IMG/VR virus record: IMGVR_UViG_3300038393_001696
Length of the DNA: 64,000 nt
Reading direction: 5' to 3' (one strand)
From: an uncultured virus (IMG/VR IMGVR_UViG_3300038393_001696)
Taxonomy: Duplodnaviria; Heunggongvirae; Uroviricota; Caudoviricetes
Both the position numbers and the translations under genes were made by a program. Position 1 is the first letter of the stretch; every line of letters starts with the position of its first letter. Positions 1-64,000 of the stretch are shown here, in pieces. Below the pieces are notes generated by a model. It was not told the origin of the DNA and made no database searches. It saw only the letters and a program-made list of their open reading frames with translations.

Positions 1-245
1 GCGTAGTGGTTGCGGGCGAAGTCGGTCAGGTCAATCAGTCCATCATCGGTCCGGCGCAGCCAGCAGGTGTCGAAGGCGCGATTGAGCGCATCCAGGCGGC
101 GCGAAGGTACGAGGCCGAAGCTGCCGAGGCTGAACACCTCCTGCTCGGTCTTCGGGCCGGTTTCGTAGATCGCCTTGCCGGCGATGTAGCTGCCCTGCTG
201 CTTGTTGATTGGGATGCGCGGGCGGCATGCGGAAATGCGAGTCAT
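1..245 (-). CDS. Phage hypothetical protein (runs off the window edge), homolog of 53235-53618
   Basis: Manual translation from ATG 245: ...SYIAGKAIYETGPK...WLRRTDDGLIDLTDFARNHY, versus AYLAGALIYEEGSK...WLRRLPCGRIALTDAALAHY. Confidence 0.6.
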   Translation of the reverse strand, partial: MTRISACRPRIPINKQQGSYIAGKAIYETGPKTEQEVFSLGSFGLVPSRRLDALNRAFDTCWLRRTDDGLIDLTDFARNHY

Positions 246-928
246 GCTGCTTCCAGTATCAGTTGTTGCGGCCTTATCGACCGTTTGAGGTGAGGTGCAT
301 TGGCGTGAAATACAGCCAATGCGAATCCACGGGGCGTAGCACTTCGAATGTTGGCGCGCTCCGGACCGGGTGGGCACTTGTGGATGCGATCGTCCGGCGG
401 GCCAAGCGTCTCGTCGCGCTGCGGGGGCGGCATTACAAAATCGTTGCCCGTCCAGAGGCACGTGGTCTTGGTGTAGTTGTCGTCCGAGTAGAACCCGGTG
501 TAGTCGTCTGGGCTGAACGTGTGCGTAGCCTTGCCAAATATGCTGCTGAACACACTGACCGGGTTCTCGAAGAACCAAGGCGCTCCGGACAGCATGCCGA
601 CCATGCGGCATTGTTCGGCCACCAGCGCTGCTTTTGCCTGAAAGTGTTTGTCTTGCGCCGCCTTGGAGGCGAACCAGCGCGAACCTGAGACCGCTACGTC
701 GGTGCAAGGCGGGAATCCGGCCACGAATACCACGCGCTCGGCACGAATGATCTCGCCGAGTCGATTGGCAGCGCCAAGGATCGTATTCGAGATGCGCTCT
801 ACCCCCCCCTCGATCTTTGTCACCGGATGTTGCGGGTCAACCAATACAACCCGGTAACCAGCATCGAGCCACGGCTGCGGCATGCTCATGGTGAGATTGC
901 AAAGGAAAATTGCGACGCCACGGCTCAT
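242..928 (-). CDS. Phage DNA cytosine methyltransferase-like protein
   Basis: AGFPPCTD (motif IV PC) and FFENPVS (ENV-like motif VI); start placed at MSRGVAIF, ATG 928. Confidence 0.7.
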   Translation of the reverse strand: MSRGVAIFLCNLTMSMPQPWLDAGYRVVLVDPQHPVTKIEGGVERISNTILGAANRLGEIIRAERVVFVAGFPPCTDVAVSGSRWFASKAAQDKHFQAKAALVAEQCRMVGMLSGAPWFFENPVSVFSSIFGKATHTFSPDDYTGFYSDDNYTKTTCLWTGNDFVMPPPQRDETLGPPDDRIHKCPPGPERANIRSATPRGFALAVFHANAPHLKRSIRPQQLILEAA

Positions 929-1359
929 GCGCGAGCCTCCATCGACCGGCTCGCAAAGAACGCCGGCGGCAGTGCCCACGGATCTGGCGCCACCGGCTCG
1001 GAGCGGACACGGATCGCGTAATACGCGTCGTGGCGCAGCACGTGGAAGTGCCGACGTGGATCGCTCGGCAGCTTCTGGGGCTGTGGCTCCGGCGTCACCA
1101 CCTTTGCCAGGAACGACTCGATCACCCGCTCCTCGGCCGCGAGCGCGAACACGGGCGCACCAACAGCACCCGGCACGGCCGCCGGCAAACGGCGCGCGAG
1201 CGAGACTACGTTTGCCGCCTCGAGCACTTCGAAGTGGCGGCGCGCGGACCTGGAGCTCACGCCGAGCAGCCCGGCCGCAGCGCTGACCACCATCTCCCCA
1301 GTGCGCATTGCATCGATTAGGCGGCGCAGGTTGGCAATACGGCTTTCCGTGCGAGTCAT
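925..1359 (-). CDS. HTH-containing phage protein, homolog of 55602-56057
   Basis: RIANLRRL...AAAGLLGVSSRSARRH HTH-like segment; DPRRHFH...DPWALPPAFF tail shared with the prophage 2 gene. Confidence 0.6.
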   Translation of the reverse strand: MTRTESRIANLRRLIDAMRTGEMVVSAAAGLLGVSSRSARRHFEVLEAANVVSLARRLPAAVPGAVGAPVFALAAEERVIESFLAKVVTPEPQPQKLPSDPRRHFHVLRHDAYYAIRVRSEPVAPDPWALPPAFFASRSMEARA

Positions 1360-1823
1360 GCCGCACCCCACTTTTCTGCCGCGATCGCCGCAAACAGCGC
1401 CAGCACGTCACGGTAATGCTCGCTACTCGCGCAGAGCTCTGGATGGTCGCGCTCTTCCGCCAGGTATTTCGATGCGAACGCAGTGACTGCGCTAAGCAGC
1501 TGGGACGACGCCGGCGGCGTCGAATAGATCGGGTGCGCCCACGGGCCAAACGGTTCTGACGTGACGCAGACGACGCCAGCCCCGCCCCTTTTCAGATTGT
1601 CGATGGCGCCGCGGCGCACGTAGCCGAGCGGCCCGTGCTCGTCGATCTCAGCAAGTACGCCGGACAGGTGCGCGACGCATTCGTGCAGTTCGACGTCGCC
1701 TTCCGCCACGGTTTGCTGCGGGAGCCTGGCCAGGTACTGGCGCGCCAGATCGGTTGCCGCTCGCTTCGCCGGGAAGAGCTCGACCTGCTGGCGCAGGAAA
1801 GCCGGGAGATCGTTCGCGCTCAT
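1356..1823 (-). CDS. Phage hypothetical protein
   Basis: C-terminal YLAEERDHPELCA motif shared with 56054-56494; coupled to neighbouring genes. Confidence 0.6.
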   Translation of the reverse strand: MSANDLPAFLRQQVELFPAKRAATDLARQYLARLPQQTVAEGDVELHECVAHLSGVLAEIDEHGPLGYVRRGAIDNLKRGGAGVVCVTSEPFGPWAHPIYSTPPASSQLLSAVTAFASKYLAEERDHPELCASSEHYRDVLALFAAIAAEKWGAA

Positions 1824-2127
1824 GCCGGCACCTTCGGGCTTTGGCCTGCGGTAGTCTGCGCGCGCTCGATCGCGCGCTGCGCCTGGTGCCATGTGAGTCC
1901 GCTCAGCGCGATGCGCAGGTATGTGGAACGTGCCACAAGCCCCGCCGAGGGACTGGGTTGCGGTGGTATTCTTTTCATCGTGTTCTCCCTGGTGTTGGAT
2001 CGAAGGGCCTCGTGGCAGCGAGGCTCCTTCTACTTCTGCTGCTGTTGGTGCAGTTCTTCGTACTTCTTCTTGCTCATCACGTGTCCTGGTTCTGCCGGCA
2101 GTGGCGCCCCATCGGGCCGCACCCCGC

Positions 2128-2415
2128 TCACGCAGCCACTCTGGCCAAGGTCGACGCGTCGACCGGGCGGTACTTGTCGCGGCGGTCGCCCATCAGGTTG
2201 CGCAGGTCGCGGATGCTCATGCCCGTCACTTCGTGCATGCGGATCAGCAGCGAGGCGCCGACCGGAAGACGGTAGTGACGTACCTTGCTGATCACCGGCG
2301 GTGCGACTTCGAGCTTGCGCGCCAGCGCGGCGTCGTTCTTCAGCTGCAGCTTTCCAATCAGTTCGTCGAGCAGGTGGTTCGGGTTGTAACCATTGGTTGC
2401 AGTAGCTGTCGTCAT
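2128..2415 (-). CDS. Small HTH DNA-binding protein, homolog of 56651-56896
   Basis: NPNHLLD...LKNDAALARKLEVAPPVISKVRH; RBS GGAG upstream. Confidence 0.75.
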   Translation of the reverse strand: MTTATATNGYNPNHLLDELIGKLQLKNDAALARKLEVAPPVISKVRHYRLPVGASLLIRMHEVTGMSIRDLRNLMGDRRDKYRPVDASTLARVAA

Positions 2416-2440
2416 GTCAGTCTCCGAAATTGATGAATGG

Positions 2441-2830
2441 TTAAATTGCGAATCTGCGGACCGCGCGGGCGCGAAGCCTGGCCGACTTGCTGCTGGAGAG
2501 CTGGCCGCCGTAGCTGAAGTCCTGAACCCAGGCATAGCCGGCGAGGGCAGCGTGCTGCTCGCCTGACCAGTACCAGTCCGACTTGAACTCGCGCTGCAGG
2601 TTGGCGAACAGCAGCGCCTGTTCGCGGCGCGTCGGCAGCCCGCCGCCAGCCTTTGCAGCGAATTTCTTCGCCTCTTCCCACGTCACCGAGCCCGCCTCTC
2701 CCGGCAACAGAATCAGATGGTGGTCGGGCTGGCCCTCCACGCCGAGAAGCAGACCGGCATAGATTTCGCCCTGTTTCAGGTTTTCTTTCATCCACTCCGC
2801 CTTTGCGGTAGCTGCGCTGCTCATTGACAT
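2441..2830 (-). CDS. DGR target protein 2 (small C-type-lectin-fold, DUF1566-like)
   Basis: TWEEA...LPTRREQ...WYWS...RARAVRR C-lectin motifs; 3' end is a VR matching the TR. Confidence 0.9.
   Translation of the reverse strand: MSMSSAATAKAEWMKENLKQGEIYAGLLLGVEGQPDHHLILLPGEAGSVTWEEAKKFAAKAGGGLPTRREQALLFANLQREFKSDWYWSGEQHAALAGYAWVQDFSYGGQLSSSKSARLRARAVRRFAI
2454..2558 (-). repeat. DGR variable repeat VR2 (remote, opposite strand)
   Basis: 105-nt ungapped match to TR 9289-9393 with 16 mismatches, all at TR adenines. Confidence 0.95.
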
Positions 2831-2934
2831 ATCTTCGATCTCCTTCTTGGTCTTGATTAAGGTTGTGGACTTCCCTGGTGGTACTGTGTAATTAATGGGG
2901 AGCGCTCTTGGTGCGCACCGCGCAAAACAAACGG

Positions 2935-3540
2935 TCAGCCGACCGAGCGCAGTTTTGCCACGGCCGACCTGCCGGCGCGAGCGATGATGCTGCGGATGTC
3001 GCGCGCCGCGCGGCGGCTTGCCTCTTCGGCCTCCTCGACCTCGCGAAGCGCGGTCTGGAGTACCTCAACTGGTGCGTCCGCGCGCACGTCGGCCAGCGCA
3101 ACGACTGCCTCGCTGCTCTCCTTGGCGACAGACTTCAGGTCATCCCTGGGATCGATCGCCGCGTCGTCGGGCAGCTCGTCAGCGATACGGGCCGCGACAC
3201 CGAGTGGACGGAGAATTTGGTTCAGCACGTGAAGGCGACGGTTCTCCGGCAGCGCTGCGAGCATCGTCGGCAGCATGTTGGAGCCGAGCAGGTTGTTATC
3301 CTTGTTGACGTCATCGAGCCAGCGGTTAATGCGCTCGCAGTGCGCCTTAGCCTGGGTGAAAGCATCTTTGCTGCCCGAGTCAAATTCGACTCCCGTCAAG
3401 CGATCAGCGCCAATCGAAACGTGCGCATCGACGATGTGCAGCGCCAGGGCTTCGCGGCTCCAACCCTGCTCACGCCGGAAGGCCTCGAACTCGTCGCGAA
3501 GGATTCCGATGACCGTCTTGCTGTGTGCTTCGTTCCACAT
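2935..3540 (-). CDS. CII-like regulatory protein, homolog of 57001-57597
   Basis: Directly downstream of cro; SREALA...RWLDD...KESSEAVVAL motifs shared with prophage 2. Confidence 0.6.
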   Translation of the reverse strand: MWNEAHSKTVIGILRDEFEAFRREQGWSREALALHIVDAHVSIGADRLTGVEFDSGSKDAFTQAKAHCERINRWLDDVNKDNNLLGSNMLPTMLAALPENRRLHVLNQILRPLGVAARIADELPDDAAIDPRDDLKSVAKESSEAVVALADVRADAPVEVLQTALREVEEAEEASRRAARDIRSIIARAGRSAVAKLRSVG

Positions 3541-3669
3541 GACTTTTTCCTTTTTGAAATCTAATCTGGCAACACTCATCAATTACTGCTGGAGATCTGC
3601 GTGCCGACTGCCCTCACCATCCCTGCTTGCTTGCGCCGCACGCTACTCCTGTTGACACAGCACAAAGCC

Positions 3670-3948
3670 CTATTGCGCGATGCTGGATACGCTTTGCGGT
3701 CTGCGCCGGCCTCGATTCGGCGACTCTTTGGTGGCCAGCTCTGGCCAAATCGTTTGCCAAACTTCGGGAAACATCTCGCGCCGGGTCACCATGCCGCCGG
3801 TCTTGAGCTCGATCGAGGCACCGAATCGAATAGGAATCGGTCGTTCTCCGGTTGACCACTTGTAGACGTCGGGCGGATGGGCGCCAATGGCCTTCGCAAG
3901 CTTTGTCAGCCGGCCGCGCTCTTCGGAGAGGTATTGGGAAAGGTTCAT
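3670..3948 (-). CDS. cro: Cro-like (YdaS family) regulator
   Basis: HTH LAKAIGAHPPDVYKW, IELKTGGMVTRREMFP..IWPEL; divergent from the repressor. Confidence 0.8.
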   Translation of the reverse strand: MNLSQYLSEERGRLTKLAKAIGAHPPDVYKWSTGERPIPIRFGASIELKTGGMVTRREMFPEVWQTIWPELATKESPNRGRRRPQSVSSIAQ

Positions 3949-3956
3949 GCGCTCAG

Positions 3957-4032
3957 TTTAGCCTAAGGCTAAAGTCTTGCGCAAGAAAAAGTTTAGCCTT
4001 CTGCTGATATCGCTTTTTAGCTAATTGCTAAA
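3957..4032. promoter_or_regulatory. Prophage 1 OR-like operators (three 17-bp imperfect palindromes)
   Basis: TTTAGCCTAAGGCTAAA 3957, TTTAGCCTTCTGCTGAT 3992, TTTAGCTAATTGCTAAA 4016. Confidence 0.8.
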
Positions 4033-4042
4033 TAATATTGGG

Positions 4043-4474
4043 ATGAAAACAATTGACCAGATACGACGCGACAACCTGCAGGCCCTCGTTGATGAGTACG
4101 GGTCGGCCGCCGCAGTTGTGAGTGCGATCGGGTGTAGCGCTTCGCAGTTCAGCCAGTGGCTAAATGCATCACAAAACAGCGGCACGGGGAAGCCGCGAGG
4201 AATCGCCACGGCATCATGCCGTCGGATCGAGAAGGCGACAAACAAGCCGGTCGGCTGGATGGATAAGGAGCATCCAGCAGGCCAAGCCGGGGCTCAGCTG
4301 GCGGTGATTACTCCGCCTGAGCGCGAAACCAGAATGATCCTGGCATACGATGACGAAATAGCCCTTCTTGACCTTTACCGCCGATCAGACGAACGCGGGA
4401 AGCGGGAAATATTCAACTCAGGCCGCATCGAGGCTGATCGGACTAGTGCTGAAGTTGCTTCGCACAAGCGATAG
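4043..4474 (+). CDS. Phage repressor (N-terminal HTH, no S24 autocleavage domain)
   Basis: IRRDNLQAL...IGCSASQFSQW...CRRIEKATNKPVGWMD; divergent from cro across the operators. Confidence 0.8.
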   Translation: MKTIDQIRRDNLQALVDEYGSAAAVVSAIGCSASQFSQWLNASQNSGTGKPRGIATASCRRIEKATNKPVGWMDKEHPAGQAGAQLAVITPPERETRMILAYDDEIALLDLYRRSDERGKREIFNSGRIEADRTSAEVASHKR

Positions 4475-4609
4475 ACGCACCGGCTGCTTGACCTCGGGGT
4501 AATCAACTGACGTCAGAATTGCGCGAGCGAGCGTCGTACTTCTTCCGCGCTCGTCTGATGCCCTGTAAGCCGCCAGCAGTTGCTCCTCTTCCGCGTTCTC
4601 CGTCATCAT
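4418..4609 (-). CDS. Small protein resembling the repressor C-terminal segment
   Basis: EEQLLAAYRASDERGR versus repressor EIALLDLYRRSDERGK. Confidence 0.55.
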   Translation of the reverse strand: MMTENAEEEQLLAAYRASDERGRSTTLARAILTSVDYPEVKQPVRLSLVRSNFSTSPISLDAA

Positions 4610-4807
4610 TACCATATCTTAACGAGCCTTGCGCAAAACACAATGTACATGGTAGGAATCCTCCTACAAAGAATCCCCGCAACACCGCAATTTACCACCT
4701 CGCAGCCGGCATAAAAATCACAAATTTCCACACATTCATCTATATGATGCCACCAACATGGTGGCACTTCCACCCCTGGAAGTCTCGGCAAGTGAAAAAA
4801 TAGGGCG

Positions 4808-5035
4808 ATGCCGAATCCGCCCAGAAGAACAAAAAGTCAAGACGAATACGCCAAACTCACCGTGCGACTTCCGCGTGACCTTTACGAACACCTATCGCGG
4901 GAAGCATCGCGCCATGGGCAGTCGCTCAACGCCCATATAGTCACCAGGCTGCGTGAGAACGAACTCGGCCAGATCCGCTCCGAACTTGATGACGTCAATT
5001 CCACTCTTCGTAAAATCCTTGATGCGGTAACTTGA
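4808..5035 (+). CDS. Arc-family ribbon-helix-helix protein
   Basis: LTVRLPRDLYEHLSREASRHGQSLNAHIVTRL. Confidence 0.8.
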   Translation: MPNPPRRTKSQDEYAKLTVRLPRDLYEHLSREASRHGQSLNAHIVTRLRENELGQIRSELDDVNSTLRKILDAVT

Positions 5036-5434
5036 TCATTTAGTTACATTCGGAATAAATTTCCGTCGAAAATTACATTATAGAAATCTGCTCCGAGGCG
5101 ATATTTACAGACTGTTTCACCTCGATGCAACAGCTGTCGCTCAGCAGCCACAAGCGACGCACTCTCTGGCTAAGACCGCCCGGGCGATCAGCTGTCTTGC
5201 GCGCTAATCCCCTCCCTACTACCTCGCCACGAAACGACCTTCGCCGCAACGGTACTCCCCTCAGTGCTTTCCACATTACAACTAGATCGCGTCAATATAT
5301 GTCGTGCATCTGTATTGAACACTGACGTAAGCTGAACTCCAGACTTGGGAGCAGCCACATCTCACCCAGCCACTGCTACTCCTCACCTAATTGCCACCGC
5401 GCTTAGGACGTGCCCTCTACTTCAATTTTCACAC

Positions 5435-5488
5435 TTTAGCCTGAAGCTAAATTTATTGTTGACTCGAAGTTTAGCCTTAGGCTAATAT
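5435..5488 (+). promoter_or_regulatory. Prophage 1 OL-like operators overlapping a PL-like promoter
   Basis: TTTAGCCTGAAGCTAAA 5435, TTTAGCCTTAGGCTAAT 5470; TTGACT 5459 and TAATAT 5483. Confidence 0.75.
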
Positions 5489-5526
5489 GAGTAAACAACG
5501 CGGCAATCACACCAGTGGAGGCAGCC

Positions 5527-5685
5527 ATGCAATCGAATCACCCGTCGAAGCACGCCGTGAGGGAATACATGGCCAAGCGCCATCGGGAAAGGACGCCGCC
5601 GCCATCGCCGGAACAAATCAGGCGCGAGCTGTGCTGGCACCTGGTAGAGGCGGAGCGTCAGGTAAATAGGATGACGAGGAAATGA
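5527..5685 (+). CDS. Small conserved early protein, homolog of 60161-60325
   Basis: HPSK..VREYM..RTPPPSPEQIRREL.WHL in both prophages; GGAGG RBS; below the ORF-track size cutoff. Confidence 0.7.
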   Translation: MQSNHPSKHAVREYMAKRHRERTPPPSPEQIRRELCWHLVEAERQVNRMTRK

Positions 5686-6110
5686 GCGCGGAACGAATCG
5701 ACCCGAACAGCCGGGAATACCTGCAGCAGCTGTTAAAAGCAGAGGCCGAACTGGCAGAGGCCAAAGGCTACTACAAGGTGCGGCTGCCGGGCATCGAGTC
5801 GATGACGAGGCTTACCCCGCTCTACCCGACCAGGCGGGATGCGACCGGCGGGTTCAGCCCTCATTCGCTACCGCGATGGCGACGCGAGTGGCACGACGGC
5901 GGCAAGCTGATTGGCGAATGCCGGTTGAGCTTGGCGTATGGAGAAACTGCGATCACCGCGTTCACAGCAACCGGCAGGCATTGCGGAATCGCCAAGTGGG
6001 CCGAGCATCCGACCAAAGACAACGCGATTCTCTCCGCGATCGTCGAGGCGGCGACGTCGTATTTCAAGGCGCTGCGCGAAGCGGAGAACAACGAGAGGAG
6101 CAAGGCATGA
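5682..6110 (+). CDS. Phage hypothetical protein
   Basis: ORF with ATGA coupling in the early operon. Confidence 0.55.
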   Translation: MSAERIDPNSREYLQQLLKAEAELAEAKGYYKVRLPGIESMTRLTPLYPTRRDATGGFSPHSLPRWRREWHDGGKLIGECRLSLAYGETAITAFTATGRHCGIAKWAEHPTKDNAILSAIVEAATSYFKALREAENNERSKA

Positions 6111-6627
6111 GATACCTAATCACGGCGAAGTACGAGAACGGCGCGACGCAGCGCTATGTAGGCATCGGCGACCGAGATGCGCTGATGGACGCCATCTACG
6201 ACGACGGTGCCCTGATTCTCAGCTTCATGCCGCTGCCGTGATCCGCACGATCGCTCAAGCGCTGGTCATTACCTTCGGGCTCCTGCTTCTCTGCGCCGAG
6301 GCTGATCGCATGGATTCTCAACCCCAACCTGTCGAGGTGTCGCAATGAGGCTCTATCTCTGTTTCGGGTGCATGACGATTCTCGCACTCCTGGTCGTGAT
6401 ATCCCAGGGCGATACGGTCACCGACTACGCACGATGCCAGGGGCAGACCGCGTATGCGCAAGCACGTCCTGTGACTTGGCCGGATCTCGAGCGCCTGCCC
6501 GTGCGTTGGCCGCAATGAGCTTTCTGAGCCAAGTTGTGCGGAACCGGAGATGCGGGCTCTGGTGGCGCCATGCAGTCAAGGCCGCAGTGCTGAATAAGCA
6601 GATTTCAAAACTCAGGGAGAGACAACA

Positions 6628-6969
6628 ATGAAAGCAGTTGAAGCAGGCATTTTGCGGGTCGCGGTGCTTGGAGCTGGCGCAGTCCTTCCGAATGCGTATT
6701 CGACCGGGATCGTGACGACCGTCGATCGGGAAGCGGAGCGTACCCGGCTGCAGGGCTGCGCCGACCGCCTTCTGAAAGATGCTCGCGAGTCCGGAATTCG
6801 CGGGTGCGCGTCGATTGCCGGCGGCGTGATCGAGATGATCGAGATCGCGGGGCCGGACGACAACGAGATCATCGGGCTGGTCGCCCAGTGCTACGACATG
6901 ACGCCGGCCGAGGCAATCGAGCGCCTTGCATCGATCGATTTCGCACGAGCTCGCGCCGAACTGGCGTAA
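6628..6969 (+). CDS. Phage hypothetical protein
   Basis: GGGAG RBS; position in operon. Confidence 0.55.
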   Translation: MKAVEAGILRVAVLGAGAVLPNAYSTGIVTTVDREAERTRLQGCADRLLKDARESGIRGCASIAGGVIEMIEIAGPDDNEIIGLVAQCYDMTPAEAIERLASIDFARARAELA

Positions 6970-7007
6970 GCGACTCGGCAAGAATAACCACAACACCAAG
7001 GACAACG

Positions 7008-7904
7008 ATGTTTTTCCAGAACCTCCAGCTTTATCGCGTGCCCGCGCCTTGGGCATTCACTCCCGAACAACTCGATGAATCGCTCAAGCAACAGCGCTTT
7101 GCTCCAGCCGGCAGTAACGAACTGCTGCGCATGGGCTGGGATTCGCCGCGGAAGAACGGCCAGCTCGTGCACGTCGTCAACAAGCAGATGCTGCTGGTGC
7201 TCGGCACCGAGAAGAAGCTGCTGCCGAGCTCGGTGATCAACCAGGTCGCGAAGGCGAAGGCGGCCGAACTGGAAGAGCAGCAGGGCTTCCCGCCGGGCAA
7301 GAAGGCGATGAAGGAACTGAAGGAGCGCGTGGCCGACGAGCTGCTGCCGCGCGCATTCTCGATCCGCGGCAACGTTTGGGTCTGGATCGATCCGGTCAAC
7401 GGCTGGCTGGTGGTCGATGCGGCCAGCCCGGCCAAGGCGGACGACGTGATCAAGCTGCTGCTCAAGGCGGTGGACCGCATGCCGCTGGAATCGCTGCGCG
7501 TGCAGCGATCGCCGGTGGCGGTGATGACCGGCTGGCTGGAATCGGACGAGGCGCCGTACGGCTTCACGATCGACCAGGACGCGAAGCTGCGCTCCGCCGG
7601 CGAAAGCAAGGCCGAGATTGGCTACAAGCGCCATACCCTCGAGGCGGATGACATGCGCCGCCACATCGCAGCCGGCAAACAGTGCACTCGTCTGGCGCTG
7701 ACCTGGAACAGCCGCATCTCTTTCGTGCTGACCGACAGCCTCGCGCTCAAGGTTGTCAAGCCGCTCGACGTCATCCGCGAGAGCGCGGCAACCCCGTACA
7801 GCGATGACGAACGCTTCGACAACGACTTCGTGCTGATGACCGGCGAATACGCCAGGATGCTCGCAGATCTGGTCGATGCGATGGGCGGGGAGGCGAAGGC
7901 GTGA
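7008..7904 (+). CDS. rdgC: Recombination-associated protein RdgC
   Basis: MFFQNLQLYR...EKKLLPSSVI...LLPRAFS...GKQCTRLALTW...FDNDFVLM. Confidence 0.92.
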   Translation: MFFQNLQLYRVPAPWAFTPEQLDESLKQQRFAPAGSNELLRMGWDSPRKNGQLVHVVNKQMLLVLGTEKKLLPSSVINQVAKAKAAELEEQQGFPPGKKAMKELKERVADELLPRAFSIRGNVWVWIDPVNGWLVVDAASPAKADDVIKLLLKAVDRMPLESLRVQRSPVAVMTGWLESDEAPYGFTIDQDAKLRSAGESKAEIGYKRHTLEADDMRRHIAAGKQCTRLALTWNSRISFVLTDSLALKVVKPLDVIRESAATPYSDDERFDNDFVLMTGEYARMLADLVDAMGGEAKA

Positions 7905-8125
7905 CGAAGCAGGAAACCGAGGCGGAGCGCCTGGAGCGGTTGGACCGTGAAGCCAGCCGCGTCTACCGGGCGCAGCGCTTCTCGGGCGGGAAGACATCCA
8001 AGCGGTACCGACTCGATATGGAAGAAGTATCCCGTCCGACCGCTGCAGCACCGCCAAAAGGCGCAACTGGTAACGACATCAAGCAGTAATTTTAAGCAGA
8101 TTAACACTCACAACAAGGAGAAAAC

Positions 8126-8740
8126 GTGAACACCCAGGTCCAGAACACCCTGCCGGAGATCGGCTCTTCACTGGAAGGCGGCTTTTACGCCGGCCGGATC
8201 CAGATCGATGGCATTCTCTATGCGCTGATCGTCGCGCCGAAGGTGGAAGGCGAACGGGATGGCGTCGCGTGGCTCGAATCCGAGCAGCGCGTCGCTGATG
8301 CCAACAGCTACAACAACGGCATGCTGAACACGCGCGCCATGCTCGAAGCCGGAAGCGAGGTGGCTCAATGGGCACACGGCCTGGCTATCGGCGGCTACAC
8401 CGACTGGTATATCCCGAGCCAGGACGAACTCGAGATCATCTATCGCAATCTGAAGCCAACCGCAGAGACTAACTCGCTGTACGGCCGAAGTGGCGTGAAT
8501 ATCTCGGCGCCCCCGCCTACCTTCGCCTACAACCGCGAACTGCCGGCCAAGACGACGGCTGAAGGTTTTGCTGCGGGCGGCGAGCATGCCTTTGCTGACG
8601 AATGGTACTGGTCGTCCACGCAGAACGCTGCCTACGACGACTTTGCCTGGGGTCAGCTCTTCGTCATCGGCAACCAGGGCTACATCCCCAAGTCGGCCAG
8701 GCGTCGCGCCCGCGCGGTCCGCAGATTAACCATTCAGTAA
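8126..8740 (+). CDS. DGR target protein 1 (DUF1566-like C-type-lectin fold)
   Basis: GGFYAGRI...GGYTDWYIPSQDELE...WYWSSTQ...RARAVRR; carries VR1; directly upstream of avd. Confidence 0.92.
   Translation: MNTQVQNTLPEIGSSLEGGFYAGRIQIDGILYALIVAPKVEGERDGVAWLESEQRVADANSYNNGMLNTRAMLEAGSEVAQWAHGLAIGGYTDWYIPSQDELEIIYRNLKPTAETNSLYGRSGVNISAPPPTFAYNRELPAKTTAEGFAAGGEHAFADEWYWSSTQNAAYDDFAWGQLFVIGNQGYIPKSARRRARAVRRLTIQ
8619..8724 (+). repeat. DGR variable repeat VR1
   Basis: 106-nt ungapped match to TR 9288-9393: 14 mismatches at TR adenines, 2 at non-A positions. Confidence 0.95.
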
Positions 8741-8757
8741 TTTAGTCCTTTCTCAGC

Positions 8758-9111
8758 ATGGCACTCCACACCAACCTGCCGATCTACAAGGTCGCCTACG
8801 ATCTCCTGGTGCTCGTCGCTAACCTGTCGAAGAACATGCCGCGCGACTTCAAGGCATCAATCGGCGGCAAGCTTCGCGACGAGACCGTCGAGATCGTGAC
8901 CTTGATCTTTCGCGCCAACGTGGCGCGTGAGAAGGCTCGCCATCTAGATGCGCTGATCGAGCGCGTGCAGGTGGCTGAACTGCTGCTGCGGGTGGCGCGC
9001 GACATGCGCCTCATCGCGGTGAAGCAGTATGCCAGCGCGATCGAGCTGACTACCAGCGTCAGCAAGCAGGCCAATGGATGGCGCCGTTCCGCAATGCCGC
9101 CCGCTTCATGA
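8758..9111 (+). CDS. avd: DGR accessory variability determinant (four-helix-bundle Avd)
   Basis: LPIYKVAYDL...MPRDFKASIGGKL...IFRAN...SKQANGW; lies between target and TR. Confidence 0.9.
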   Translation: MALHTNLPIYKVAYDLLVLVANLSKNMPRDFKASIGGKLRDETVEIVTLIFRANVAREKARHLDALIERVQVAELLLRVARDMRLIAVKQYASAIELTTSVSKQANGWRRSAMPPAS

Positions 9112-10508
9112 TGGTCAAGGCCACCATGACTGTGCGAACTTTTAATCTGGTCGTGCCGCTGGCTCACGAGGCCACCGCCATGCGCACCGCAGATACCACT
9201 CGACAGTGTTCGGGCAGGTCCGGCGCAGTTTCCCCGCTGATCGGCCGCTGCGGCCTTCGGTGGGGCGATGTAGATAGCACGAATAACCGCAGCACGCTGC
9301 CAACGACGACTATGCCTGGAATCAGAACTTCAACAACGGCAACCAGAACTACAACAACAAGTCGGCCAGGCTTCGCGCCCGCGCGGTCCGCAGGTTATCC
9401 CGGCCGCCACCATGCTGATTTTTCTTTCGAGGAGCTGGTCCTAGCCTATCTGGACTGCCGCCAGACGAAGCGCACATCTGCCAGCGCCATAGCGTTTGAA
9501 CAGGACCAGGAGCGCAATCTGGCGCGGCTGCACGACGAGCTGCTTGATGGCACCTACCATCCGGGCCGGTCGATCTGCTTCGTCATCACCCGCCCAAAAG
9601 CGCGCGAAGTCTGGGCGGCGGACTTCCGTGACCGTATCGTGCACCACCTGCTCTACAACCGCATCGCGCCGCGTTTTCACGCCTCGTTCATCGCTGATAC
9701 CTGCGCATGCATCCCGGGCCGCGGCACGTTGTATGCGGCACGGCGCCTCGAGTCGAAGATTCGCGCAGCCTCCGGAAACTGGAGCAAGCCTCTGTGGTAC
9801 CTGAAGTGCGATCTAGCCAACTTCTTCGTCACGATCGACAAGCGTGTTTTATGGAAGCTTATCGCGGTCCGTGTGACCGAGCCCTGGTGGCTGTGGCTCG
9901 CTGGAGTGGTCCTGTTCCACGACCCGCGGCAAGACTTTGAAATGCGCGGCGATCGACGCCTGCTCGAGCGTGTGCCGGCGCACAAGCGGCTGGCCAGCCA
10001 GCCGAGCCATCTTGGCCTTCCAATCGGGAACTTGTCGTCGCAGTTCTTCGCCAACATCTACCTCGACGTGCTCGACCAGTACGCGAAGCACAGGATCGGG
10101 GCGCGCCACTACGTGCGCTACGTCGACGACTTCGTGCTGCTGCACGGGTCGCCGCGGTGGCTGAACGAAGCGCTGGCCAAGATTAACAAATTCTTGCCGG
10201 CGAAGCTGGGCGCGCGCCTCAACCCCACCAAGACGGTCCTGCAGCCGGTCGACCGCGGCGTCGACTTCGTCGGACAGCTGATCAAGCCATGGCATATGAG
10301 AACCAGGCGCCGCACGGTGCGTCAGGCCATCACGCGCGTGCGCACGATGGATGCGGACAACGTGCACTCAGCGGCTAACAGCTACTTCGGGCTGCTGCGC
10401 CAGGCATCCCACAGCCACGTCGACCGGGCGGCGCTGGCAAGAGCGGTGCTCCGGCGCGCGCATGCCGTCGACGGCGGCCTGACCAAGACCTATCGGAGGT
10501 CCAAATGA
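9108..10508 (+). CDS. DGR reverse transcriptase (start uncertain; recognisable RT sequence begins about 9420)
   Basis: REVWAADFRDRIVHH, LKCDLANFF, GLPIGNLSSQFFAN (DGR-type SQ motif), YVRYVDDF, GVDFVG. Confidence 0.93.
   Translation: MMVKATMTVRTFNLVVPLAHEATAMRTADTTRQCSGRSGAVSPLIGRCGLRWGDVDSTNNRSTLPTTTMPGIRTSTTATRTTTTSRPGFAPARSAGYPGRHHADFSFEELVLAYLDCRQTKRTSASAIAFEQDQERNLARLHDELLDGTYHPGRSICFVITRPKAREVWAADFRDRIVHHLLYNRIAPRFHASFIADTCACIPGRGTLYAARRLESKIRAASGNWSKPLWYLKCDLANFFVTIDKRVLWKLIAVRVTEPWWLWLAGVVLFHDPRQDFEMRGDRRLLERVPAHKRLASQPSHLGLPIGNLSSQFFANIYLDVLDQYAKHRIGARHYVRYVDDFVLLHGSPRWLNEALAKINKFLPAKLGARLNPTKTVLQPVDRGVDFVGQLIKPWHMRTRRRTVRQAITRVRTMDADNVHSAANSYFGLLRQASHSHVDRAALARAVLRRAHAVDGGLTKTYRRSK
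9288..9393 (+). ncRNA. DGR template repeat (TR)
   Basis: Nine AAC/AAT triplets in the VR reading register; matches VR1 and VR2 essentially except at A. Confidence 0.95.
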
Positions 10509-10771
10509 AAGAAGTGCCATCCAGGCCGGCTGTGCTCGACGCCCTGCTAAACCCCGAAGCTTACCTGCACCAGGCGCGGCTTCTCTGGCTTCTCTCCGCC
10601 GGCCGTCCAGTTCTTCACGATGGAAGCAACAAATATATCCATACGGTCACCGCGCAGCAGGCTGGCGGAGCGATTGAAATGGCCGTGTACTTTTCGGGTG
10701 ATCCAACACCCGTCGATAGCTCGCTGATTCAACTGAAGACAATAACGAATGAAAGGGATGAGGATGAATAA
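10505..10771 (+). CDS. Hypothetical protein
   Basis: GGAGG RBS; ATGA overlap with the RT stop. Confidence 0.5.
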   Translation: MKEVPSRPAVLDALLNPEAYLHQARLLWLLSAGRPVLHDGSNKYIHTVTAQQAGGAIEMAVYFSGDPTPVDSSLIQLKTITNERDEDE

Positions 10772-11993
10772 AAATACTGAAGACGGCGCCTGCCATGACC
10801 GGGCGCGCAAGGTGGGCGCCGCGAAGGGCGGCAATGGAGAAGACTTCGACCACGACGAGTCGTATCAGGTATGGCGCGGCGCACCGCAAGAGCGGGCGGC
10901 AGTGCCGGAAGGGCTGGTGCTCATGCCGAAGGCGCTCACGGCCGAGAACGGCGCGAAATCAGTATTAGTAGGCGAGTTCAAGGAAACGTTGCGCCTTGGC
11001 TGCCCCGACTGCGATCCTGACGGCGAAAGCTGCGACACATGCGGCGATGCTGGCGAGGTGGCGCACGAAGTAACTATCAGCTGGGACACGATCAAGCGCA
11101 TCTACGCGCTGGCCGTCGAGCGCCTCGCCGCCCCTGCTCCAGCAGTCGCGCAGGAAGACGAACGGCAAGCCGGCCGCGACCTGAACAACACTCCCTGCCC
11201 GAAGTGCGGCCGGCGCATTGGGGTTCACACGCAGGTGGATTGGGAAGAGTGCTTTGGCGTCAAGACACCTCCAGATGAGGAAGAGGAGGGCGAGCAGGTC
11301 GCGCCTGATGATGGAATGTTCTCGTCGGACTGGAAAGACGGCTACTCAGTCGGGTTCCAGGCCGCGAAAAAGCTATCCTCTCCTGCCGCCGCCAGCTCCG
11401 AGAGCGTCGATACGCCGGAACTGCGCCGCTTGCTCTACGCGTTGTCTTGCACAACAGGCGCGGAGAACAAGGAGATCGAGCGTCGCGTCATCGCCCACAT
11501 CGAATCCCTGATCGCTGCGCGGGTAGCTGGCGCACAGGCCGCGCCATCCGATGTATTGGTAACGGCTCGTGATGCAATCAACGGGCTGTTGCGGCAATTC
11601 ACTGGTACGCCTTCGTCCTTGAAGGACAGTACCGCGCGTGCTCAGGGCCATGCCGCGATCAAGGAAATTGACGCCGCGATGGGGGCACAGGCCGCGCCTG
11701 ATGCGGTGCGCGATGCGGCGCTGGCCTTTGCCGACCACATCATCAACGGCATGTTCGAGGGTGGGGACTGGCGCGGCGAGAACGTACAGGAACTGGCAAT
11801 CAAGTATGGCCTGCTCAAGCAGCAGACGATGGAGAAGCCATGCGGCGAAGATGGGGCCTGTCAATGCGCGCAAAACGTGCCGTTCTTCCCGGCCGTCTGC
11901 TATCGCAAGACCTACATGGATGCGCTCAAGCGCGCCGCCAGCACCCCGGCAGACGACAGCCAGCCCGCTGTGGGCGCGGGAGGTCAATTGTGA
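10764..11993 (+). CDS. Mosaic phage early protein with Zn-finger-like segments
   Basis: MPKALTAENGAK module, CxxC motifs, Ala/Pro-rich linkers. Confidence 0.6.
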   Translation: MNKNTEDGACHDRARKVGAAKGGNGEDFDHDESYQVWRGAPQERAAVPEGLVLMPKALTAENGAKSVLVGEFKETLRLGCPDCDPDGESCDTCGDAGEVAHEVTISWDTIKRIYALAVERLAAPAPAVAQEDERQAGRDLNNTPCPKCGRRIGVHTQVDWEECFGVKTPPDEEEEGEQVAPDDGMFSSDWKDGYSVGFQAAKKLSSPAAASSESVDTPELRRLLYALSCTTGAENKEIERRVIAHIESLIAARVAGAQAAPSDVLVTARDAINGLLRQFTGTPSSLKDSTARAQGHAAIKEIDAAMGAQAAPDAVRDAALAFADHIINGMFEGGDWRGENVQELAIKYGLLKQQTMEKPCGEDGACQCAQNVPFFPAVCYRKTYMDALKRAASTPADDSQPAVGAGGQL

Positions 11994-12544
11994 ACCAGGC
12001 AACCGAACATCAGGTGCACCTGCTGCACCACACGCTGGGCGTGACACCGCAACGCCGCGCTCCGTACCGCAACCACTTCGTCGCCAGCCGCGGCCACGAC
12101 GACCTGCTCGACCTGAAGGCGCTCGAAGCGGCAGGGCTGATGGCACGAAGCCGGACGCCGAAGTTCTGCGACCCCGACGACATGGTGTTCCATGTCACCG
12201 ACGCGGGCCGGGATTTCGCCCTGGAAAACCTGCCGCAGCCGCCGAAGCGAACCCGGTACGAGGAATACCTGGACGCGGACACTGGTCACAGCTTCGTTGA
12301 ATTCCTGGGCATCAACCCGCCGCGTGTGGAGTGGAACCGCGAATGGGGCAACGCGAGCCGATACCGCTATGTGCGCCTGGACTGGCGCTACCGGCAGGAA
12401 GTCATCGGCGAGTGGAAGCCTAGCAAGAAAGAGGCAAAAGCCAGCTACAAGGCGGCCCTGAAAAAACACAACGATGAGGCGCGCGCATGGCAGAGAGCAC
12501 CCGCCCAGCAGGCAGACGACAGCCAGAAAGGCGGTGCAGTATGA
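11990..12544 (+). CDS. Phage hypothetical protein
   Basis: LLHHTLG...YRNHFVA...FHVTDAG; GTGA coupling. Confidence 0.6.
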   Translation: MNQATEHQVHLLHHTLGVTPQRRAPYRNHFVASRGHDDLLDLKALEAAGLMARSRTPKFCDPDDMVFHVTDAGRDFALENLPQPPKRTRYEEYLDADTGHSFVEFLGINPPRVEWNREWGNASRYRYVRLDWRYRQEVIGEWKPSKKEAKASYKAALKKHNDEARAWQRAPAQQADDSQKGGAV

Positions 12545-12765
12545 GTCGGAACATGGTCGCGGTTTTCGCAATCGTCGCAATAGCGCTCATCTCAGTCACG
12601 ACCGTAATGAACTTGAACTGGTCGAAGGCCAACGCCGAGAACAACGCGTTCGCTAAGGACTGCAACGACCGTGGTGGTATCGCTCGTTTTGATATAGACG
12701 CCCGGCAGTGCATTGGCGCGCACCGCGCACCCTCTCAGGACAGCCAGAAAGTCGGCGGCAAATGA
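12541..12765 (+). CDS. Small membrane-anchored protein
   Basis: N-terminal hydrophobic helix, CNDRGG. Confidence 0.5.
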   Translation: MSRNMVAVFAIVAIALISVTTVMNLNWSKANAENNAFAKDCNDRGGIARFDIDARQCIGAHRAPSQDSQKVGGK

Positions 12766-12977
12766 ACGCGCACCAGCGCCGAGTCGCCCGCCGCAAGGAC
12801 CGCCACTATTGGGACGAGTCGCCATCGTATGCCGACCTGTATGCCAGTGACGGCGACTGCTTTAGCGATGACGACGAGCGCGAAGCATGCACGGCGTGCG
12901 ACGGCGATGGCCGCGATCCAATGACTGATTACTTGCTGCCGTGCGAGGTGTGCGGCGGCGATGGATATTTCGATTAA
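12762..12977 (+). CDS. Small DnaJ-type Zn-finger protein
   Basis: CTACDGDG...CEVCGGDG. Confidence 0.5.
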   Translation: MNAHQRRVARRKDRHYWDESPSYADLYASDGDCFSDDDEREACTACDGDGRDPMTDYLLPCEVCGGDGYFD

Positions 12978-12985
12978 GGACAACC

Positions 12986-13960
12986 ATGACCGACAAGAGC
13001 ACCACCGCAGGCATCGACCTGGACAAGCTGACGCGATACGACCACCAAGGCTGCGTCATGGCTCCCGATGCGACCGGCGATTACTTCCTCGTTGCCGACG
13101 TGCGCGAACTGCTTTCCGCGCCGCGCGTGAGCGAACAGGCGGACGAGCGGGCGCTATGGGAAAAATGGGCGGAACACGAGGCCCGAGTGGCATACCGCTC
13201 GGAGAAGCATGGTCTCGTGTTCTATGACGCCGGGACGAAGACCGCATCATGGGTTGCATGGCAGGCCCGCGCGGCCCTCACCCAGCAAGCCGCGCCCGAA
13301 GCGCCTGCCGACAAGCCCGCTGGCCTTATCGTAGCAACTTCGGTAACGGATGATTCGATTGTCGTCATCGTCAGCATGAAGCAGGGCGACGTAACGACCG
13401 TACTGTACTCAAGGAACCATTCACTCAACGGTGAATCTCTTGGGACGGCACTGCTCGCCGCCGCATCCCCTGCGGCCACCACGGCAAGCGCGAGCGGTAA
13501 CAGCTTCCGCGATCACCTGCAAAGGTGCAGCGACGAGGTTGCGACGTGGCCCGACTGGAAGCGCGCCCCAGCACCCAGCCATGAGGCTGCGCCGCTGGAC
13601 GATGGTTTCCTGTACATGTGCGCAATCGAGGCTGCTTACCCGATACCGAACAATCCTCACAATTCGGTCGTGCAGCGCGCGATGGACAGCCGGATTGCAT
13701 TCAGGAAGGGCTGGGACGCTGCGCGCGATGCCGTCGCCCAGCAGGGCGCAGGACAGGCAGCGCAGGCTGGGGCGGATGAGACGAAGGATGCGGCGCGGTA
13801 TCGCTGGCTGCGTGACAAGAGCGAGCCGGGAATCTGCGCGTTTTACTTGTCGGTGGGCCAGGCTTTCAAAGGTGTGAAGTTCGCGCGTGAGACTGTGGAT
13901 GAAGCCATCGACGCCGCCATGTCCGCCGCTACGGCAAGCCAGAAGGGAGAGCAGGCATGA
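12986..13960 (+). CDS. Mosaic phage early protein
   Basis: AWQARAAL and KDAARYRWLR modules seen in phage early genes. Confidence 0.6.
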   Translation: MTDKSTTAGIDLDKLTRYDHQGCVMAPDATGDYFLVADVRELLSAPRVSEQADERALWEKWAEHEARVAYRSEKHGLVFYDAGTKTASWVAWQARAALTQQAAPEAPADKPAGLIVATSVTDDSIVVIVSMKQGDVTTVLYSRNHSLNGESLGTALLAAASPAATTASASGNSFRDHLQRCSDEVATWPDWKRAPAPSHEAAPLDDGFLYMCAIEAAYPIPNNPHNSVVQRAMDSRIAFRKGWDAARDAVAQQGAGQAAQAGADETKDAARYRWLRDKSEPGICAFYLSVGQAFKGVKFARETVDEAIDAAMSAATASQKGEQA

Positions 13961-14610
13961 AAGAGCGCCGGATCCTTTTCAGTGCCCCGATGGTGCGCGC
14001 GCTGCTCGACGGCACCAAAACGCAAACGCGGCGCGTGGTGAAAGACCTTCCGCCGTGGGAGATAACCGAAATCTGCCACGATGCCGGCGGAACGGGGAAG
14101 TGGATGCCGAATGGCCCCTCTCCAAGTGGCAAGGGAATGGCGGCCGGGCATTGGAGACATTGCCCCTACGGCCGGTCCGGCGACCGCCTGTGGGTGCGCG
14201 AGTCCTTCGTCGCCTTCGGCCGCTGGGAGACCCGTTACAGCGAGAAGAAGCAGCGCGACGAGTGGCACTTCGTGGACTTGACGCTGGAGACCGACCAAGC
14301 CTATCGATTCGACGGCGCGGATCCTGATGCTCGCCGCCGTACTGGCGCGGCGCCGACCTGGCACAGCCGCCCGTCGCTGTTCATGCCGCGCGCGGCCAGC
14401 CGCATCCTGCTCGACGTCGTCAGCGTGCGCGTCGAGCGGCTGCAGGACATCAGCCACGAGGATGCGGAGTGTGAAGGCGTGAAGTGCAATTACTCGGCTT
14501 TGGGCTTTCGCGACCACTACCGGCACCTTTGGGAGAGTATCAACGGCCCTAGCAGCTGGGACGCCAACCCATGGGTGTGGGTGGTCGAATTCAAGCGGGT
14601 GCAGCCATGA
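13957..14610 (+). CDS. ASCH/PUA-like phage protein
   Basis: MKERRILFSAPMVRALLDGTKTQTRR...CPYG..GDRLWVRE...NPWVWVVEF. Confidence 0.75.
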   Translation: MKERRILFSAPMVRALLDGTKTQTRRVVKDLPPWEITEICHDAGGTGKWMPNGPSPSGKGMAAGHWRHCPYGRSGDRLWVRESFVAFGRWETRYSEKKQRDEWHFVDLTLETDQAYRFDGADPDARRRTGAAPTWHSRPSLFMPRAASRILLDVVSVRVERLQDISHEDAECEGVKCNYSALGFRDHYRHLWESINGPSSWDANPWVWVVEFKRVQP

Positions 14611-14752
14611 TTGACCGCCGCGCATCCGCAAGCCAGCATCTGGCCGCCGGCGCGTACCTGCAGCTGCTGTTAAGGATGGGCGTGCGGGTGCGGCCTTGGA
14701 CAATCAGGCCGTCCAGCGAATTGGAGAGCAATGTAATCGCAGCAAGGAGCGA

Positions 14753-14992
14753 ATGACGATGGCGGGGACCGGTTACCTAAGCGCCGATGAACTGGCGGAG
14801 CTGATCGACTGCAGACCCAATCAGCGCAGTAAAATGATTTCATGGTTGACCACAAACCGCTGGCGGTTTGAGGTTGCATCGAGCGGACTGCCGCGGGTCG
14901 CCCGGGCGTACCATGACAGGAAGATGGGCATCACAGAGGAAAAATCGCAGGCCAAGTATGCCGAAACACCAAACCTCAGCGCCTTCACGTAA
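14753..14992 (+). CDS. Excisionase-like protein (DUF4224-like)
   Basis: YLSADELAEL...WL...G.PRVAR; directly upstream of the integrase. Confidence 0.75.
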   Translation: MTMAGTGYLSADELAELIDCRPNQRSKMISWLTTNRWRFEVASSGLPRVARAYHDRKMGITEEKSQAKYAETPNLSAFT

Positions 14993-16247
14993 GGAGCGCA
15001 CCGGGATCGATCGGCTTTACAAGCGAGTCGGCAAGCGCAAGGTCTCGTTCTATTATCAGCATCCGGACGGTACCAGCGAGACGCTTGCCACCGCAACCTT
15101 GGGGGATCGCCAGGCCACCATCGAGGCCGAGCGAACCGCCAAGCGCAAAGCGCTTGATATCCAGCAGGGCGTAATCGTCGCAGGGTCCGTCGCGGATCTT
15201 ATCGATCGGTTCAGGACGGACGAAGACCCTCATCACTACCGTGACCAGTCCAAGGACGGCATCGCCGTACGCCGCGGAGTTTACGAAAACCTCATCAGGT
15301 TTTTCGGACAGATGCACCCCACGGCGCTAAAGACGATTCATGGTTATCAATACGTTGAGGCTAGAGCCAAGGCCGGTGCCCCGGTCAAGGCGTGGAAGGA
15401 GCTCTACGCTTTCTCCACGATCTGTAAGAAAGCTATCCGCTGGGGCGTCATGGAGCACAACCCATTTACGGATATGGACACCGACCCCCACGATAAGGAC
15501 GTTCGGACGGTAGAGCGCTCGCAGGTCGTGAGGTTCTATCTCTGGAGCCGCCGCCAAGACAATCGGAATGCGCGCTTGATGGGATGCCTTGCGATGTTCA
15601 CCTACCTGACGGGCTTCCGTGCTGCAGAGGTTCGCCCGCTGCTAAAGACTGCCGTCACGAAACAAGGGGTTGCGGTCGAGGGGGCGAAGCGCAAAAAAGG
15701 AGAGGCGCCAGTCCTGAAACTCCGAGAGTGGACGCCGCGGCTACGTTTGGTGGTTGCACGTATCGAACAGGCTCAGGTACATATGGCGCAGATGCCAGCA
15801 GAAGTCGTGCAAACTCTGGCGCAAATTACGGTTAAGATCGCCTCTGGGATGTCAGCCAAGTCCGCTGTAAAAGAAGCCGGGATGAAGGAGTCCACCTATT
15901 ACTATTGGCTCAAGCGGGCCAAGAAAGATGAGCGCGTGAAGCCAACCGAGTCGACCTACCTATTCCCGGCAAAGGGCGGAAAATGCTACACGAAAAGCGG
16001 ACTGTTTTCGACCTGGCAGGATGTGATGCTTGACTACGTGCGCTCGCTCGACGCTGGCGTGACAGCGGATAAGTTGGTTGAGCACCGGGACTATTACTCT
16101 CCGCTTGACATTCGCCCCGCCGCGATCACTGCCAAACTCGAGAGCCGCGACGCCGACGCCTACGATTTCGCGGCCCACGCCAATCCCGCGACCACGCACA
16201 GGCACTACGACCGGCGCAAGGTCAAAAAGGCGAAGGCAACGGAATAA
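14958..16247 (+). CDS. int: Tyrosine integrase
   Basis: YLTGFRAAEV (R-I), DIRPAAIT (R-II), AAHANPATTHRHYDR (H, Y); adjacent to att. Confidence 0.88.
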   Translation: MPKHQTSAPSRKERTGIDRLYKRVGKRKVSFYYQHPDGTSETLATATLGDRQATIEAERTAKRKALDIQQGVIVAGSVADLIDRFRTDEDPHHYRDQSKDGIAVRRGVYENLIRFFGQMHPTALKTIHGYQYVEARAKAGAPVKAWKELYAFSTICKKAIRWGVMEHNPFTDMDTDPHDKDVRTVERSQVVRFYLWSRRQDNRNARLMGCLAMFTYLTGFRAAEVRPLLKTAVTKQGVAVEGAKRKKGEAPVLKLREWTPRLRLVVARIEQAQVHMAQMPAEVVQTLAQITVKIASGMSAKSAVKEAGMKESTYYYWLKRAKKDERVKPTESTYLFPAKGGKCYTKSGLFSTWQDVMLDYVRSLDAGVTADKLVEHRDYYSPLDIRPAAITAKLESRDADAYDFAAHANPATTHRHYDRRKVKKAKATE

Positions 16248-16374
16248 AGACGCGCGAAAATTTTCCAACGGATGCCTTGAAACCCGCATGGCTGGCACTG
16301 TTTTGTAGCGTATCCGTTGGAACGAAAAATCGGTAAGTGACTGAATAATCTATGAAAAACCACACCTCAATGCT

Positions 16375-16422
16375 GGATTGTGATTCCTGTCGTCGTGGGT
16401 TCGAGTCCCATCAGCCACCCCA
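16375..16422 (+). other. att core: 3' fragment of tRNA-His(GTG), not an intact tRNA
   Basis: GGATTGTGATTCCTGTCGTCGTGGGTTCGAGTCCCATCAGCCACCCCA has the anticodon loop, T-arm and CCA end; no D-arm or acceptor 5' strand upstream. Confidence 0.9.
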
Positions 16423-16521
16423 AAATTCCCAGTAAATTCAGGTAGTTATAACAGGCCACTGGTTTCAGCATCTGAAATTTACAACGCAAACGGCGATTTT
16501 CCAACGAGCGCCACACAAATG

Positions 16522-16544
16522 AGCCGCAGATAAGCGGCTTTTTT
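16522..16544 (+). terminator. Intrinsic terminator
   Basis: AGCCGC-AGATAA-GCGGCT followed by a T run. Confidence 0.7.
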
Positions 16545-16555
16545 GTTGCCTCAAC

Positions 16556-16861
16556 TTATCCGCTCCTGCTTCCTTCTAGCACCACCGCCCGCCATTCCTG
16601 CACATACCCAGCGTCGTCGGTGCCCTTCTCGTAGCCGCGGAACAGCATGCCATTGCCGTGCATCGTCACCAGTTTGGCATCGTACAGGCTCTGGATGATC
16701 GGCTTGCGCTGCTGCTCGTCCTCGATGGCCGCTAGACTCAGCTCCAGAATGCCGGCCACCGCGGCCAGGCGCATATCGCCGGTCGTGCCCGGGTCGTTTT
16801 GGATGTCATGGTCGCTGCGGCGCTTGCCGCGCTCGCGGAGGCGGGTGATGGTGGCGTACAT
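16556..16861 (-). CDS. Hypothetical protein
   Basis: MYATITRLRERG...LYDAKLVTM...FRGYE...YVQEW. Confidence 0.55.
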   Translation of the reverse strand: MYATITRLRERGKRRSDHDIQNDPGTTGDMRLAAVAGILELSLAAIEDEQQRKPIIQSLYDAKLVTMHGNGMLFRGYEKGTDDAGYVQEWRAVVLEGSRSG

Positions 16862-16890
16862 GGGCGCGAGTGTAGCACTGTTGACCCAGC

Positions 16891-17836
16891 TCACCCTGAA
16901 CCCACCACCCAATAGCGCTTGATCACGGGATGCCGAAGGGTTCCTCCGTGCGTCCATTCTGTGAACGCTACTCGTGCACGCAACAGCGGCCGGACCCAAT
17001 ACACGCCCCGCTCCCGCCCGGTCGCGCCGGGGACTGGCGGCGGCGTCGGGATATGGCTGAACGCCGCCAGCAATTCGCGCCGCTGGCCGTCGCTCAGGCC
17101 CGAGCCGACCGAGCCGACATAGCGCAGTCCATCGTCAGCGCCAGGCATGGCCAGCAGCAGCGAGCCAACGCCGGCGCGGGTGCGCGTGTAGCCGACGATG
17201 ACAAATTCATCTACCAGGCCGCATTTGAGCTTGATCCAGCTCCGGGTGCGCCTGGATGCATAGTGCGAGTCGCGGAGCTTTCCGACGATCCCTTCCAGCC
17301 CAAGGTCGCAAGCTGCGCGCAGCATGTCTGCCGGGTCACCAGCAAGGGGGGGCGCTGTAGCGAACCACGCGCTGGTTGACCTTTGGGAGCGCCAGCTCGA
17401 GCAGTCGGCGCCGATCCTCCAGCGCCACCGCACGCAGGTCATGCCCGAAGAGGTACGGACAATCGAACAGGTAGTAGGTGATCCGCTCGCTTTTACGCGC
17501 GTCGATCGACTGCTGCAGCTGGCCAAAATCCGGCAGCCCGCGATCGTCCAAAACGACAATCTCGCCGTCGTACCAGCCCGGCGGAAGACAAAGCCTCGCG
17601 ATTGCGCGGCGCAGGCATTCCAGCTCGCTGGTCCAGTTGTGACCTCTGCGGGTGAACAGCTTGATGCTGATTCCCTCTACGCGCGCGAGCAAGCGGTAGC
17701 CGTCGTACTTCGCCTCCCATATCCACTCTTCCGGTACCATGGGCGGCTCATGCACGAGCGTGACTAGTTGCGGCGCCAGCCGGGCTGGTAGCGGCGCGGC
17801 AACGGCGGACGGCGGCATCGGCGGGACTCGGGGCAT
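16891..17836 (-). pseudogene. ligD: LigD-type ATP-dependent DNA ligase domain, frameshifted
   Basis: EAKYDGYR, DGEIV and YLFD in one frame; EGIVGK and WIKLK in another; the break is at a C7 run (17346-17352). Confidence 0.8.
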
Positions 17837-17897
17837 GGTCGCTCCTGATCAACCCCAAGCGTACTCCTATCGGCAATCGAAACCGCCGTTTATCGCC

Positions 17898-18212
17898 TCA
17901 GTCGGCCTTCCCGCACTGCTTTCGCTCGACCTTGTCCTTCGCCTTGGCGTCGGCGCGGGTCTGCCATTGCAGGTTGGGCAGGTCGTCGAGCGCCAAGCGC
18001 TCGGCCTCGGTCTTTGCGCAGGCCAAGGCAATCTTGTGGTCGACCACATAACCGGCACAAATCCCAGAGGTGCGGCCGGTGGCCGGGCATGGGACGGTGG
18101 CACGGAAAAGCCGGATGATTTTAGGGTTGCGCTTGAGCCTCCCGAAGTCATCTCTGGCCGGCGCCTGCGCGTGGGCGAGGACCGGCAACAGGAGCAAGAC
18201 AAGTAGCTTCAT
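17898..18212 (-). CDS. HNH-like protein with a signal peptide
   Basis: Signal peptide ending AHA; PCPATG...YVVDHKIAL...NLQWQT. Confidence 0.65.
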   Translation of the reverse strand: MKLLVLLLLPVLAHAQAPARDDFGRLKRNPKIIRLFRATVPCPATGRTSGICAGYVVDHKIALACAKTEAERLALDDLPNLQWQTRADAKAKDKVERKQCGKAD

Positions 18213-18353
18213 GCGCGCATTCTAGAAGCCCGTCCCGGCGCCCCTTTTGCGAACACGCAGTTCGCTTGACCTGCCGCCGAGCTCGCCTTGACGGTTAACA
18301 AGTTGGCGTAAACACAAGCATGCGAGGATGCCTCATCACATTACGGAGGCAAC

Positions 18354-18845
18354 ATGGCAGCAGATTTCTACCTGCAGATCGAAGGCATCAAGGGCGAGTC
18401 GTCGGACTCGAAGCACGCCGGCTGGATCGAATGCATGTCGGTCAACTGGGATATCCGGCAACCAAAATCGGCCACGGCTTCGACCGGCGGTGGTCACACC
18501 GCTGAGCGCGCCGAGCTCAGCGACATCAGCATAGCCAAGCTGGTTGACCTGTCCTCGCCCATCCTGGCGCAGCATTGCGCGATGGGGAAGACGATCCCGA
18601 AGGCGAAGCTGGAAATGCAACGCGCTGACGGGCAGGGGCAGCCGATAAAGTATTTCGAGGTCGAGCTCGAGAACGTACTAATCTCGCACATCGCGCCGAG
18701 CTTCGACGGCGGTGGGCAGCCAATGGAGAATTTGGGCTTGAAGTTCTCGAAGGTACGCTGGCGCTACACGCAGCAAAAGGTGGGCGGCGGCGCCAGCGGC
18801 AACACGGCCGGTGGCTGGGATCTGGCCACGAACAGGTTTGCATGA
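18354..18845 (+). CDS. hcp: T6SS Hcp tube protein
   Basis: DFYLQIEGIKGESSDSKH.GWIE...KLVDLSSP...GWDLATN. Confidence 0.95.
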   Translation: MAADFYLQIEGIKGESSDSKHAGWIECMSVNWDIRQPKSATASTGGGHTAERAELSDISIAKLVDLSSPILAQHCAMGKTIPKAKLEMQRADGQGQPIKYFEVELENVLISHIAPSFDGGGQPMENLGLKFSKVRWRYTQQKVGGGASGNTAGGWDLATNRFA

Positions 18846-19195
18846 TGCGCGCGCTCATTCTTTTGGCGCTCGCGCTGCCGGCTTACGCCGCGCCGGTCGG
18901 GACCCATCCATTCCCGTGGATGACCGGCGAGCAGCTACTGCGCAAGCTGGACCGACCGGCGAGCCAGATCGACGCTGCGGCGACATCAGCCTACCTGCAG
19001 GGCGTGATGGACGCCACCGCTGACCGTGAATGGTGCTACAGCGCGACCAAACCCGGTACCAACCAGGTGCAGCCGGTGCTGACGGACAAGCTGCGCGCGC
19101 TGCCACCGGCGCAGGTGCGCCAGAGCGCGGCGGTGCTGGCGGTGCAGGCGTGGCGAGAGAAGTGGCCTTGCACTGCGGGGTGCTGCCATGCATAG
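18842..19195 (+). CDS. Rap1a/Tai-like T6SS immunity protein
   Basis: Signal peptide, TGEQL, YLQGVMD, WC, C-terminal WPC; next to tae4. Confidence 0.8.
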   Translation: MMRALILLALALPAYAAPVGTHPFPWMTGEQLLRKLDRPASQIDAAATSAYLQGVMDATADREWCYSATKPGTNQVQPVLTDKLRALPPAQVRQSAAVLAVQAWREKWPCTAGCCHA

Positions 19196-19664
19196 ACCAC
19201 TCTATGCTGTCCTGCGAAGCAAGTATCCCGACAGGCGCTCCGTCAGCGCCGAGGAAATCTACCGGTGGATCGGCTACCCGCCCGAGTACGCGAGCGACGC
19301 GCGCTGGGCGAATACCTGCGCGGTCCGGATGAGCCTCGCACTAGTGCGCTGCGGGGTGCCGGTGCCGGGACGGCTGCGCGTGCTGGCCGGCGAGTGCAAG
19401 GGCAAGCTGCTCGAGCCGGGGCAGGCGAACCTTTCGCACATGCTGGTGCGCCTGTGGGGCGCGCCGGAAAAGTACCAAGGTGGCCCGGCGGCGATTAAGG
19501 GCATCGGCAGCCGGCGCGGCGTGATCAGCTTCTACCGCCTCTGGAACCCGAGGGACCCGCAAGGGCATATCGACATGGTGGCACCGTGGGGTATCAACGA
19601 CCTGGCATGTGAGGAGGACTGCTACTGGCTGTCGTCGGAGGTGTGGTTCTGGCCGCTGAAGTAG
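19188..19664 (+). CDS. tae4: Tae4-family peptidoglycan amidase effector
   Basis: NTCAVRMS (catalytic Cys), RGVISF, GHID (His), VWFWPLK. Confidence 0.88.
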   Translation: MHRPLYAVLRSKYPDRRSVSAEEIYRWIGYPPEYASDARWANTCAVRMSLALVRCGVPVPGRLRVLAGECKGKLLEPGQANLSHMLVRLWGAPEKYQGGPAAIKGIGSRRGVISFYRLWNPRDPQGHIDMVAPWGINDLACEEDCYWLSSEVWFWPLK

Positions 19665-19882
19665 CTGCGCATGATTGACTAGGATCAGGCAAGAAGCGCC
19701 GGACCGCACTATCGTAGCCGGATGACTCCGCGGACGAACCAGGCCGACGCCATGCTGATCGATCTTGCCGTGATCCTGCTGCCGCTGGTCGGGCCGCTGG
19801 AGGCGGCGCGCATGCTGGTCGACCGAGCGATCCCGCTGCGCCTTGCAGTACGCGCGCTGGCCAGCAGCAGGCGCCGCGCCAT

Positions 19883-20086
19883 CTACGCGGACATGTTCCA
19901 GCCGTCGATGCCGGCCTGACGCATGCGCGACTCGTCCTCGCGCCGGGTGTACATCAGCACGGCGCCGCACGGCTGACCGCACTTGCACATCAACTGCAGC
20001 GTGTGAACGCCCGCCCGCTTGGCCTTCACGAAGCGCGGGGCCTTGCCGCAGGAGCACGGGCGCACCATCGGTTTCTGTGCACTCAT
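19883..20086 (-). CDS. Small Cys-rich phage protein
   Basis: PCSCGK...CKCG; ATGA coupling. Confidence 0.45.
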   Translation of the reverse strand: MSAQKPMVRPCSCGKAPRFVKAKRAGVHTLQLMCKCGQPCGAVLMYTRREDESRMRQAGIDGWNMSA

Positions 20087-21267
20087 GCAGCCTCCAGCAT
20101 CTCGGGAGTGACGGTGTTGCGGCATACCTGGCCAAATTCGCTGTGGTAGGTGATCGCGGTGCACTGCCGCTCGCTCATCCAGCCGCCCCGGGCCGCATAG
20201 GCGTCCCGCGAGGCCAAGGTCGAGTGTTGTACCACCTGCATGCCCGGATGCTCCTTTTCCTCGACATGGTGCCGGTGGCCGGTGTGCGCGTAGCGCTTGG
20301 TCGTGTCGCCCCACATCTTCGGGAACTGTGCGGCGAACAGCAGCGGCAGCTGGTCGTTCTTCTTCAGGTGGCCATGGTGCCAGGCCAGCATCGTGCTGCC
20401 GTGCTGGTAGGCGTAGTACGGCAGCTCCGAATCAATTACCTCGACGCGCGGCTCCTTTTCGTACAGGGCCTTGAACATTGCACGCAGCCACACGCTCGAC
20501 GCGAGGTCGTGGTTGCCCTCGGCGAGCAGCACGATCACGCGCCGGTGCTTTCGCAGCGAGAAGTCGACCACGCGCCGCAGGATACGGATTGCGGCGGCAA
20601 CAACCTTCGGAAATCTCCCGTCCTGGTCGAGAATATGGCCCGAGGTGGGCGTCTTGGCCTCCAGCCCATCGCTGTGCATCCAGTCCCCAAGCTGCGCCAC
20701 GATACCGACGTCGGCCGGCGGACTGGCGTCGACCATGTGCTCGAAGCAGCCGGTCAGCACCCGCTCGGCGATCGACAAATCCCAGTCGCCGTTGGCGGCC
20801 AGGTTCTCCTTATGCCACGCGAGCATGCCGACATGGCTGTCCGTCAATGTGTAAAGGTTGGCCAGCTTGGCGTTTGTCAGGCGCGGAGCCTTGACCGGCT
20901 TGGCGCGCGGGAGCTCCTCGGCCATTGCCGCCGCAGCCTCGCGCATGATCTCTTCGAGCTGGTCGGCATCAGCGCGGGTCTTCACCCACTGCAGCACCGG
21001 CACGCCGTCCTTGAACAGGGTCGAGGTACCCTTGAGCATTTGGCCGGGCGCCACCGGGTGCTGCAGATGGTATTCGGGCGCGTAGCCGCGCGCAGCGGCG
21101 GCCAGCTTCAGGCGCGCCAGTGACGCCGCGATCGTGGTCTTGCCGACCCCGAGCGCGCGGGCGGCCGGGCGTTCGCCGCCGTGCGCGATCACGGCGTCGA
21201 GGTAGACGGCCTGCTGCGGCGTGGCGAAGTCGCGCAGCGCCGGGTCGTAGTGGGGTGCTTTGCTCAT
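20083..21267 (-). CDS. HTH plus calcineurin-like metallophosphoesterase
   Basis: AARALGVGKTT HTH; DSH, GDWMH, GNHD, HHGH, GHRH motifs. Confidence 0.8.
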   Translation of the reverse strand: MSKAPHYDPALRDFATPQQAVYLDAVIAHGGERPAARALGVGKTTIAASLARLKLAAAARGYAPEYHLQHPVAPGQMLKGTSTLFKDGVPVLQWVKTRADADQLEEIMREAAAAMAEELPRAKPVKAPRLTNAKLANLYTLTDSHVGMLAWHKENLAANGDWDLSIAERVLTGCFEHMVDASPPADVGIVAQLGDWMHSDGLEAKTPTSGHILDQDGRFPKVVAAAIRILRRVVDFSLRKHRRVIVLLAEGNHDLASSVWLRAMFKALYEKEPRVEVIDSELPYYAYQHGSTMLAWHHGHLKKNDQLPLLFAAQFPKMWGDTTKRYAHTGHRHHVEEKEHPGMQVVQHSTLASRDAYAARGGWMSERQCTAITYHSEFGQVCRNTVTPEMLEAA

Positions 21268-21277
21268 CGGATTCCTT

Positions 21278-21787
21278 TTACTGGGCCGGTGCGGCCGGCG
21301 GGTTGGTCGGCCACGCGGCGCCGAGCGTCAGGGCGTCGTTAGCGTGTCCTTGAGCTGCTTCTCCCATCGCGCGATATCGTCCGACACAGTCTGCAAATAC
21401 GGTCTGGTAGGCTGCGGCGTACTTGCGGGCGGTTTCGGCGGAAGCACCGGCCAGGAGCTGGCCGAGCCTGTCGGTGGTGTCGCGCAGGCCGTCAGCAGCA
21501 GCGCGGGCAGCAGCAGCGTCAGCGTGAAGAGCTTGTGCATTTTTGGCTCCCTGGTTGATGGCGTCGTCGTAGCGCGCGCGCCAGAATTGCGCCTGCCGGT
21601 CGGCAGCTTCCTGGTCGGCCAGTTTCTGAGCGTCCCAGCGCGCCTGGACCTCGTCACGGCCGATCTGGCGCTCGTGTTCGAGGAACTGGTGCGCGCCGTA
21701 TAGCGCGCCGGCGGCCAGCGCGCCGAACACGAGGATTTCGAAGGCCAGCTTGTACGGCGCCAGCCGCGCCAGCAGCGCGGCAATCAT
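21278..21787 (-). CDS. Rz-like inner-membrane spanin
   Basis: N-terminal TM helix plus Ala-rich coiled coil, downstream of the endolysin. Confidence 0.7.
   Translation of the reverse strand: MIAALLARLAPYKLAFEILVFGALAAGALYGAHQFLEHERQIGRDEVQARWDAQKLADQEAADRQAQFWRARYDDAINQGAKNAQALHADAAAARAAADGLRDTTDRLGQLLAGASAETARKYAAAYQTVFADCVGRYRAMGEAAQGHANDALTLGAAWPTNPPAAPAQ
21328..21540 (-). CDS. Rz1-like outer-membrane spanin lipoprotein nested in Rz
   Basis: MHKLFTLTLLLPALLLTAC lipobox; Pro-rich mature part. Confidence 0.75.
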   Translation of the reverse strand: MHKLFTLTLLLPALLLTACATPPTGSASSWPVLPPKPPASTPQPTRPYLQTVSDDIARWEKQLKDTLTTP

Positions 21788-22119
21788 CCGTAGTGCTCCG
21801 GGAAGTCGGCCAGCGGTACGGTCTGCCCTGCCAGCGCATGGGTGGAGTCGGCGAGGAACTGGATCCGGCCATCGGTCACGAAGGAATGGCAGCGCCGTTC
21901 GGTACGCCATTCCTTGAACTCGTCGTTGGCCTTTGGGTTAGCTGGCCAGGTGACCAGCACGGACGGCGTGAAGGTCGGACAGTCGGTGCTGCCGTTCCAG
22001 ACCCACCCGCCGGCACTGGTGCGGATGGCGTGGGCGCTGTTGCAGCCCGGGCAGAAGAACGACAGCCCGTGCTGGTCGCCGCTGGCCCAGTCGCGCAGTT
22101 TCGCGGAGAGTTGGCTCAT
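21784..22119 (-). CDS. DUF6527-like Cys/His protein in the lysis cassette
   Basis: FFCPGC..H, WNG...PTFTPS, CHSFVTDGRIQFL.D.THALAGQTV. Confidence 0.7.
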   Translation of the reverse strand: MSQLSAKLRDWASGDQHGLSFFCPGCNSAHAIRTSAGGWVWNGSTDCPTFTPSVLVTWPANPKANDEFKEWRTERRCHSFVTDGRIQFLADSTHALAGQTVPLADFPEHYG

Positions 22120-22607
22120 CACAGTCCTTTCAGGCACAGATCGCGCTCGCGCTGGCGGCGCCGGGTCAGACCGGCCACTTCCCTACCGCCGACCTTGTTC
22201 CACAGCAGCAGCGCGTCGCAGCCGCCGCGGTCGTCGCCGGCGCTGGTCTTGCGTGCCATGCTCGAGCCGCAGAAGGCCTGTACGCCGATGTTGTAGGCAG
22301 CGTCGACGAAGGCGACCTTCTGGCCGTCGCTCAGGCGCTCCCACGGCAGGCACGGCGCGATGCCGGCGGCGTGGCGCTCTAGGTCGCGGTCGGTCTGTGC
22401 ATCGCACTCGGCCGGCGTGTAGGTCTTGCCCCACTGCGCATTCTCGGTGGCGCCGTCGCAGTAGGTCAGCACGCCGCCGATGTCGCGGTAGGTCTTCGGC
22501 ACCCTGCCCTCCTGCGCCGGCGTAAAGGCCAGCAGCGCCGCGGCGGCGACGGCGCCGACGACGGCGGCGAGGCCGCGTTTCGGCATGCCCGGCTTGTCGG
22601 CGCTCAT
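22119..22607 (-). CDS. Endolysin, GH24 lysozyme (probably SAR type)
   Basis: Ala-rich N-terminal helix; EG...YRDIGGVLTYC; YNIG; GLTRRR..ER.LC. Confidence 0.9.
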   Translation of the reverse strand: MSADKPGMPKRGLAAVVGAVAAAALLAFTPAQEGRVPKTYRDIGGVLTYCDGATENAQWGKTYTPAECDAQTDRDLERHAAGIAPCLPWERLSDGQKVAFVDAAYNIGVQAFCGSSMARKTSAGDDRGGCDALLLWNKVGGREVAGLTRRRQRERDLCLKGL

Positions 22608-22816
22608 TTGTCGGCCTCAAGATGTGCAAGCGTCGCGTCGCTCTCGCGTTGCTCGCGGCGGTCCTTGCGGACCATGTAGGCGACGTTGACGACGCAGGTC
22701 AGCAGCGCCGTCACGATGCCGACGATGACGCCGACCTGGTTCAGGGTTAGCGACGCGCCGATCGACGCGACACCGCCCGCTACGCTGGTCACTTCCGGCG
22801 CGCTCAGTTTGATCAT
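22604..22816 (-). CDS. Holin
   Basis: Small hydrophobic protein with charged C-terminus just upstream of the endolysin. Confidence 0.75.
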   Translation of the reverse strand: MIKLSAPEVTSVAGGVASIGASLTLNQVGVIVGIVTALLTCVVNVAYMVRKDRREQRESDATLAHLEADK

Positions 22817-22843
22817 GGATGGGCCTTTCATGGCGAGGGCAAT

Positions 22844-22865
22844 AAAAAACCCGCCGAAGCGGGTT
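22844..22865 (-). terminator. Intrinsic terminator
   Basis: AACCCGC-TTCG-GCGGGTT followed by a T run on the minus strand. Confidence 0.75.
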
Positions 22866-22882
22866 GGCTGGAGTGGCGTCGC

Positions 22883-23359
22883 TCAGGCAACCATGAGCGC
22901 GGTCTTCGGGTAGTCGCACATGTGCAGGTCGATCGGCCGCACGCGCTTCATCATGTCCGGATCGAACAGGCGGGTACCGCCGGCCAGCACAATCGCAAAC
23001 GCCAGGTCGGAGCACCACCAACAGCTGTCGTCGGACCAGTCTTCCGAATAGCTGAAGGGGATGCCGACCGCGCCGGGCCAGTCGTAGCGCTTGCCGACTT
23101 GGGCCTCGGCGAACGCGATCGCGGCGTCGAGGTCGGGCACCCATACCGGCATGTCGCGGTAGCGCACGATGCCCGCCATCAGTTCGCCGACGGTACCGGC
23201 ACGGCAGCCGTGCGCCATCGACGCCTCGTAGGCCCGCTCGCCGATGATCGTGATCGCGTGGCTGAACTGGCGCGACCCGGCCAGCACGCCGACGGCCAGG
23301 CTGATCGGGTTGTACGGCCAGCGGCTGGTCAGCCGCACGGTTACGTAACCGCCCCGCAT
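22883..23359 (-). CDS. Permuted papain-like (YiiX/YebB) NlpC/P60 enzyme
   Basis: FSHA (His) precedes VGKRYD and WWCSD (Cys). Confidence 0.75.
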   Translation of the reverse strand: MRGGYVTVRLTSRWPYNPISLAVGVLAGSRQFSHAITIIGERAYEASMAHGCRAGTVGELMAGIVRYRDMPVWVPDLDAAIAFAEAQVGKRYDWPGAVGIPFSYSEDWSDDSCWWCSDLAFAIVLAGGTRLFDPDMMKRVRPIDLHMCDYPKTALMVA

Positions 23360-24000
23360 CAAAGCCCCAGTTCCGCCCGGGTGGCGCTGATGAAATCAGC
23401 CCATGCGGCGACGGCCGCCGCCAGCGCTTCCCCGGTCGCGGCGGCGCGCATCGCCGCCTGGCTGGCGAAGCGCTGCGTGCGCATGGCCTTCTGGGCGGCG
23501 CGGAACGCATCGGCGCGCGCGATCACCTGGTCAGCCGCCCACTGGTTCGACTGCTCGGTGCCGGTCGGGTTATGCAGCGCGTAGTCGGAGACGTACTCCG
23601 ACACATCGCCCGCGTAGCCGGCGTCGGCAAAGGCGCGCGCTGCGGCCTCGGCTTCCTGGTATTCGGTGGCGCGGCGCCCGACCGCAGCGTCGTACACGGC
23701 ATCGACGTCGACATAGGTCTTGGCGATCGCGCGCGCCTTCACAGCGGCCAGGTCGATCGGGGCTGGCGCGGCCGGCGGCAGCAGTTCCACACCGCTGCGG
23801 GCGTCGTCGGCGCGGTAAGCGGTCCAGTCGGACGCGACATCCTCGTCCACAACGATCATGCACGCGGCGTGTTCCTCGGGCGGCACTTGCAGAAAGCAGC
23901 CGAGCAGCTTCCCGCTATCGTCGAAGGTGACGTAACGGGTCGGCGGCGGGAAGTTGCCGGCCGTCGGCTCGGCGGCTGCGGTTCCAACGGTATCGTCCAT
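23359..24000 (-). CDS. Tail fibre assembly-like protein
   Basis: Follows the distal tail gene; EYQEAEAAARAF helical motif. Confidence 0.55.
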   Translation of the reverse strand: MDDTVGTAAAEPTAGNFPPPTRYVTFDDSGKLLGCFLQVPPEEHAACMIVVDEDVASDWTAYRADDARSGVELLPPAAPAPIDLAAVKARAIAKTYVDVDAVYDAAVGRRATEYQEAEAAARAFADAGYAGDVSEYVSDYALHNPTGTEQSNQWAADQVIARADAFRAAQKAMRTQRFASQAAMRAAATGEALAAAVAAWADFISATRAELGL

Positions 24001-24003
24001 GCT

Positions 24004-25020
24004 TTACCCTATCTTCTCAATGAAAATCTCTGAGTACACCTCGACCTGGCCGGAAACGGATGCCGGCAAGCCCCAAAATGACGGACTGGCGCCGGAAAAA
24101 AGATCACGCAGCTCCAGCGTCCGAGTGCTGGCAAGAGTCACGAACGCCGTCAATTCAGACGCCTCGCCGTAGTAATCTGCGGCTCCCGAGTAATCGAAGT
24201 TTCTGGCGCCGTTACCGAATGCCAGATACGCACTTCCCGTCACGTCGTACAGCGCAAGCCGCCGCTGTACCCCTGTGTTCAAGGTGAGCGGTGAGCGAGC
24301 GCGGATTTTGTAGTTCCCGCCAGGAACGCCAGTAATCTGGTTCCCAGACAGCGCCATGCCGGCGATCTGGTTGGTCTTAACCGTATTCAGCACGCGCCGA
24401 TAGCCACCCGTGACAGCGGTTCCAGCCGCGCCATACGTACCGCTCGCCTGCTCTTCGCGCGCATGGAAGACCAGGATGCTCGGCGAACCCTGGTCGCCCT
24501 TGTCGCCGGTGCGCTGGAAGAACAGCACCAGCGGATCGCCGTTGACAAATGGGGTTGCCGAACTACCAGTGATGCCGGCCACCGAGATGTTGCGGTAGCC
24601 GCCCGTGCCGGCGATCGCACTGACGCTGAAGAACAGGAACTTCGACGCGTCCCCCACCTTCATCAGCAGGATGTGGCCCTTGACGGCACTGGTCGAACCG
24701 CCGAAGGTGTCGAGCATCGCGGTGAAGTCATTCCCGTTCGAGCCGATCAGGTCGGTGCGGATCACTGCCGATGACCACTGCGTCGCGTTGTCCAGCCGCA
24801 GCTTGCCGCTGCCCGGGTCGGCGTCGGCGGTGGCCGTGTCGAAGGTGTACGGGATGCGGTAGGCGCCGCCGGCGGCAGCGAAGTTCATGTTCGCCTCGGT
24901 GGTATTCACCTGGGTCGCCCACACCGGGAAGTTCGCCATCAGCAGCGCCATCGCGTTGTCGAAGGCCTGCTGGTCCATCTGGCGGTTCGGCAGGCCGCTT
25001 ACCAATGCTGAAATCGTCAT
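24004..25020 (-). CDS. Distal tail / fibre-like protein
   Basis: Position in tail module; RTGDKGDQG hinge; C-terminal part has different codon usage. Confidence 0.55.
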   Translation of the reverse strand: MTISALVSGLPNRQMDQQAFDNAMALLMANFPVWATQVNTTEANMNFAAAGGAYRIPYTFDTATADADPGSGKLRLDNATQWSSAVIRTDLIGSNGNDFTAMLDTFGGSTSAVKGHILLMKVGDASKFLFFSVSAIAGTGGYRNISVAGITGSSATPFVNGDPLVLFFQRTGDKGDQGSPSILVFHAREEQASGTYGAAGTAVTGGYRRVLNTVKTNQIAGMALSGNQITGVPGGNYKIRARSPLTLNTGVQRRLALYDVTGSAYLAFGNGARNFDYSGAADYYGEASELTAFVTLASTRTLELRDLFSGASPSFWGLPASVSGQVEVYSEIFIEKIG

Positions 25021-26564
25021 ACGGTCCCTTCTATCTGCAGCGCCATCTCCCACTTGTTGGCGCCCTTGATCACTGGTTTGAAACTGGAATAGCGCCCGAA
25101 GGCGATGGCGATGCCATAGGTCTTCGAGCCGACCCAGACCAGCGGGCGCTGGCGGTAGTCGGCCAGCGCCTCGTACACGGAATCGACCTGGTCGGCCGGT
25201 ACCGAGACGTCCGCGGTGATGCGCTTGGCGTAGCCGCGCAAGGTGGTGCTGCTGGTGCCGTCGAAGTTGAAGGTGGTCTCGGAGTAGTCCTTGATCTCGG
25301 CGCCGAGCGTCTTCAGCGTCTCGCCCAGGTCGACCACCGGGCCGACCGCGCACATGCCGCACTTGGCGGTGGCGCCCGGCTTCTTGATGGCGATTGTGAC
25401 CAGCGCGTTGGCGTAGACCGGCAGGCCCAGACTGACCGCCCAGGTCTTCTTCTTGATGCGCTTGAAGCACCAGTTGAAGAACGACGAGGCGGAATTTGAC
25501 ACGATCAGGCTTTGCGTCTCCTGGTAGACCAACCCTTCGCTCAGGTCGACCACCGAGAGCCGCACCTCGGTGGCGTCGACGTTGCCGATGTAGAAGCCCT
25601 GCGAAATGAGCTGCGGCGACACCACCAGCAGGATCTCCTCCGCGTTCGCAGTCTGGGTGTTGTTGTACTGGTCGAACATGCGCCAGCGGTTGACGACCGT
25701 CGAAGCCAGCGGCGCCCACTTGGTGGTGTTGGTCAGTGCATTGCCCACATTGGCGTCGACCAGCGACTGGTACATCGCGTAGGTGGCCGGGTCGTACACC
25801 TGCGCGCCGCTGGCGTAGGTGGCGGCGGCGCTATACAGGGTTTCGGTGATGGCGACGTTGGAGTAGGCCAGGCCGGCGCCGGCGGCAATCGAGTCAGCGG
25901 CGCGCGATGCACCACAATAGCTCGTCAATTTGCTTCCAGCTTCGAGCTGCGCCCCGTACCAATCAAGCGAGAAAAGCGCAGTGATATTTGAATAGAAAAC
26001 AACCGTCTTGTTGCCCGCCGGGTCTGCCGTAACGCTTACGTAAACCCGATACCAGCCGTTGGCGCATGCGATTACGCCATAGTTCGTGACACCGGTACTC
26101 CCAACAAGTTGGCCGGTAGCGACGTCGACTAGAACGTACTGAGCGGGGCTCTCAAGCCCGACGCGCAATTGGCCACCGCCTAGATTGGGCCGGAAATGAA
26201 TACTCAGTGTGTAAATCCCGTTGTCCACCATTGTCGTTGCGCGATAGAACATCCCATCGCCGAAAGCGCCGAACGACCAGCGGGTGGCGTTTGTCCCAGC
26301 TGCCGGGTCTGCTACGTAGTTCGCAAATGCTCCACCGTTCGAAGACCACCCGCCGAGATACACCTGGTCTGGATTTGGAAGAAGATTTGATGCCGCTGGC
26401 TCAATCAGCGCATACGGCGCCTTGGTCAGGTCGCTCGGGTCGTAGGTCACCGCCAGCGTGTTGGCCGGCACCTGCACCAGCGTGCCAGTGCGGTCATACA
26501 CCTTCTTGACGGACGCGCGCGTGCAGGCGACGTCGCCCAGCGTCACGGGATCAACAATCTTCAT
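25017..26564 (-). CDS. Minor tail protein with an inserted beta-rich domain
   Basis: Follows tape measure; NGWYRV, YGAQLEAG, NRWRMFD, IKDYS. Confidence 0.65.
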   Translation of the reverse strand: MKIVDPVTLGDVACTRASVKKVYDRTGTLVQVPANTLAVTYDPSDLTKAPYALIEPAASNLLPNPDQVYLGGWSSNGGAFANYVADPAAGTNATRWSFGAFGDGMFYRATTMVDNGIYTLSIHFRPNLGGGQLRVGLESPAQYVLVDVATGQLVGSTGVTNYGVIACANGWYRVYVSVTADPAGNKTVVFYSNITALFSLDWYGAQLEAGSKLTSYCGASRAADSIAAGAGLAYSNVAITETLYSAAATYASGAQVYDPATYAMYQSLVDANVGNALTNTTKWAPLASTVVNRWRMFDQYNNTQTANAEEILLVVSPQLISQGFYIGNVDATEVRLSVVDLSEGLVYQETQSLIVSNSASSFFNWCFKRIKKKTWAVSLGLPVYANALVTIAIKKPGATAKCGMCAVGPVVDLGETLKTLGAEIKDYSETTFNFDGTSSTTLRGYAKRITADVSVPADQVDSVYEALADYRQRPLVWVGSKTYGIAIAFGRYSSFKPVIKGANKWEMALQIEGTV

Positions 26565-29500
26565 GTAGTCACTTTCGTCGCGAGCGGCTTGTTGCCGTTG
26601 AGGGCGTCGTCGAGGTGGCTGGCGGTGGCCGCGGTGTGGCCGGCGATCGAGCGCAGCGCGTCGCGCAGGTCCTGCTCGAGCTCGGCGCGCGCCTTGCGCT
26701 CCTGCTCGAGTGCGTCGGACAGCCGGCGCACCTCGGCGGCCAGGGTGTCGCTGTTGGCCGCCGGGCTGGCCGCGCGCCGCAGGAACTCGGCGGTCTGCTG
26801 AGTGTTCCAGATGCGCGAGGCGCCGGTGGCCTCGAGCTCAGGGCCGTCTTCGCCGACCACACGCAGGCCGCCGCCGAACCAGCCGCCGCCGGCGAAGCCG
26901 GGGATGTGGTGCTTGGCCTCGGCGCTGCCAGCGATCGCGTTGCCGATGTCGGCCAGCGAGACGCCGTGGCTGGCCTGGTCGACCCAGAACTGCAGGCCGG
27001 CGGCGTCCGGCGGGCGCCCCAGCATGGTCTGGTACATGCCGCGGATGGTCGCCTCCGGCGAGCCGGTGATCGCGCCGACGATGCTGTCGAGCGAGGCGCC
27101 GGCGGCCGCCTGCTGCTGCCAGAACGCCAGCCCGGCCGCATCCGGCGCGCGCCCGAGCGCGCTCTGGTAGGCCTGGTTCACCTTGGCGGTGGCGGCGTTG
27201 ACCGGGTTGGCCAGCGCCGACTCGATCGCGAGGCGCACGCCGTCGACCGCGTCGTTCAGCGACAGCAGCAGGGTCGACTGGCCCTTGGCGATGTCGATCT
27301 GGTCCTGCATGCTGGACAGCACGCCGTCGAGGTCCTTCAACTGCTGGTTCAGCGCGTCCAGCGACTTCTGCTCGACCGACAGGCTGTCGTCGGTCAGGCC
27401 GGCCAGCTGGGCGATGTCGCCCTGGGTCGCGTACAGGTCGAGCAGGTAGTCCTGATAGGTGCGGAACTGGCTCGCCGCGTCCTTGGTCAGCACCGACAGC
27501 GCGCCCTTGAGCGCATCGGCGTCGGGCAGCGGGCCGCCGGCCTTGGCGACGGCCAGCGCGCGGCGAATCTGCGCCTGCGCCTGCGCCCGGCTCATCATCA
27601 GCGCGTCACTGCCGCGCATGGTGTCGAGCGTCGAATGCAGCGCGTCCGACAGCGACTTGAGGCGGTTGACCACCGCCGTCTCGGCGTCGATGCGCGTCTG
27701 CACGCCAGTCTTCTCGCGCGCGACCACCTTCTGCAGCGCCGCATAGGCCACATCCACCGAACCCATCAGCGTGGAGGCGTTGGTCTTGACCTGCTCGATC
27801 GCGGCGGCAGCGGCCTTGGCCGCCTGCACCTGGTCGAACAGCGCGCGGTTGGACTCATCCAGCGCGGCGCGCTGCTTGGCCAAGAGCTCGACGTTGGTCA
27901 GGGTCAGCTGGTCGAGCTGGTCCTGCAGGTCCTTGCGCTCGGCCAGGATGTCGGCCTGGGTGCGGAAGTAGCCGTCGGACGCCGGGTGGGTCTGGGCGAA
28001 CGCCGCGTTCAGCGCCATCAGGTCGTCGAACTGCTTGGCGCCGGCCTCGGTCAGCACCGCGCCGGAGCTCACCAGCTGGTTGACGTAGGCCTTGAACTGC
28101 TCGCGGCTGGTGATCCACGCAAGGCCCATGCCGGCCAGCGCGGCGTCGACCGCCTGCGCCACCGGTGCGAGGCGCTCGGCCTCGGTCAGGAAGGCCTGGT
28201 TGTAGCTGGCGGCCTGCTGGCTGAGCGTGGAGGCACCGCCGGCCAGGTCGAGCAGGCGTTCGCGCGCATCCGCCGAGGCCAGCCCGACCGCGCCGAACAT
28301 GGCGACCGCGTTCGTGCCGACCAGCTGCGCGAGCTGGTCGGTGGCCTGGAAGTCGCCGGCCAGGCGCTGCAAGGTGGCGGCGGCGGTCTCGCCCGACTTG
28401 CTGAAGCGGTCCAGGCCGGGCACCAGCGTGGTCGCCAGCTCGTCGCCGATGCCGGCGAAGAAGTCGGTGATGGTCTGCTGGTCCTTGGCGGCGTCGCCGC
28501 TCAGGGTCAGGTCGAAATATTTCGAATAACCCTTGATCGCATCGGCGTTGACACCGAGCGTCTTGGCGAAGCCGCTCGATGCGGTCTCGAGCGCAGACAG
28601 GCCCTGGGTGAACTGGCTGACGGTGGCGGCGCTGAAGGGGGTGGTGGTCTGCCAGTCCTTGTCGCTGCGGAACCAGCCGCCGTCCTGGTGCAAGTCCGTG
28701 TAATTGAGGCCGGTCAGGCTGGTGGCGCTGAGCGTGCCCTGCATGCCCTGCTTCTTCACCTCGGTCGAGCCCATGCCGAAGGCACGGTTGAACAGGCCGC
28801 CGACCACGCCGCCGACCACGCCACCGATCGGGCCCAGCAGCGCCGCACCGACCGCGGTGGCGATGTTGGTCACCGCCTGGCCGTGGTTGACGCTGTAGTC
28901 GCCGGCGATCGCATTGCCGATGTAGTGGCCGCCTAGCAGCCCGGCACCGTAGGCGGCGGCAGTGCCGGCCATGCTGGCGGCCGGCGTCAGCGCCTGGCCG
29001 GAAGCGGTCGCCAGCCCCTGCGAGGCCAGCGGGGTGTAGCCGGCCGCGCTGAGCGCCGACTGCACACCGCCCGCCACCATGTCCGACAAGCCGGCGAAGC
29101 CCAGCGACGCTGCCTTGTACAGCGCGGCGGCGCCTTGCGCGGCGCCGATCGCGCCCGAAGCCGATGCCCCGGCAGCGCCGGTGCCGCCGGCTCCAAGCGC
29201 GCCGGATCCTGCCGCAATCTCGCCGGCAACTGCCGCCGGACTGACGCCGAGGAAGCTGCCGACCAGCTGCACCACGAACGGGCGCGCGAAAAGTTTGTAG
29301 AGCTGGTCCGCCACCGTGGTCTTGAAGGTGGTCACCAGCGACTGCGTGAACGAGCTCCAGCCGGCACGGCCGTTGTTGAGCATGTCGGCGAAGCCGGCCG
29401 TGAAGACCTGGTCGTACTGGTCGACCGCCTTCTTGAACTGGTCGTAGCGGAATTCCTGGTCGGCGCCGTCGACCACGGCGGCGGCGCGCTCGCGCAGCGC

Positions 29501-31633
29501 CTTCGCCTGGTCGCGGATGATCGCGGCGCGCTGGCCGTCGGCGTACATCACTTCCGCGAGGTCTGCCTCCTGCTCCTTGCGGGCGGCGGCATCGAGCAGG
29601 CGCGCCGCGGTCAGCGAGGCGATCTGGGTCTTGGACAGGCCGATCTGCGCGTTGTAGTCGAGCTGTGCCTGGGTGCTCTGGATCAGGCTGTTGCGCTCGG
29701 CCATGTCGGACTCGATGACCTTGGCGGTGTTGTCGACCGCCAGCCGGTAGCGGCGCTGCTCGGCGGCGGCGAGGTCGTTGGTGCGCTGTTCCTGCCGGTT
29801 GGTGCGCTGCTCGTCCAGAACCTTCCTCTGGCCTTCGAGGTCTTCCACCTCCTTTTTGCTGTTGGCCTTCTGCTTCGTCAGCGTGATCTCTTTTTCCAGC
29901 GCCTCGCGCTTGCGATCGAACGCCTTCAACTCCGCGTCAGCGGTCTGGTTGATGGCGTCGTCCTCGGTCATGCTGCCGGCGGCGCGCAGCGCGGCGATGC
30001 GCGCCAGCTCGCGCTGGGTCAGCACATCCTGCACGCCGTCACGGCGCTTCAGCGATTCGATCTGCGCATCGACGCCGGCGTTATACAGGTCGGCGTACGA
30101 CTTGTTGATCGCGGCGATGCGGTCGTTGATGGCCTGGTCCGACACGCCGGCCGCGAGGCCTTCGTTGCGCGCCTTGGCAATCGCCTTGTCGCGCTGCTGC
30201 TCCCTGCTCAGGAACTGGTCGCCCGCCTTGTCCCACGTCTGTTGGGCCGCTTCCAGCTTGTCGCTGATCGCCGCCTGCGCCGCATCCCACTTGTCCTTGG
30301 CGATCACGAACTCGAGCTCGACCTTGCGCGCCTGGTTCTTCTTCAGGTTGGCGCGGTCCTCGGCGTTGCCGCCGACCGACGGGTCGAACGCCTTCTGGGC
30401 GCGCGCGATCGCGGCGTTGACCTTGTCCAGCTGCTGCTGCGGGGTCTCTTCGCGGCCGACATCCAGCATGGCGTCCCACGCCTTCTTGGCGAAGTCGGTC
30501 ACGCCGCGCCAGCCGCGCTCGAGCGTGCCGAGGTGCTCCTGCATCTTCGCCGCGCGGTTGCCGAACGCGGTCGCGTAGGCGTTCTGCGCAACCTCGCCCG
30601 CCTCCTCGGTGCGGCCCTGGTCCTCCAGCGCCTTGATCTGGGCCAGCACGGCGGCGGTCAGGTAGTGGTACTGCTCGTTCAGCTTCTGGCTGGCCTGGAC
30701 CGGCGACTTGCCGAGCTCGGCAAAGTCGCTGACGGTGTCCTGCACGCTGCGGCCGAGGTTGCGCTGCACCTCGATCGCGACCCGGCCGAACTTCTGCATG
30801 TTCTCGGCACCGACCTGCCCCGTGGCCGTCAGCGCTGCCACCGCCTCGGCGGCCTGCCCCTGCGTGCCGACCACCTTGCCGATGGCGCGGGCGGCGTCGG
30901 CCAGCATGGCGGCGCTCTCGCCGGCGGCGTTGCCCGACATGATGAGCGAGTTGGCGTAGGCGCCCGCTTCCTTCGAGCCCTGGTTGTAGGCCACCGCCAG
31001 CGCGACCGCCGCCGCCGCGGCCACCGTGTAGGGCGTGACGAGGCTGGTGACGTAGCTGGCCAGCCCGCGCGCGGCGGCGCCGGTGCTGCCGAACGAGTCG
31101 CGCAGCTGGCCGCCCTGCTGCAGCAGCACCGTGATCGGCGCCTGCCCGCCCTGCAGGCTGGTGACGATGTCCATGAACTGCGCCGGCACCTGGCGCATCG
31201 CGTTGGCCGTCTGGGCGGCGCTCACGCCGACATTGTTCAGGGCCGCCGGGGCCGCATTCAGGGCGCCGGTCGCGCGCGCCTGGGCCTGCTCGACCGCGCG
31301 CAGCTGGGCCAGGTACGGCGCCAGCACGTTCGGGTCGATGCCGCGCTGGCGCGCCAGCACCTCGAAGTACTGGGCGCTGCTGCGCGAGCCGGCCTCCATC
31401 TGCGCCGTGGTGCGCTGGATCGACTGGATCAGGCTACGCTGGGCGGCCTCGACGTTGCGGGCCGAGCCGCCGGCGGCGGTGCCGACGTCGGCCACCGCGC
31501 GCTCGGCGCGCTCGCCGGAACGCTCGACGCTCTGCGCCATGCCGGCGGCCTGCTGGCCGATCTCGGCGAAGCCTTCGCGCGTGCGGGTGGTGTCCACCTC
31601 GGCGACAAGTTGTACGCGGCGCTCTTCGGTCAT
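26561..31633 (-). CDS. Tail tape measure protein (lambda H-like) with C-terminal DUF4214-like repeats
   Basis: 1690 aa, Ala-rich; VPAQFMDIVTSLQGGQ..LLQQGGQL; two LGR.PDAAGL.FW repeats. Confidence 0.92.
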   Translation of the reverse strand: MTEERRVQLVAEVDTTRTREGFAEIGQQAAGMAQSVERSGERAERAVADVGTAAGGSARNVEAAQRSLIQSIQRTTAQMEAGSRSSAQYFEVLARQRGIDPNVLAPYLAQLRAVEQAQARATGALNAAPAALNNVGVSAAQTANAMRQVPAQFMDIVTSLQGGQAPITVLLQQGGQLRDSFGSTGAAARGLASYVTSLVTPYTVAAAAAVALAVAYNQGSKEAGAYANSLIMSGNAAGESAAMLADAARAIGKVVGTQGQAAEAVAALTATGQVGAENMQKFGRVAIEVQRNLGRSVQDTVSDFAELGKSPVQASQKLNEQYHYLTAAVLAQIKALEDQGRTEEAGEVAQNAYATAFGNRAAKMQEHLGTLERGWRGVTDFAKKAWDAMLDVGREETPQQQLDKVNAAIARAQKAFDPSVGGNAEDRANLKKNQARKVELEFVIAKDKWDAAQAAISDKLEAAQQTWDKAGDQFLSREQQRDKAIAKARNEGLAAGVSDQAINDRIAAINKSYADLYNAGVDAQIESLKRRDGVQDVLTQRELARIAALRAAGSMTEDDAINQTADAELKAFDRKREALEKEITLTKQKANSKKEVEDLEGQRKVLDEQRTNRQEQRTNDLAAAEQRRYRLAVDNTAKVIESDMAERNSLIQSTQAQLDYNAQIGLSKTQIASLTAARLLDAAARKEQEADLAEVMYADGQRAAIIRDQAKALRERAAAVVDGADQEFRYDQFKKAVDQYDQVFTAGFADMLNNGRAGWSSFTQSLVTTFKTTVADQLYKLFARPFVVQLVGSFLGVSPAAVAGEIAAGSGALGAGGTGAAGASASGAIGAAQGAAALYKAASLGFAGLSDMVAGGVQSALSAAGYTPLASQGLATASGQALTPAASMAGTAAAYGAGLLGGHYIGNAIAGDYSVNHGQAVTNIATAVGAALLGPIGGVVGGVVGGLFNRAFGMGSTEVKKQGMQGTLSATSLTGLNYTDLHQDGGWFRSDKDWQTTTPFSAATVSQFTQGLSALETASSGFAKTLGVNADAIKGYSKYFDLTLSGDAAKDQQTITDFFAGIGDELATTLVPGLDRFSKSGETAAATLQRLAGDFQATDQLAQLVGTNAVAMFGAVGLASADARERLLDLAGGASTLSQQAASYNQAFLTEAERLAPVAQAVDAALAGMGLAWITSREQFKAYVNQLVSSGAVLTEAGAKQFDDLMALNAAFAQTHPASDGYFRTQADILAERKDLQDQLDQLTLTNVELLAKQRAALDESNRALFDQVQAAKAAAAAIEQVKTNASTLMGSVDVAYAALQKVVAREKTGVQTRIDAETAVVNRLKSLSDALHSTLDTMRGSDALMMSRAQAQAQIRRALAVAKAGGPLPDADALKGALSVLTKDAASQFRTYQDYLLDLYATQGDIAQLAGLTDDSLSVEQKSLDALNQQLKDLDGVLSSMQDQIDIAKGQSTLLLSLNDAVDGVRLAIESALANPVNAATAKVNQAYQSALGRAPDAAGLAFWQQQAAAGASLDSIVGAITGSPEATIRGMYQTMLGRPPDAAGLQFWVDQASHGVSLADIGNAIAGSAEAKHHIPGFAGGGWFGGGLRVVGEDGPELEATGASRIWNTQQTAEFLRRAASPAANSDTLAAEVRRLSDALEQERKARAELEQDLRDALRSIAGHTAATASHLDDALNGNKPLATKVTT

Positions 31634-31694
31634 GGTCTACCCAACAAAAAAGCCACCCGCAGGTGGCCCAAATAAAAACAGCGACGCCGCAGCG

Positions 31695-31823
31695 TCACTG
31701 CACGAACAGTTTCAGCACCAGCGCGAGGCCGGCGCACGCCGAACCGATGGCCACGCCAACCGCAACGGTGATTGCCGCCGTCGCCAGTCGCTTGCCGACG
31801 ATTCCCGCATCGCGCTCGTTCAT
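31695..31823 (-). CDS. Small hydrophobic peptide (possible moron)
   Basis: 42 aa MNERDAGIVGKRLATAAITVAVGVAIG...; lies between hairpins at 31646 and 31901. Confidence 0.35.
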   Translation of the reverse strand: MNERDAGIVGKRLATAAITVAVGVAIGSACAGLALVLKLFVQ

Positions 31824-31946
31824 CTTCCCACTCACTTTCAGTTGATTTTTCGCGGTATACTTCATCCATGTTCTTTCGTAGTTGGGTACGGAGGAAACAG
31901 AAAAGCCCTGAACGTTGCTGCGCTCAGGGCTTTTTGCTTTGATGCG

Positions 31947-32695
31947 TCAATCCGGGTTGCCGCTCATCGCTTCGATCGCGGCGAACTCCATCGTGCGGAT
32001 GTCGTCCTCGAGCGCGTCGTAGTCGTCCGGGCCGAGGCGCATCCGGTCCATCTTCCGGTGCAGCGTGTTGTAGTCGAGCCCGATCAGGCCCATCGCGCCG
32101 GCGCGCCACTGCGTCTGCATGTAGCAGAACAACTCGTAGGCCGCCAGGTTTTCCGGCCACACCTCGACCGGGCCGGTGTCGAAGTCTTCCGGCGTCAGGC
32201 CCGCCGCCGCCATCTCGGCCAGCTGCTTGTCGCTGGGCGGCGGCGTGAACAGCGCCGCGGCGGCGGCCTTCAGTTTCCCAGCCGGCCCTCCGTGATCGCG
32301 GCGCGGTAGGCCCGGACGATCGCGTCGAACGCCGCCGGCACCTCGTCGGCCAGTTGCTCGACCGCCTTGCGGTCGAACGGCACGTCCAGGTTCCAGCCTT
32401 CGACCGCCTGCATCACGTAGTCCACCTGCAGCGCCACCGAGTGCTCGTGCATGTCGAGGTTGGTCAGCGGCTTGACCTGCTCGCCCGCCGCGGCGGCGGC
32501 CTTGACCTTGGCCACTTCCGCTTCGCCGGCCGCCTGCGCGGTGGCCTGCAGATCGTCGTTCAGCCTGGCGAACTCGCTGCGGGTGCGGTACTTGAAGGTC
32601 ACTTCCATGCTGCCGCTCTCGCCGTCCAGCAGCGGGAAGGTGATCTCGCGCTTGAACGACTTGGGGTGCGCGCCCAGCTTGATTTTCTGTGCCAT
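31947..32695 (-). CDS. Tail assembly chaperone G (32270-32695) with -1 frameshift extension GT (DUF1799-like)
   Basis: Slippery G GGA AAC at 32279-32273 just before the G stop; the -1 frame continues ...VWPEN...TQWR..GLDY. Confidence 0.85.
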
Positions 32696-32800
32696 GGTTG
32701 TTGTCTTTCTGTCGGATCGGAGGAAAAAGACCCGCGGGAGCTACCGCGCGGGCGGAAAAGCCCGGCCTTGGCGGACCACGACCGGGCTGGCATGAACGCT

Positions 32801-33448
32801 TTACGACGCGTAGCGCACGACGCGGCCCTGCAGCGCGAGGCCGCACTTGACCGTCATGCCCTGGCCCTTGGTCATCGCCGGGTTCGGGTTGAAGGCGGCG
32901 TAGCCGTTGTAGAGGATCGGCGCGCCGGACGGCAGGTTGACCTTGACCGCCGTCGGCGTGCCGGCGTCGGTGGCGGCCAGCAGCACGGCGTGGTGCGGCA
33001 GGGTCGGGTCGTCGGCGATGGTCATCGTCACCGTGGTGGCCGAGAAGCCGTTCGGCATGCTGATCTCGTCCGGGTAGTCGAGGTACTCCTCGGTGTTGAA
33101 TTTCGGGTCGCCGCCGGAGACCTCGAACGCCTTCATGAACGGGATCGGGGTCCAGGTGCTGATCTTGCGTACCGAGCCGACGCCGGCGCCGGCCGGGAAG
33201 ATCTTGGTCGAGGTGGTGTCGAAGGCTTCCAGCGTGACCGTGGTGCCGGTGGCGGCCTTGACGCGGAAGATGCGCATGTTGGCGCGCGGCCAGCCGCTGG
33301 TGAACTCGAGGAAGTCGCCGGTGGCGTAGGTGTTGGCGGCGGTGGTCAGCACGCATTCGGTCGCGTTGCTGGCGGCCGTGACCGAGACCGCGGCGGCGTA
33401 GGCGGAAGCGACCGCGTAGGTCGAGCCGTTCGGGATGGAGACAGCGAT
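32801..33448 (-). CDS. Major tail tube protein
   Basis: AVSIPNGST...SGW....RIFRV...GGDPKF; ATC at the expected start after RBS AAAGGA. Confidence 0.85.
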   Translation of the reverse strand: MAVSIPNGSTYAVASAYAAAVSVTAASNATECVLTTAANTYATGDFLEFTSGWPRANMRIFRVKAATGTTVTLEAFDTTSTKIFPAGAGVGSVRKISTWTPIPFMKAFEVSGGDPKFNTEEYLDYPDEISMPNGFSATTVTMTIADDPTLPHHAVLLAATDAGTPTAVKVNLPSGAPILYNGYAAFNPNPAMTKGQGMTVKCGLALQGRVVRYAS

Positions 33449-33550
33449 GATAGTTCCTTTCCGGCCGATCCCGGCCGACAGTGGCGCCCGTGCGGGCATG
33501 AAAAAAGCCGCCCGGCGGGTGCGGGGCGGCTCGGTTTGCGTGGCGGCCGG

Positions 33551-33898
33551 CTAGCGGTCGGCCCAGATCGAGAAGTCCTGGCGGGCGCCGGCCAGCTGCA
33601 TGTCCGGCTCGCTGGCGTCCTGCGATTCGCCCTGCGGCTCGGCCTGCAGGTCGGGGGCGGTGCGCAGCGCGAGCTCGACTTGCTGGATCAGTGCGTCGGG
33701 GTCGTCGCCGCCCCAGACGTTGACCTGCACCAGCGCGTTGCGCTTGCCCGGGACCATGTTGTCCATATAGGTCAGCGACTGGCCGCCGAGGCGCTGGTAG
33801 GTGATGTAGGGCTGCGCGGTGCCGACCGGCGCCGTGATGCGGAACACGCGCGGGCAGATCGTGCACAGCAGCGTCGTCAGTGTTTGTTCGAGGGTCAT
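33551..33898 (-). CDS. Tail terminator (DUF3168-like)
   Basis: PYITYQRLGG, VQVNVW, QDFSIW. Confidence 0.8.
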   Translation of the reverse strand: MTLEQTLTTLLCTICPRVFRITAPVGTAQPYITYQRLGGQSLTYMDNMVPGKRNALVQVNVWGGDDPDALIQQVELALRTAPDLQAEPQGESQDASEPDMQLAGARQDFSIWADR

Positions 33899-34413
33899 AC
33901 GATCGCCCTGTGCAGTACGTCGGCCGCCGCTTCGGCGGCCAGCGGGAATTTCACGGTCGCGCGGCGCGCGAACGCATGCGCGGCGACCTGCTTCGGCGCC
34001 GGCAGGGTGACGTAGTAGGCGTCCTTGGCGGCCTGCGAGGCTCGGCGGCCGGGCCTCGGCTTGCCGCGCGCTTCCGGCCGCACCGCGGTATACCAGTTGC
34101 CGTCCTTGCCGACATAGCTGGCGTAGCGCTGGATGTGCCCGAACTCGACCAGGTGGCCGTGCGGCGCCTTGCGCACGTTCCAGCTGACGTGGTAGGTCGC
34201 GCGGCCGGCGCCGCTGTGGTCCTGCGAGTAGACCTGGTAGATGCTGTCGGCGAGCTTGCCGGTCTTCTGCGGGATCGCGCGAACGTTGCGCAGCATCTCG
34301 TCGTACAGCACCTGGGCCATCGCCTGCGCCGCCGGGCGCGCAGCCTCCTCGACCTCGTCGGCCAGCTCCATCAGCATCGCTTCGGTACCGCCGGCCAGTC
34401 GCAGGAAGCTCAT
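33895..34413 (-). CDS. HK97 gp10-like neck protein
   Basis: TGKLADSIY, KAPHGHLVEFGH. Confidence 0.8.
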   Translation of the reverse strand: MSFLRLAGGTEAMLMELADEVEEAARPAAQAMAQVLYDEMLRNVRAIPQKTGKLADSIYQVYSQDHSGAGRATYHVSWNVRKAPHGHLVEFGHIQRYASYVGKDGNWYTAVRPEARGKPRPGRRASQAAKDAYYVTLPAPKQVAAHAFARRATVKFPLAAEAAADVLHRAIV

Positions 34414-34715
34414 TTGATCCCCTCCAGCGCCAGGTCGACCCGGGCCTTGCGCTGGTCGGGCAGGATCGCGGTGATCTTGTAGCGCACACCGCCGTACTCG
34501 ACCACCATGTCGTCGGCCAGGTCGGTGCAGAAACGAATCCGGGCCGAGCCGCGCACGACGGCGGCGGCGGCATCAGCCTTGATGGTCTGCATGCCGTTCA
34601 GCAGGCGCAAGTCCGCCCAGGCGTCGCGGTGCTTGACCAGTTCCGTCGACGGGCGGCCGGCGGTATCGGTGCCCGCCTGCGGGCGGTACAGCGTTATCTT
34701 CTGGTTGCGCGCCAT
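34410..34715 (-). CDS. Head closure / head-tail adaptor
   Basis: About 100 aa; AWAD, IRF..DL..DM, YKITAILPD; synteny. Confidence 0.75.
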   Translation of the reverse strand: MARNQKITLYRPQAGTDTAGRPSTELVKHRDAWADLRLLNGMQTIKADAAAAVVRGSARIRFCTDLADDMVVEYGGVRYKITAILPDQRKARVDLALEGIK

Positions 34716-34718
34716 CGG

Positions 34719-35279
34719 TCAGGAATAGACTTTGAGCGGCCACAGGAGCCGGATCAGGTTGTCGGTTTTCGGCGGCTCGTCGAGCGCGAACTGCGCCTGG
34801 ATCCGGCCGAGGATGAAGCTCTGGACCGGCGCCGGCACGGCGCTGTCATCGGCGCCGTAGCCGCAGCGGCACTGCACCTCGACCGCGTTGATGCGGGCTG
34901 CGGTCGCCGGCCATGCCTTGCCCGGCGCCGGGACCAGGTAGCCAGGCTCGCTCTCGGCGTCGAGCAGGTAGTCCTGCGGGTCCAGCGTCTGCCGCGCGCC
35001 GTCCGTGTCGTAGAACTTGACGTGGTCGACGCTGATTAGCGGCGGGCGCGCCAGCTCGATCGCATCGGGGAAGCTGTCGAGCGTCACGCGCCAGGTTTGT
35101 TCGATCACCGCGCGCCCGGTCTCGTGCTCGGCCTCGGCTGTGTAGGTGGCGATCGCCAGCGCGAGGTCGCCGTCCAGCGGCGAAGTGCCGTCGTCGTTCA
35201 GGTCGACGCGGGCCGCGGTGCGCGCCGCTGCCAGCGAGACCGCCGGCGCGGCCGGTTCGATGATGCGTCTTGTCGTCAT
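34719..35279 (-). CDS. Head-tail connector (phiE125 gp8-like)
   Basis: AVSLAAAR, AEHETGRAVIEQTW, CGYG...VPAP. Confidence 0.8.
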   Translation of the reverse strand: MTTRRIIEPAAPAVSLAAARTAARVDLNDDGTSPLDGDLALAIATYTAEAEHETGRAVIEQTWRVTLDSFPDAIELARPPLISVDHVKFYDTDGARQTLDPQDYLLDAESEPGYLVPAPGKAWPATAARINAVEVQCRCGYGADDSAVPAPVQSFILGRIQAQFALDEPPKTDNLIRLLWPLKVYS

Positions 35280-36166
35280 CGGGAATTCCTTTGGGTTGCG
35301 CCAGGCCGGCCGGCGCCGCGCTGCACGGGGCGAGCCTGGTAGTCGTGACGCTGCGGCGCGTAGCCGGCGCCGGCCGGGGCGCGCGCATAGTCGACCTGGG
35401 CGCTGTACTTGAGCAGCGCAGCGGCGCCGCCGAGCGGGATACCGTCCGGCTGGGCCGCCAGACGCCGGGAGGCGCGCAGCAGCACGGCGCTGCCGTCGAC
35501 GGCGGCGGCGCCTGCCGAAGCCACCAGGCGGCGAGCCAGCAGAAGGCGTCCCGCTGCTGCGCCGATCGCGAGCGGTGCTGGGTCCACCGGCAGCAGCCGC
35601 GCCGCCAGCAGCCCGGAACCGCCGCCGCCCAGCGCGAGCGCGTCAGGCTCCGCAGCCAGCGTGTAGGTCGGGCCGACCGTGCCATCGAGCGGCACGTACT
35701 GGAAGTCCGCCCGCGTCGCGCCGAGGCCGAGCGCGCCGCTGGAAGCGGCCAGAAGGCGCGCTGCGCGAAGGGGCGCGGCTTGCCCGGCGAGCGGCAACGC
35801 GTCGCCGTCGGCGACCAGCCGGCGCTGAGTGGCGAGGCTGGCATTGGCGCCCGCCAGCCCAACGGGGCCGACTTGCGCCGCGATGACCCGGGCCGTCCGC
35901 AGTGCGGCGGCGGTGCCTGCCAGCGAGAGGGCGCCCGGTTGGGCGGCCAACGTGCGGGAGGCGAACAGGCCGGCCGGCGCACCGGCGAGCGGCAGCGGCG
36001 CGGCCGCGGCGGGCAGATTGCGGTTGGCGAGCAGCGCCGCTGCCGATCCGCCCAGCGCCGTGGCAGCGCTGCCGGCGGCCAGCGTATATTGCTTCGGCCC
36101 TGACGCCGCCCGGGCCGGGGCCAGTCCCAGTGGCGCCAGACCGAGCGGCGAGAGGCCGAGCGCCAT
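35276..36166 (-). CDS. Ala/Gly-rich repetitive virion protein
   Basis: Recurring R.L.A..G.L.LAG units. Confidence 0.55.
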   Translation of the reverse strand: MALGLSPLGLAPLGLAPARAASGPKQYTLAAGSAATALGGSAAALLANRNLPAAAAPLPLAGAPAGLFASRTLAAQPGALSLAGTAAALRTARVIAAQVGPVGLAGANASLATQRRLVADGDALPLAGQAAPLRAARLLAASSGALGLGATRADFQYVPLDGTVGPTYTLAAEPDALALGGGGSGLLAARLLPVDPAPLAIGAAAGRLLLARRLVASAGAAAVDGSAVLLRASRRLAAQPDGIPLGGAAALLKYSAQVDYARAPAGAGYAPQRHDYQARPVQRGAGRPGATQRNSR

Positions 36167-36706
36167 TTACACCTCCGGCCAGCCGGTTGAGTAGTCGTAG
36201 GCGGCGACCGCCTCGCACGAGTCGAGTGCCATGATCGCGTCGCGGTGGCGGCCGTCGGTACCCCCGATGGCCGATTCCAGCGCCTGGAACCGCGCCGCAT
36301 TGCCCATGACCTTGTCAACGAGCGCCGCGAGCGTGATTCCGCGCCCCGCCGCCTCGGCCGACAGCATCGGGCAAGCCGCGTTGGGGTCGGCGCTGAACGC
36401 GATGGCCTCGGCGCGCTTGATCGGCCAGCTGGCCATCTCGCCCTGGGCGACCGCCGCCGTTGCCAGGTCGCGCAGGTTCTTGGAATGCGCCAGCACCTCG
36501 GCGCACCTGGCGGACCTGGCGTAGGCCAACGCATCGGCCGCCGTGTAGCCGTCGATAAAGGCCTGCGCCGCTGGCGCATCGCTGGCGAACTCGCCCGACA
36601 CGCCGCCCTCGACCTGGATGCCGCGCGCCGCCAGCGTCTCGTACAGACCCGGCAGGTAGCCGTTCGGCAGCGTGATCCGGCAGGCTTCGTTTTCGTAAAT
36701 GCTCAT
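36167..36706 (-). CDS. Fibre-assembly-like protein
   Basis: EMASWPIKRAEA, EAAGRGITL..LV.KV, C-terminal GWP. Confidence 0.55.
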   Translation of the reverse strand: MSIYENEACRITLPNGYLPGLYETLAARGIQVEGGVSGEFASDAPAAQAFIDGYTAADALAYARSARCAEVLAHSKNLRDLATAAVAQGEMASWPIKRAEAIAFSADPNAACPMLSAEAAGRGITLAALVDKVMGNAARFQALESAIGGTDGRHRDAIMALDSCEAVAAYDYSTGWPEV

Positions 36707-37629
36707 TTGAACAGCCCCACTACTTGGCCACCGCTGGAGCGGGTATAGACGTTGGACGCGCTGGTGTCGGCGGTCGCCGGCAGCGCGCCGTAGGTCGCGC
36801 CCTTGTCGAACATCAGCTGGTCCCGTCCGCCGCCAGCCCCCGTGCTGAGCAGCCCGTGGCCGAAGTGCGACAAGCGGCGCAGCGAGATCGCGGCGCTCGC
36901 TTGCAGGCACAGCCACGGAAACCCCGCGGGCATCCCGAACGGCGTGGCTGGCGTGACCGCGCGCAAGCCGGTCGCCGAGGTATCGATCTGCGCCGCCGCG
37001 GTGAATTCGGTCAGCAGGTTGCCGGGGCCACCCGAGCTCTGGTCGGTGTCGTAGATGCCCATGCGCAGCGTGGAGGACGCCACCGCCGTGGTCACATCGA
37101 CAGCCACCTGCACGATCGGCTTGCCATACACGTACTCGATCGGGATATACAGGCGGGCGCCGGCCGACATCGCGAACACCCCCGAGGCGCTGTCATAGGT
37201 GACGCGGGTATTGAACGGCTGCCAGATGTCGGAACTGGACGAGGTGACGTTGAACGTGGCGGGCAGCGCGGCCTTCTGGGTGTTCGCGCCGCCGCCGAAG
37301 GTGATCACGATGTTCGCCGCCGTCGCGCCGAAACTCAGCGCGCTCGGGTTCGACTTGTTGTAGCTGCCGCCGGCCACCCAGGTCTTGAGCACCGTGGTGC
37401 GGGTCAGCACGTTGGTCGCCAGGTTCAGCACGCCGAGCCCGGATTCCTCGCGCACCAGCGTGGCCAGCGTGGCATCGCTGTACTCGGCGATCTGGTATTC
37501 CACAACCAGAGAGCCCGACGTGCCAAAGGCGTCGATCGGCTGCGGATAGCCGTCGCCCCGACTGGCCAGCGTGAATGCGCCCGGGCCGCCGGTGCCGTTA
37601 TGGGTGCAGCGCAGTCCGTCGGCGAACAT
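36703..37629 (-). CDS. Putative head fibre / decoration protein
   Basis: Between capsid and connector; E.GLG....TLTRTTVL N-terminal motif. Confidence 0.5.
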   Translation of the reverse strand: MFADGLRCTHNGTGGPGAFTLASRGDGYPQPIDAFGTSGSLVVEYQIAEYSDATLATLVREESGLGVLNLATNVLTRTTVLKTWVAGGSYNKSNPSALSFGATAANIVITFGGGANTQKAALPATFNVTSSSSDIWQPFNTRVTYDSASGVFAMSAGARLYIPIEYVYGKPIVQVAVDVTTAVASSTLRMGIYDTDQSSGGPGNLLTEFTAAAQIDTSATGLRAVTPATPFGMPAGFPWLCLQASAAISLRRLSHFGHGLLSTGAGGGRDQLMFDKGATYGALPATADTSASNVYTRSSGGQVVGLFK

Positions 37630-37632
37630 GCG

Positions 37633-38049
37633 TCAGCCCACCGTCAGCGCGCCATTGGCCTGGTCGAGGTCGACCAGCAGCGACTCACCATCGTTCAGCG
37701 TGATCGAGGCGCCGTAGTCCCACAGGCCGATCAGGTCGCCATTGGTCGCGGTGGCGTTGGCCAGCACGACATAGCGGAACGGGCCGACTGTGCCGCCAGA
37801 CGCAGCCAGCGTCAGGTCGGCCAGCACGCACTTGTAGGTGCCGCCGCTTTGCGAGGCCGAGCTGCGCGTTAGGTTGCGCGTCGAGCAGTGCGAATAGTCG
37901 GCGATCTGGGTGATGTCGGCGGTGACCGCGTTGGTCGCCACCGCCGGCGCGGTGTTGGTGAGCAGCAGCACCAACTGGTCGGCGCTGAGGTTGTGCTTCT
38001 TTTCGGCCAGCGCTTGGGCGTAGGCGTTGAATCGTTGGAATGCAGCCAT
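37633..38049 (-). CDS. Putative virion structural protein
   Basis: [23 protein letters not shown]. Confidence 0.55.
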
Positions 38050-38242
38050 GGGCTAGCCTTTCTTGTCACGTGACTGCGCAAGCCGCGCGCGCAGCTGGTC
38101 ATCTGTTTTGCCGACGACGTCGGCGGGGAGGATGGCGACCGGGCCGCGCGCGCCGCAGACCGTGCCCACCACGGCGTGCGGGTCGCGCGCCCACGCGCGC
38201 AGCGCGGCGAGCGTGGCGGCGGGGCCGGGCGCCATCGGTGGA

Positions 38243-38530
38243 TTACCTGTTACGCTGGCCACGGGCCGGCTTTGCGGCCGGCGGCTCTGCCGATTGCTCT
38301 CCAACGGGCTCGCCAGCCGGTTCGCCGCCTTCATCGGACACCGCATGGGCGGCTGCGCCAGAGTCAGCAGTCTCCGTAACATTCGATTCCGCCTCGACCA
38401 CCAGGCCGTTCGCCTTCAGGTCGGCGAAGCGCTGGCGCGACACCTGGAAGGGCGCGCTGTCCGGGTTCTTGAAACCCTCTTCGCCGTGGAACGTCTTGAC
38501 GGCACGCGCCATCACTTCGTTTTCTTGCAT
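38243..38530 (-). CDS. Small acidic protein after the capsid gene
   Basis: AGGAG RBS; LKANGLV motif. Confidence 0.55.
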   Translation of the reverse strand: MQENEVMARAVKTFHGEEGFKNPDSAPFQVSRQRFADLKANGLVVEAESNVTETADSGAAAHAVSDEGGEPAGEPVGEQSAEPPAAKPARGQRNR

Positions 38531-38581
38531 GGATTCTCCTTATCAAAAGGGCCGCGAGCAGCGGCCCTCCTGCTGGGTCGA

Positions 38582-39766
38582 TTACAGCGAGCCGGTAACG
38601 AAGGCTTCCGGCCGGTAGACTGCCAGCGCGGCGCGCTCTTCCGCGCGGATCGTGCACATGCCCTTTTCGAAGTCGTCCACGTTCTCGGTGGACAACAGCA
38701 CCTCGATCTCCTGGCGGTCGAACACCTGGGCGCCGAGGTTGAAGGCGCCGGTCAGGAAGGTGCTGGCCGTCATTGCCTGGGTCTCGACCACCGGCAGGCC
38801 CCACAGCCGCGGGGTCGAGCCGTTGACCGGCGAACCGACGATGTAGCGCCCTTGCTCGTCCTTGGTGAGCTCGATGCCGGTCCAGTCGATCGGGTTCAGG
38901 ACGAAGCCGGACGACGGGTACTCGGCCAGGATCACCTGCAGCAGCGCCAGGCGCAGCTTGTCGATCGCGGTCGGCGCGGTCAGCGTGATCGCGGCGGCAT
39001 AGGCACTGGCCTGCGGCACAATGCCGAGGATGTTGGCGCCGGTGCCGTCACCGAACAGGAACTGCAGTTCCTCGCGGTAGCGCAGGCCGTACTGCGCGCG
39101 GCCGTCGATGTAGCTGGCCAGGCCCTTGGCATCGTCGAGCAGCTGGCGCGAGGCCTTGAAGATGTGCGAGATGGTGCGAACCGGCGCGGTCTTCAGGTCG
39201 AAGATCAGGTTCGACTTGGCCATCGCCGCGCCTTCGGCGCGCGGCGCGGCGTTGTTGGTGAAGCCGGTCTCGCGCACGAACTCGATCGAGTTGGTGTCGG
39301 TCTGCCCGGGCATGACCAGGTCGCGGATGGTCATCTTGCGCTCCGGCGAGGCGATGATGCCCGGCTGGCGGTCGCCCAGGACCAGCGAGTTCGACGCGCT
39401 GACGCCGGTGCCGACGGTGGCGCTCACGTTCAGCAGGTCCTTGCGCTCCATCGAGACGCGCATCGACTTCTGCGCCGAGCTGTCCATGGCCTTGAAGCCA
39501 TCGCTCTCGACCACGCGCTGGCCGATGGACTTGCGCTCGGCCGACTCGCCCTCGCCCGGGCGGCGCGCCATCTTCTGCTCGACCTCGGCCAGGCGCTGTT
39601 TCAGCTCGCCGTGCTGGACCAGCAGCTCGTCGACCTTTTCCTTCGATTTTTCGGCCATGTCGCCGGTTTTCTTGGCCTCGGCCAGCGCCTTTTCGCCGGC
39701 TTCCTTGACTTGCTGGGTGATCTTGTCGAGCGCCTGCTTGATATCGTTTTCGGTGTTGTCAGCCAT
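38582..39766 (-). CDS. HK97-family major capsid protein
   Basis: Coiled-coil delta domain; ASRQLLDD, GDGTG, LWGLPVV, IRAEERAALAVYRPEAF. Confidence 0.95.
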   Translation of the reverse strand: MADNTENDIKQALDKITQQVKEAGEKALAEAKKTGDMAEKSKEKVDELLVQHGELKQRLAEVEQKMARRPGEGESAERKSIGQRVVESDGFKAMDSSAQKSMRVSMERKDLLNVSATVGTGVSASNSLVLGDRQPGIIASPERKMTIRDLVMPGQTDTNSIEFVRETGFTNNAAPRAEGAAMAKSNLIFDLKTAPVRTISHIFKASRQLLDDAKGLASYIDGRAQYGLRYREELQFLFGDGTGANILGIVPQASAYAAAITLTAPTAIDKLRLALLQVILAEYPSSGFVLNPIDWTGIELTKDEQGRYIVGSPVNGSTPRLWGLPVVETQAMTASTFLTGAFNLGAQVFDRQEIEVLLSTENVDDFEKGMCTIRAEERAALAVYRPEAFVTGSL

Positions 39767-39829
39767 TTACAGCTCCATAAAATGAAAAAACCCGCTCGCA
39801 AGCGGGTCCGGTGTGGGTCAGTGACGGGG

Positions 39830-40510
39830 TTACTGCAAGCTGAAGTCCTGCAACAGCTTCAGCGCATCGCTGGTGTCGCCATCGGCCTCACGCCGATCAA
39901 GCAGTTTGCGCAGGCCGTTACCAGCGACGGCTTTGGCCTGCGTTTTCGAGAACCCTGCCTCGCACAGGAAGTTCTCGAATTCGGGCAGCGTCGGCAGATC
40001 GCCGGCCTTGAGCGTGCGCTCGATCGACTTGACGCTATCGATCGTCGCCTCCTCGTTCATCGGGAAGGTCACGATGCTGATCTCGACCAGCTCCAGTTCG
40101 ATCAGGGTGCGGATACCCTCTTTTTCGTTCCAGCTGTCCTTCAGCACGTAGTAACCGATCGACAGGCCCTTGACGATCCGGCGCTTCATCAGCGCGTAGG
40201 CTTCGGCGGCCCGGGTCACGTCGTCCTTCAGCAGGAAACCGCCGACCTTCAGGCCGTGATCGTCCTCTTCGAGCAAGTCGAAGCCGCCGATCGGCTCGCG
40301 GTAGTTGTGCTGCCACAGCGCGGGCAGCGGATCGCCGGCGGCCTTGATGCGTTTCAGGCTGTCGGTGAAGGCGCCCTTGGCCACGATGTCGCGCCCGCCG
40401 TCGACGTTACCGAACACCGAGCCGTAGCCGGTGAAGGTGCCGTCGTCGGCCGCGTCGGCCTTGAATGCGAACTCCTTGCGCTCCAGGACAGCGCCGCTTT
40501 TATGCTTCAT
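39830..40510 (-). CDS. HK97 prohead protease
   Basis: FTGYGSVFG, LWQH, GLSIGY, EISIVTFPMN. Confidence 0.93.
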   Translation of the reverse strand: MKHKSGAVLERKEFAFKADAADDGTFTGYGSVFGNVDGGRDIVAKGAFTDSLKRIKAAGDPLPALWQHNYREPIGGFDLLEEDDHGLKVGGFLLKDDVTRAAEAYALMKRRIVKGLSIGYYVLKDSWNEKEGIRTLIELELVEISIVTFPMNEEATIDSVKSIERTLKAGDLPTLPEFENFLCEAGFSKTQAKAVAGNGLRKLLDRREADGDTSDALKLLQDFSLQ

Positions 40511-41810
40511 GCTTGAATTCTCCGTCTTGTTTCAGGCCGAGCCAGTCGAGTACCGCGTTCTTCGCGGCGGTGGCGGTCGAGGTGATCTTGCCCAGCATGG
40601 ACAAGGGGATCAGGTTGCTCTGGACGGTCAACTCGTCGCCGCCGTCCATGCGCGGGAGGTTTTCCAGTTGGCGCACCTCGTTGCGGGTGTAGATGCCGTT
40701 CTGGGTCATGATCGAGTAGAACTGGGCGCGCGCGGCGCTGTCGGCGCGCAGCAGGCCCTCGACGCCGAATTCGCCGAAAAAGCGCCCTTTTTCGCCCGGC
40801 GCAAGCGCCGATTTACGCACCGCACTCTCGACCTTTGACAGGATCGGGCGCAACGCGAAGGTCAGGAAAGCGATCATCTGCTGCTCGATGCCGGTTCCCC
40901 AGTTCGACACCGCGCCGCCATGGCCGACCATCGATGGCGGCACCCGGAACCAGCGGCAGATTTCCTCGACGGAGAACTGGCGGCTCTCCAGCATCTGCGA
41001 GTCGGTCGGGTTCATCGTCAATTGCTGGTAGTCGGCGTCGTTTTCCAGCACCATCGCGGTGCCGGCGTCCGGGCCGCCCGCGGTATAGGCCCTGAGGCGG
41101 GCGCCCAGCTTCTCGCGCTGCTCCTTGCTGAGCGTGCCCTTCACCTTCAGGAAGCCAGCGGCGCGCATCCCGGTGCTGTATACCTTGGCGCTGGCGTCAT
41201 CGACCGCTCGCGCCGAGCCGAACACCCGGGCGCCGTACGACATCGGGGTCAGGCCGTTGACGCCGTCCAGGCTGAAGGCCGGGATGTTGATCAGGTCGTC
41301 CTCAGGGATCAGCCGCAGCGTGCCGTCGAGGTCGTGGTATTTGTATTCCATCGAGCCGTCGCTCAGGCGGCGCTTGCGGATCCGCTGCGGCAGCAGGAAA
41401 TTGAGCGCCACCACGCGCTTGCCGATACGCGCCTTCTCGATGTAGGCGTTGCCCCACAGGAGCATGCTGGCGATGACCGCCTCCCAGAACTGCACCGCCG
41501 TCATGTCGGCGTTCGGCTGGTTGTGCAGCAGCTCGTACAGCGGGTGGTCGGTGGCGGGGCGCCGCGAACCGTCCGGCAGCCGCTCGTAAAAGCCAAACGG
41601 CAGGGTCGAAATGGTCTCCGCGATCAGTCTCACGCAAGCCCACACGGTGGACAGCTGCAGCGCGGCGTGCACCGTGACCGGCTTGCCGCCGCCACCTGCG
41701 CCTGCATAGGCCGCCCAGAACTCGCCATCGGTGAGCGAAATCGGCTGGCCGAGCCATTTCAGCACGGCCGATTTGAAGCGGCCGGGCGGTTTGTTCTTGG
41801 TTTCGGTCAT
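40500..41810 (-). CDS. HK97-family portal protein
   Basis: VWACVRLIAE, PN..MT...FWE, GNAY, EICRWFRVPP, TRNEVR..ENLP. Confidence 0.95.
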   Translation of the reverse strand: MTETKNKPPGRFKSAVLKWLGQPISLTDGEFWAAYAGAGGGGKPVTVHAALQLSTVWACVRLIAETISTLPFGFYERLPDGSRRPATDHPLYELLHNQPNADMTAVQFWEAVIASMLLWGNAYIEKARIGKRVVALNFLLPQRIRKRRLSDGSMEYKYHDLDGTLRLIPEDDLINIPAFSLDGVNGLTPMSYGARVFGSARAVDDASAKVYSTGMRAAGFLKVKGTLSKEQREKLGARLRAYTAGGPDAGTAMVLENDADYQQLTMNPTDSQMLESRQFSVEEICRWFRVPPSMVGHGGAVSNWGTGIEQQMIAFLTFALRPILSKVESAVRKSALAPGEKGRFFGEFGVEGLLRADSAARAQFYSIMTQNGIYTRNEVRQLENLPRMDGGDELTVQSNLIPLSMLGKITSTATAAKNAVLDWLGLKQDGEFKHEA

Positions 41811-41820
41811 GTGAGTCCAG

Positions 41821-43488
41821 TTAGCCGACGAGGATGTCATCCACCCAGTCGTTGTTGGCGGCGGGGGCTGGATTGAGCGCCATCAGCGAGACGGCGTTGA
41901 GCATCGCCATCAGCGGGTCGATCTTGGCCGAGCCGGAGGCCTGCTTGGTGATCACGATGGCGTTGCCCTTCGGTTCGACCTTGGCGTTGCCGACGCACCA
42001 GGCCATCAGTGGCCGGCCGCCGTGCACCAGCACGCCCTCGGCCAGCTTGCGCTCGGCGGTCTTGATCGCGCCGCTCAGCTTCCAGCCCTGCGAGATGCCG
42101 ACGATCTTGTCTTCCGGGACGCCTGCTTCGAGCAGCGCGTCGAGGATCGCGCCGAGGCCGGCCGGATCGACACCGATCTTGTCGAGCTTGCCGGACTGTT
42201 CCAACGTAGCGAAGATGGCGGCCACCTCGGCGACGTCGTCGCCGATGCGCTCGACCAGCACCAGGTCGCCGTCGCGGGCGAAGTCGTGCAGGCGCGGCGC
42301 GATGTCCTTGCGCCGCTCCAGCACCGAGGGGTGGGCCCAGGCGCGGCACCACGCCAGCCATTCGCGGGTGGTGGCGCAGCGCCCGAGCGCCGAGGCGCCG
42401 AGCAGGTCGTCGAGGCCGCCGCCGTCGATGCCGCCGGTGACCACCTCGCAGCGAGCGATCAGCTCGTCCAGGCTGAACACCGGGCGCGCCTGCTGTTCCC
42501 AGAAGCCGGCGCCGGCCCAGCGATCCGAGCGCAGCGCCAGGCCGATCTCGACGTTCAGGTGCTTGGCGAGGAAGCCGCGCAGCGATTCCTCGCCGGCGCT
42601 CTGGGCCTTGGCCAGCTCGCGCTCGAGGTAGGCGCGGTCGACCGAGTAGTTCAGGTTCGGGTTGACGATGCCGAAGTGTTCCGGCTGGAGGTAGGCCTTG
42701 GCGACCACCATGTCCGGCGGGAACTCGTAGATGACCGGCAGGAAGTGGCGGTCATCGATCACACCGTCGCGCACGTCGCGCGCGTACTGCAGGTCCTGGC
42801 GGAAGATGCCGGCCGGCGGCTCGTCCGACTGGGTGCTGAGCTTGATGACGATGCCCTCGGGCCGCGCCGCCAGACCGCCGGTCGCCTCGCGGAACATGTT
42901 CTCCGCGTTGTGGCGCTTACCGAAGATCCACTCCTCGTCGATCAGGATCCAGCTGGCCTTCTTGCCGCCGACCGTGTCATTGTCGGCGGCGACCACCTTC
43001 AGCGTGGCGCCGTTGTTGCGGTCGGTGATCGTACGGACGTGGTCCTGCACGTGGAACATCTTGTCCAGCTCGTCGTCGGCCTTGATCATGTCGCGCGCCG
43101 GCGCAAACGCGTTGTTGGCGATCTCGATGGTCGGCGCCAGGATGATCAGCTCGGCCGAGGCGCGCCAGTTCAGGATCAGCGCGGTGACCATGATGCCGGC
43201 GGCGATCGTGCTCTTCGAATTCTTCTTCGGGATCGCCAGGAAGGCTTCCTTGATCAGGCGCCGGCCGCTGTCGGCGTCGTAGGCGCCGAAGATGGCGCCT
43301 ACGAAGTCAAACACCCACGGGGCGCAGGCCTCGCCGAAAGTCGGGCTGCCGGGCGCATCGACGATGCGCAACAGCTTGAAGGTGGCGACCGCCTCGGCGG
43401 CCTGATCCGGGAAGATCGGCGGCGGGATAATGGATTGGCCCTGTTTCAGCCTGTCGGCCCAATCCGGACAGGCTGTGGTCCATTCCAT
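41821..43488 (-). CDS. terL: Terminase large subunit
   Basis: IPKKNSKS Walker A, ILIDE Walker B, GIDGGGLDDL, KIDPLMA. Confidence 0.95.
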   Translation of the reverse strand: MEWTTACPDWADRLKQGQSIIPPPIFPDQAAEAVATFKLLRIVDAPGSPTFGEACAPWVFDFVGAIFGAYDADSGRRLIKEAFLAIPKKNSKSTIAAGIMVTALILNWRASAELIILAPTIEIANNAFAPARDMIKADDELDKMFHVQDHVRTITDRNNGATLKVVAADNDTVGGKKASWILIDEEWIFGKRHNAENMFREATGGLAARPEGIVIKLSTQSDEPPAGIFRQDLQYARDVRDGVIDDRHFLPVIYEFPPDMVVAKAYLQPEHFGIVNPNLNYSVDRAYLERELAKAQSAGEESLRGFLAKHLNVEIGLALRSDRWAGAGFWEQQARPVFSLDELIARCEVVTGGIDGGGLDDLLGASALGRCATTREWLAWCRAWAHPSVLERRKDIAPRLHDFARDGDLVLVERIGDDVAEVAAIFATLEQSGKLDKIGVDPAGLGAILDALLEAGVPEDKIVGISQGWKLSGAIKTAERKLAEGVLVHGGRPLMAWCVGNAKVEPKGNAIVITKQASGSAKIDPLMAMLNAVSLMALNPAPAANNDWVDDILVG

Positions 43489-43499
43489 GCGCGCGTCCT

Positions 43500-44000
43500 T
43501 TACTTCACTGCCCGCAGTTGGCCAGGTGCAGGGGTACGGCCAAACTTGCTACCGGCCTCCTTGGCCTGCTCGGCCTGTTGCTCCTTCTTGCCGCCCTCGC
43601 CCTTTTTCGGGTGCACGAACGGCATCAGCGCCTTGGCCGCTTCGATGCGCTGTTTCGGATCGAGCTCGTTGTCATTCATCGCGGCGAGCAGGAACGCCTT
43701 CGGGTCGGAGTGCAGCAACGCCGCATTCAGGTCGAACGTCGGCTTCGGCGGAGGCGGTAGCGCCGTCTTCGGCGCCGTCGCCGCACCGGCGCGCTTGCGC
43801 TGCTTGGGAGCGGCGGCGGCCTCGGTGGCTGCTTTCTTGCGGCGGTCGATATATGCCACGACGTCCTTGTCCCTCGCCAGACGCGAGCCGGCTGGCCCGG
43901 CAGTCTTGGCGCTATACCCAGCGTGGATCGCCGCTTCCTTGTTCGATAGCCCGGCCAGAACGGCATCCGCGAAGGCTCGCTTGTTGCCCGTTAAAGCCAT
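43500..44000 (-). CDS. terS: Terminase small subunit
   Basis: EAAIHAGYSAKTA HTH; directly upstream of terL. Confidence 0.85.
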   Translation of the reverse strand: MALTGNKRAFADAVLAGLSNKEAAIHAGYSAKTAGPAGSRLARDKDVVAYIDRRKKAATEAAAAPKQRKRAGAATAPKTALPPPPKPTFDLNAALLHSDPKAFLLAAMNDNELDPKQRIEAAKALMPFVHPKKGEGGKKEQQAEQAKEAGSKFGRTPAPGQLRAVK

Positions 44001-44086
44001 TAACAATTCCTCCAGGGGAGATTTATTCTGTGCGTGCGGAACCTGTCGGTGTCCGGGGACAAAAGGCCCCAGACTTTCACCCCGCC

Positions 44087-44413
44087 CTACCCCTGCGGCA
44101 GCTCGCCACGGGCGCGCAACGCGGCCTCAGAGGCCGTCTTGGCGTCGTGGCAGGGGTTGCAGAGCAACCATTTGTTGGCGTCGTCGTCGGAGCCTCCGGC
44201 CCACAGCGGGACCTTGTGGTCAACGACGTCGCCCAGCGTGACCTTGCCGTCCAGTCGGCACCGCTGGCACAGGCCGCAGTCGCGCTCCTTAATGCGCTGC
44301 CGGTCGCGCACCCCTGCGCTGCCGCGCTTGCGCTCGACCGTGGAGGCCGGAAGCGACTGCAGGCGGGACAGGCTGGCGACTTGGACGCGCGGCTTCAGCG
44401 TCCGGAGCTTCAT
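44087..44413 (-). CDS. Packaging-associated HNH endonuclease
   Basis: RDCGLCQRC, VDHKVPL..GG, N...LC.PCH..KT; next to terS. Confidence 0.88.
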   Translation of the reverse strand: MKLRTLKPRVQVASLSRLQSLPASTVERKRGSAGVRDRQRIKERDCGLCQRCRLDGKVTLGDVVDHKVPLWAGGSDDDANKWLLCNPCHDAKTASEAALRARGELPQG

Positions 44414-44598
44414 TTCTTCAGCGGCACCTGGCGGACAATCACGTCGATCGGCGCACGCGCAGGCCCGTAACCCTTCTGGATCAGGAGCTCCTTGGCTTTC
44501 TCGTTCTCGGCCAGCACAGCGCACATCGAATCAAGTAGCTCTTCGTTCCGGCCGCGGATTGCGCGGTCAAGCATCGCGCGGTAGTGGGATGGCTTCAT
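44410..44598 (-). CDS. Hypothetical protein
   Basis: Coupled ORF in the late operon. Confidence 0.5.
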   Translation of the reverse strand: MKPSHYRAMLDRAIRGRNEELLDSMCAVLAENEKAKELLIQKGYGPARAPIDVIVRQVPLKK

Positions 44599-45090
44599 GC
44601 GGCGTCTCTTACATACACGGCGCGCCGGACCCACGCCTCGGTCTGCGCTTCACTGGGTTTCCAGCCGGTCCAACGGTTCGCGATGATCAGCATTCCAACC
44701 ACCCACTTGAACCACCAGCGCACCCCAACGGTCACACGGATCGATGCCATCGCGCACCTCGAAAAAGAAAACCGCCGGCGCATTCGCTGCTGCCGGCGGC
44801 AAAGTCCAACCATGCTGTTGGAGGAGACTCGGATTGATCGGTGAAACTCGCGGCCCAATGAGAAAAGCCCGCCAACCTTGCGGCTGCGGGCTTGGTAGCT
44901 CACCATGCTATCTGCGTGGTGAGCAAAACGATTTTTGCAGGCGAGCGGCGGCTGTAACGCGGGTCGGGGTGTTCGCCTGCTCCGGTGAGCGGTGCCGCCT
45001 AAGCGATCATTACGCGGGCCGGAGGAAATGTGGTTGATGACGGTAGTCTACATACTATTGCCCGCGCGCTCAACAGTGCGCTGCAAATTT

Positions 45091-45522
45091 TTATCCCGGT
45101 CGCGCCAGTCGATCTTCCGGCCATCGATACGGCTCCGTCGCTGCAGCGCGCCGCGTCTTCTCGTGCGCCTCGCCCCAGCCACTCATTGCGGCTTGCAGGC
45201 CATCGATGTCCGCAGAAGCTTGCTCGATCGCGAGCTCGTAGAAACGCTCCACCCACATGTGGTCGAACAGCGTCCGCCCGACCGGCGTGCCGTACCTCAT
45301 TGGCTCCGGCCTGGCGGGATCGAGCACGACCACATCCACCTCGAGCTTGCGCTGCCGCAGCTCGCGGCGCAGCCGCTCGGCCTCACGCCCATCGAGCGTC
45401 ACGATACGGTCACCATCCTTCAGGCTATTTAGAAGCGATGTCGTACGGCCGGTGCGCCGCGCGCACGTGAAGCAAATCCGGGCAGCCCCTTTGAGTGCAG
45501 CACCGATGCCAAAGTGATCCAT
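45091..45522 (-). CDS. Hypothetical protein with a P-loop-like motif
   Basis: ARRTGRTT; GAGG RBS. Confidence 0.5.
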   Translation of the reverse strand: MDHFGIGAALKGAARICFTCARRTGRTTSLLNSLKDGDRIVTLDGREAERLRRELRQRKLEVDVVVLDPARPEPMRYGTPVGRTLFDHMWVERFYELAIEQASADIDGLQAAMSGWGEAHEKTRRAAATEPYRWPEDRLARPG

Positions 45523-45543
45523 GTTATTCCCTCGTACGAACCA

Positions 45544-46092
45544 TCATGCAGCGCGGCGCATCTTCGCCCCCGCGCGCCCGCCGTGCGCCTGGAACAGCCC
45601 TTCCAGCTCGCTGACCATGTCCTTGATGCACTCGACCTCCAGCCGCCCACCCTCGATCGACGCCCGCCCGCTGCCGCCGCACGCCGCGCACACCCGGTGG
45701 TTGTGCATCTTGGTGCCGTGGCAAACATCGCACTCGCCGCCCAGCCAGTGCGCCAGCGAGTGCAGCGCGATCTTCCTGTACATCGCGTGCGCTGCGGCGA
45801 CGTCCCATTCGCTCTTGATCTTCATCCAGCCGCGCGCTCGCCCCCTCTCGATGACGACCGCTTCCCACACCCGCGCCAGCTGCGCCAGGTCGCGCGTGCC
45901 GCTCTCGAAGGTCTTGTGCACGACCCCATTCGCAAACTTGGCGCGCGCCAGCATCGAGCCGACGATGGTGCCGCTGCCGCCGGACAGGTCGGCCAGCGCC
46001 GCCGCCGTCAGCGCGTGGGTGGCCCGGTGGTACTCGTCGTCCTGCAGATTGGACGCATTGAGGGCGGCGACATATTTTTCGACAAACGGCAT
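45544..46092 (-). CDS. Late antitermination Q-like protein
   Basis: CDVCHGT...CAACGGSG zinc finger; upstream of the late genes. Confidence 0.65.
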   Translation of the reverse strand: MPFVEKYVAALNASNLQDDEYHRATHALTAAALADLSGGSGTIVGSMLARAKFANGVVHKTFESGTRDLAQLARVWEAVVIERGRARGWMKIKSEWDVAAAHAMYRKIALHSLAHWLGGECDVCHGTKMHNHRVCAACGGSGRASIEGGRLEVECIKDMVSELEGLFQAHGGRAGAKMRRAA

Positions 46093-46221
46093 GAACTTTC
46101 CTCGACGTAAGGATGGCCGAGCTTAGCATACGCCTACAAATTTTCGCCTGCGCAAACAGTTTCCATCAGCACAAGAAAACGCCGACGGCGATCCGCCCGG
46201 CGCGGGCATATCCGATGACTG

Positions 46222-47307
46222 CTAATCATTTGCCCCGCCTGCAATGGCGGGCGCGCTTCGATTTGGCTCGCCACTTTTGCGCCAGTTAAACCCGATTTCA
46301 CCGCCGATCCGGTTCTGCGCGCGCGCCGCCGTGTCGAGATTCTTCTCCAGGTAGCCCATCGTCGTGGTGAAGCTTTTATGCCGCATCACCTTCTGGATGG
46401 TCTGGATCGGCACGCCCGCCTCCGACAGCAGCGTGGCGAACGTGCCCCGCAAACGGTGCGGCGTGATGCCCTTGACCGCGCAGGCGGCATTAGCCCGGCG
46501 CAGCGCATGGCGCGCGAACCCGGGCGCGAACGGCTGCCCGTCCGGCCGGCATGCGATCAGGCCCTCGGCCTGGCGCAGCGGCTTCAGGAAGTCGCGCAGC
46601 CAGTCCGGCAGCGGCACCGGCTCGGCCTCCCTGCCCTTGGTGATGCCGGGCGTGTAGGTGCCGCGCTGCCAGTCGACCCATTCCCAGCGCGCCGACGCCG
46701 ACTCGCCTTCGCGCAGGCCCAGGCCGAACATCAGCCGCACCGCGACGGCGACGCCGGGCGAACGCACGCACGCCGCGTCGACCGCATCGAACCACGCCCT
46801 GGCGACATCCAGCGGCAAGACCGCGCGCGGCCGCTTCTGCACCTTGATCATCGCGACCTTCCACGGCGCCGCCAGGATGATCCCGCGCTTGACTGCCCAC
46901 AAGGTCAGCAGCTTCAGGATGCGCAGCCAGTGGTTCGCACTGGCCGGCTTGCGCTCCAGCAGGTGCGCGTTGCGCGCCAACTCGACGGCGCCGGTGGTGA
47001 TCTCGGTGATGCGCTTGTCGCCCAGACCGTAAAGGTGCAGGCGCCCGAAGCGCTCGACGCTGGCGGCATGGTGCACGCTGACGACCGGCCGGTTGGCCGC
47101 CAGCCACGCGTCGATCAACTCGCGCAAGGTCGGCACCGGCTTGCCCCCGTTGACGCGCACCACTTCGTCCTCGTAGGCCTTGTTGGCAATTTCCTCCGCG
47201 CGCCACCGCCGTGTCTCGCGCGTGCTGCACTGCGTGCGCTTGCGGGCAATCTGAAACCGGTAGTGCCACACCGATCCGACCCTGAACAGACTGGCGCCCA
47301 TCGTCAC
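46222..47307 (-). CDS. Tyrosine recombinase internal to prophage 2
   Basis: GLREGE, TKG, HRLR, MRH...TTMGY. Confidence 0.88.
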   Translation of the reverse strand: MTMGASLFRVGSVWHYRFQIARKRTQCSTRETRRWRAEEIANKAYEDEVVRVNGGKPVPTLRELIDAWLAANRPVVSVHHAASVERFGRLHLYGLGDKRITEITTGAVELARNAHLLERKPASANHWLRILKLLTLWAVKRGIILAAPWKVAMIKVQKRPRAVLPLDVARAWFDAVDAACVRSPGVAVAVRLMFGLGLREGESASARWEWVDWQRGTYTPGITKGREAEPVPLPDWLRDFLKPLRQAEGLIACRPDGQPFAPGFARHALRRANAACAVKGITPHRLRGTFATLLSEAGVPIQTIQKVMRHKSFTTTMGYLEKNLDTAARAQNRIGGEIGFNWRKSGEPNRSAPAIAGGAND

Positions 47308-47732
47308 ACCCGCAGCACGCCGTTGCGGTTGAACTCGGCCAGGGCGGCCAGCGACGCGCGCGCGATCGCCACGTTCGGCACCGTGCGCAGGTAGTCCATG
47401 GTGCGCCCGATCCCCTCGCGCAGCACGCGCAGTTCGTCGCCGCTCACGCCGTGGCGGCCGCTGCGCTGGGCGCGCTGCTGGATCGCGGCGACCGCCTCGA
47501 CCATCTGCCGGGCGACCTCCAGCACCGGGTGGCCGTTTGGGGCGATGCGCCGCGCCAGGTCGGCGTTGCTGAGCAAGTCGTACACGTGCTGCTCCTCGAA
47601 GTGGCCCTGCCCGAGCGCCAGGCTGGCGGCGTAGCCGGGGAATTCCAGCATCTGGGCGTTGCGGATGCCGAGCGGTTTCACCACCGGCTTGGGACGGTAC
47701 GGTTTGCGCGGCTTGCTGGAGCGGCCCATCAC
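47304..47732 (-). CDS. Phage hypothetical protein
   Basis: KPRKPYRPK N-terminus; coupled ORF. Confidence 0.55.
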   Translation of the reverse strand: MMGRSSKPRKPYRPKPVVKPLGIRNAQMLEFPGYAASLALGQGHFEEQHVYDLLSNADLARRIAPNGHPVLEVARQMVEAVAAIQQRAQRSGRHGVSGDELRVLREGIGRTMDYLRTVPNVAIARASLAALAEFNRNGVLRV

Positions 47733-48067
47733 GCCCCCCCCAGCTTAGCGATCACCGCGGCGACAATCACCGCGCGGGTGGCCGCGTCGCGGTTGGTGCT
47801 CACGCCCGCCGTCCGACAGCCCTGCGGCGAGGCTGCCGCCACCAGGGTGCGCAGGTGGCCGACGTCGATCAGGTGCTCGCTCAGCAGCGGCCCACAGGCG
47901 CGCCAGTCGCCGCTCCAGTCCGGTACCGCCGCCTGCCCGCGGCACGCGGCCTGGCCGCGCGGCGGCGTGCCGAGCAGTGCGCCGCCGACGTCGACGATGC
48001 CGCTCCAGCCGGTCAGCTCGGCCAGGCGCCGGTTGGCCGCCAGTTGTTCAGCCCTTGTCATGTGCAT
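47729..48067 (-). CDS. NinX-like phage protein
   Basis: PDWSGDWRACGPL..., RAVIVAAV. Confidence 0.5.
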   Translation of the reverse strand: MHMTRAEQLAANRRLAELTGWSGIVDVGGALLGTPPRGQAACRGQAAVPDWSGDWRACGPLLSEHLIDVGHLRTLVAAASPQGCRTAGVSTNRDAATRAVIVAAVIAKLGGA

Positions 48068-48302
48068 CCTCTCCCGTTGTCGTTGCCTTCTGTTGGTGCC
48101 CGATCCAGCGCTCGCGCGGCTTCATGTCGGCTGCGCGGCGGAACAGCACACAGTGCTTGTGATCCCACGCGACCCACGGCTCGAGGTCCCGCGCCGCGCC
48201 GTCGTAGCCGCCGCATCGACCGATTCCCTGCGCCGCCCGCGCCGGATCGTCTTTGATGCCGAAATGCGCGCAGCGTGCGCAGATCTTGTCGACGCGGCTC
48301 AC
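48048..48302 (-). CDS. Small Cys-rich protein
   Basis: CARCAHF...GRC...CVLF. Confidence 0.45.
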   Translation of the reverse strand: MSRVDKICARCAHFGIKDDPARAAQGIGRCGGYDGAARDLEPWVAWDHKHCVLFRRAADMKPRERWIGHQQKATTTGEDAHDKG

Positions 48303-49048
48303 CCGGCCCTCCGGAAGCTGGGCCAGTCAAACGCGCACGGGTACGCGTGCTCGTGCAGCCGGTCCAGCACGCGGTCGCCGACAAAGCGCCCCAGCTCGGC
48401 CAGCCGCTGGTTGCTGATTGCGATCAGCGGCTTGTGGTGGCTGTAGCGCCGGTTGACCACCTCGGTCAGCAGCAGCTTGGCGTTGTCCTTGTCGGGGATC
48501 GCGTCGATCTCGTCGAGGATCAACAGGTCGTACTGGACGAAGCGGTCGATCTCGGATTCCTCGCTCTTGCCCTCGCACCCGTAGGCGGCCTGGATCTCGC
48601 TGACCATACCCTTGCCGGTCACGTAGCGCGCCGAGCGGCACAACCGGTTGATCCAGGCCTCGCCGAACTCGCACGCCAGCTGGGTCTTGCCGGTGCCCGG
48701 GTCGCCCACCAGCAGCAGGCAGGCCCAGCGCCGCTCGGCAACGATGAAGTCGCGGAACGCGGCGGCCAGCGCGCGCACCTCCTTCTGCGCCGGCGTCGCC
48801 GCGGCGAACGCCTGGCCGCGGTAACGCAGCGGAATCCCGGCGATCGCGTGCAGGGTCGCCGCGCGTTCTCTGGCCCATCCGCGCAGCCCCTCGGCGCGCT
48901 GCTGATCCTCTAGGCAGGCCGGGCAATACCAGCCGAGGTCGACGCGCGCGACCACGCTGGCTGGGCCGTGGGTCGCGCAGCTGCCGGCCACCGTGTGTAC
49001 GCGCGCGCCGAGCTGCTCGAGCAGCGCCACCCGCTGCAGCCCGCTCAC
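48299..49048 (-). CDS. DnaC/IstB-like helicase loader ATPase
   Basis: GDPGTGKT, DLLILDE, NRRY, ISN, DRVLDRL. Confidence 0.88.
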   Translation of the reverse strand: MSGLQRVALLEQLGARVHTVAGSCATHGPASVVARVDLGWYCPACLEDQQRAEGLRGWARERAATLHAIAGIPLRYRGQAFAAATPAQKEVRALAAAFRDFIVAERRWACLLLVGDPGTGKTQLACEFGEAWINRLCRSARYVTGKGMVSEIQAAYGCEGKSEESEIDRFVQYDLLILDEIDAIPDKDNAKLLLTEVVNRRYSHHKPLIAISNQRLAELGRFVGDRVLDRLHEHAYPCAFDWPSFRRAG

Positions 49049-49578
49049 AGCGCCACCTCGCCGGCCGGCACCGCGATCCCGAGGCGCGCCATCGCGCTGT
49101 GCTGCGCCGCGCGGTCGCCAGCACGGTCGGCGCCAGAGAAGTGGAACTTGCCATGGCCCTGTTGCTGAGCGCCGGCTGCTCGCGCGCGCTTGACGGCCAG
49201 CTGGTCCCACTTCTCGCGCAGCTTCTTTGGCGACAGGATGTTGGCGCACCAGAACGGGTCCGCGTGGGCCCACTGGAACAGCTCGCAGATCTCGCGGTGG
49301 CTGCGCTTGTCGAGCTCGCGCATCAGGCGCACCTCGTCGGCCCACACCGACCAGGTCGGCTGCTTGGCGCTCGGGCTGGTATTCAGGATCAGGCCGTAGA
49401 TCCAGCGCGCACACTTCTCGTCCTCCGGGGTGGCGTGGCGCTTGCGCCGCTCGGCAGGGGCGATGCGCTTCGCCCGCAGCCGCTCCAGCTCATCGAGCAG
49501 CTCGAGCAGCACGCCGGCCTCGACCGCCACCTTCGGCTCCGCCGCGGCCGCCGCGCGCAGTTCGGTGTAGTCACGCAT
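49045..49578 (-). CDS. Short replication initiator-like protein (O-type C-terminal module)
   Basis: WADEVRLMRE.D.R...FW..NILSP.KLR.KWDQL. Confidence 0.75.
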   Translation of the reverse strand: MRDYTELRAAAAAEPKVAVEAGVLLELLDELERLRAKRIAPAERRKRHATPEDEKCARWIYGLILNTSPSAKQPTWSVWADEVRLMRELDKRSHREICELFQWAHADPFWCANILSPKKLREKWDQLAVKRARAAGAQQQGHGKFHFSGADRAGDRAAQHSAMARLGIAVPAGEVAL

Positions 49579-50008
49579 GGATCGCCCTCCGCTGAGGCGG
49601 CGGCGCAAACAGCGCCGCCGCCCACCCGTTCGGTGCCGCTGCCGCCTTGCGCTGCCAGTACAGGCCGCTGCGTTGCGCCTTGCGCCGATCATCCACCTCA
49701 GTGCCCTTGACGCGCTTCTCGTAGCGGGCCCAGATCTGCTGGCGCGTCAGGCGCTTCAGGTTCTCCGGCGCGTCCGCGCCGGGCCCCGGCACGTACACCG
49801 GCATTGGCACGCCGCCGCCGTCGCGGTGCCGCCAGCGGCCGACGTGCACCTTGCCTTCGCGGTGCAGCTGCGCCACCGCCCGCGCCACCGTATAGGTTGG
49901 CAGGCCGGTGGCCGCGGCAATGGCCGGCCGCGTGCCCGGCAGCGCCGCCAGCACCGCTGCCCGCGCCGGCGCCCGGCGCGGATCGACATAGCCATCCGGG
50001 CGCTTCAT
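49571..50008 (-). CDS. HTH protein
   Basis: IAAATGLPTYTVARAV. Confidence 0.5.
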   Translation of the reverse strand: MKRPDGYVDPRRAPARAAVLAALPGTRPAIAAATGLPTYTVARAVAQLHREGKVHVGRWRHRDGGGVPMPVYVPGPGADAPENLKRLTRQQIWARYEKRVKGTEVDDRRKAQRSGLYWQRKAAAAPNGWAAALFAPPPQRRAIHA

Positions 50009-53000
50009 GCCGCCTCCCTGCGGTCCTGCTGCTCGTCCAGCGCCTCGAGGTCGAACAGGGTCGGCATGCTGACCTCGCGCTCCATCGCCCGGCAGTAGTG
50101 CACCTGGTCGGCAAAGTAACCGGCGTTCAGCTCCGAGCCCATGCCATAGCGCCCCAGCTTCATCGCCCGCACCGGCACCGTGCCCAGCCCGGAGAACGGG
50201 TCGTAGACGGTGTCGCCCGGGTTGCTGTAGCGGTTGATCAGGCGGTCGACGATGTCGATCTGGAACGGGCACACGTGCTTCTCGACCGCGCGCGCCGACT
50301 GCGCGCCGTTCAAGGTGATCATCCGGTTCACGTCGTGCCACACCGCCGGGTCGGCGCTGCCGGGCGCCAGCGACATGAAGGTCGACGGCAGCGCGCCGCG
50401 CGCCTGCAGTTCCTCGCCGGTCTGCACGTGGCGTTCGTAGTCGTACACGTGGCGCAGGCTGTCGTCGGTGAAGAACTTGGCCAGCTTGGCCGGGCCCAGC
50501 GCCGCTAGCTCCTCGGCGCTCATCAGCCGGTTACCGCTCGAGCGCCAGAACGCGTGCGCATCGATCTGCCAGCGCGCCAGCGAATAGCCCGGGTCGTACT
50601 CGATCACCTCGGCGAACGCGCCGTTGACTGCCTCCTCGAACTCCGGGTGGTCCTCGGTCAGCACCGTGCCGTCCGCCAGCACCACCCGCCCCGTCTTGCT
50701 CTTTCTGACCGGCAGGTCGGCATAGCCGCGCGAGCGGTCGCTCTGCGGCTTGTGGAACAGCAGCACGTATTCCGGCGAGCCAACGCCCATCTTGGTTCCA
50801 TCCTTGCACATCTCCGTGTAGCCCAGCCGGTAGGTCTGGTTGTTCTCGCGCACCACGTCGGTCACCACAGTGATCATCCCCAGGTAGTCGAAGCCATGGC
50901 GCATGCCGTGGAACAGCGCCTCCGCGTGGAACGGGCTGACGGTCGGCAGGCCGTCGCCGGTCACGTTGCCGAAGTTGATCCGGTCCTTCACGTGGCAGGC
51001 GTAGATGCGGCCCGGCTGCAGGATCCGGTAAAGCTGCGGCGTCAGGAAGTCCATCTGCGCCCAGAAGTGGGCGTTGTCCTGGGTGTGGCCGAAGTCGTTG
51101 TAGCTGGGGCTGTACTCGTAGTGGTTGGCGAACGGGATTGACGTCACGATCAGCCCGACCGAGTTGTCCGGCTGTTCGCGCGCCTCCAGCACGCAGTCGT
51201 TGTTGGCCACCGTGAAGCGCTCGCCCTTGACGACACGCCGCTCGACGCCAATCGTGCGCGCCAGCGACTCCTGCATCGACAGGTGGTCCAACCCGTAGGC
51301 GCGGATGATCTCACCCATCGTGCCCTGCATCGCGTCGTGCTGGCGCCACTTGTCCTGCAGCTCGGCCAGCACGGCACGCTCGACCTCGGTGTGGATGATG
51401 TGCACAGTGCACGGCGCAGTTTGGCCGAAGCGATGAATCCTGTGAATGGCTTGAATGAAGTCCGCAAACTTGAATCCAATGCCAGCGAAAATCATCGTGT
51501 GGCACTGCTGCAGATTGACGCCGGCGCCATACATCACCGGCTTCGTCAGGAAAACGTCGGTGTCGCCAGCGCGCCACTTGTTCAGCAGCGCCTCCCGCTC
51601 ATCTACAGTTTGGCTACCAGTCAGGGATGAAACCGAAAGCCCCTCGGCCCTCAGGGCGCGCTCGATGGCTTGCTGCTCGTCGTTGAGATCGCACCAGACG
51701 ATGACTTGTTCAGGTAGTTCGCCGCCCGATTGACCAGATCGATCCGGTCCATGAACATCCCCAGTCCTGCATTGCAGCGGTGGCACAGCAACCCGCGCAC
51801 CCTCCCCGTCGTGTGGCAATGATCCACATACAGCGGATGCCTCTTGCTCGCCAGCCCGTGCTCCCCCTCGCAGATCGCGCACCGACCGCCCTGCGCCGCC
51901 AGCATCGCCTGATACTGCGCTTCCGTCAGTCCGTACCGCGCCAATTTCTGCGCGCGCGACTGCGCCGCTGCACGTGGCTTGTTCTGGGCGTACCATTCCC
52001 GGCTCCGCTGAACGGATAACCCGGGATGCGATAGCCGGTGACTCTCCTGGAGCTCCTTCATCCGCTCCGGGTTCGCCTCGCGCCAACGTTTGCTCCGTGC
52101 CGCATGCTCCTCCGGCTTCGCTTCGTAATTCCGCTTGTTGCGCGCCCGCTGCTTGACCAGCAGCTGCTCCTTGTTCTTCTCGTAGTACTCCTTGAGGTAA
52201 CGCCTTCTTTCTTCTTTCGTCACGGACGATCTCCACGAGTCGCTCGACGCGCTTCTCGATGCTGTCACGCTTCTCCCCTGCGGCAGCGGCCAACCCCATC
52301 GCCACGTTCGGGATCAGCAGGCCCTGCCCGTTTTTCTCGGCACCAGCAGCGTCGTAATTACTTGGTACTTCATGGTAGCGCACTCGCAGCTCGGGTAGTA
52401 CATAGCCGTCATCCGAATGACCCAGATCACTCGGCTTCTGAATGAAGCACGCCCAGCTAGCCACCCACAGCCAGAATTCGCGCTCCTTGTGCGGGTACAA
52501 GGTCAGGTTGCCGGCCTTCTCGCTGTCGCGCTGGAAGAAGCGCGTCAAGGCCTGGCCGGTGTCCATCACGCCGAGAAAGCCGGCGTAGTGGATCAGTTCC
52601 TTGTAGCGGTTCGGGCTCGGCGTGGCGGTGAACACGAACTTGAACTCGACCTGCTCGAACAGCGGCAGGAACTCCTGGTAGGTCTTGCTGCCGAAGCTGC
52701 GCAGCACGCTGGCCTCGTCGAGAGCAGCGGCACCGAACTGGCGCACATCGAGCTTGCCGTCGCGGACCGTCTCATAATTGGTCATGTACAGCGTCGCCGG
52801 GTCGTCGACCTCGGCATCCGAACGGATGAACCGCAGGTCGAGCGCCTGGTCGCCGGTGAAGCGTTGCGCCACTTCGCGCGTGAATTCGCCGCGCACGCCG
52901 AGCGGCAACACGATCAGGCGCTTGCACGGGCGGTGCTGGCCGATCTGGCGCATGATCTCCAGGTTGGTGGAGGTCTTGTGCAGGCCGAACGAAGCGAACA

Positions 53001-53163
53001 CGGCGCGCTGGCCGCCACGCAGCGCCCACTGGACGATCTGGCGCGTGTGCGGCTTCAGGTGCGGGTTGATCCGCTCCATCGGCACGTCGAAGCCGAGCCG
53101 CGGCGCCAGCCGGATCTTGGCCCGCAAGAAGTCGTGGTACTTTGTTAAAATGTCATCAGCCAA
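50005..53163 (-). CDS. SNF2-like helicase fused to an N6/N4 DNA methyltransferase, with an internal insertion
   Basis: GLHKT, LDEAS, TATP, QAIHRIHRFGQ; TSIPF, HVCP, DPFSGLGT; TTG start inferred. Confidence 0.88.
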   Translation of the reverse strand: MADDILTKYHDFLRAKIRLAPRLGFDVPMERINPHLKPHTRQIVQWALRGGQRAVFASFGLHKTSTNLEIMRQIGQHRPCKRLIVLPLGVRGEFTREVAQRFTGDQALDLRFIRSDAEVDDPATLYMTNYETVRDGKLDVRQFGAAALDEASVLRSFGSKTYQEFLPLFEQVEFKFVFTATPSPNRYKELIHYAGFLGVMDTGQALTRFFQRDSEKAGNLTLYPHKEREFWLWVASWACFIQKPSDLGHSDDGYVLPELRVRYHEVPSNYDAAGAEKNGQGLLIPNVAMGLAAAAGEKRDSIEKRVERLVEIVRDERRKKALPQGVLREEQGAAAGQAAGAQQAELRSEAGGACGTEQTLARGEPGADEGAPGESPAIASRVIRSAEPGMVRPEQATCSGAVARAEIGAVRTDGSAVSGDAGGAGRSVRDLRGGARAGEQEASAVCGSLPHDGEGARVAVPPLQCRTGDVHGPDRSGQSGGELPEQVIVWCDLNDEQQAIERALRAEGLSVSSLTGSQTVDEREALLNKWRAGDTDVFLTKPVMYGAGVNLQQCHTMIFAGIGFKFADFIQAIHRIHRFGQTAPCTVHIIHTEVERAVLAELQDKWRQHDAMQGTMGEIIRAYGLDHLSMQESLARTIGVERRVVKGERFTVANNDCVLEAREQPDNSVGLIVTSIPFANHYEYSPSYNDFGHTQDNAHFWAQMDFLTPQLYRILQPGRIYACHVKDRINFGNVTGDGLPTVSPFHAEALFHGMRHGFDYLGMITVVTDVVRENNQTYRLGYTEMCKDGTKMGVGSPEYVLLFHKPQSDRSRGYADLPVRKSKTGRVVLADGTVLTEDHPEFEEAVNGAFAEVIEYDPGYSLARWQIDAHAFWRSSGNRLMSAEELAALGPAKLAKFFTDDSLRHVYDYERHVQTGEELQARGALPSTFMSLAPGSADPAVWHDVNRMITLNGAQSARAVEKHVCPFQIDIVDRLINRYSNPGDTVYDPFSGLGTVPVRAMKLGRYGMGSELNAGYFADQVHYCRAMEREVSMPTLFDLEALDEQQDRREAA
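51651..52223 (-). CDS. Endonuclease VII-family (homing-type) nuclease nested in another frame of the helicase-methylase
   Basis: YGLT..QY..ML..QGGRCAIC, VDHCHTTGRVRGLLCHRCN.GLG; GGAG 7 nt before a GTG start. Confidence 0.88.
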   Translation of the reverse strand: MTKEERRRYLKEYYEKNKEQLLVKQRARNKRNYEAKPEEHAARSKRWREANPERMKELQESHRLSHPGLSVQRSREWYAQNKPRAAAQSRAQKLARYGLTEAQYQAMLAAQGGRCAICEGEHGLASKRHPLYVDHCHTTGRVRGLLCHRCNAGLGMFMDRIDLVNRAANYLNKSSSGAISTTSSKPSSAP

Positions 53164-53234
53164 TTTCGATCCCCATTGTTGTTGGTCAGAGGCCGCCGCC
53201 AGTTGCCGCTGGCGGCGGCTTCGTCTTGTAAAGG

Positions 53235-53618
53235 TCAGCCCGCGCGCAACGACCACGCCGGGATGTCCGGCCGGATACCGCGCGTGCTCGGGATGTGGCG
53301 CTTGCTCAGCGGCGGCCGGTTCATCACATCAATCTGCCGGGGCGCTGCGATCTGGCCAGGGCACTCCGTCTCCGGCTCGGCCGGGCCGTCGTTCTCGTAG
53401 TGCGCCAGCGCGGCGTCGGTCAGCGCGATCCGTCCGCACGGCAGCCGGCGCAGCCAGCCGGACTGGATGTCGCGCTCGAGGTTGGCCTCGCGGATGCCCG
53501 GCTTGGGGCCGTAGTGCACCCGCGCGAACAGGTCGGCGGGCAGCTTCGAGCCCTCTTCGTAGATCAGCGCGCCGGCCAGGTAGGCGGCGGTGCTGCGTTT
53601 CGGGTGCGGGCGGGTCAT
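53235..53618 (-). CDS. Phage hypothetical protein
   Basis: Homolog of 1-245. Confidence 0.6.
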   Translation of the reverse strand: MTRPHPKRSTAAYLAGALIYEEGSKLPADLFARVHYGPKPGIREANLERDIQSGWLRRLPCGRIALTDAALAHYENDGPAEPETECPGQIAAPRQIDVMNRPPLSKRHIPSTRGIRPDIPAWSLRAG

Positions 53619-53721
53619 GCGGTGGTCCTCATCTTGAAGCGGGCGTAGCGGCATCCGGCCAGGTGCGGCCGGCCAAGCGGCTGGTGGCAGCCGGTGCAGC
53701 GGCAGGGTGTGCGGGTGATGC

Positions 53722-55605
53722 TCATGCCGCGGCCCTCGCAATCTCGCGTTCGTGCGCGAAGTTGGCGCGGATCAGCGCCTCGGCGACCGTCGGGCAGACG
53801 CTGTTGCCGCACATGCGGACCTGCGACGACTTCGGCAGCGCAATGCGCGGCAGCAGGCGTGGGTCGCCGTCGACCTGCCGGCCATCCACGAACAGCAGCT
53901 TCGGGTCGGGAATCTCGTCGATCACGTAGGTGCTCGGGAAGCCCTGGGCGCGGTACAGCTCGTGCGGCGCCAGCATGCGCAGGCCGATGTCGACGATCTG
54001 GTAGTCCTGGCCTTGAATCGTCACCAGCCCGAAGCGGTCATGCGTGGGAATCGTGTGCAGCGGCGCACCCAGCTCGACGCCGTCCTTGTCGTTGCCGTAG
54101 TACTTGATCAGGAAGGCCCGGACCTCGGCGTGGTGCTGGCCCTGCGCGCTGATCGTGCCGATCGGCTCGTTGGTGGCCGCTGCCGCCGAGGTGCCGCGCA
54201 GCTTGACCAGATTGCTGGTGACCAGCCTGTGGTGGTCCTGCGTGGTCACCGTGCTGATCGGCTTGTCGAGCGGCCATCCCGGCGATTCGTTGCCGCCGAA
54301 GCTCTTCTCGAGGAACGCCGTCGCCAGCGCGACATCGTACTTCGCCGTGGTAGTCGCCGTCGGCTCATCCAGCCCGCGCGGCCGGCGGTCGCCTGCCCGG
54401 CCGCCGACGCCAACTAGCGCAGCCGACACCATGCTGAAGTGACCGCCCTTAACCTGGGCGCACACCGTGCGCAGCGGCTGGTCCACCGGCATCACGCGCT
54501 GGTTGCTGGCGTTCGCGTGCTCGTTCAGGAAGGCGCTAACCAGCGTCGCATTGTTTTCGACCGGCTGCAGCGTCGCCTGCGCCAGCGCCTTCTCGCCGCG
54601 GTGCGCCGCCGTGATCGTGCGGAACGGCTCGTGCACCGACTCGCTGCGGTCGCCACCCTGGTGCGTGACCGGGACGATCGACGGCAGCACGATCGCGCGG
54701 TGGTTCTCGGTCGTCAGCGTGCCAAGCGGCTGGGTCACCGGCACCGGCTTGCCGGCGTAGATCGGCCCGCCCTGGCCGACGATGAACGGTGTCGGGTTGT
54801 CGATCACGTAGCGCATGATGCCCTTGGCGATGCGGCGCAGGGTCGCCTCGGCCAGCGGACGCTTGCGGTTGAAGATGGACGGGCACGGCAGCGACCAGTC
54901 GATGCATTCGGCGGCCGTGCGATATGGCTTGAGCTTGCCGGTCCTGACCATGGGATGGTCCGGTGCCGCGTGCGATTGCTCGGGCCACACGATGGGCAGG
55001 TGGTCGCGCCGCGCCACCATGAACAGGCGCTTCCTGATCGTCGGCGTATTGAGGTCACTGGCGCGCAGCTCGCGGAACTCGATCTTGTAGCCATGGCCTT
55101 CCAGCTGCCGCTTGAAGCTGCGGAAGGTCACGCCCTTCTTCGCCGGATCCGGCAGCCAGACTTCCTCCCCGTCGACCATCTTGCGCATCAGCGGGCCCCA
55201 GGTGACGAATTCCTCCACGTTCTCGAGCATGATGACCCTCGGCTTGCACTTGGCCGCCCAGCGCATCGTCACCCATGCCAGTCCGCGAATCTTCTTCTCG
55301 ACCGGCTTTCCGCCCTTGGCCTTGGAGAAGTGCTTGCAGTCGGGCGACAGCCACACCAGACCGACCGGCTGATTGTTGGTCACCTCGATCGGGTCGACGT
55401 CCCATACCGACTCGCACAGGTGCTTCGTGTACGGATGGTTCAGCGCATGCATCGCCAGCGCCTCCGGGTCATGGTTGATCGCGATGTCGACCGGGCGACC
55501 GAACGCGGACTCAATACCGGTGCTGGTCCCGCCGCCGCCGGCGAAGTTGTCCACGATCAGTTCGTTGCCCAGGTCGAGCGCCATCGTCAGCAGATCGCGC
55601 TTCAT
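53722..55605 (-). CDS. C5 DNA cytosine methyltransferase
   Basis: DNFAGGGG, SPDC, LENV, RKRLF, GNSV. Confidence 0.92.
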   Translation of the reverse strand: MKRDLLTMALDLGNELIVDNFAGGGGTSTGIESAFGRPVDIAINHDPEALAMHALNHPYTKHLCESVWDVDPIEVTNNQPVGLVWLSPDCKHFSKAKGGKPVEKKIRGLAWVTMRWAAKCKPRVIMLENVEEFVTWGPLMRKMVDGEEVWLPDPAKKGVTFRSFKRQLEGHGYKIEFRELRASDLNTPTIRKRLFMVARRDHLPIVWPEQSHAAPDHPMVRTGKLKPYRTAAECIDWSLPCPSIFNRKRPLAEATLRRIAKGIMRYVIDNPTPFIVGQGGPIYAGKPVPVTQPLGTLTTENHRAIVLPSIVPVTHQGGDRSESVHEPFRTITAAHRGEKALAQATLQPVENNATLVSAFLNEHANASNQRVMPVDQPLRTVCAQVKGGHFSMVSAALVGVGGRAGDRRPRGLDEPTATTTAKYDVALATAFLEKSFGGNESPGWPLDKPISTVTTQDHHRLVTSNLVKLRGTSAAAATNEPIGTISAQGQHHAEVRAFLIKYYGNDKDGVELGAPLHTIPTHDRFGLVTIQGQDYQIVDIGLRMLAPHELYRAQGFPSTYVIDEIPDPKLLFVDGRQVDGDPRLLPRIALPKSSQVRMCGNSVCPTVAEALIRANFAHEREIARAAA

Positions 55606-56057
55606 GCCCGCACCCCGACCGCCGGCCCGAACAGCGCCGCCACCATCGGGTCGCGCATCACCGGCAGCCGGCTGACGCGGATCGCGAAGTCGACGTCGTC
55701 CTCCATCAGGTGCAGGTGCCGGCCCGGGTCGCGCTGGGCCACCGCCAGCTGCGCGCGGCTTGCCTTCTGGCGCGCGCCGCGCTGCTGCGGCGCTTCGTCC
55801 AAACCGGCGAGGAACGCCGCCACGCACTGCGCGTCGGCGGTCAACCGGTAGCGGCGTTGCACGGTCCGGCCGCCCTCGATCACCTCGACCAGCGGCAACA
55901 GGTCGCGCACATAGCCGCGCACGCCGGAGCCGCTCTGGCCGAGTTCCTCGGCGATGTCGTCGCGCGACAGCGTGCGCCGCTGCAATTCGCCGACCAGGCG
56001 GCGCAGGTTGGCGGTGCGGCGCACGGTGCGGCGGTCGTTGGTGGTGGCGAGCGTCAT
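55602..56057 (-). CDS. HTH protein
   Basis: IAEELGQSGSGVRGY; homolog of 925-1359. Confidence 0.6.
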   Translation of the reverse strand: MTLATTNDRRTVRRTANLRRLVGELQRRTLSRDDIAEELGQSGSGVRGYVRDLLPLVEVIEGGRTVQRRYRLTADAQCVAAFLAGLDEAPQQRGARQKASRAQLAVAQRDPGRHLHLMEDDVDFAIRVSRLPVMRDPMVAALFGPAVGVRA

Positions 56058-56494
56058 GCTACCCTCCGCTCTTCGCGCTCGAGCGCGGCGAACAGCCCGC
56101 ACACGGCCTGGTGGTGCGCTGCATCGGCGCACAGCTCCGGCTGGTCGCGCTCCTCGGCCAGGTAGGCCAGCGCGTAGGCGCGCACGCAGCGCAGCAGTTC
56201 AGGCGACGCCGGCGCGGCCAGGTAGACCGGCACCAGCCCGCGCCCCGGCCGCGCATTCAGCACGCTGCCGATGCCGCCCAGCCGCTCGTCGGCCAGGCGC
56301 GCCAGCGCGGCGGCGCTGACGTAGGCTGCCGGCTTGGCGCCGTCCAGGGCGCTGGCGCGCTGGATCACGGTTTGGGCCACGTGCGCGGCCAGCCCCGTGC
56401 GGGCGATGGCATTGTGGGCGGCGCGGGCCGCGAGCGGGTCCGCCGTCTCCGGCAGGCGCTCCTGCGCAAGCTCCGCTGTCTCTTGTGGTAGCAT
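56054..56494 (-). CDS. Phage hypothetical protein
   Basis: YLAEERDQPELCA motif. Confidence 0.55.
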   Translation of the reverse strand: MLPQETAELAQERLPETADPLAARAAHNAIARTGLAAHVAQTVIQRASALDGAKPAAYVSAAALARLADERLGGIGSVLNARPGRGLVPVYLAAPASPELLRCVRAYALAYLAEERDQPELCADAAHHQAVCGLFAALEREERRVA

Positions 56495-56650
56495 CTCAGT
56501 TCCTTTTGTGGTTGGTGGTACCCGGGCCCGTTGCAGCGGGCCCTTCTTATTTGTGCTGCTCGCGCACCAGGCGCGCGTAGGCGGCCCGGCTCATCACGTG
56601 GCCCGGCTCGACCGGCAACGGCTGCTGCTCCTGCGGTGGCTGCTGCTTGC

Positions 56651-56896
56651 TCATGCCGCCCCGCCGATGAAACCGCGGATGGTCGGCACCGGCAGGCCGG
56701 CGATCTCGTGGCACTTCAGGATCATTGCCGGGCCGACCGGCAGGCGGCCGTGGCGGATCTTGCTGATCACGGGCGGTGCGACCTGCAGGCCGCGCGCCAG
56801 GGCGGCGTCGTTCTTGGCGCCGAGCTTCTGCATCACGGCGTCCATCAGGCCGTTCGGGTTGCGGGCCGCCGCGGCGGCCGTCGAGGTGGTTGACAT
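56651..56896 (-). CDS. Small HTH protein
   Basis: NDAALARGLQVAPPVISKIRHGRLPVG. Confidence 0.75.
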   Translation of the reverse strand: MSTTSTAAAAARNPNGLMDAVMQKLGAKNDAALARGLQVAPPVISKIRHGRLPVGPAMILKCHEIAGLPVPTIRGFIGGAA

Positions 56897-57000
56897 GCGT
56901 CTATCTCCTTCTTGTGGTTGGATAAATCGGGTGGACATCCCTGCTGCTACCGTGGCAGCGTCGGGGAGCGGTCTGCGCCGCCCGCCCGCGCAAAAAAACC

Positions 57001-57597
57001 TCAGCCGACCGCGCGCAGCGGTGCCGGCACCTCGCCCTGTTCGATGCGGGCGATCAGCGCGCGCTTGGCGTTCGCGGCCGCTTCCTCGGCCTCGGTCACT
57101 TCCTTCAGCGCCGCCTTGAGCGCCTCCGGGGTCGGGTTGGCGCCGGCCGTCAGCAGCGCGACCGCCGCCTCCGAGCTTTCCTTGACGGTGGCGCTAGCGC
57201 AGGCCAGCGCGTCGAACGCGCACCCGTCGGCGCGCTGCAGCTGGTGCGCCTCCAGCTCGAGCGGGCGCAGGATCTCGTTGACGGCCTGCACGCGCAGCGC
57301 CAGCGGCAGCGCCGCCAGCACGCTCTGCACCATGCTGGCCGGCAGCGTCGCGTCGCGCGTCACGTTGTCGAGCCAGCGGAACAGCTTCTGGGCCGCCACC
57401 TTGGCGCGCTCGAAGGCATCCGCGCTGCTCGAATCGAAGCGGATCCCGGTGGCGACGTCGGCGCCGATGCGCTCGTGCGCCGCGACCACCTCGGTCGCGA
57501 CCGCCTCGCGGCTCATCTGGCCGGCGCTCTTGCGCCAGCTGTCGATGGCGGCATTGAGCACGGCGACGAGCGGCTGGGCGTGAAGTCCAATCTTCAT
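57001..57597 (-). CDS. CII-like protein
   Basis: Homolog of 2935-3540; downstream of cro. Confidence 0.6.
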   Translation of the reverse strand: MKIGLHAQPLVAVLNAAIDSWRKSAGQMSREAVATEVVAAHERIGADVATGIRFDSSSADAFERAKVAAQKLFRWLDNVTRDATLPASMVQSVLAALPLALRVQAVNEILRPLELEAHQLQRADGCAFDALACASATVKESSEAAVALLTAGANPTPEALKAALKEVTEAEEAAANAKRALIARIEQGEVPAPLRAVG

Positions 57598-57710
57598 GAC
57601 TTTTTCCTTTTTGAAAGCTAATCTGGCAATACTGAACAACAACAAAATCGACCCATGACTACCTTCGCTGCTGTCCTGAACCGCCCACCAAGCGAGCGAT
57701 TCCAGATGGG

Positions 57711-58052
57711 CTACGTTTTCCGCTCGAATGGCTGGTTCAGCTCGCCAGCGAACGACGCAACATTCTTGCGAGATGGCGGGTTACGGCCAGCGCGCCCTGG
57801 TTCGGGCTTCGGGTCGGTTGAGCGCCTATTTGGTGTCGGCGATCGCATCGGTTCCTCAGCTGCATATATCTCGTCATATGTCAGGGCGACGCCTAGCGAG
57901 GCGGCATACGCAATAAGCCTCGCCGCCACGTGGGGTGGCATAGCTTGCCCCCGCTCGTAGTTCGAGATGTTTCCCTGCGAGACACCTAGTCCCTCGGCCA
58001 TTGCGGTCTGGGTGACGCCAAGGCGCGCCCTGATGTGGGAGATCGTGTTCAT
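57711..58052 (-). CDS. cro: Cro-like XRE HTH regulator
   Basis: TQTAMAEGLGVSQGNISNYERG. Confidence 0.85.
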   Translation of the reverse strand: MNTISHIRARLGVTQTAMAEGLGVSQGNISNYERGQAMPPHVAARLIAYAASLGVALTYDEIYAAEEPMRSPTPNRRSTDPKPEPGRAGRNPPSRKNVASFAGELNQPFERKT

Positions 58053-58061
58053 GACAATAAT

Positions 58062-58124
58062 ATTAGTCGGACTGATTGACTGTGTCAACAGCCAGACTAA
58101 TTGCCGAATATTAGTTTCACTTAT
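58062..58124. promoter_or_regulatory. Prophage 2 OR-like operators (15-bp, consensus near ATTAGTCnGACTAAT)
   Basis: ATTAGTCGGACTGAT 58062, AACAGCCAGACTAAT 58087, ATTAGTTTCACTTAT 58110. Confidence 0.75.
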
Positions 58125-58135
58125 ATTCTTGCGAG

Positions 58136-58909
58136 ATGCCAGCACTCCCCCTCACCCATGAACAGCTTTCCGACGCCGCCCGTCTCAAGAACCTCTTTGC
58201 GACCTGGCAGAGAGGTCGCAGGGAGGCAGGCTTGCCATCGTCTCAGGAGGCGTTGAGTGACTTGCTGGGGTTCAACCAGAGCGCCATGAGCCAGTACTTG
58301 AACGGCCGGATTCCGCTCAACGTCGACGCTGCTACGAAGTTCGCCAATCTAATCGGATGCGCGGTGGTGGACTTCAGCCCAAGCCTAGCCAGCCAGATCG
58401 AGAGGTATGCCGCCGCGGCGGAGGCTCTCAACGAGACCCGACTTCCGTATAGTGCTGCCCAAGTATCGCTCGACCCGGAAGAAGACGTAATCCCAATCAA
58501 AACCGTAAATATTCGCGTTGAAGCAGGATTCCCAGGGTTTGAGGCTGATCGGGACTTTGAAGACGGCGGCGTCATCCATATTCCGCGCAAAGTGGTAGAA
58601 GCAAACGATTGGGTGCCGCAGTGTCTTCTCGCCACCAAGGTTAGGGGCGACAGCATGGCGCCTGTTTTCGCTGACGGCGACATTATCGTGGTCAATATCG
58701 CGGACACTAAGCCAGTGTCCGGGGAAATCTACGCGATTAATTACGAGGGAACGCCAGTCGTTAAGCAGATGGCAAATGAGGGGCCAATGTGGTACATGCG
58801 CTCCTTCAACCCTAACTATAAGCCGGTTCTATTCAGGACTCCAGACTCTAACATCATTGCAAAAGTCGTCTATCAGCCTGGACGAGTAGTGGCTGGGCGG
58901 ATTGTATAG
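58136..58909 (+). CDS. cI: CI repressor (HTH plus S24 peptidase)
   Basis: SQEALSDLLGFNQSAMSQYLNG; AG cleavage site; VRGDSM; VVKQ. Confidence 0.92.
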   Translation: MPALPLTHEQLSDAARLKNLFATWQRGRREAGLPSSQEALSDLLGFNQSAMSQYLNGRIPLNVDAATKFANLIGCAVVDFSPSLASQIERYAAAAEALNETRLPYSAAQVSLDPEEDVIPIKTVNIRVEAGFPGFEADRDFEDGGVIHIPRKVVEANDWVPQCLLATKVRGDSMAPVFADGDIIVVNIADTKPVSGEIYAINYEGTPVVKQMANEGPMWYMRSFNPNYKPVLFRTPDSNIIAKVVYQPGRVVAGRIV

Positions 58910-59172
58910 TGAGGTATGCGATAGGCAAGTGGATCACTCCTATAGTGATCGTGGAGGTTGACCCAGAGGTGTTTGACGACTCCGCCGTTGGCGACTTGCT
59001 CGCGAAGCTGGATCAACACTTCATGCAGCCGGTCGCGATGATTACTCCGGACTGGGAGGCATCGACAGGCATACGGGCGCAGGGCCTGGCTTGCCCGATC
59101 GAGATGCTGGCAGCGGCAGACGTGGTCTGGCGCGAGCTCGTGCTACCGTCAGAGGCTGAGATACCGTTCTAG
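58909..59172 (+). CDS. Hypothetical protein in the immunity region
   Basis: Coupled to the cI stop. Confidence 0.5.
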   Translation: MRYAIGKWITPIVIVEVDPEVFDDSAVGDLLAKLDQHFMQPVAMITPDWEASTGIRAQGLACPIEMLAAADVVWRELVLPSEAEIPF

Positions 59173-59267
59173 GCGCGACGGCACGCAAGGTGCGCACTTC
59201 TAAAAAAATGTATGCATGTGACAAGGCAAACTTAGCCACAACGATACCAACAAGAATAGGAGAAGCT

Positions 59268-59684
59268 ATGAAACGCCGTGCTGTAACAGTCGCCATCGCC
59301 GCGCTTTCATTTGGATCGGGTTTCGCGGCCGCCACACCGCTTAGCGATCTGAATTTTTCAGGAAGAGCATTTCAGTGCGAGTCGTACGAATTCGCTGAGA
59401 TTGACTCAATGTCGCGTGACGAACTTCAGGGCGCCTACTGCAGTTATGTGATCGGTTCGAAACGAGCGTCAAAACGCAATGAAGAAACGAAAGAAAAATA
59501 CCGGGATCAGCCGAGGATTCTCAGTGCCCTCCTGGGCGACCACATTCAGTTTCTTGAGCGGTGCTCTCAAGGGATGAATAAAACCAGCGACCTCTTTTCG
59601 CGCAAATTCCATGCGCCGGCACCAGATTGCGCCGCGATGGCCGAGAAGGTCGACGGCATCATGGAGAAGCGGAAAAATCCGTAA
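59268..59684 (+). CDS. Exported protein in the immunity region
   Basis: Signal peptide MKRRAVTVAIAALSFGSGFAAA; four Cys; AGGAG RBS. Confidence 0.6.
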   Translation: MKRRAVTVAIAALSFGSGFAAATPLSDLNFSGRAFQCESYEFAEIDSMSRDELQGAYCSYVIGSKRASKRNEETKEKYRDQPRILSALLGDHIQFLERCSQGMNKTSDLFSRKFHAPAPDCAAMAEKVDGIMEKRKNP

Positions 59685-60082
59685 CATCCGATTTCCCCGT
59701 TTTTCTGCCAGGCCGTTTTGCTTGTGGTCCCGTTATAGGTACTGCTAGGTATCTAATTCTTGGCTGATCTAAGAGTCAGCTTCTGCTCTGCCGCTGTCGA
59801 CGTCATCCCAGCAGAGCCTCGGTTCCGGATGTCACCCTCCCAGTAGCCAGCCACAAGGCTCGCTTCCGTGGAGAGTGACACATCCCATGCTTTCGCCTTC
59901 GGACGCGCACTTGTCGACAGACTTTCAGGTGTTGCCACCTGCCCCCGGCGCGCTCTATCCCTACCACCCACGCGTTGCCCTTCCGGTCGTCCTTGGCTAG
60001 CCGGCCTGGTCGTCGGCGGTTTCCCCTCCCTGCTCCAGGCTCGCGTCAAAATTCCTTTTGACAGAAGAATATTACACGAAAT

Positions 60083-60124
60083 ATCAGTCAGACTGTTGAC
60101 TGCGTTAATCAGTCAGACTAATAT
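60083..60124 (+). promoter_or_regulatory. Prophage 2 OL-like operators and PL-like promoter
   Basis: ATCAGTCAGACTGTT 60083, ATCAGTCAGACTAAT 60108; TTGACT 60096, 17 nt, TAATAT. Confidence 0.75.
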
Positions 60125-60160
60125 TGCTGAAACAGCTAAGCGAACTCATCGGAGGCCCGC

Positions 60161-60325
60161 ATGACGCAGACGACGCACCCCAGCAAGGAGCAGGTCAGGC
60201 AGTTCATGCGGCAGCGCCGAGTGGAGCGCACCCCGCCGCCCAGCCCGGAGCAGATCCGGCGCGAGCTCGGCTGGCATCTGGAGGCGGCGGCGCGGGCCGT
60301 CCGCGCAGGCACAGGCAGCAGGTAG
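60161..60325 (+). CDS. Small conserved early protein
   Basis: Homolog of 5527-5685. Confidence 0.7.
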   Translation: MTQTTHPSKEQVRQFMRQRRVERTPPPSPEQIRRELGWHLEAAARAVRAGTGSR

Positions 60326-60352
60326 CGCAACGACAACAGGAAAGGACCAACC

Positions 60353-60589
60353 ATGGGTATGACGACGAATCAACTCGACCACCTCGATGCGGTCGCCGAA
60401 TCGCTGAAGGGCAACCGGGCGCGCGGCGCGTTCGGCGTGCTGTCGACCGGCGAGAAGCTGTACGTGGCGTTGGCCGCGAACCGCGCCGACCTGCTGGCCG
60501 GCATGCGCTACACGATCGCGGAAGCGTTGGCGCGGCTGGGCGGCGACGACATTGTCGCGCTGGCGCGGCGCTGGCAGTACCGCGACTGA
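60353..60589 (+). CDS. Hypothetical protein
   Basis: AAGGA RBS; LSTGEKLYVALAANR. Confidence 0.6.
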   Translation: MGMTTNQLDHLDAVAESLKGNRARGAFGVLSTGEKLYVALAANRADLLAGMRYTIAEALARLGGDDIVALARRWQYRD

Positions 60590-61052
60590 TTCGCAACCAA
60601 CCGAAGGGAGAGCACGATGAAATACCGCATCAAGGCGCGCACTGCCACCAGCACCACGACCTACGACGCGATCGGCGAGCGCGACGCGCTGATGGACGCC
60701 GCCTACGACGCCGGCGCGCTCGGCGTGACCGCAGTGAGGCTGGCATGAGCGAGCGCGAGCTGACCGTCCGCAAGACCCGGCTTGCATGCGCCCTGCTCGT
60801 GCTGCTCGCCATCGCGCTGGCCAAGGTGTGCGCATGATCCGCACCTTCGCCCAGGCGCTGGCGATCGTCGCCGCGTTCCTGCTGCTGGTGGCCGAGGCGC
60901 AGCGCGCCGACGCCCGGCTCGACGCCGAACGGCCCACCGCCGCCAGCCGGGCCGCGCGTGCCGCCCAGGCAGACCGCCTGCTCGGCCTGCACGACGAACG
61001 TCGCCTCTCGCAGCGCTGACCCGATCAACCACAACAACAACGAGGAAACCCG

Positions 61053-61946
61053 ATGTTCTTCAAGAACCTGCAGCTGTACCGCCTGCCCGCGCCGTGGGCG
61101 ATGAGCGCCGACGCGCTGGCCGCCGCGCTGGCGCCGCACACGTTCGTGCCGCCGTCCAGCAACGAGCTGCTACGCCAGGGCTGGACCGCCCCGCGCGGCG
61201 CCGGGCTGGTGCACAGCGTCGGTGGCCAGTACCTGCTGCAGCTGGCCACCGAGAAGAAGCTGCTGCCGGCCGCGGTGATCCGCCAGGCCGCGCAGGACCG
61301 TGCCGCCGCGCTGGAACGTGAGCAAGGCTTCGCGCCCGGCAAGAAGGCAATGCAGGAGCTGCGCGAGCGTGTGGCCGACGAGCTGCTGCCGCGCGCGTTC
61401 CCGGTCAAGAGCGCCCTGCACGTCTGGATCGACCCGGCCAACGGCTGGCTCGCGATCGACACCGCCAACGCAGCCAGTGCGGACGGCGTGGTCAAGCTGC
61501 TGCTCAAGGCGGTCGACCGGATGCCGCTCGCATCGCTGCGCGTGGCGCATGCGCCGGTCGCGGTGATGACCGGCTGGCTCGACGCGGATGAAGCCCCGGC
61601 AGGTTTCTCGATCGACCAGGACGCCCAGCTGCGCGCCGCCGGCGAGAGTCGCGCCGAGGTCGGCTACCGGCGGCACACCCTCGAACCGGACGACATGCGC
61701 CGCCACATCGCCGCCGGCAAGCAGTGCACGCGGCTGGCGCTGACCTGGAACAGCCGCATCTCGTTCGTGCTGACCGAGACGCTGGCGCTGCGCGCGATCC
61801 GCCCGCTCGACGTGCTCAAGGAAGGCGCCGCGGCCGCGTACAACGACGACGAGCGCTTCGACAGCGACTTCGCGCTGATGGCCGGTGAGTATGCGCAGCT
61901 GCTGGCCGACCTGGCCGCAGCGCTGGGCGGCGAGGCAGCAACATGA
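61053..61946 (+). CDS. rdgC: Recombination-associated protein RdgC
   Basis: Close homolog of 7008-7904. Confidence 0.92.
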   Translation: MFFKNLQLYRLPAPWAMSADALAAALAPHTFVPPSSNELLRQGWTAPRGAGLVHSVGGQYLLQLATEKKLLPAAVIRQAAQDRAAALEREQGFAPGKKAMQELRERVADELLPRAFPVKSALHVWIDPANGWLAIDTANAASADGVVKLLLKAVDRMPLASLRVAHAPVAVMTGWLDADEAPAGFSIDQDAQLRAAGESRAEVGYRRHTLEPDDMRRHIAAGKQCTRLALTWNSRISFVLTETLALRAIRPLDVLKEGAAAAYNDDERFDSDFALMAGEYAQLLADLAAALGGEAAT

Positions 61947-62161
61947 GCGCGCTCGGCGGGCGCGCCGCAGCGAACACCGGATTCCATTGCCCTGAATGCT
62001 ACGCCAAGGGCGACCAACCGCACGCGTCGACCTGCTCGGCAGCCAAGGCGCCGGCGCCGGCGGTTATCCCGCTCGGCATCTCCAATTACCAGCTCCCCGA
62101 CGGTACGACGGGAAGCTCCTACACCAGCAGCACCAACCAACCACAACCAGGGAGAACCTCG

Positions 62162-62938
62162 ATGTCCTTCGACACCGCCGAAGCAGCACCCGCCGCAGTG
62201 GACGCCACCGCTGCCGCACCGGCAGCCGCTGCCGTTGACCAGCACCTGTTCGTTACCGTCCCGGAAACCACGCTGCCGAACGGCACGGTGGTCCCGGCCT
62301 TCCAGGTCGGCCAGTACTACTGCTCGCAGGGCGCGGACGGCAAGCTCGCGATCAACGCGAGCAGCGAGCCGTGGGTCGAGATCAGCTACCACGCCGCGCG
62401 CCAGGCCTGCGCCGCCGCCGGCTACTCACTGCTGACCGAGCTGCAGGCGTTGGCGATTGCACACAACATCGCCCAGCAGGGCGCGAACTGGAGCGGTGGA
62501 CAGGTTGGCGTGGGCAACCTGCTGCAGGGCCTGCACCTCGACCCCGACGACGCCGACGAAGCCTACGCCGGCGACTACGTGCCAGCCGATCCGGCCGAGC
62601 GCCGCATGTTCGTGCTGTCGAACGGCCAGACCATCTGCGACGCGGCCGGCAATTTCTACGGCTGGGTCTTCGATGACGTCCAAGGCGACGAGAACGGTTT
62701 AGTGGCGCGCGCATTCGCTGCCGATTCGCCGTCGATCACCACGGCGCCATTCCCGTCGCTGGAGCGCGGCATGGGCTGGTATCCGAAGGCCGGCAGCGAT
62801 TGGTCGGGCGCTGCGCTCCTCCGCGGCGGCTACTGGTGTTCGGACGGCGATGCCGGCGTGTTCGATCTCGACTACGGCTGGCCCGGCGACGCCTACGACT
62901 ACGTGGGCTTCCGCTGCACCAAACCCATTGGTCTCTGA
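62162..62938 (+). CDS. Putative DGR target A (FGE-sulfatase-type C-lectin fold)
   Basis: FQVGQY, PWV.ISY..A..AC, DAAGN, RGG.W, VGFRC; GGAG RBS at MSFD (frame is open back to 61943). Confidence 0.8.
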   Translation: MSFDTAEAAPAAVDATAAAPAAAAVDQHLFVTVPETTLPNGTVVPAFQVGQYYCSQGADGKLAINASSEPWVEISYHAARQACAAAGYSLLTELQALAIAHNIAQQGANWSGGQVGVGNLLQGLHLDPDDADEAYAGDYVPADPAERRMFVLSNGQTICDAAGNFYGWVFDDVQGDENGLVARAFAADSPSITTAPFPSLERGMGWYPKAGSDWSGAALLRGGYWCSDGDAGVFDLDYGWPGDAYDYVGFRCTKPIGL

Positions 62939-62972
62939 TCCCTGGTCCCGGGTCGCCGCGTCAGCGGTGACC
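62801..62972 (+). repeat. Putative VR-A, conserved 3' tail and hairpin
   Basis: Ungapped match to 63762-63933; hairpin GGTCGCCGC-GTCA-GCGGTGACC. Confidence 0.85.
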
Positions 62973-63008
62973 GATCCCGAGCCACCGACAAACGCGAGAA
63001 CCGCCAAC

Positions 63009-63899
63009 ATGAAAATCGAACTCACCCAAGAGCACACCTTTACCGCCCGCGCTGGCGCCTACACGGTACACGGCCTGCGCCGCGCCGACCAATGGGAAGG
63101 CCTGACCAAACTGGTGGACCTGTCCGAGCGCTTCCTGATCGTATCTGACAACGACGGAATCGTGGTCAAGGGCACGCCCGCGCTGCTGCGCGACCTGCGC
63201 CTGACCGCCAGCACCGACTTGTTCGTCACCGTGCCGGAAACTACGCTGCCCACCGGCCAAGTCGTGCCGTCGTTCCAGGTCGGCCAGTACCACTGTGGCA
63301 GCGACGGCGACAGCATCGCCATCCGTTCCGACTTGGTGCCGCTGGTACGCGTCAACTACCGCGACGCGAAAACGCGCTGCGTGGACGCCGGCTACCAGTT
63401 GATCACCGAACGGCAATGCCTGGCGATTGCCGTCGACATCGCCGGGCAGGACATCAACTGGACCGGCGGCAAGGTCGGGCACGGCGCGATCTACCAGGGC
63501 CTGCACCTCGGCACGGTCAGCGCTCCGCAGGCCGGCACCTACGAACCGGACGACAACGAACGCCGCTGGCACCAGCTGTCGAACGGTGCGCGCATCTACG
63601 ACTTCGCCGGCAACATGTTCAGCTGGGTGTACGACGACGTGCAGGGCGACGCCGAAGGTCTGGTAAGCGCCGCGATCGAAAAGGACTCGCCGTCGCTCGC
63701 CAGCGCGCCCTACCCCAGCGAACAGAAGGGCATGGGCTACATCCCGCGCGGCCCGCTGAAGTGGTCGGGCCGTGCGCTCGTCCGCGGCGGCTGCTGGTTT
63801 TCGGACGACCGTGCCGGCGTGTTCAGTCTCGACTACGACTGGCCCGACTCCGCCAGCGTCTACGTGGGCTTCCGCTGCACCAAACCCATTGGTCTCTGA
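63009..63899 (+). CDS. Putative DGR target B (FGE-sulfatase-type C-lectin fold)
   Basis: Paralog of A with a different N-terminus; DFAGN, RGG.W, VGFRC. Confidence 0.8.
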   Translation: MKIELTQEHTFTARAGAYTVHGLRRADQWEGLTKLVDLSERFLIVSDNDGIVVKGTPALLRDLRLTASTDLFVTVPETTLPTGQVVPSFQVGQYHCGSDGDSIAIRSDLVPLVRVNYRDAKTRCVDAGYQLITERQCLAIAVDIAGQDINWTGGKVGHGAIYQGLHLGTVSAPQAGTYEPDDNERRWHQLSNGARIYDFAGNMFSWVYDDVQGDAEGLVSAAIEKDSPSLASAPYPSEQKGMGYIPRGPLKWSGRALVRGGCWFSDDRAGVFSLDYDWPDSASVYVGFRCTKPIGL

Positions 63900-63933
63900 T
63901 CACTGGTCCCGGGTCGCCGCGCCAGCGGTGACC
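63762..63933 (+). repeat. Putative VR-B, conserved 3' tail and hairpin
   Basis: 17 coding differences from VR-A, all at codon positions 1-2; hairpin GGTCGCCGC-GCCA-GCGGTGACC. Confidence 0.85.
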
Positions 63934-64000
63934 TCCCTTAACCAGAACAATAAATAAGAAGACAACCATGCAACAGGCAGCAACCCAGCACCCCACCGAC

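Follow-up and report, generated by a model that had tools for sequence, protein, structure and literature searches.

The window, by which we mean the whole stretch of 64,000 nucleotides that was analysed, forms the beginning of an 81,368-base viral contig, whose numbering continues that of the window. On its + strand the contig carries, in this order, rdgC, two target genes, an accessory gene, a template repeat (TR), a spacer, a reverse transcriptase (RT), several small genes and an integrase. The start of target 2 has been corrected to 63009, and each target contains a variable repeat (VR).

62162-62938, + strand: target 1, 258 aa, an Ala-rich leader and an FGE-type C-lectin domain (Pfam FGE-sulfatase, E = 1e-3, below cut-off)
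62801-62916, + strand: VR1, 116 nt, 15 mismatches to the TR, 15/15 at TR adenines
62951-62972, + strand: target-recognition hairpin 1, 9 bp, loop GTCA, preceded by 7-nt repeats
63009-63899, + strand: target 2, 296 aa, a 66-aa beta-rich N-terminal module and an FGE-type C-lectin domain (Pfam, E = 5e-6)
63762-63877, + strand: VR2, 116 nt, 16 mismatches to the TR, 16/16 at TR adenines
63912-63933, + strand: target-recognition hairpin 2, 9 bp, loop GCCA
63968-64822, + strand: accessory gene, 284 aa, MutS domain I fused to Avd (Pfam MutS_I E = 0.006, bAvd E = 2e-4, both below cut-off)
64845-64960, + strand: TR, 116 nt, 25 adenines in 18 codons
64961-65067, + strand: structured spacer between TR and RT, 107 nt
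65068-66171, + strand: RT, 367 aa, with GMPIGN and YVDD (RVT_1, E = 1e-20)

The initial annotation of this DNA had described two diverged paralogs that become near-identical over their 3' coding ends and the adjoining downstream sequence. This is borne out: a 172-nt repeat (62801-62972 and 63762-63933) differs between its copies at 19 sites, 17 coding and 2 downstream, whereas upstream of it the target cores are 55% identical over 182 aa. As had also been observed, all 17 coding differences fall at codon positions 1-2 and leave the third C/T unchanged. A third copy of the repeat lies at 64845. It agrees with the other two at 103 and 102 of 120 bases, where the background averages 34 and the next-best position in the contig scores 59; no further copy rises above background in a scan of both contig strands. 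Because every mismatch between this copy and VR1 or VR2 is an adenine in that copy, we identify it as the TR. The probability that all 16 VR2 mismatches would hit the 25 adenines of the 116-nt TR by chance is 1.2e-13, and the 17 coding differences between VR1 and VR2 likewise all coincide with TR adenines, as expected of the AAY template that had been predicted. Beyond position 116 TR and VR diverge, that is, the IMH differs from the IMH*. In the entire contig the TR has no matches other than VR1 and VR2.

The TR and RT had been predicted to lie outside the window, and a search beyond position 64000 for an A-rich copy, an avd gene and an RT had been proposed. That search recovers the TR, an accessory gene and an intact RT, the TR and RT directly downstream, and the guessed start of the template agrees with the real TR at 38/42 bases (compared by eye). 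What had not been foreseen is that Avd would be fused to a MutS_I domain, or that the cassette would sit in an early arm rather than a tail region. Gene conversion or orphaned targets, named at the time as the alternative, are excluded by the existence of TR and RT downstream. We regard it as practically certain that the locus is a complete two-target diversity-generating retroelement (DGR), in which the 18 variable codons of each target allow about 5e14 possible VR peptides.

The targets themselves belong to a fold familiar from other DGRs. Target 2 is modelled (pLDDT 94) as a 66-aa beta module followed by an FGE-type C-lectin domain. Its best structural matches are DGR variable proteins, namely TaqVP (Z 17.2, rmsd 4.0, 224 aligned), TvpA (15.2) and Mtd (14.8), of which the FGE-type proteins TaqVP and TvpA, although the best matches, belong to cellular elements; its closest viral folds are tail-fibre domains. 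The C-type lectin fold carries the VR at its C-terminus, for target 2 according to the model and for target 1 by homology. Both targets are predicted to share the FGE fold, but with a C-terminal surface that is the hypervariable VR; TvpA, of the same class, is reported to be without FGE activity (PMC5758913). A hydropathy window finds no obvious export signal in target 1 or target 2; at a loose threshold it flags 21/141 lineage targets, these two not among them. Pfam has no family, and the Atlas no usable match, for the N-terminal module of target 2 or for that of the second common target class (see below); neither target 2 nor the fusion protein has a relative among 50,697 GenBank phage records.

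The accessory protein is encoded in one 284-aa frame, and the best 120 homologues are listed at 250-297 aa, covering 88-100% of it. Below the Pfam cut-off in both cases, MutS_I matches residues 40-107 and bAvd residues 194-278. Foldseek matches the model (pLDDT 75) to MutS domain I (1nne, E = 4e-4, rmsd 3.2 over 99 columns), and a weaker match links its Avd part to Avd in the BPP-1 complex 8ub7 (E = 0.02, TMt 0.76); this Avd-type C-terminal domain has a pI of 9.9. F58 and H60 are invariant in 40/40 aligned homologues and are presumably the counterpart of the Phe-X-Glu mismatch-binding motif of MutS. The family comprises 391 clusters at E <= 0.001 among 3592 candidates. With regard to MutS itself, deletion of host mutS in Bacteroides ovatus was reported to raise VR mutagenesis 5- to 10-fold, i.e. 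host MutS lowers retrohoming (10.1101/2024.11.15.621889), and BPP-1 retrohoming is reported not to require MutS (PMC5758913). Downstream, 8/18 base pairs of the spacer RNA show two-sided changes across 51 sequences, with covariation of 0.28 compared with 0.155 in shuffled and at most 0.11 in slid alignments, and the RT of one relative matches the PHROG 1423 RT at E = 8e-87.

Each gene had been described as followed by the same 9-bp hairpin with a 4-nt loop. The stem is indeed common to both (one pair being G.T), but the loops, GTCA and GCCA, differ by one base. Such a 9-bp hairpin lies 3' of 136/140 targets in the wider lineage, with pair 7 alternating between CG, GC, TA and G.T. Most of the loops read GTA, GTAA, GCA or GTCA. 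Although 121 of them start with G and end with A, 3/136 fit the 4-nt GRNA consensus of BPP-1-like phage hairpins, and neither GTCA nor GCCA does. In BPP-1, where a GC-rich hairpin follows the VR, that consensus was reported to be critical (Guo et al. 2011, PMC3240598). Between the VR end and the hairpin, imperfect 7-nt repeats starting with GGTC are seen at 62931-62950, at 63892-63911 and in most related loci, with three copies in 67/136 targets. In the spacer RNA, the strand pairing with an invariant GACC at the TR 3' end is likewise GGTC; because the motif is common to the repeats and the spacer strand, one might speculate that target DNA competes for the GGTC/GACC helix.

The cassette of this temperate soil phage occupies the equivalent of a lambdoid early arm, between a CI-like repressor and the integrase.

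58063-58100, no strand assigned: two operator-like palindromes over a leftward (cro-side) promoter, from pattern recurrence
58136-58909, + strand: CI-like repressor, HTH and peptidase (PHROG 4, E = 9e-35)
60084-60124, + strand: putative pL-like sigma-70 promoter with two overlapping operator-like palindromes
61053-61946, + strand: rdgC, a recombination-associated early gene (Pfam RdgC, E = 2e-102)
69882-70949, + strand: tyrosine integrase (E = 3e-9)

The palindrome occurs four times in the window at up to 1 mismatch, against 0.36 expected: two copies cover the boxes of the rightward promoter (60096-60124) and two cover the leftward, cro-side promoter. Since it was the pL site that supplied the operator pattern, only the recurrence at the cro promoter counts as independent. 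From the pL-like promoter to the integrase, no + strand terminator was called. Judging from sequence, the pL-like promoter is probably under repressor control and the DGR co-transcribed from it. The tail-fibre gene (24004-25020) lies on the opposite strand, 37 kb from the cassette, and contains no VR.

The contig holds a second DGR, in prophage 1 (8126-10508, + strand), consisting of an Lcl_C target, a plain Avd, a TR near 9288 and an RT. The repeat at our locus is unlike that TR, as had been noted, with a best ungapped match of 48 bases. The prophage-1 DGR has another target 6.7 kb away on the cro/cII side (2441-2830, - strand), with adenine-only mismatches in its core and, like the early-arm DGR at 62162, it sits after an rdgC copy. 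An exact 2,947-bp repeat links 17892-20838 to contig positions 74141-77087; within it, the repeated moron block carries a putative Hcp-like gene (18354-18845 and contig 74603-75094) that runs on the other strand from the late genes. By eye, an att core resembling a tRNA 3' end can be recognised near 16370-16420, beside the first integrase, and no tRNA gene was called in the contig. The contig consists either of related prophages in tandem or of two phages joined in a figure-eight assembly; three other contigs support the DGR cassette independently.

These three IMG/VR contigs (L058, L109 and L059, the same records as L002, L024 and L003) align gaplessly with ours over 20,769, 19,768 and 14,391 nt, with 37, 27 and 37 differing sites, of which 35, 27 and 35 fall within VR1/VR2. 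All VR differences are at TR adenines, the TR itself is identical, and the 2 differences outside the VRs map to a repeated segment 10 kb off. Among the near-identical copies there are three alleles of VR1 and two of VR2. Since the contigs differ almost solely at VR positions that correspond to TR adenines, they show that both targets were diversified recently. Adenine-specific VR alleles in otherwise identical genomes look like the population footprint of mutagenic retrohoming, which these comparisons indicate does occur. In the metagenome runs, of which 8 of 16 listed were compared, X4 contains two alleles of VR1, with 17 and 15 differences, alongside flanking contigs with 0 differences, and two pieces of VR2 come from X11. 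A single VR1/VR2 allele pair predominates in several of the runs and contigs, so that turnover may be slow. Because these dominant alleles recur and the samples, soil and rhizosphere, may stem from one campaign, the data speak to recent activity and not to its rate. In one VR1 allele (L024:5834-5949) the 5' half equals the L002 allele and the 3' half that of the window. Such an allele may have arisen by partial replacement, by recombination between copies of the phage or as a mosaic made in assembly; if only the 5' part was replaced, this would conflict with a strictly 3'-anchored model.

How general is this arrangement? Locus scans gave 24, 26 and 64 loci; 92 loci were analysed and dereplicated to 75. 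An exact-pattern scan of metagenome contigs gave no match, and a protein scan gave two distant loci, which were left out of the analysis. The layout recurs in the 75 dereplicated betaproteobacterial (pro)phage loci, with named hosts that include Undibacterium, Duganella, Pseudoduganella, Thauera, Aromatoleum and Gallionella. VRs are present in 70/75 (142 entries: a single VR in 11 loci, two in 47, three in 11 and four in 1) and absent from 5/75; an RT match is missing in 6/92, some of them at contig ends. Keeping in mind that detection favoured such pairs, VR mismatches in the lineage fall at adenines in 2442 cases and elsewhere in 127. One of the 142 entries is an internal duplication in L040, where a VR (L040:214-513) has a stretch of about 27 nt duplicated in tandem and in frame.

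The targets sit as far as 9 kb upstream, dispersed among early genes. An early-gene marker (integrase, excisionase, RecE/RecT, RdgC, SSB, ParB-like, CI, Cro or CII family) is found within 10 kb in 66/75 dereplicated loci, and an endolysin in 6. Among the 75 large neighbours scanned, out of 81 proteins >450 aa, there are 6 head or tail genes, in 5 loci; four of these six are on the opposite strand and two are co-oriented about 7 kb or more downstream. Upstream of the targets in L037, L039 and L046 we see what we take to be a lookalike of a ThiF/E2/ubiquitin-like (PRTRC-type) module, an early-arm feature of 3-4 loci; its scanned members have no PHROG match.

The 140 distinct targets comprise 74 that are bare or have a short leader, 29 with a conserved 75-aa module, 25 with the target-2 module, 6 others and 6 truncated forms. 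A short and an extended target are combined in 43/55 multi-target loci, compared with 30.6 +/- 3.6 after shuffling (p = 0.0003, a value overstated because the loci are kin). The nearest neighbour of a target core is of the same class in 103/124 cases and from the same locus in 16/130, which marks the target classes as old. Gene conversion or recent duplication of the paralogs was considered and rejected, given that same-locus figure and a median within-locus core identity of 54%. Longer target forms are rare (4 among 4428 candidates), and none has a Pfam tail domain. The N-terminal modules that can be named are of cytoplasmic types: a 256-aa domain with matches to RusA-like and processivity-factor PHROGs (L046:7492-8940) and DUF4406, which with an unnamed 114-aa domain accounts for the rare modules at L037:8903-9919 and L096:8912-9937. 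Both the RusA-like/processivity-factor domain and DUF4406 have free-standing homologues in other loci. The low-complexity leaders of short targets in L032, L033, L060, L061 and L062 contain a PAAAWPFP-like motif, possibly a docking motif. Tyr and Arg exceed independent-site expectation at several AAY codons; at codon 22 (n = 133), for example, Arg occurs 40 times against 8 expected and Tyr 29 times against 9. This enrichment would fit selection for binding and equally a context bias of the RT, so we do not take it as proof of selection.

Much of this resembles known systems. BPP-1 (mtd-avd-TR-brt) has the same target-avd-TR-RT order, adenine-specific VR, C-lectin fold and GC-rich hairpin after the VR, but here there are two early-arm targets, probably not tail proteins, and Avd is fused to MutS domain I. 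Whereas a BPP-1-type tropism-switching DGR has a tail receptor-binding protein as its target and a 4-nt GRNA loop in its hairpin, the present targets are early-arm genes of 258 and 296 aa, with the loops described above. The DGR of Sideroxydans lithotrophicus ES-1 (Wu 2018 Table S1 row 60, PMC5758913) agrees in its TG-AVD-TR-RT order, its CLec1/FGE-sulfatase target, its one adjacent and one non-adjacent target, its strong stem-loop and an 846-nt 'AVD' of the size of the fusion. It is, however, filed there as chromosomal, with no phage homologs, a plain Avd and no MSL, and that row mentions neither a fusion nor an early arm. Going by these dimensions rather than by sequence, it is probably of the same lineage. 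Architecture D DGRs (Wu 2018) and Bacteroides Msl share a MutS-like mismatch-recognition accessory that always accompanies Avd, as the MutS domain I-like accessory does here, but their MSL and avd are described as separate genes (in the first 19 of 55 places in the Wu rows), mostly in Bacteroidetes and Gammaproteobacteria and with CLec2 surface targets, whereas ours form a single chain in a phage.

The betaproteobacterial DUF1566/Lcl_C DGRs (Burkholderia phage Magia, Wu rows 30-34 and 41-45, and prophage 1) likewise have lectin targets that are short and free-standing, two or three in number and some of them non-adjacent, and occur in temperate phages or in chromosomes. They differ in their CLec2 targets, plain Avd and unrelated TR, and we regard them as a parallel lineage in the same genomic niche. 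Clade-5A cellular DGRs (Dore et al. 2024, PMC10907252) have similar pairs of short and extended targets, but the MoxR/NLR effectors reported for them do not recur here. According to Wu et al. (2018, PMC5758913), about 15% of DGRs are multi-target, FGE-only targets are common and the MSL accessory accompanies avd; the words 'fused' and 'fusion' are absent from the main text as available. Short target genes in a temperate phage appear in the Magia announcement (PMC7883833), and two-VR cassettes have been noted in Proteobacteria (PMC11661182). In the open-access literature we found no account that presents the lineage as early-arm elements of phages, a negative of limited weight, and no title or abstract start on early, intracellular or counter-defence phage DGR targets describes it. 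The DGR mechanism, multi-target cassettes and FGE-only targets are already known, as is one probable lineage member (Wu 2018); what appears to be new is a phage lineage in which the DGR sits in the early operon, the accessory gene is a fusion and the targets are probably not virion parts.

What might such a cassette do? It is established that DGR retrohoming proceeds by misreading of adenines and replacement of the VR by cDNA. Upon infection or induction, we propose, the repressor would leave the pL-like promoter and one transcript would carry rdgC, both targets, the MutS-Avd fusion, the TR-spacer RNA and the RT. Because a single early transcript would supply all DGR parts, mutagenesis would coincide with phage DNA replication. 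Errors of the RT at TR adenines then pass with the cDNA into VR1 or VR2, each having its own IMH and hairpin, a step whose footprint is visible in the alleles described above; 18 codons vary in each target, over the roughly 5e14 VR peptides. Domain I of the fusion may bind the mismatch-rich heteroduplex and shield it from host repair, a role to which the Bacteroides result and the invariant F58 lend indirect support and against which the BPP-1 result counts. The targets are very probably cytoplasmic and not parts of the virion. Taken together, these five steps, an induction-coupled and shielded DGR that makes cytoplasmic hypervariable binders, seem likely to us. Being encoded among early genes and not in the tail, the targets are likely to bind partners inside the infected cell.

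Which partners is a more tentative matter. Ranking the candidate ligands, we put host restriction or defence proteins first, as a serious possibility of somewhat less than even standing, ahead of competing-phage proteins, a regulatory signal and, last, a surface receptor. Our best guess, going by location and variability, is that the targets are phage anti-defence proteins that neutralise a host component; no defence system is linked to the cassette. The full picture, a repressor-controlled, antibody-like counter-defence kit of betaproteobacterial temperate phages, MutS-shielded, with a cytoplasmic target pair and renewed at each induction, is offered as a conjecture that we hold to be rather doubtful as a whole.

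Another scenario, which we consider unlikely, is that the targets defend the lysogen or infected cell as hypervariable sensors or inhibitors of superinfecting phage proteins. Cellular DGRs have been proposed to diversify cytoplasmic antigen sensors that come in short CLec-only and extended pairs (PMC10907252), the same pairing is seen in our 43/55 multi-target loci, and a related phage resides on the same contig. However, the cassette has no recurrent neighbour from an NTPase, TIR or other effector family, and the putative promoter would be off in the lysogen, just when defence is needed. Somewhat less likely still, the targets might respond to a metabolite or a signalling protein of the host and adjust lysis-lysogeny or the recombination of the phage, with the DGR retuning them to new hosts. 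The early-arm place near CI, recombination and excision genes, the nucleotide-related DUF4406 module of one target and the cro/cII-side operon of the second prophage-1 target would all suit such a role. Against it, there is no common output domain, 74/140 targets being essentially bare domains, and a repertoire of 1e14 suits an arms race more than a fixed signal.

It is also improbable, a little more so than regulation, that the targets belong with the virion as receptor-binding or adsorption proteins, in the manner of Mtd, and merely happen to be encoded in the early arm. Their fold is common to Mtd and tail-fibre C-terminal domains, viral DGR targets are reported to be mostly structural (Roux et al. 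preprint), and a change of host range is suggested for comparable short targets in the Magia announcement (PMC7883833). Yet tail fibre and assembly genes of the phage's own lie 37 kb off, without a VR, the lineage keeps to recombination, methylase and integrase gene neighbourhoods, and the scanned N-terminal modules and longer forms carry no fibre, collar or Ig domain. Finally, the idea that the paralog 3' ends were homogenised by gene conversion, or that the DGR is a dead relic, might draw on the near-identity of the IMH and hairpin region outside the TR but can practically be dismissed, given an intact TR and RT and differences that all fall at TR adenines, including those between genomes otherwise identical over 14-21 kb.

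The usual interpretation of phage DGRs is that they switch host range through tail proteins. A widespread, recently active lineage that diversifies early, cytoplasmic-looking proteins points to a second, intracellular use of phage hypermutation. Its compact cassette makes two questions testable: the role of MutS-like accessories in retrohoming and the recognition of a hairpin whose loop is not GRNA. If the counter-defence proposal is true, many 'chromosomal' multi-target DGRs of Betaproteobacteria would be early-arm elements of prophages.
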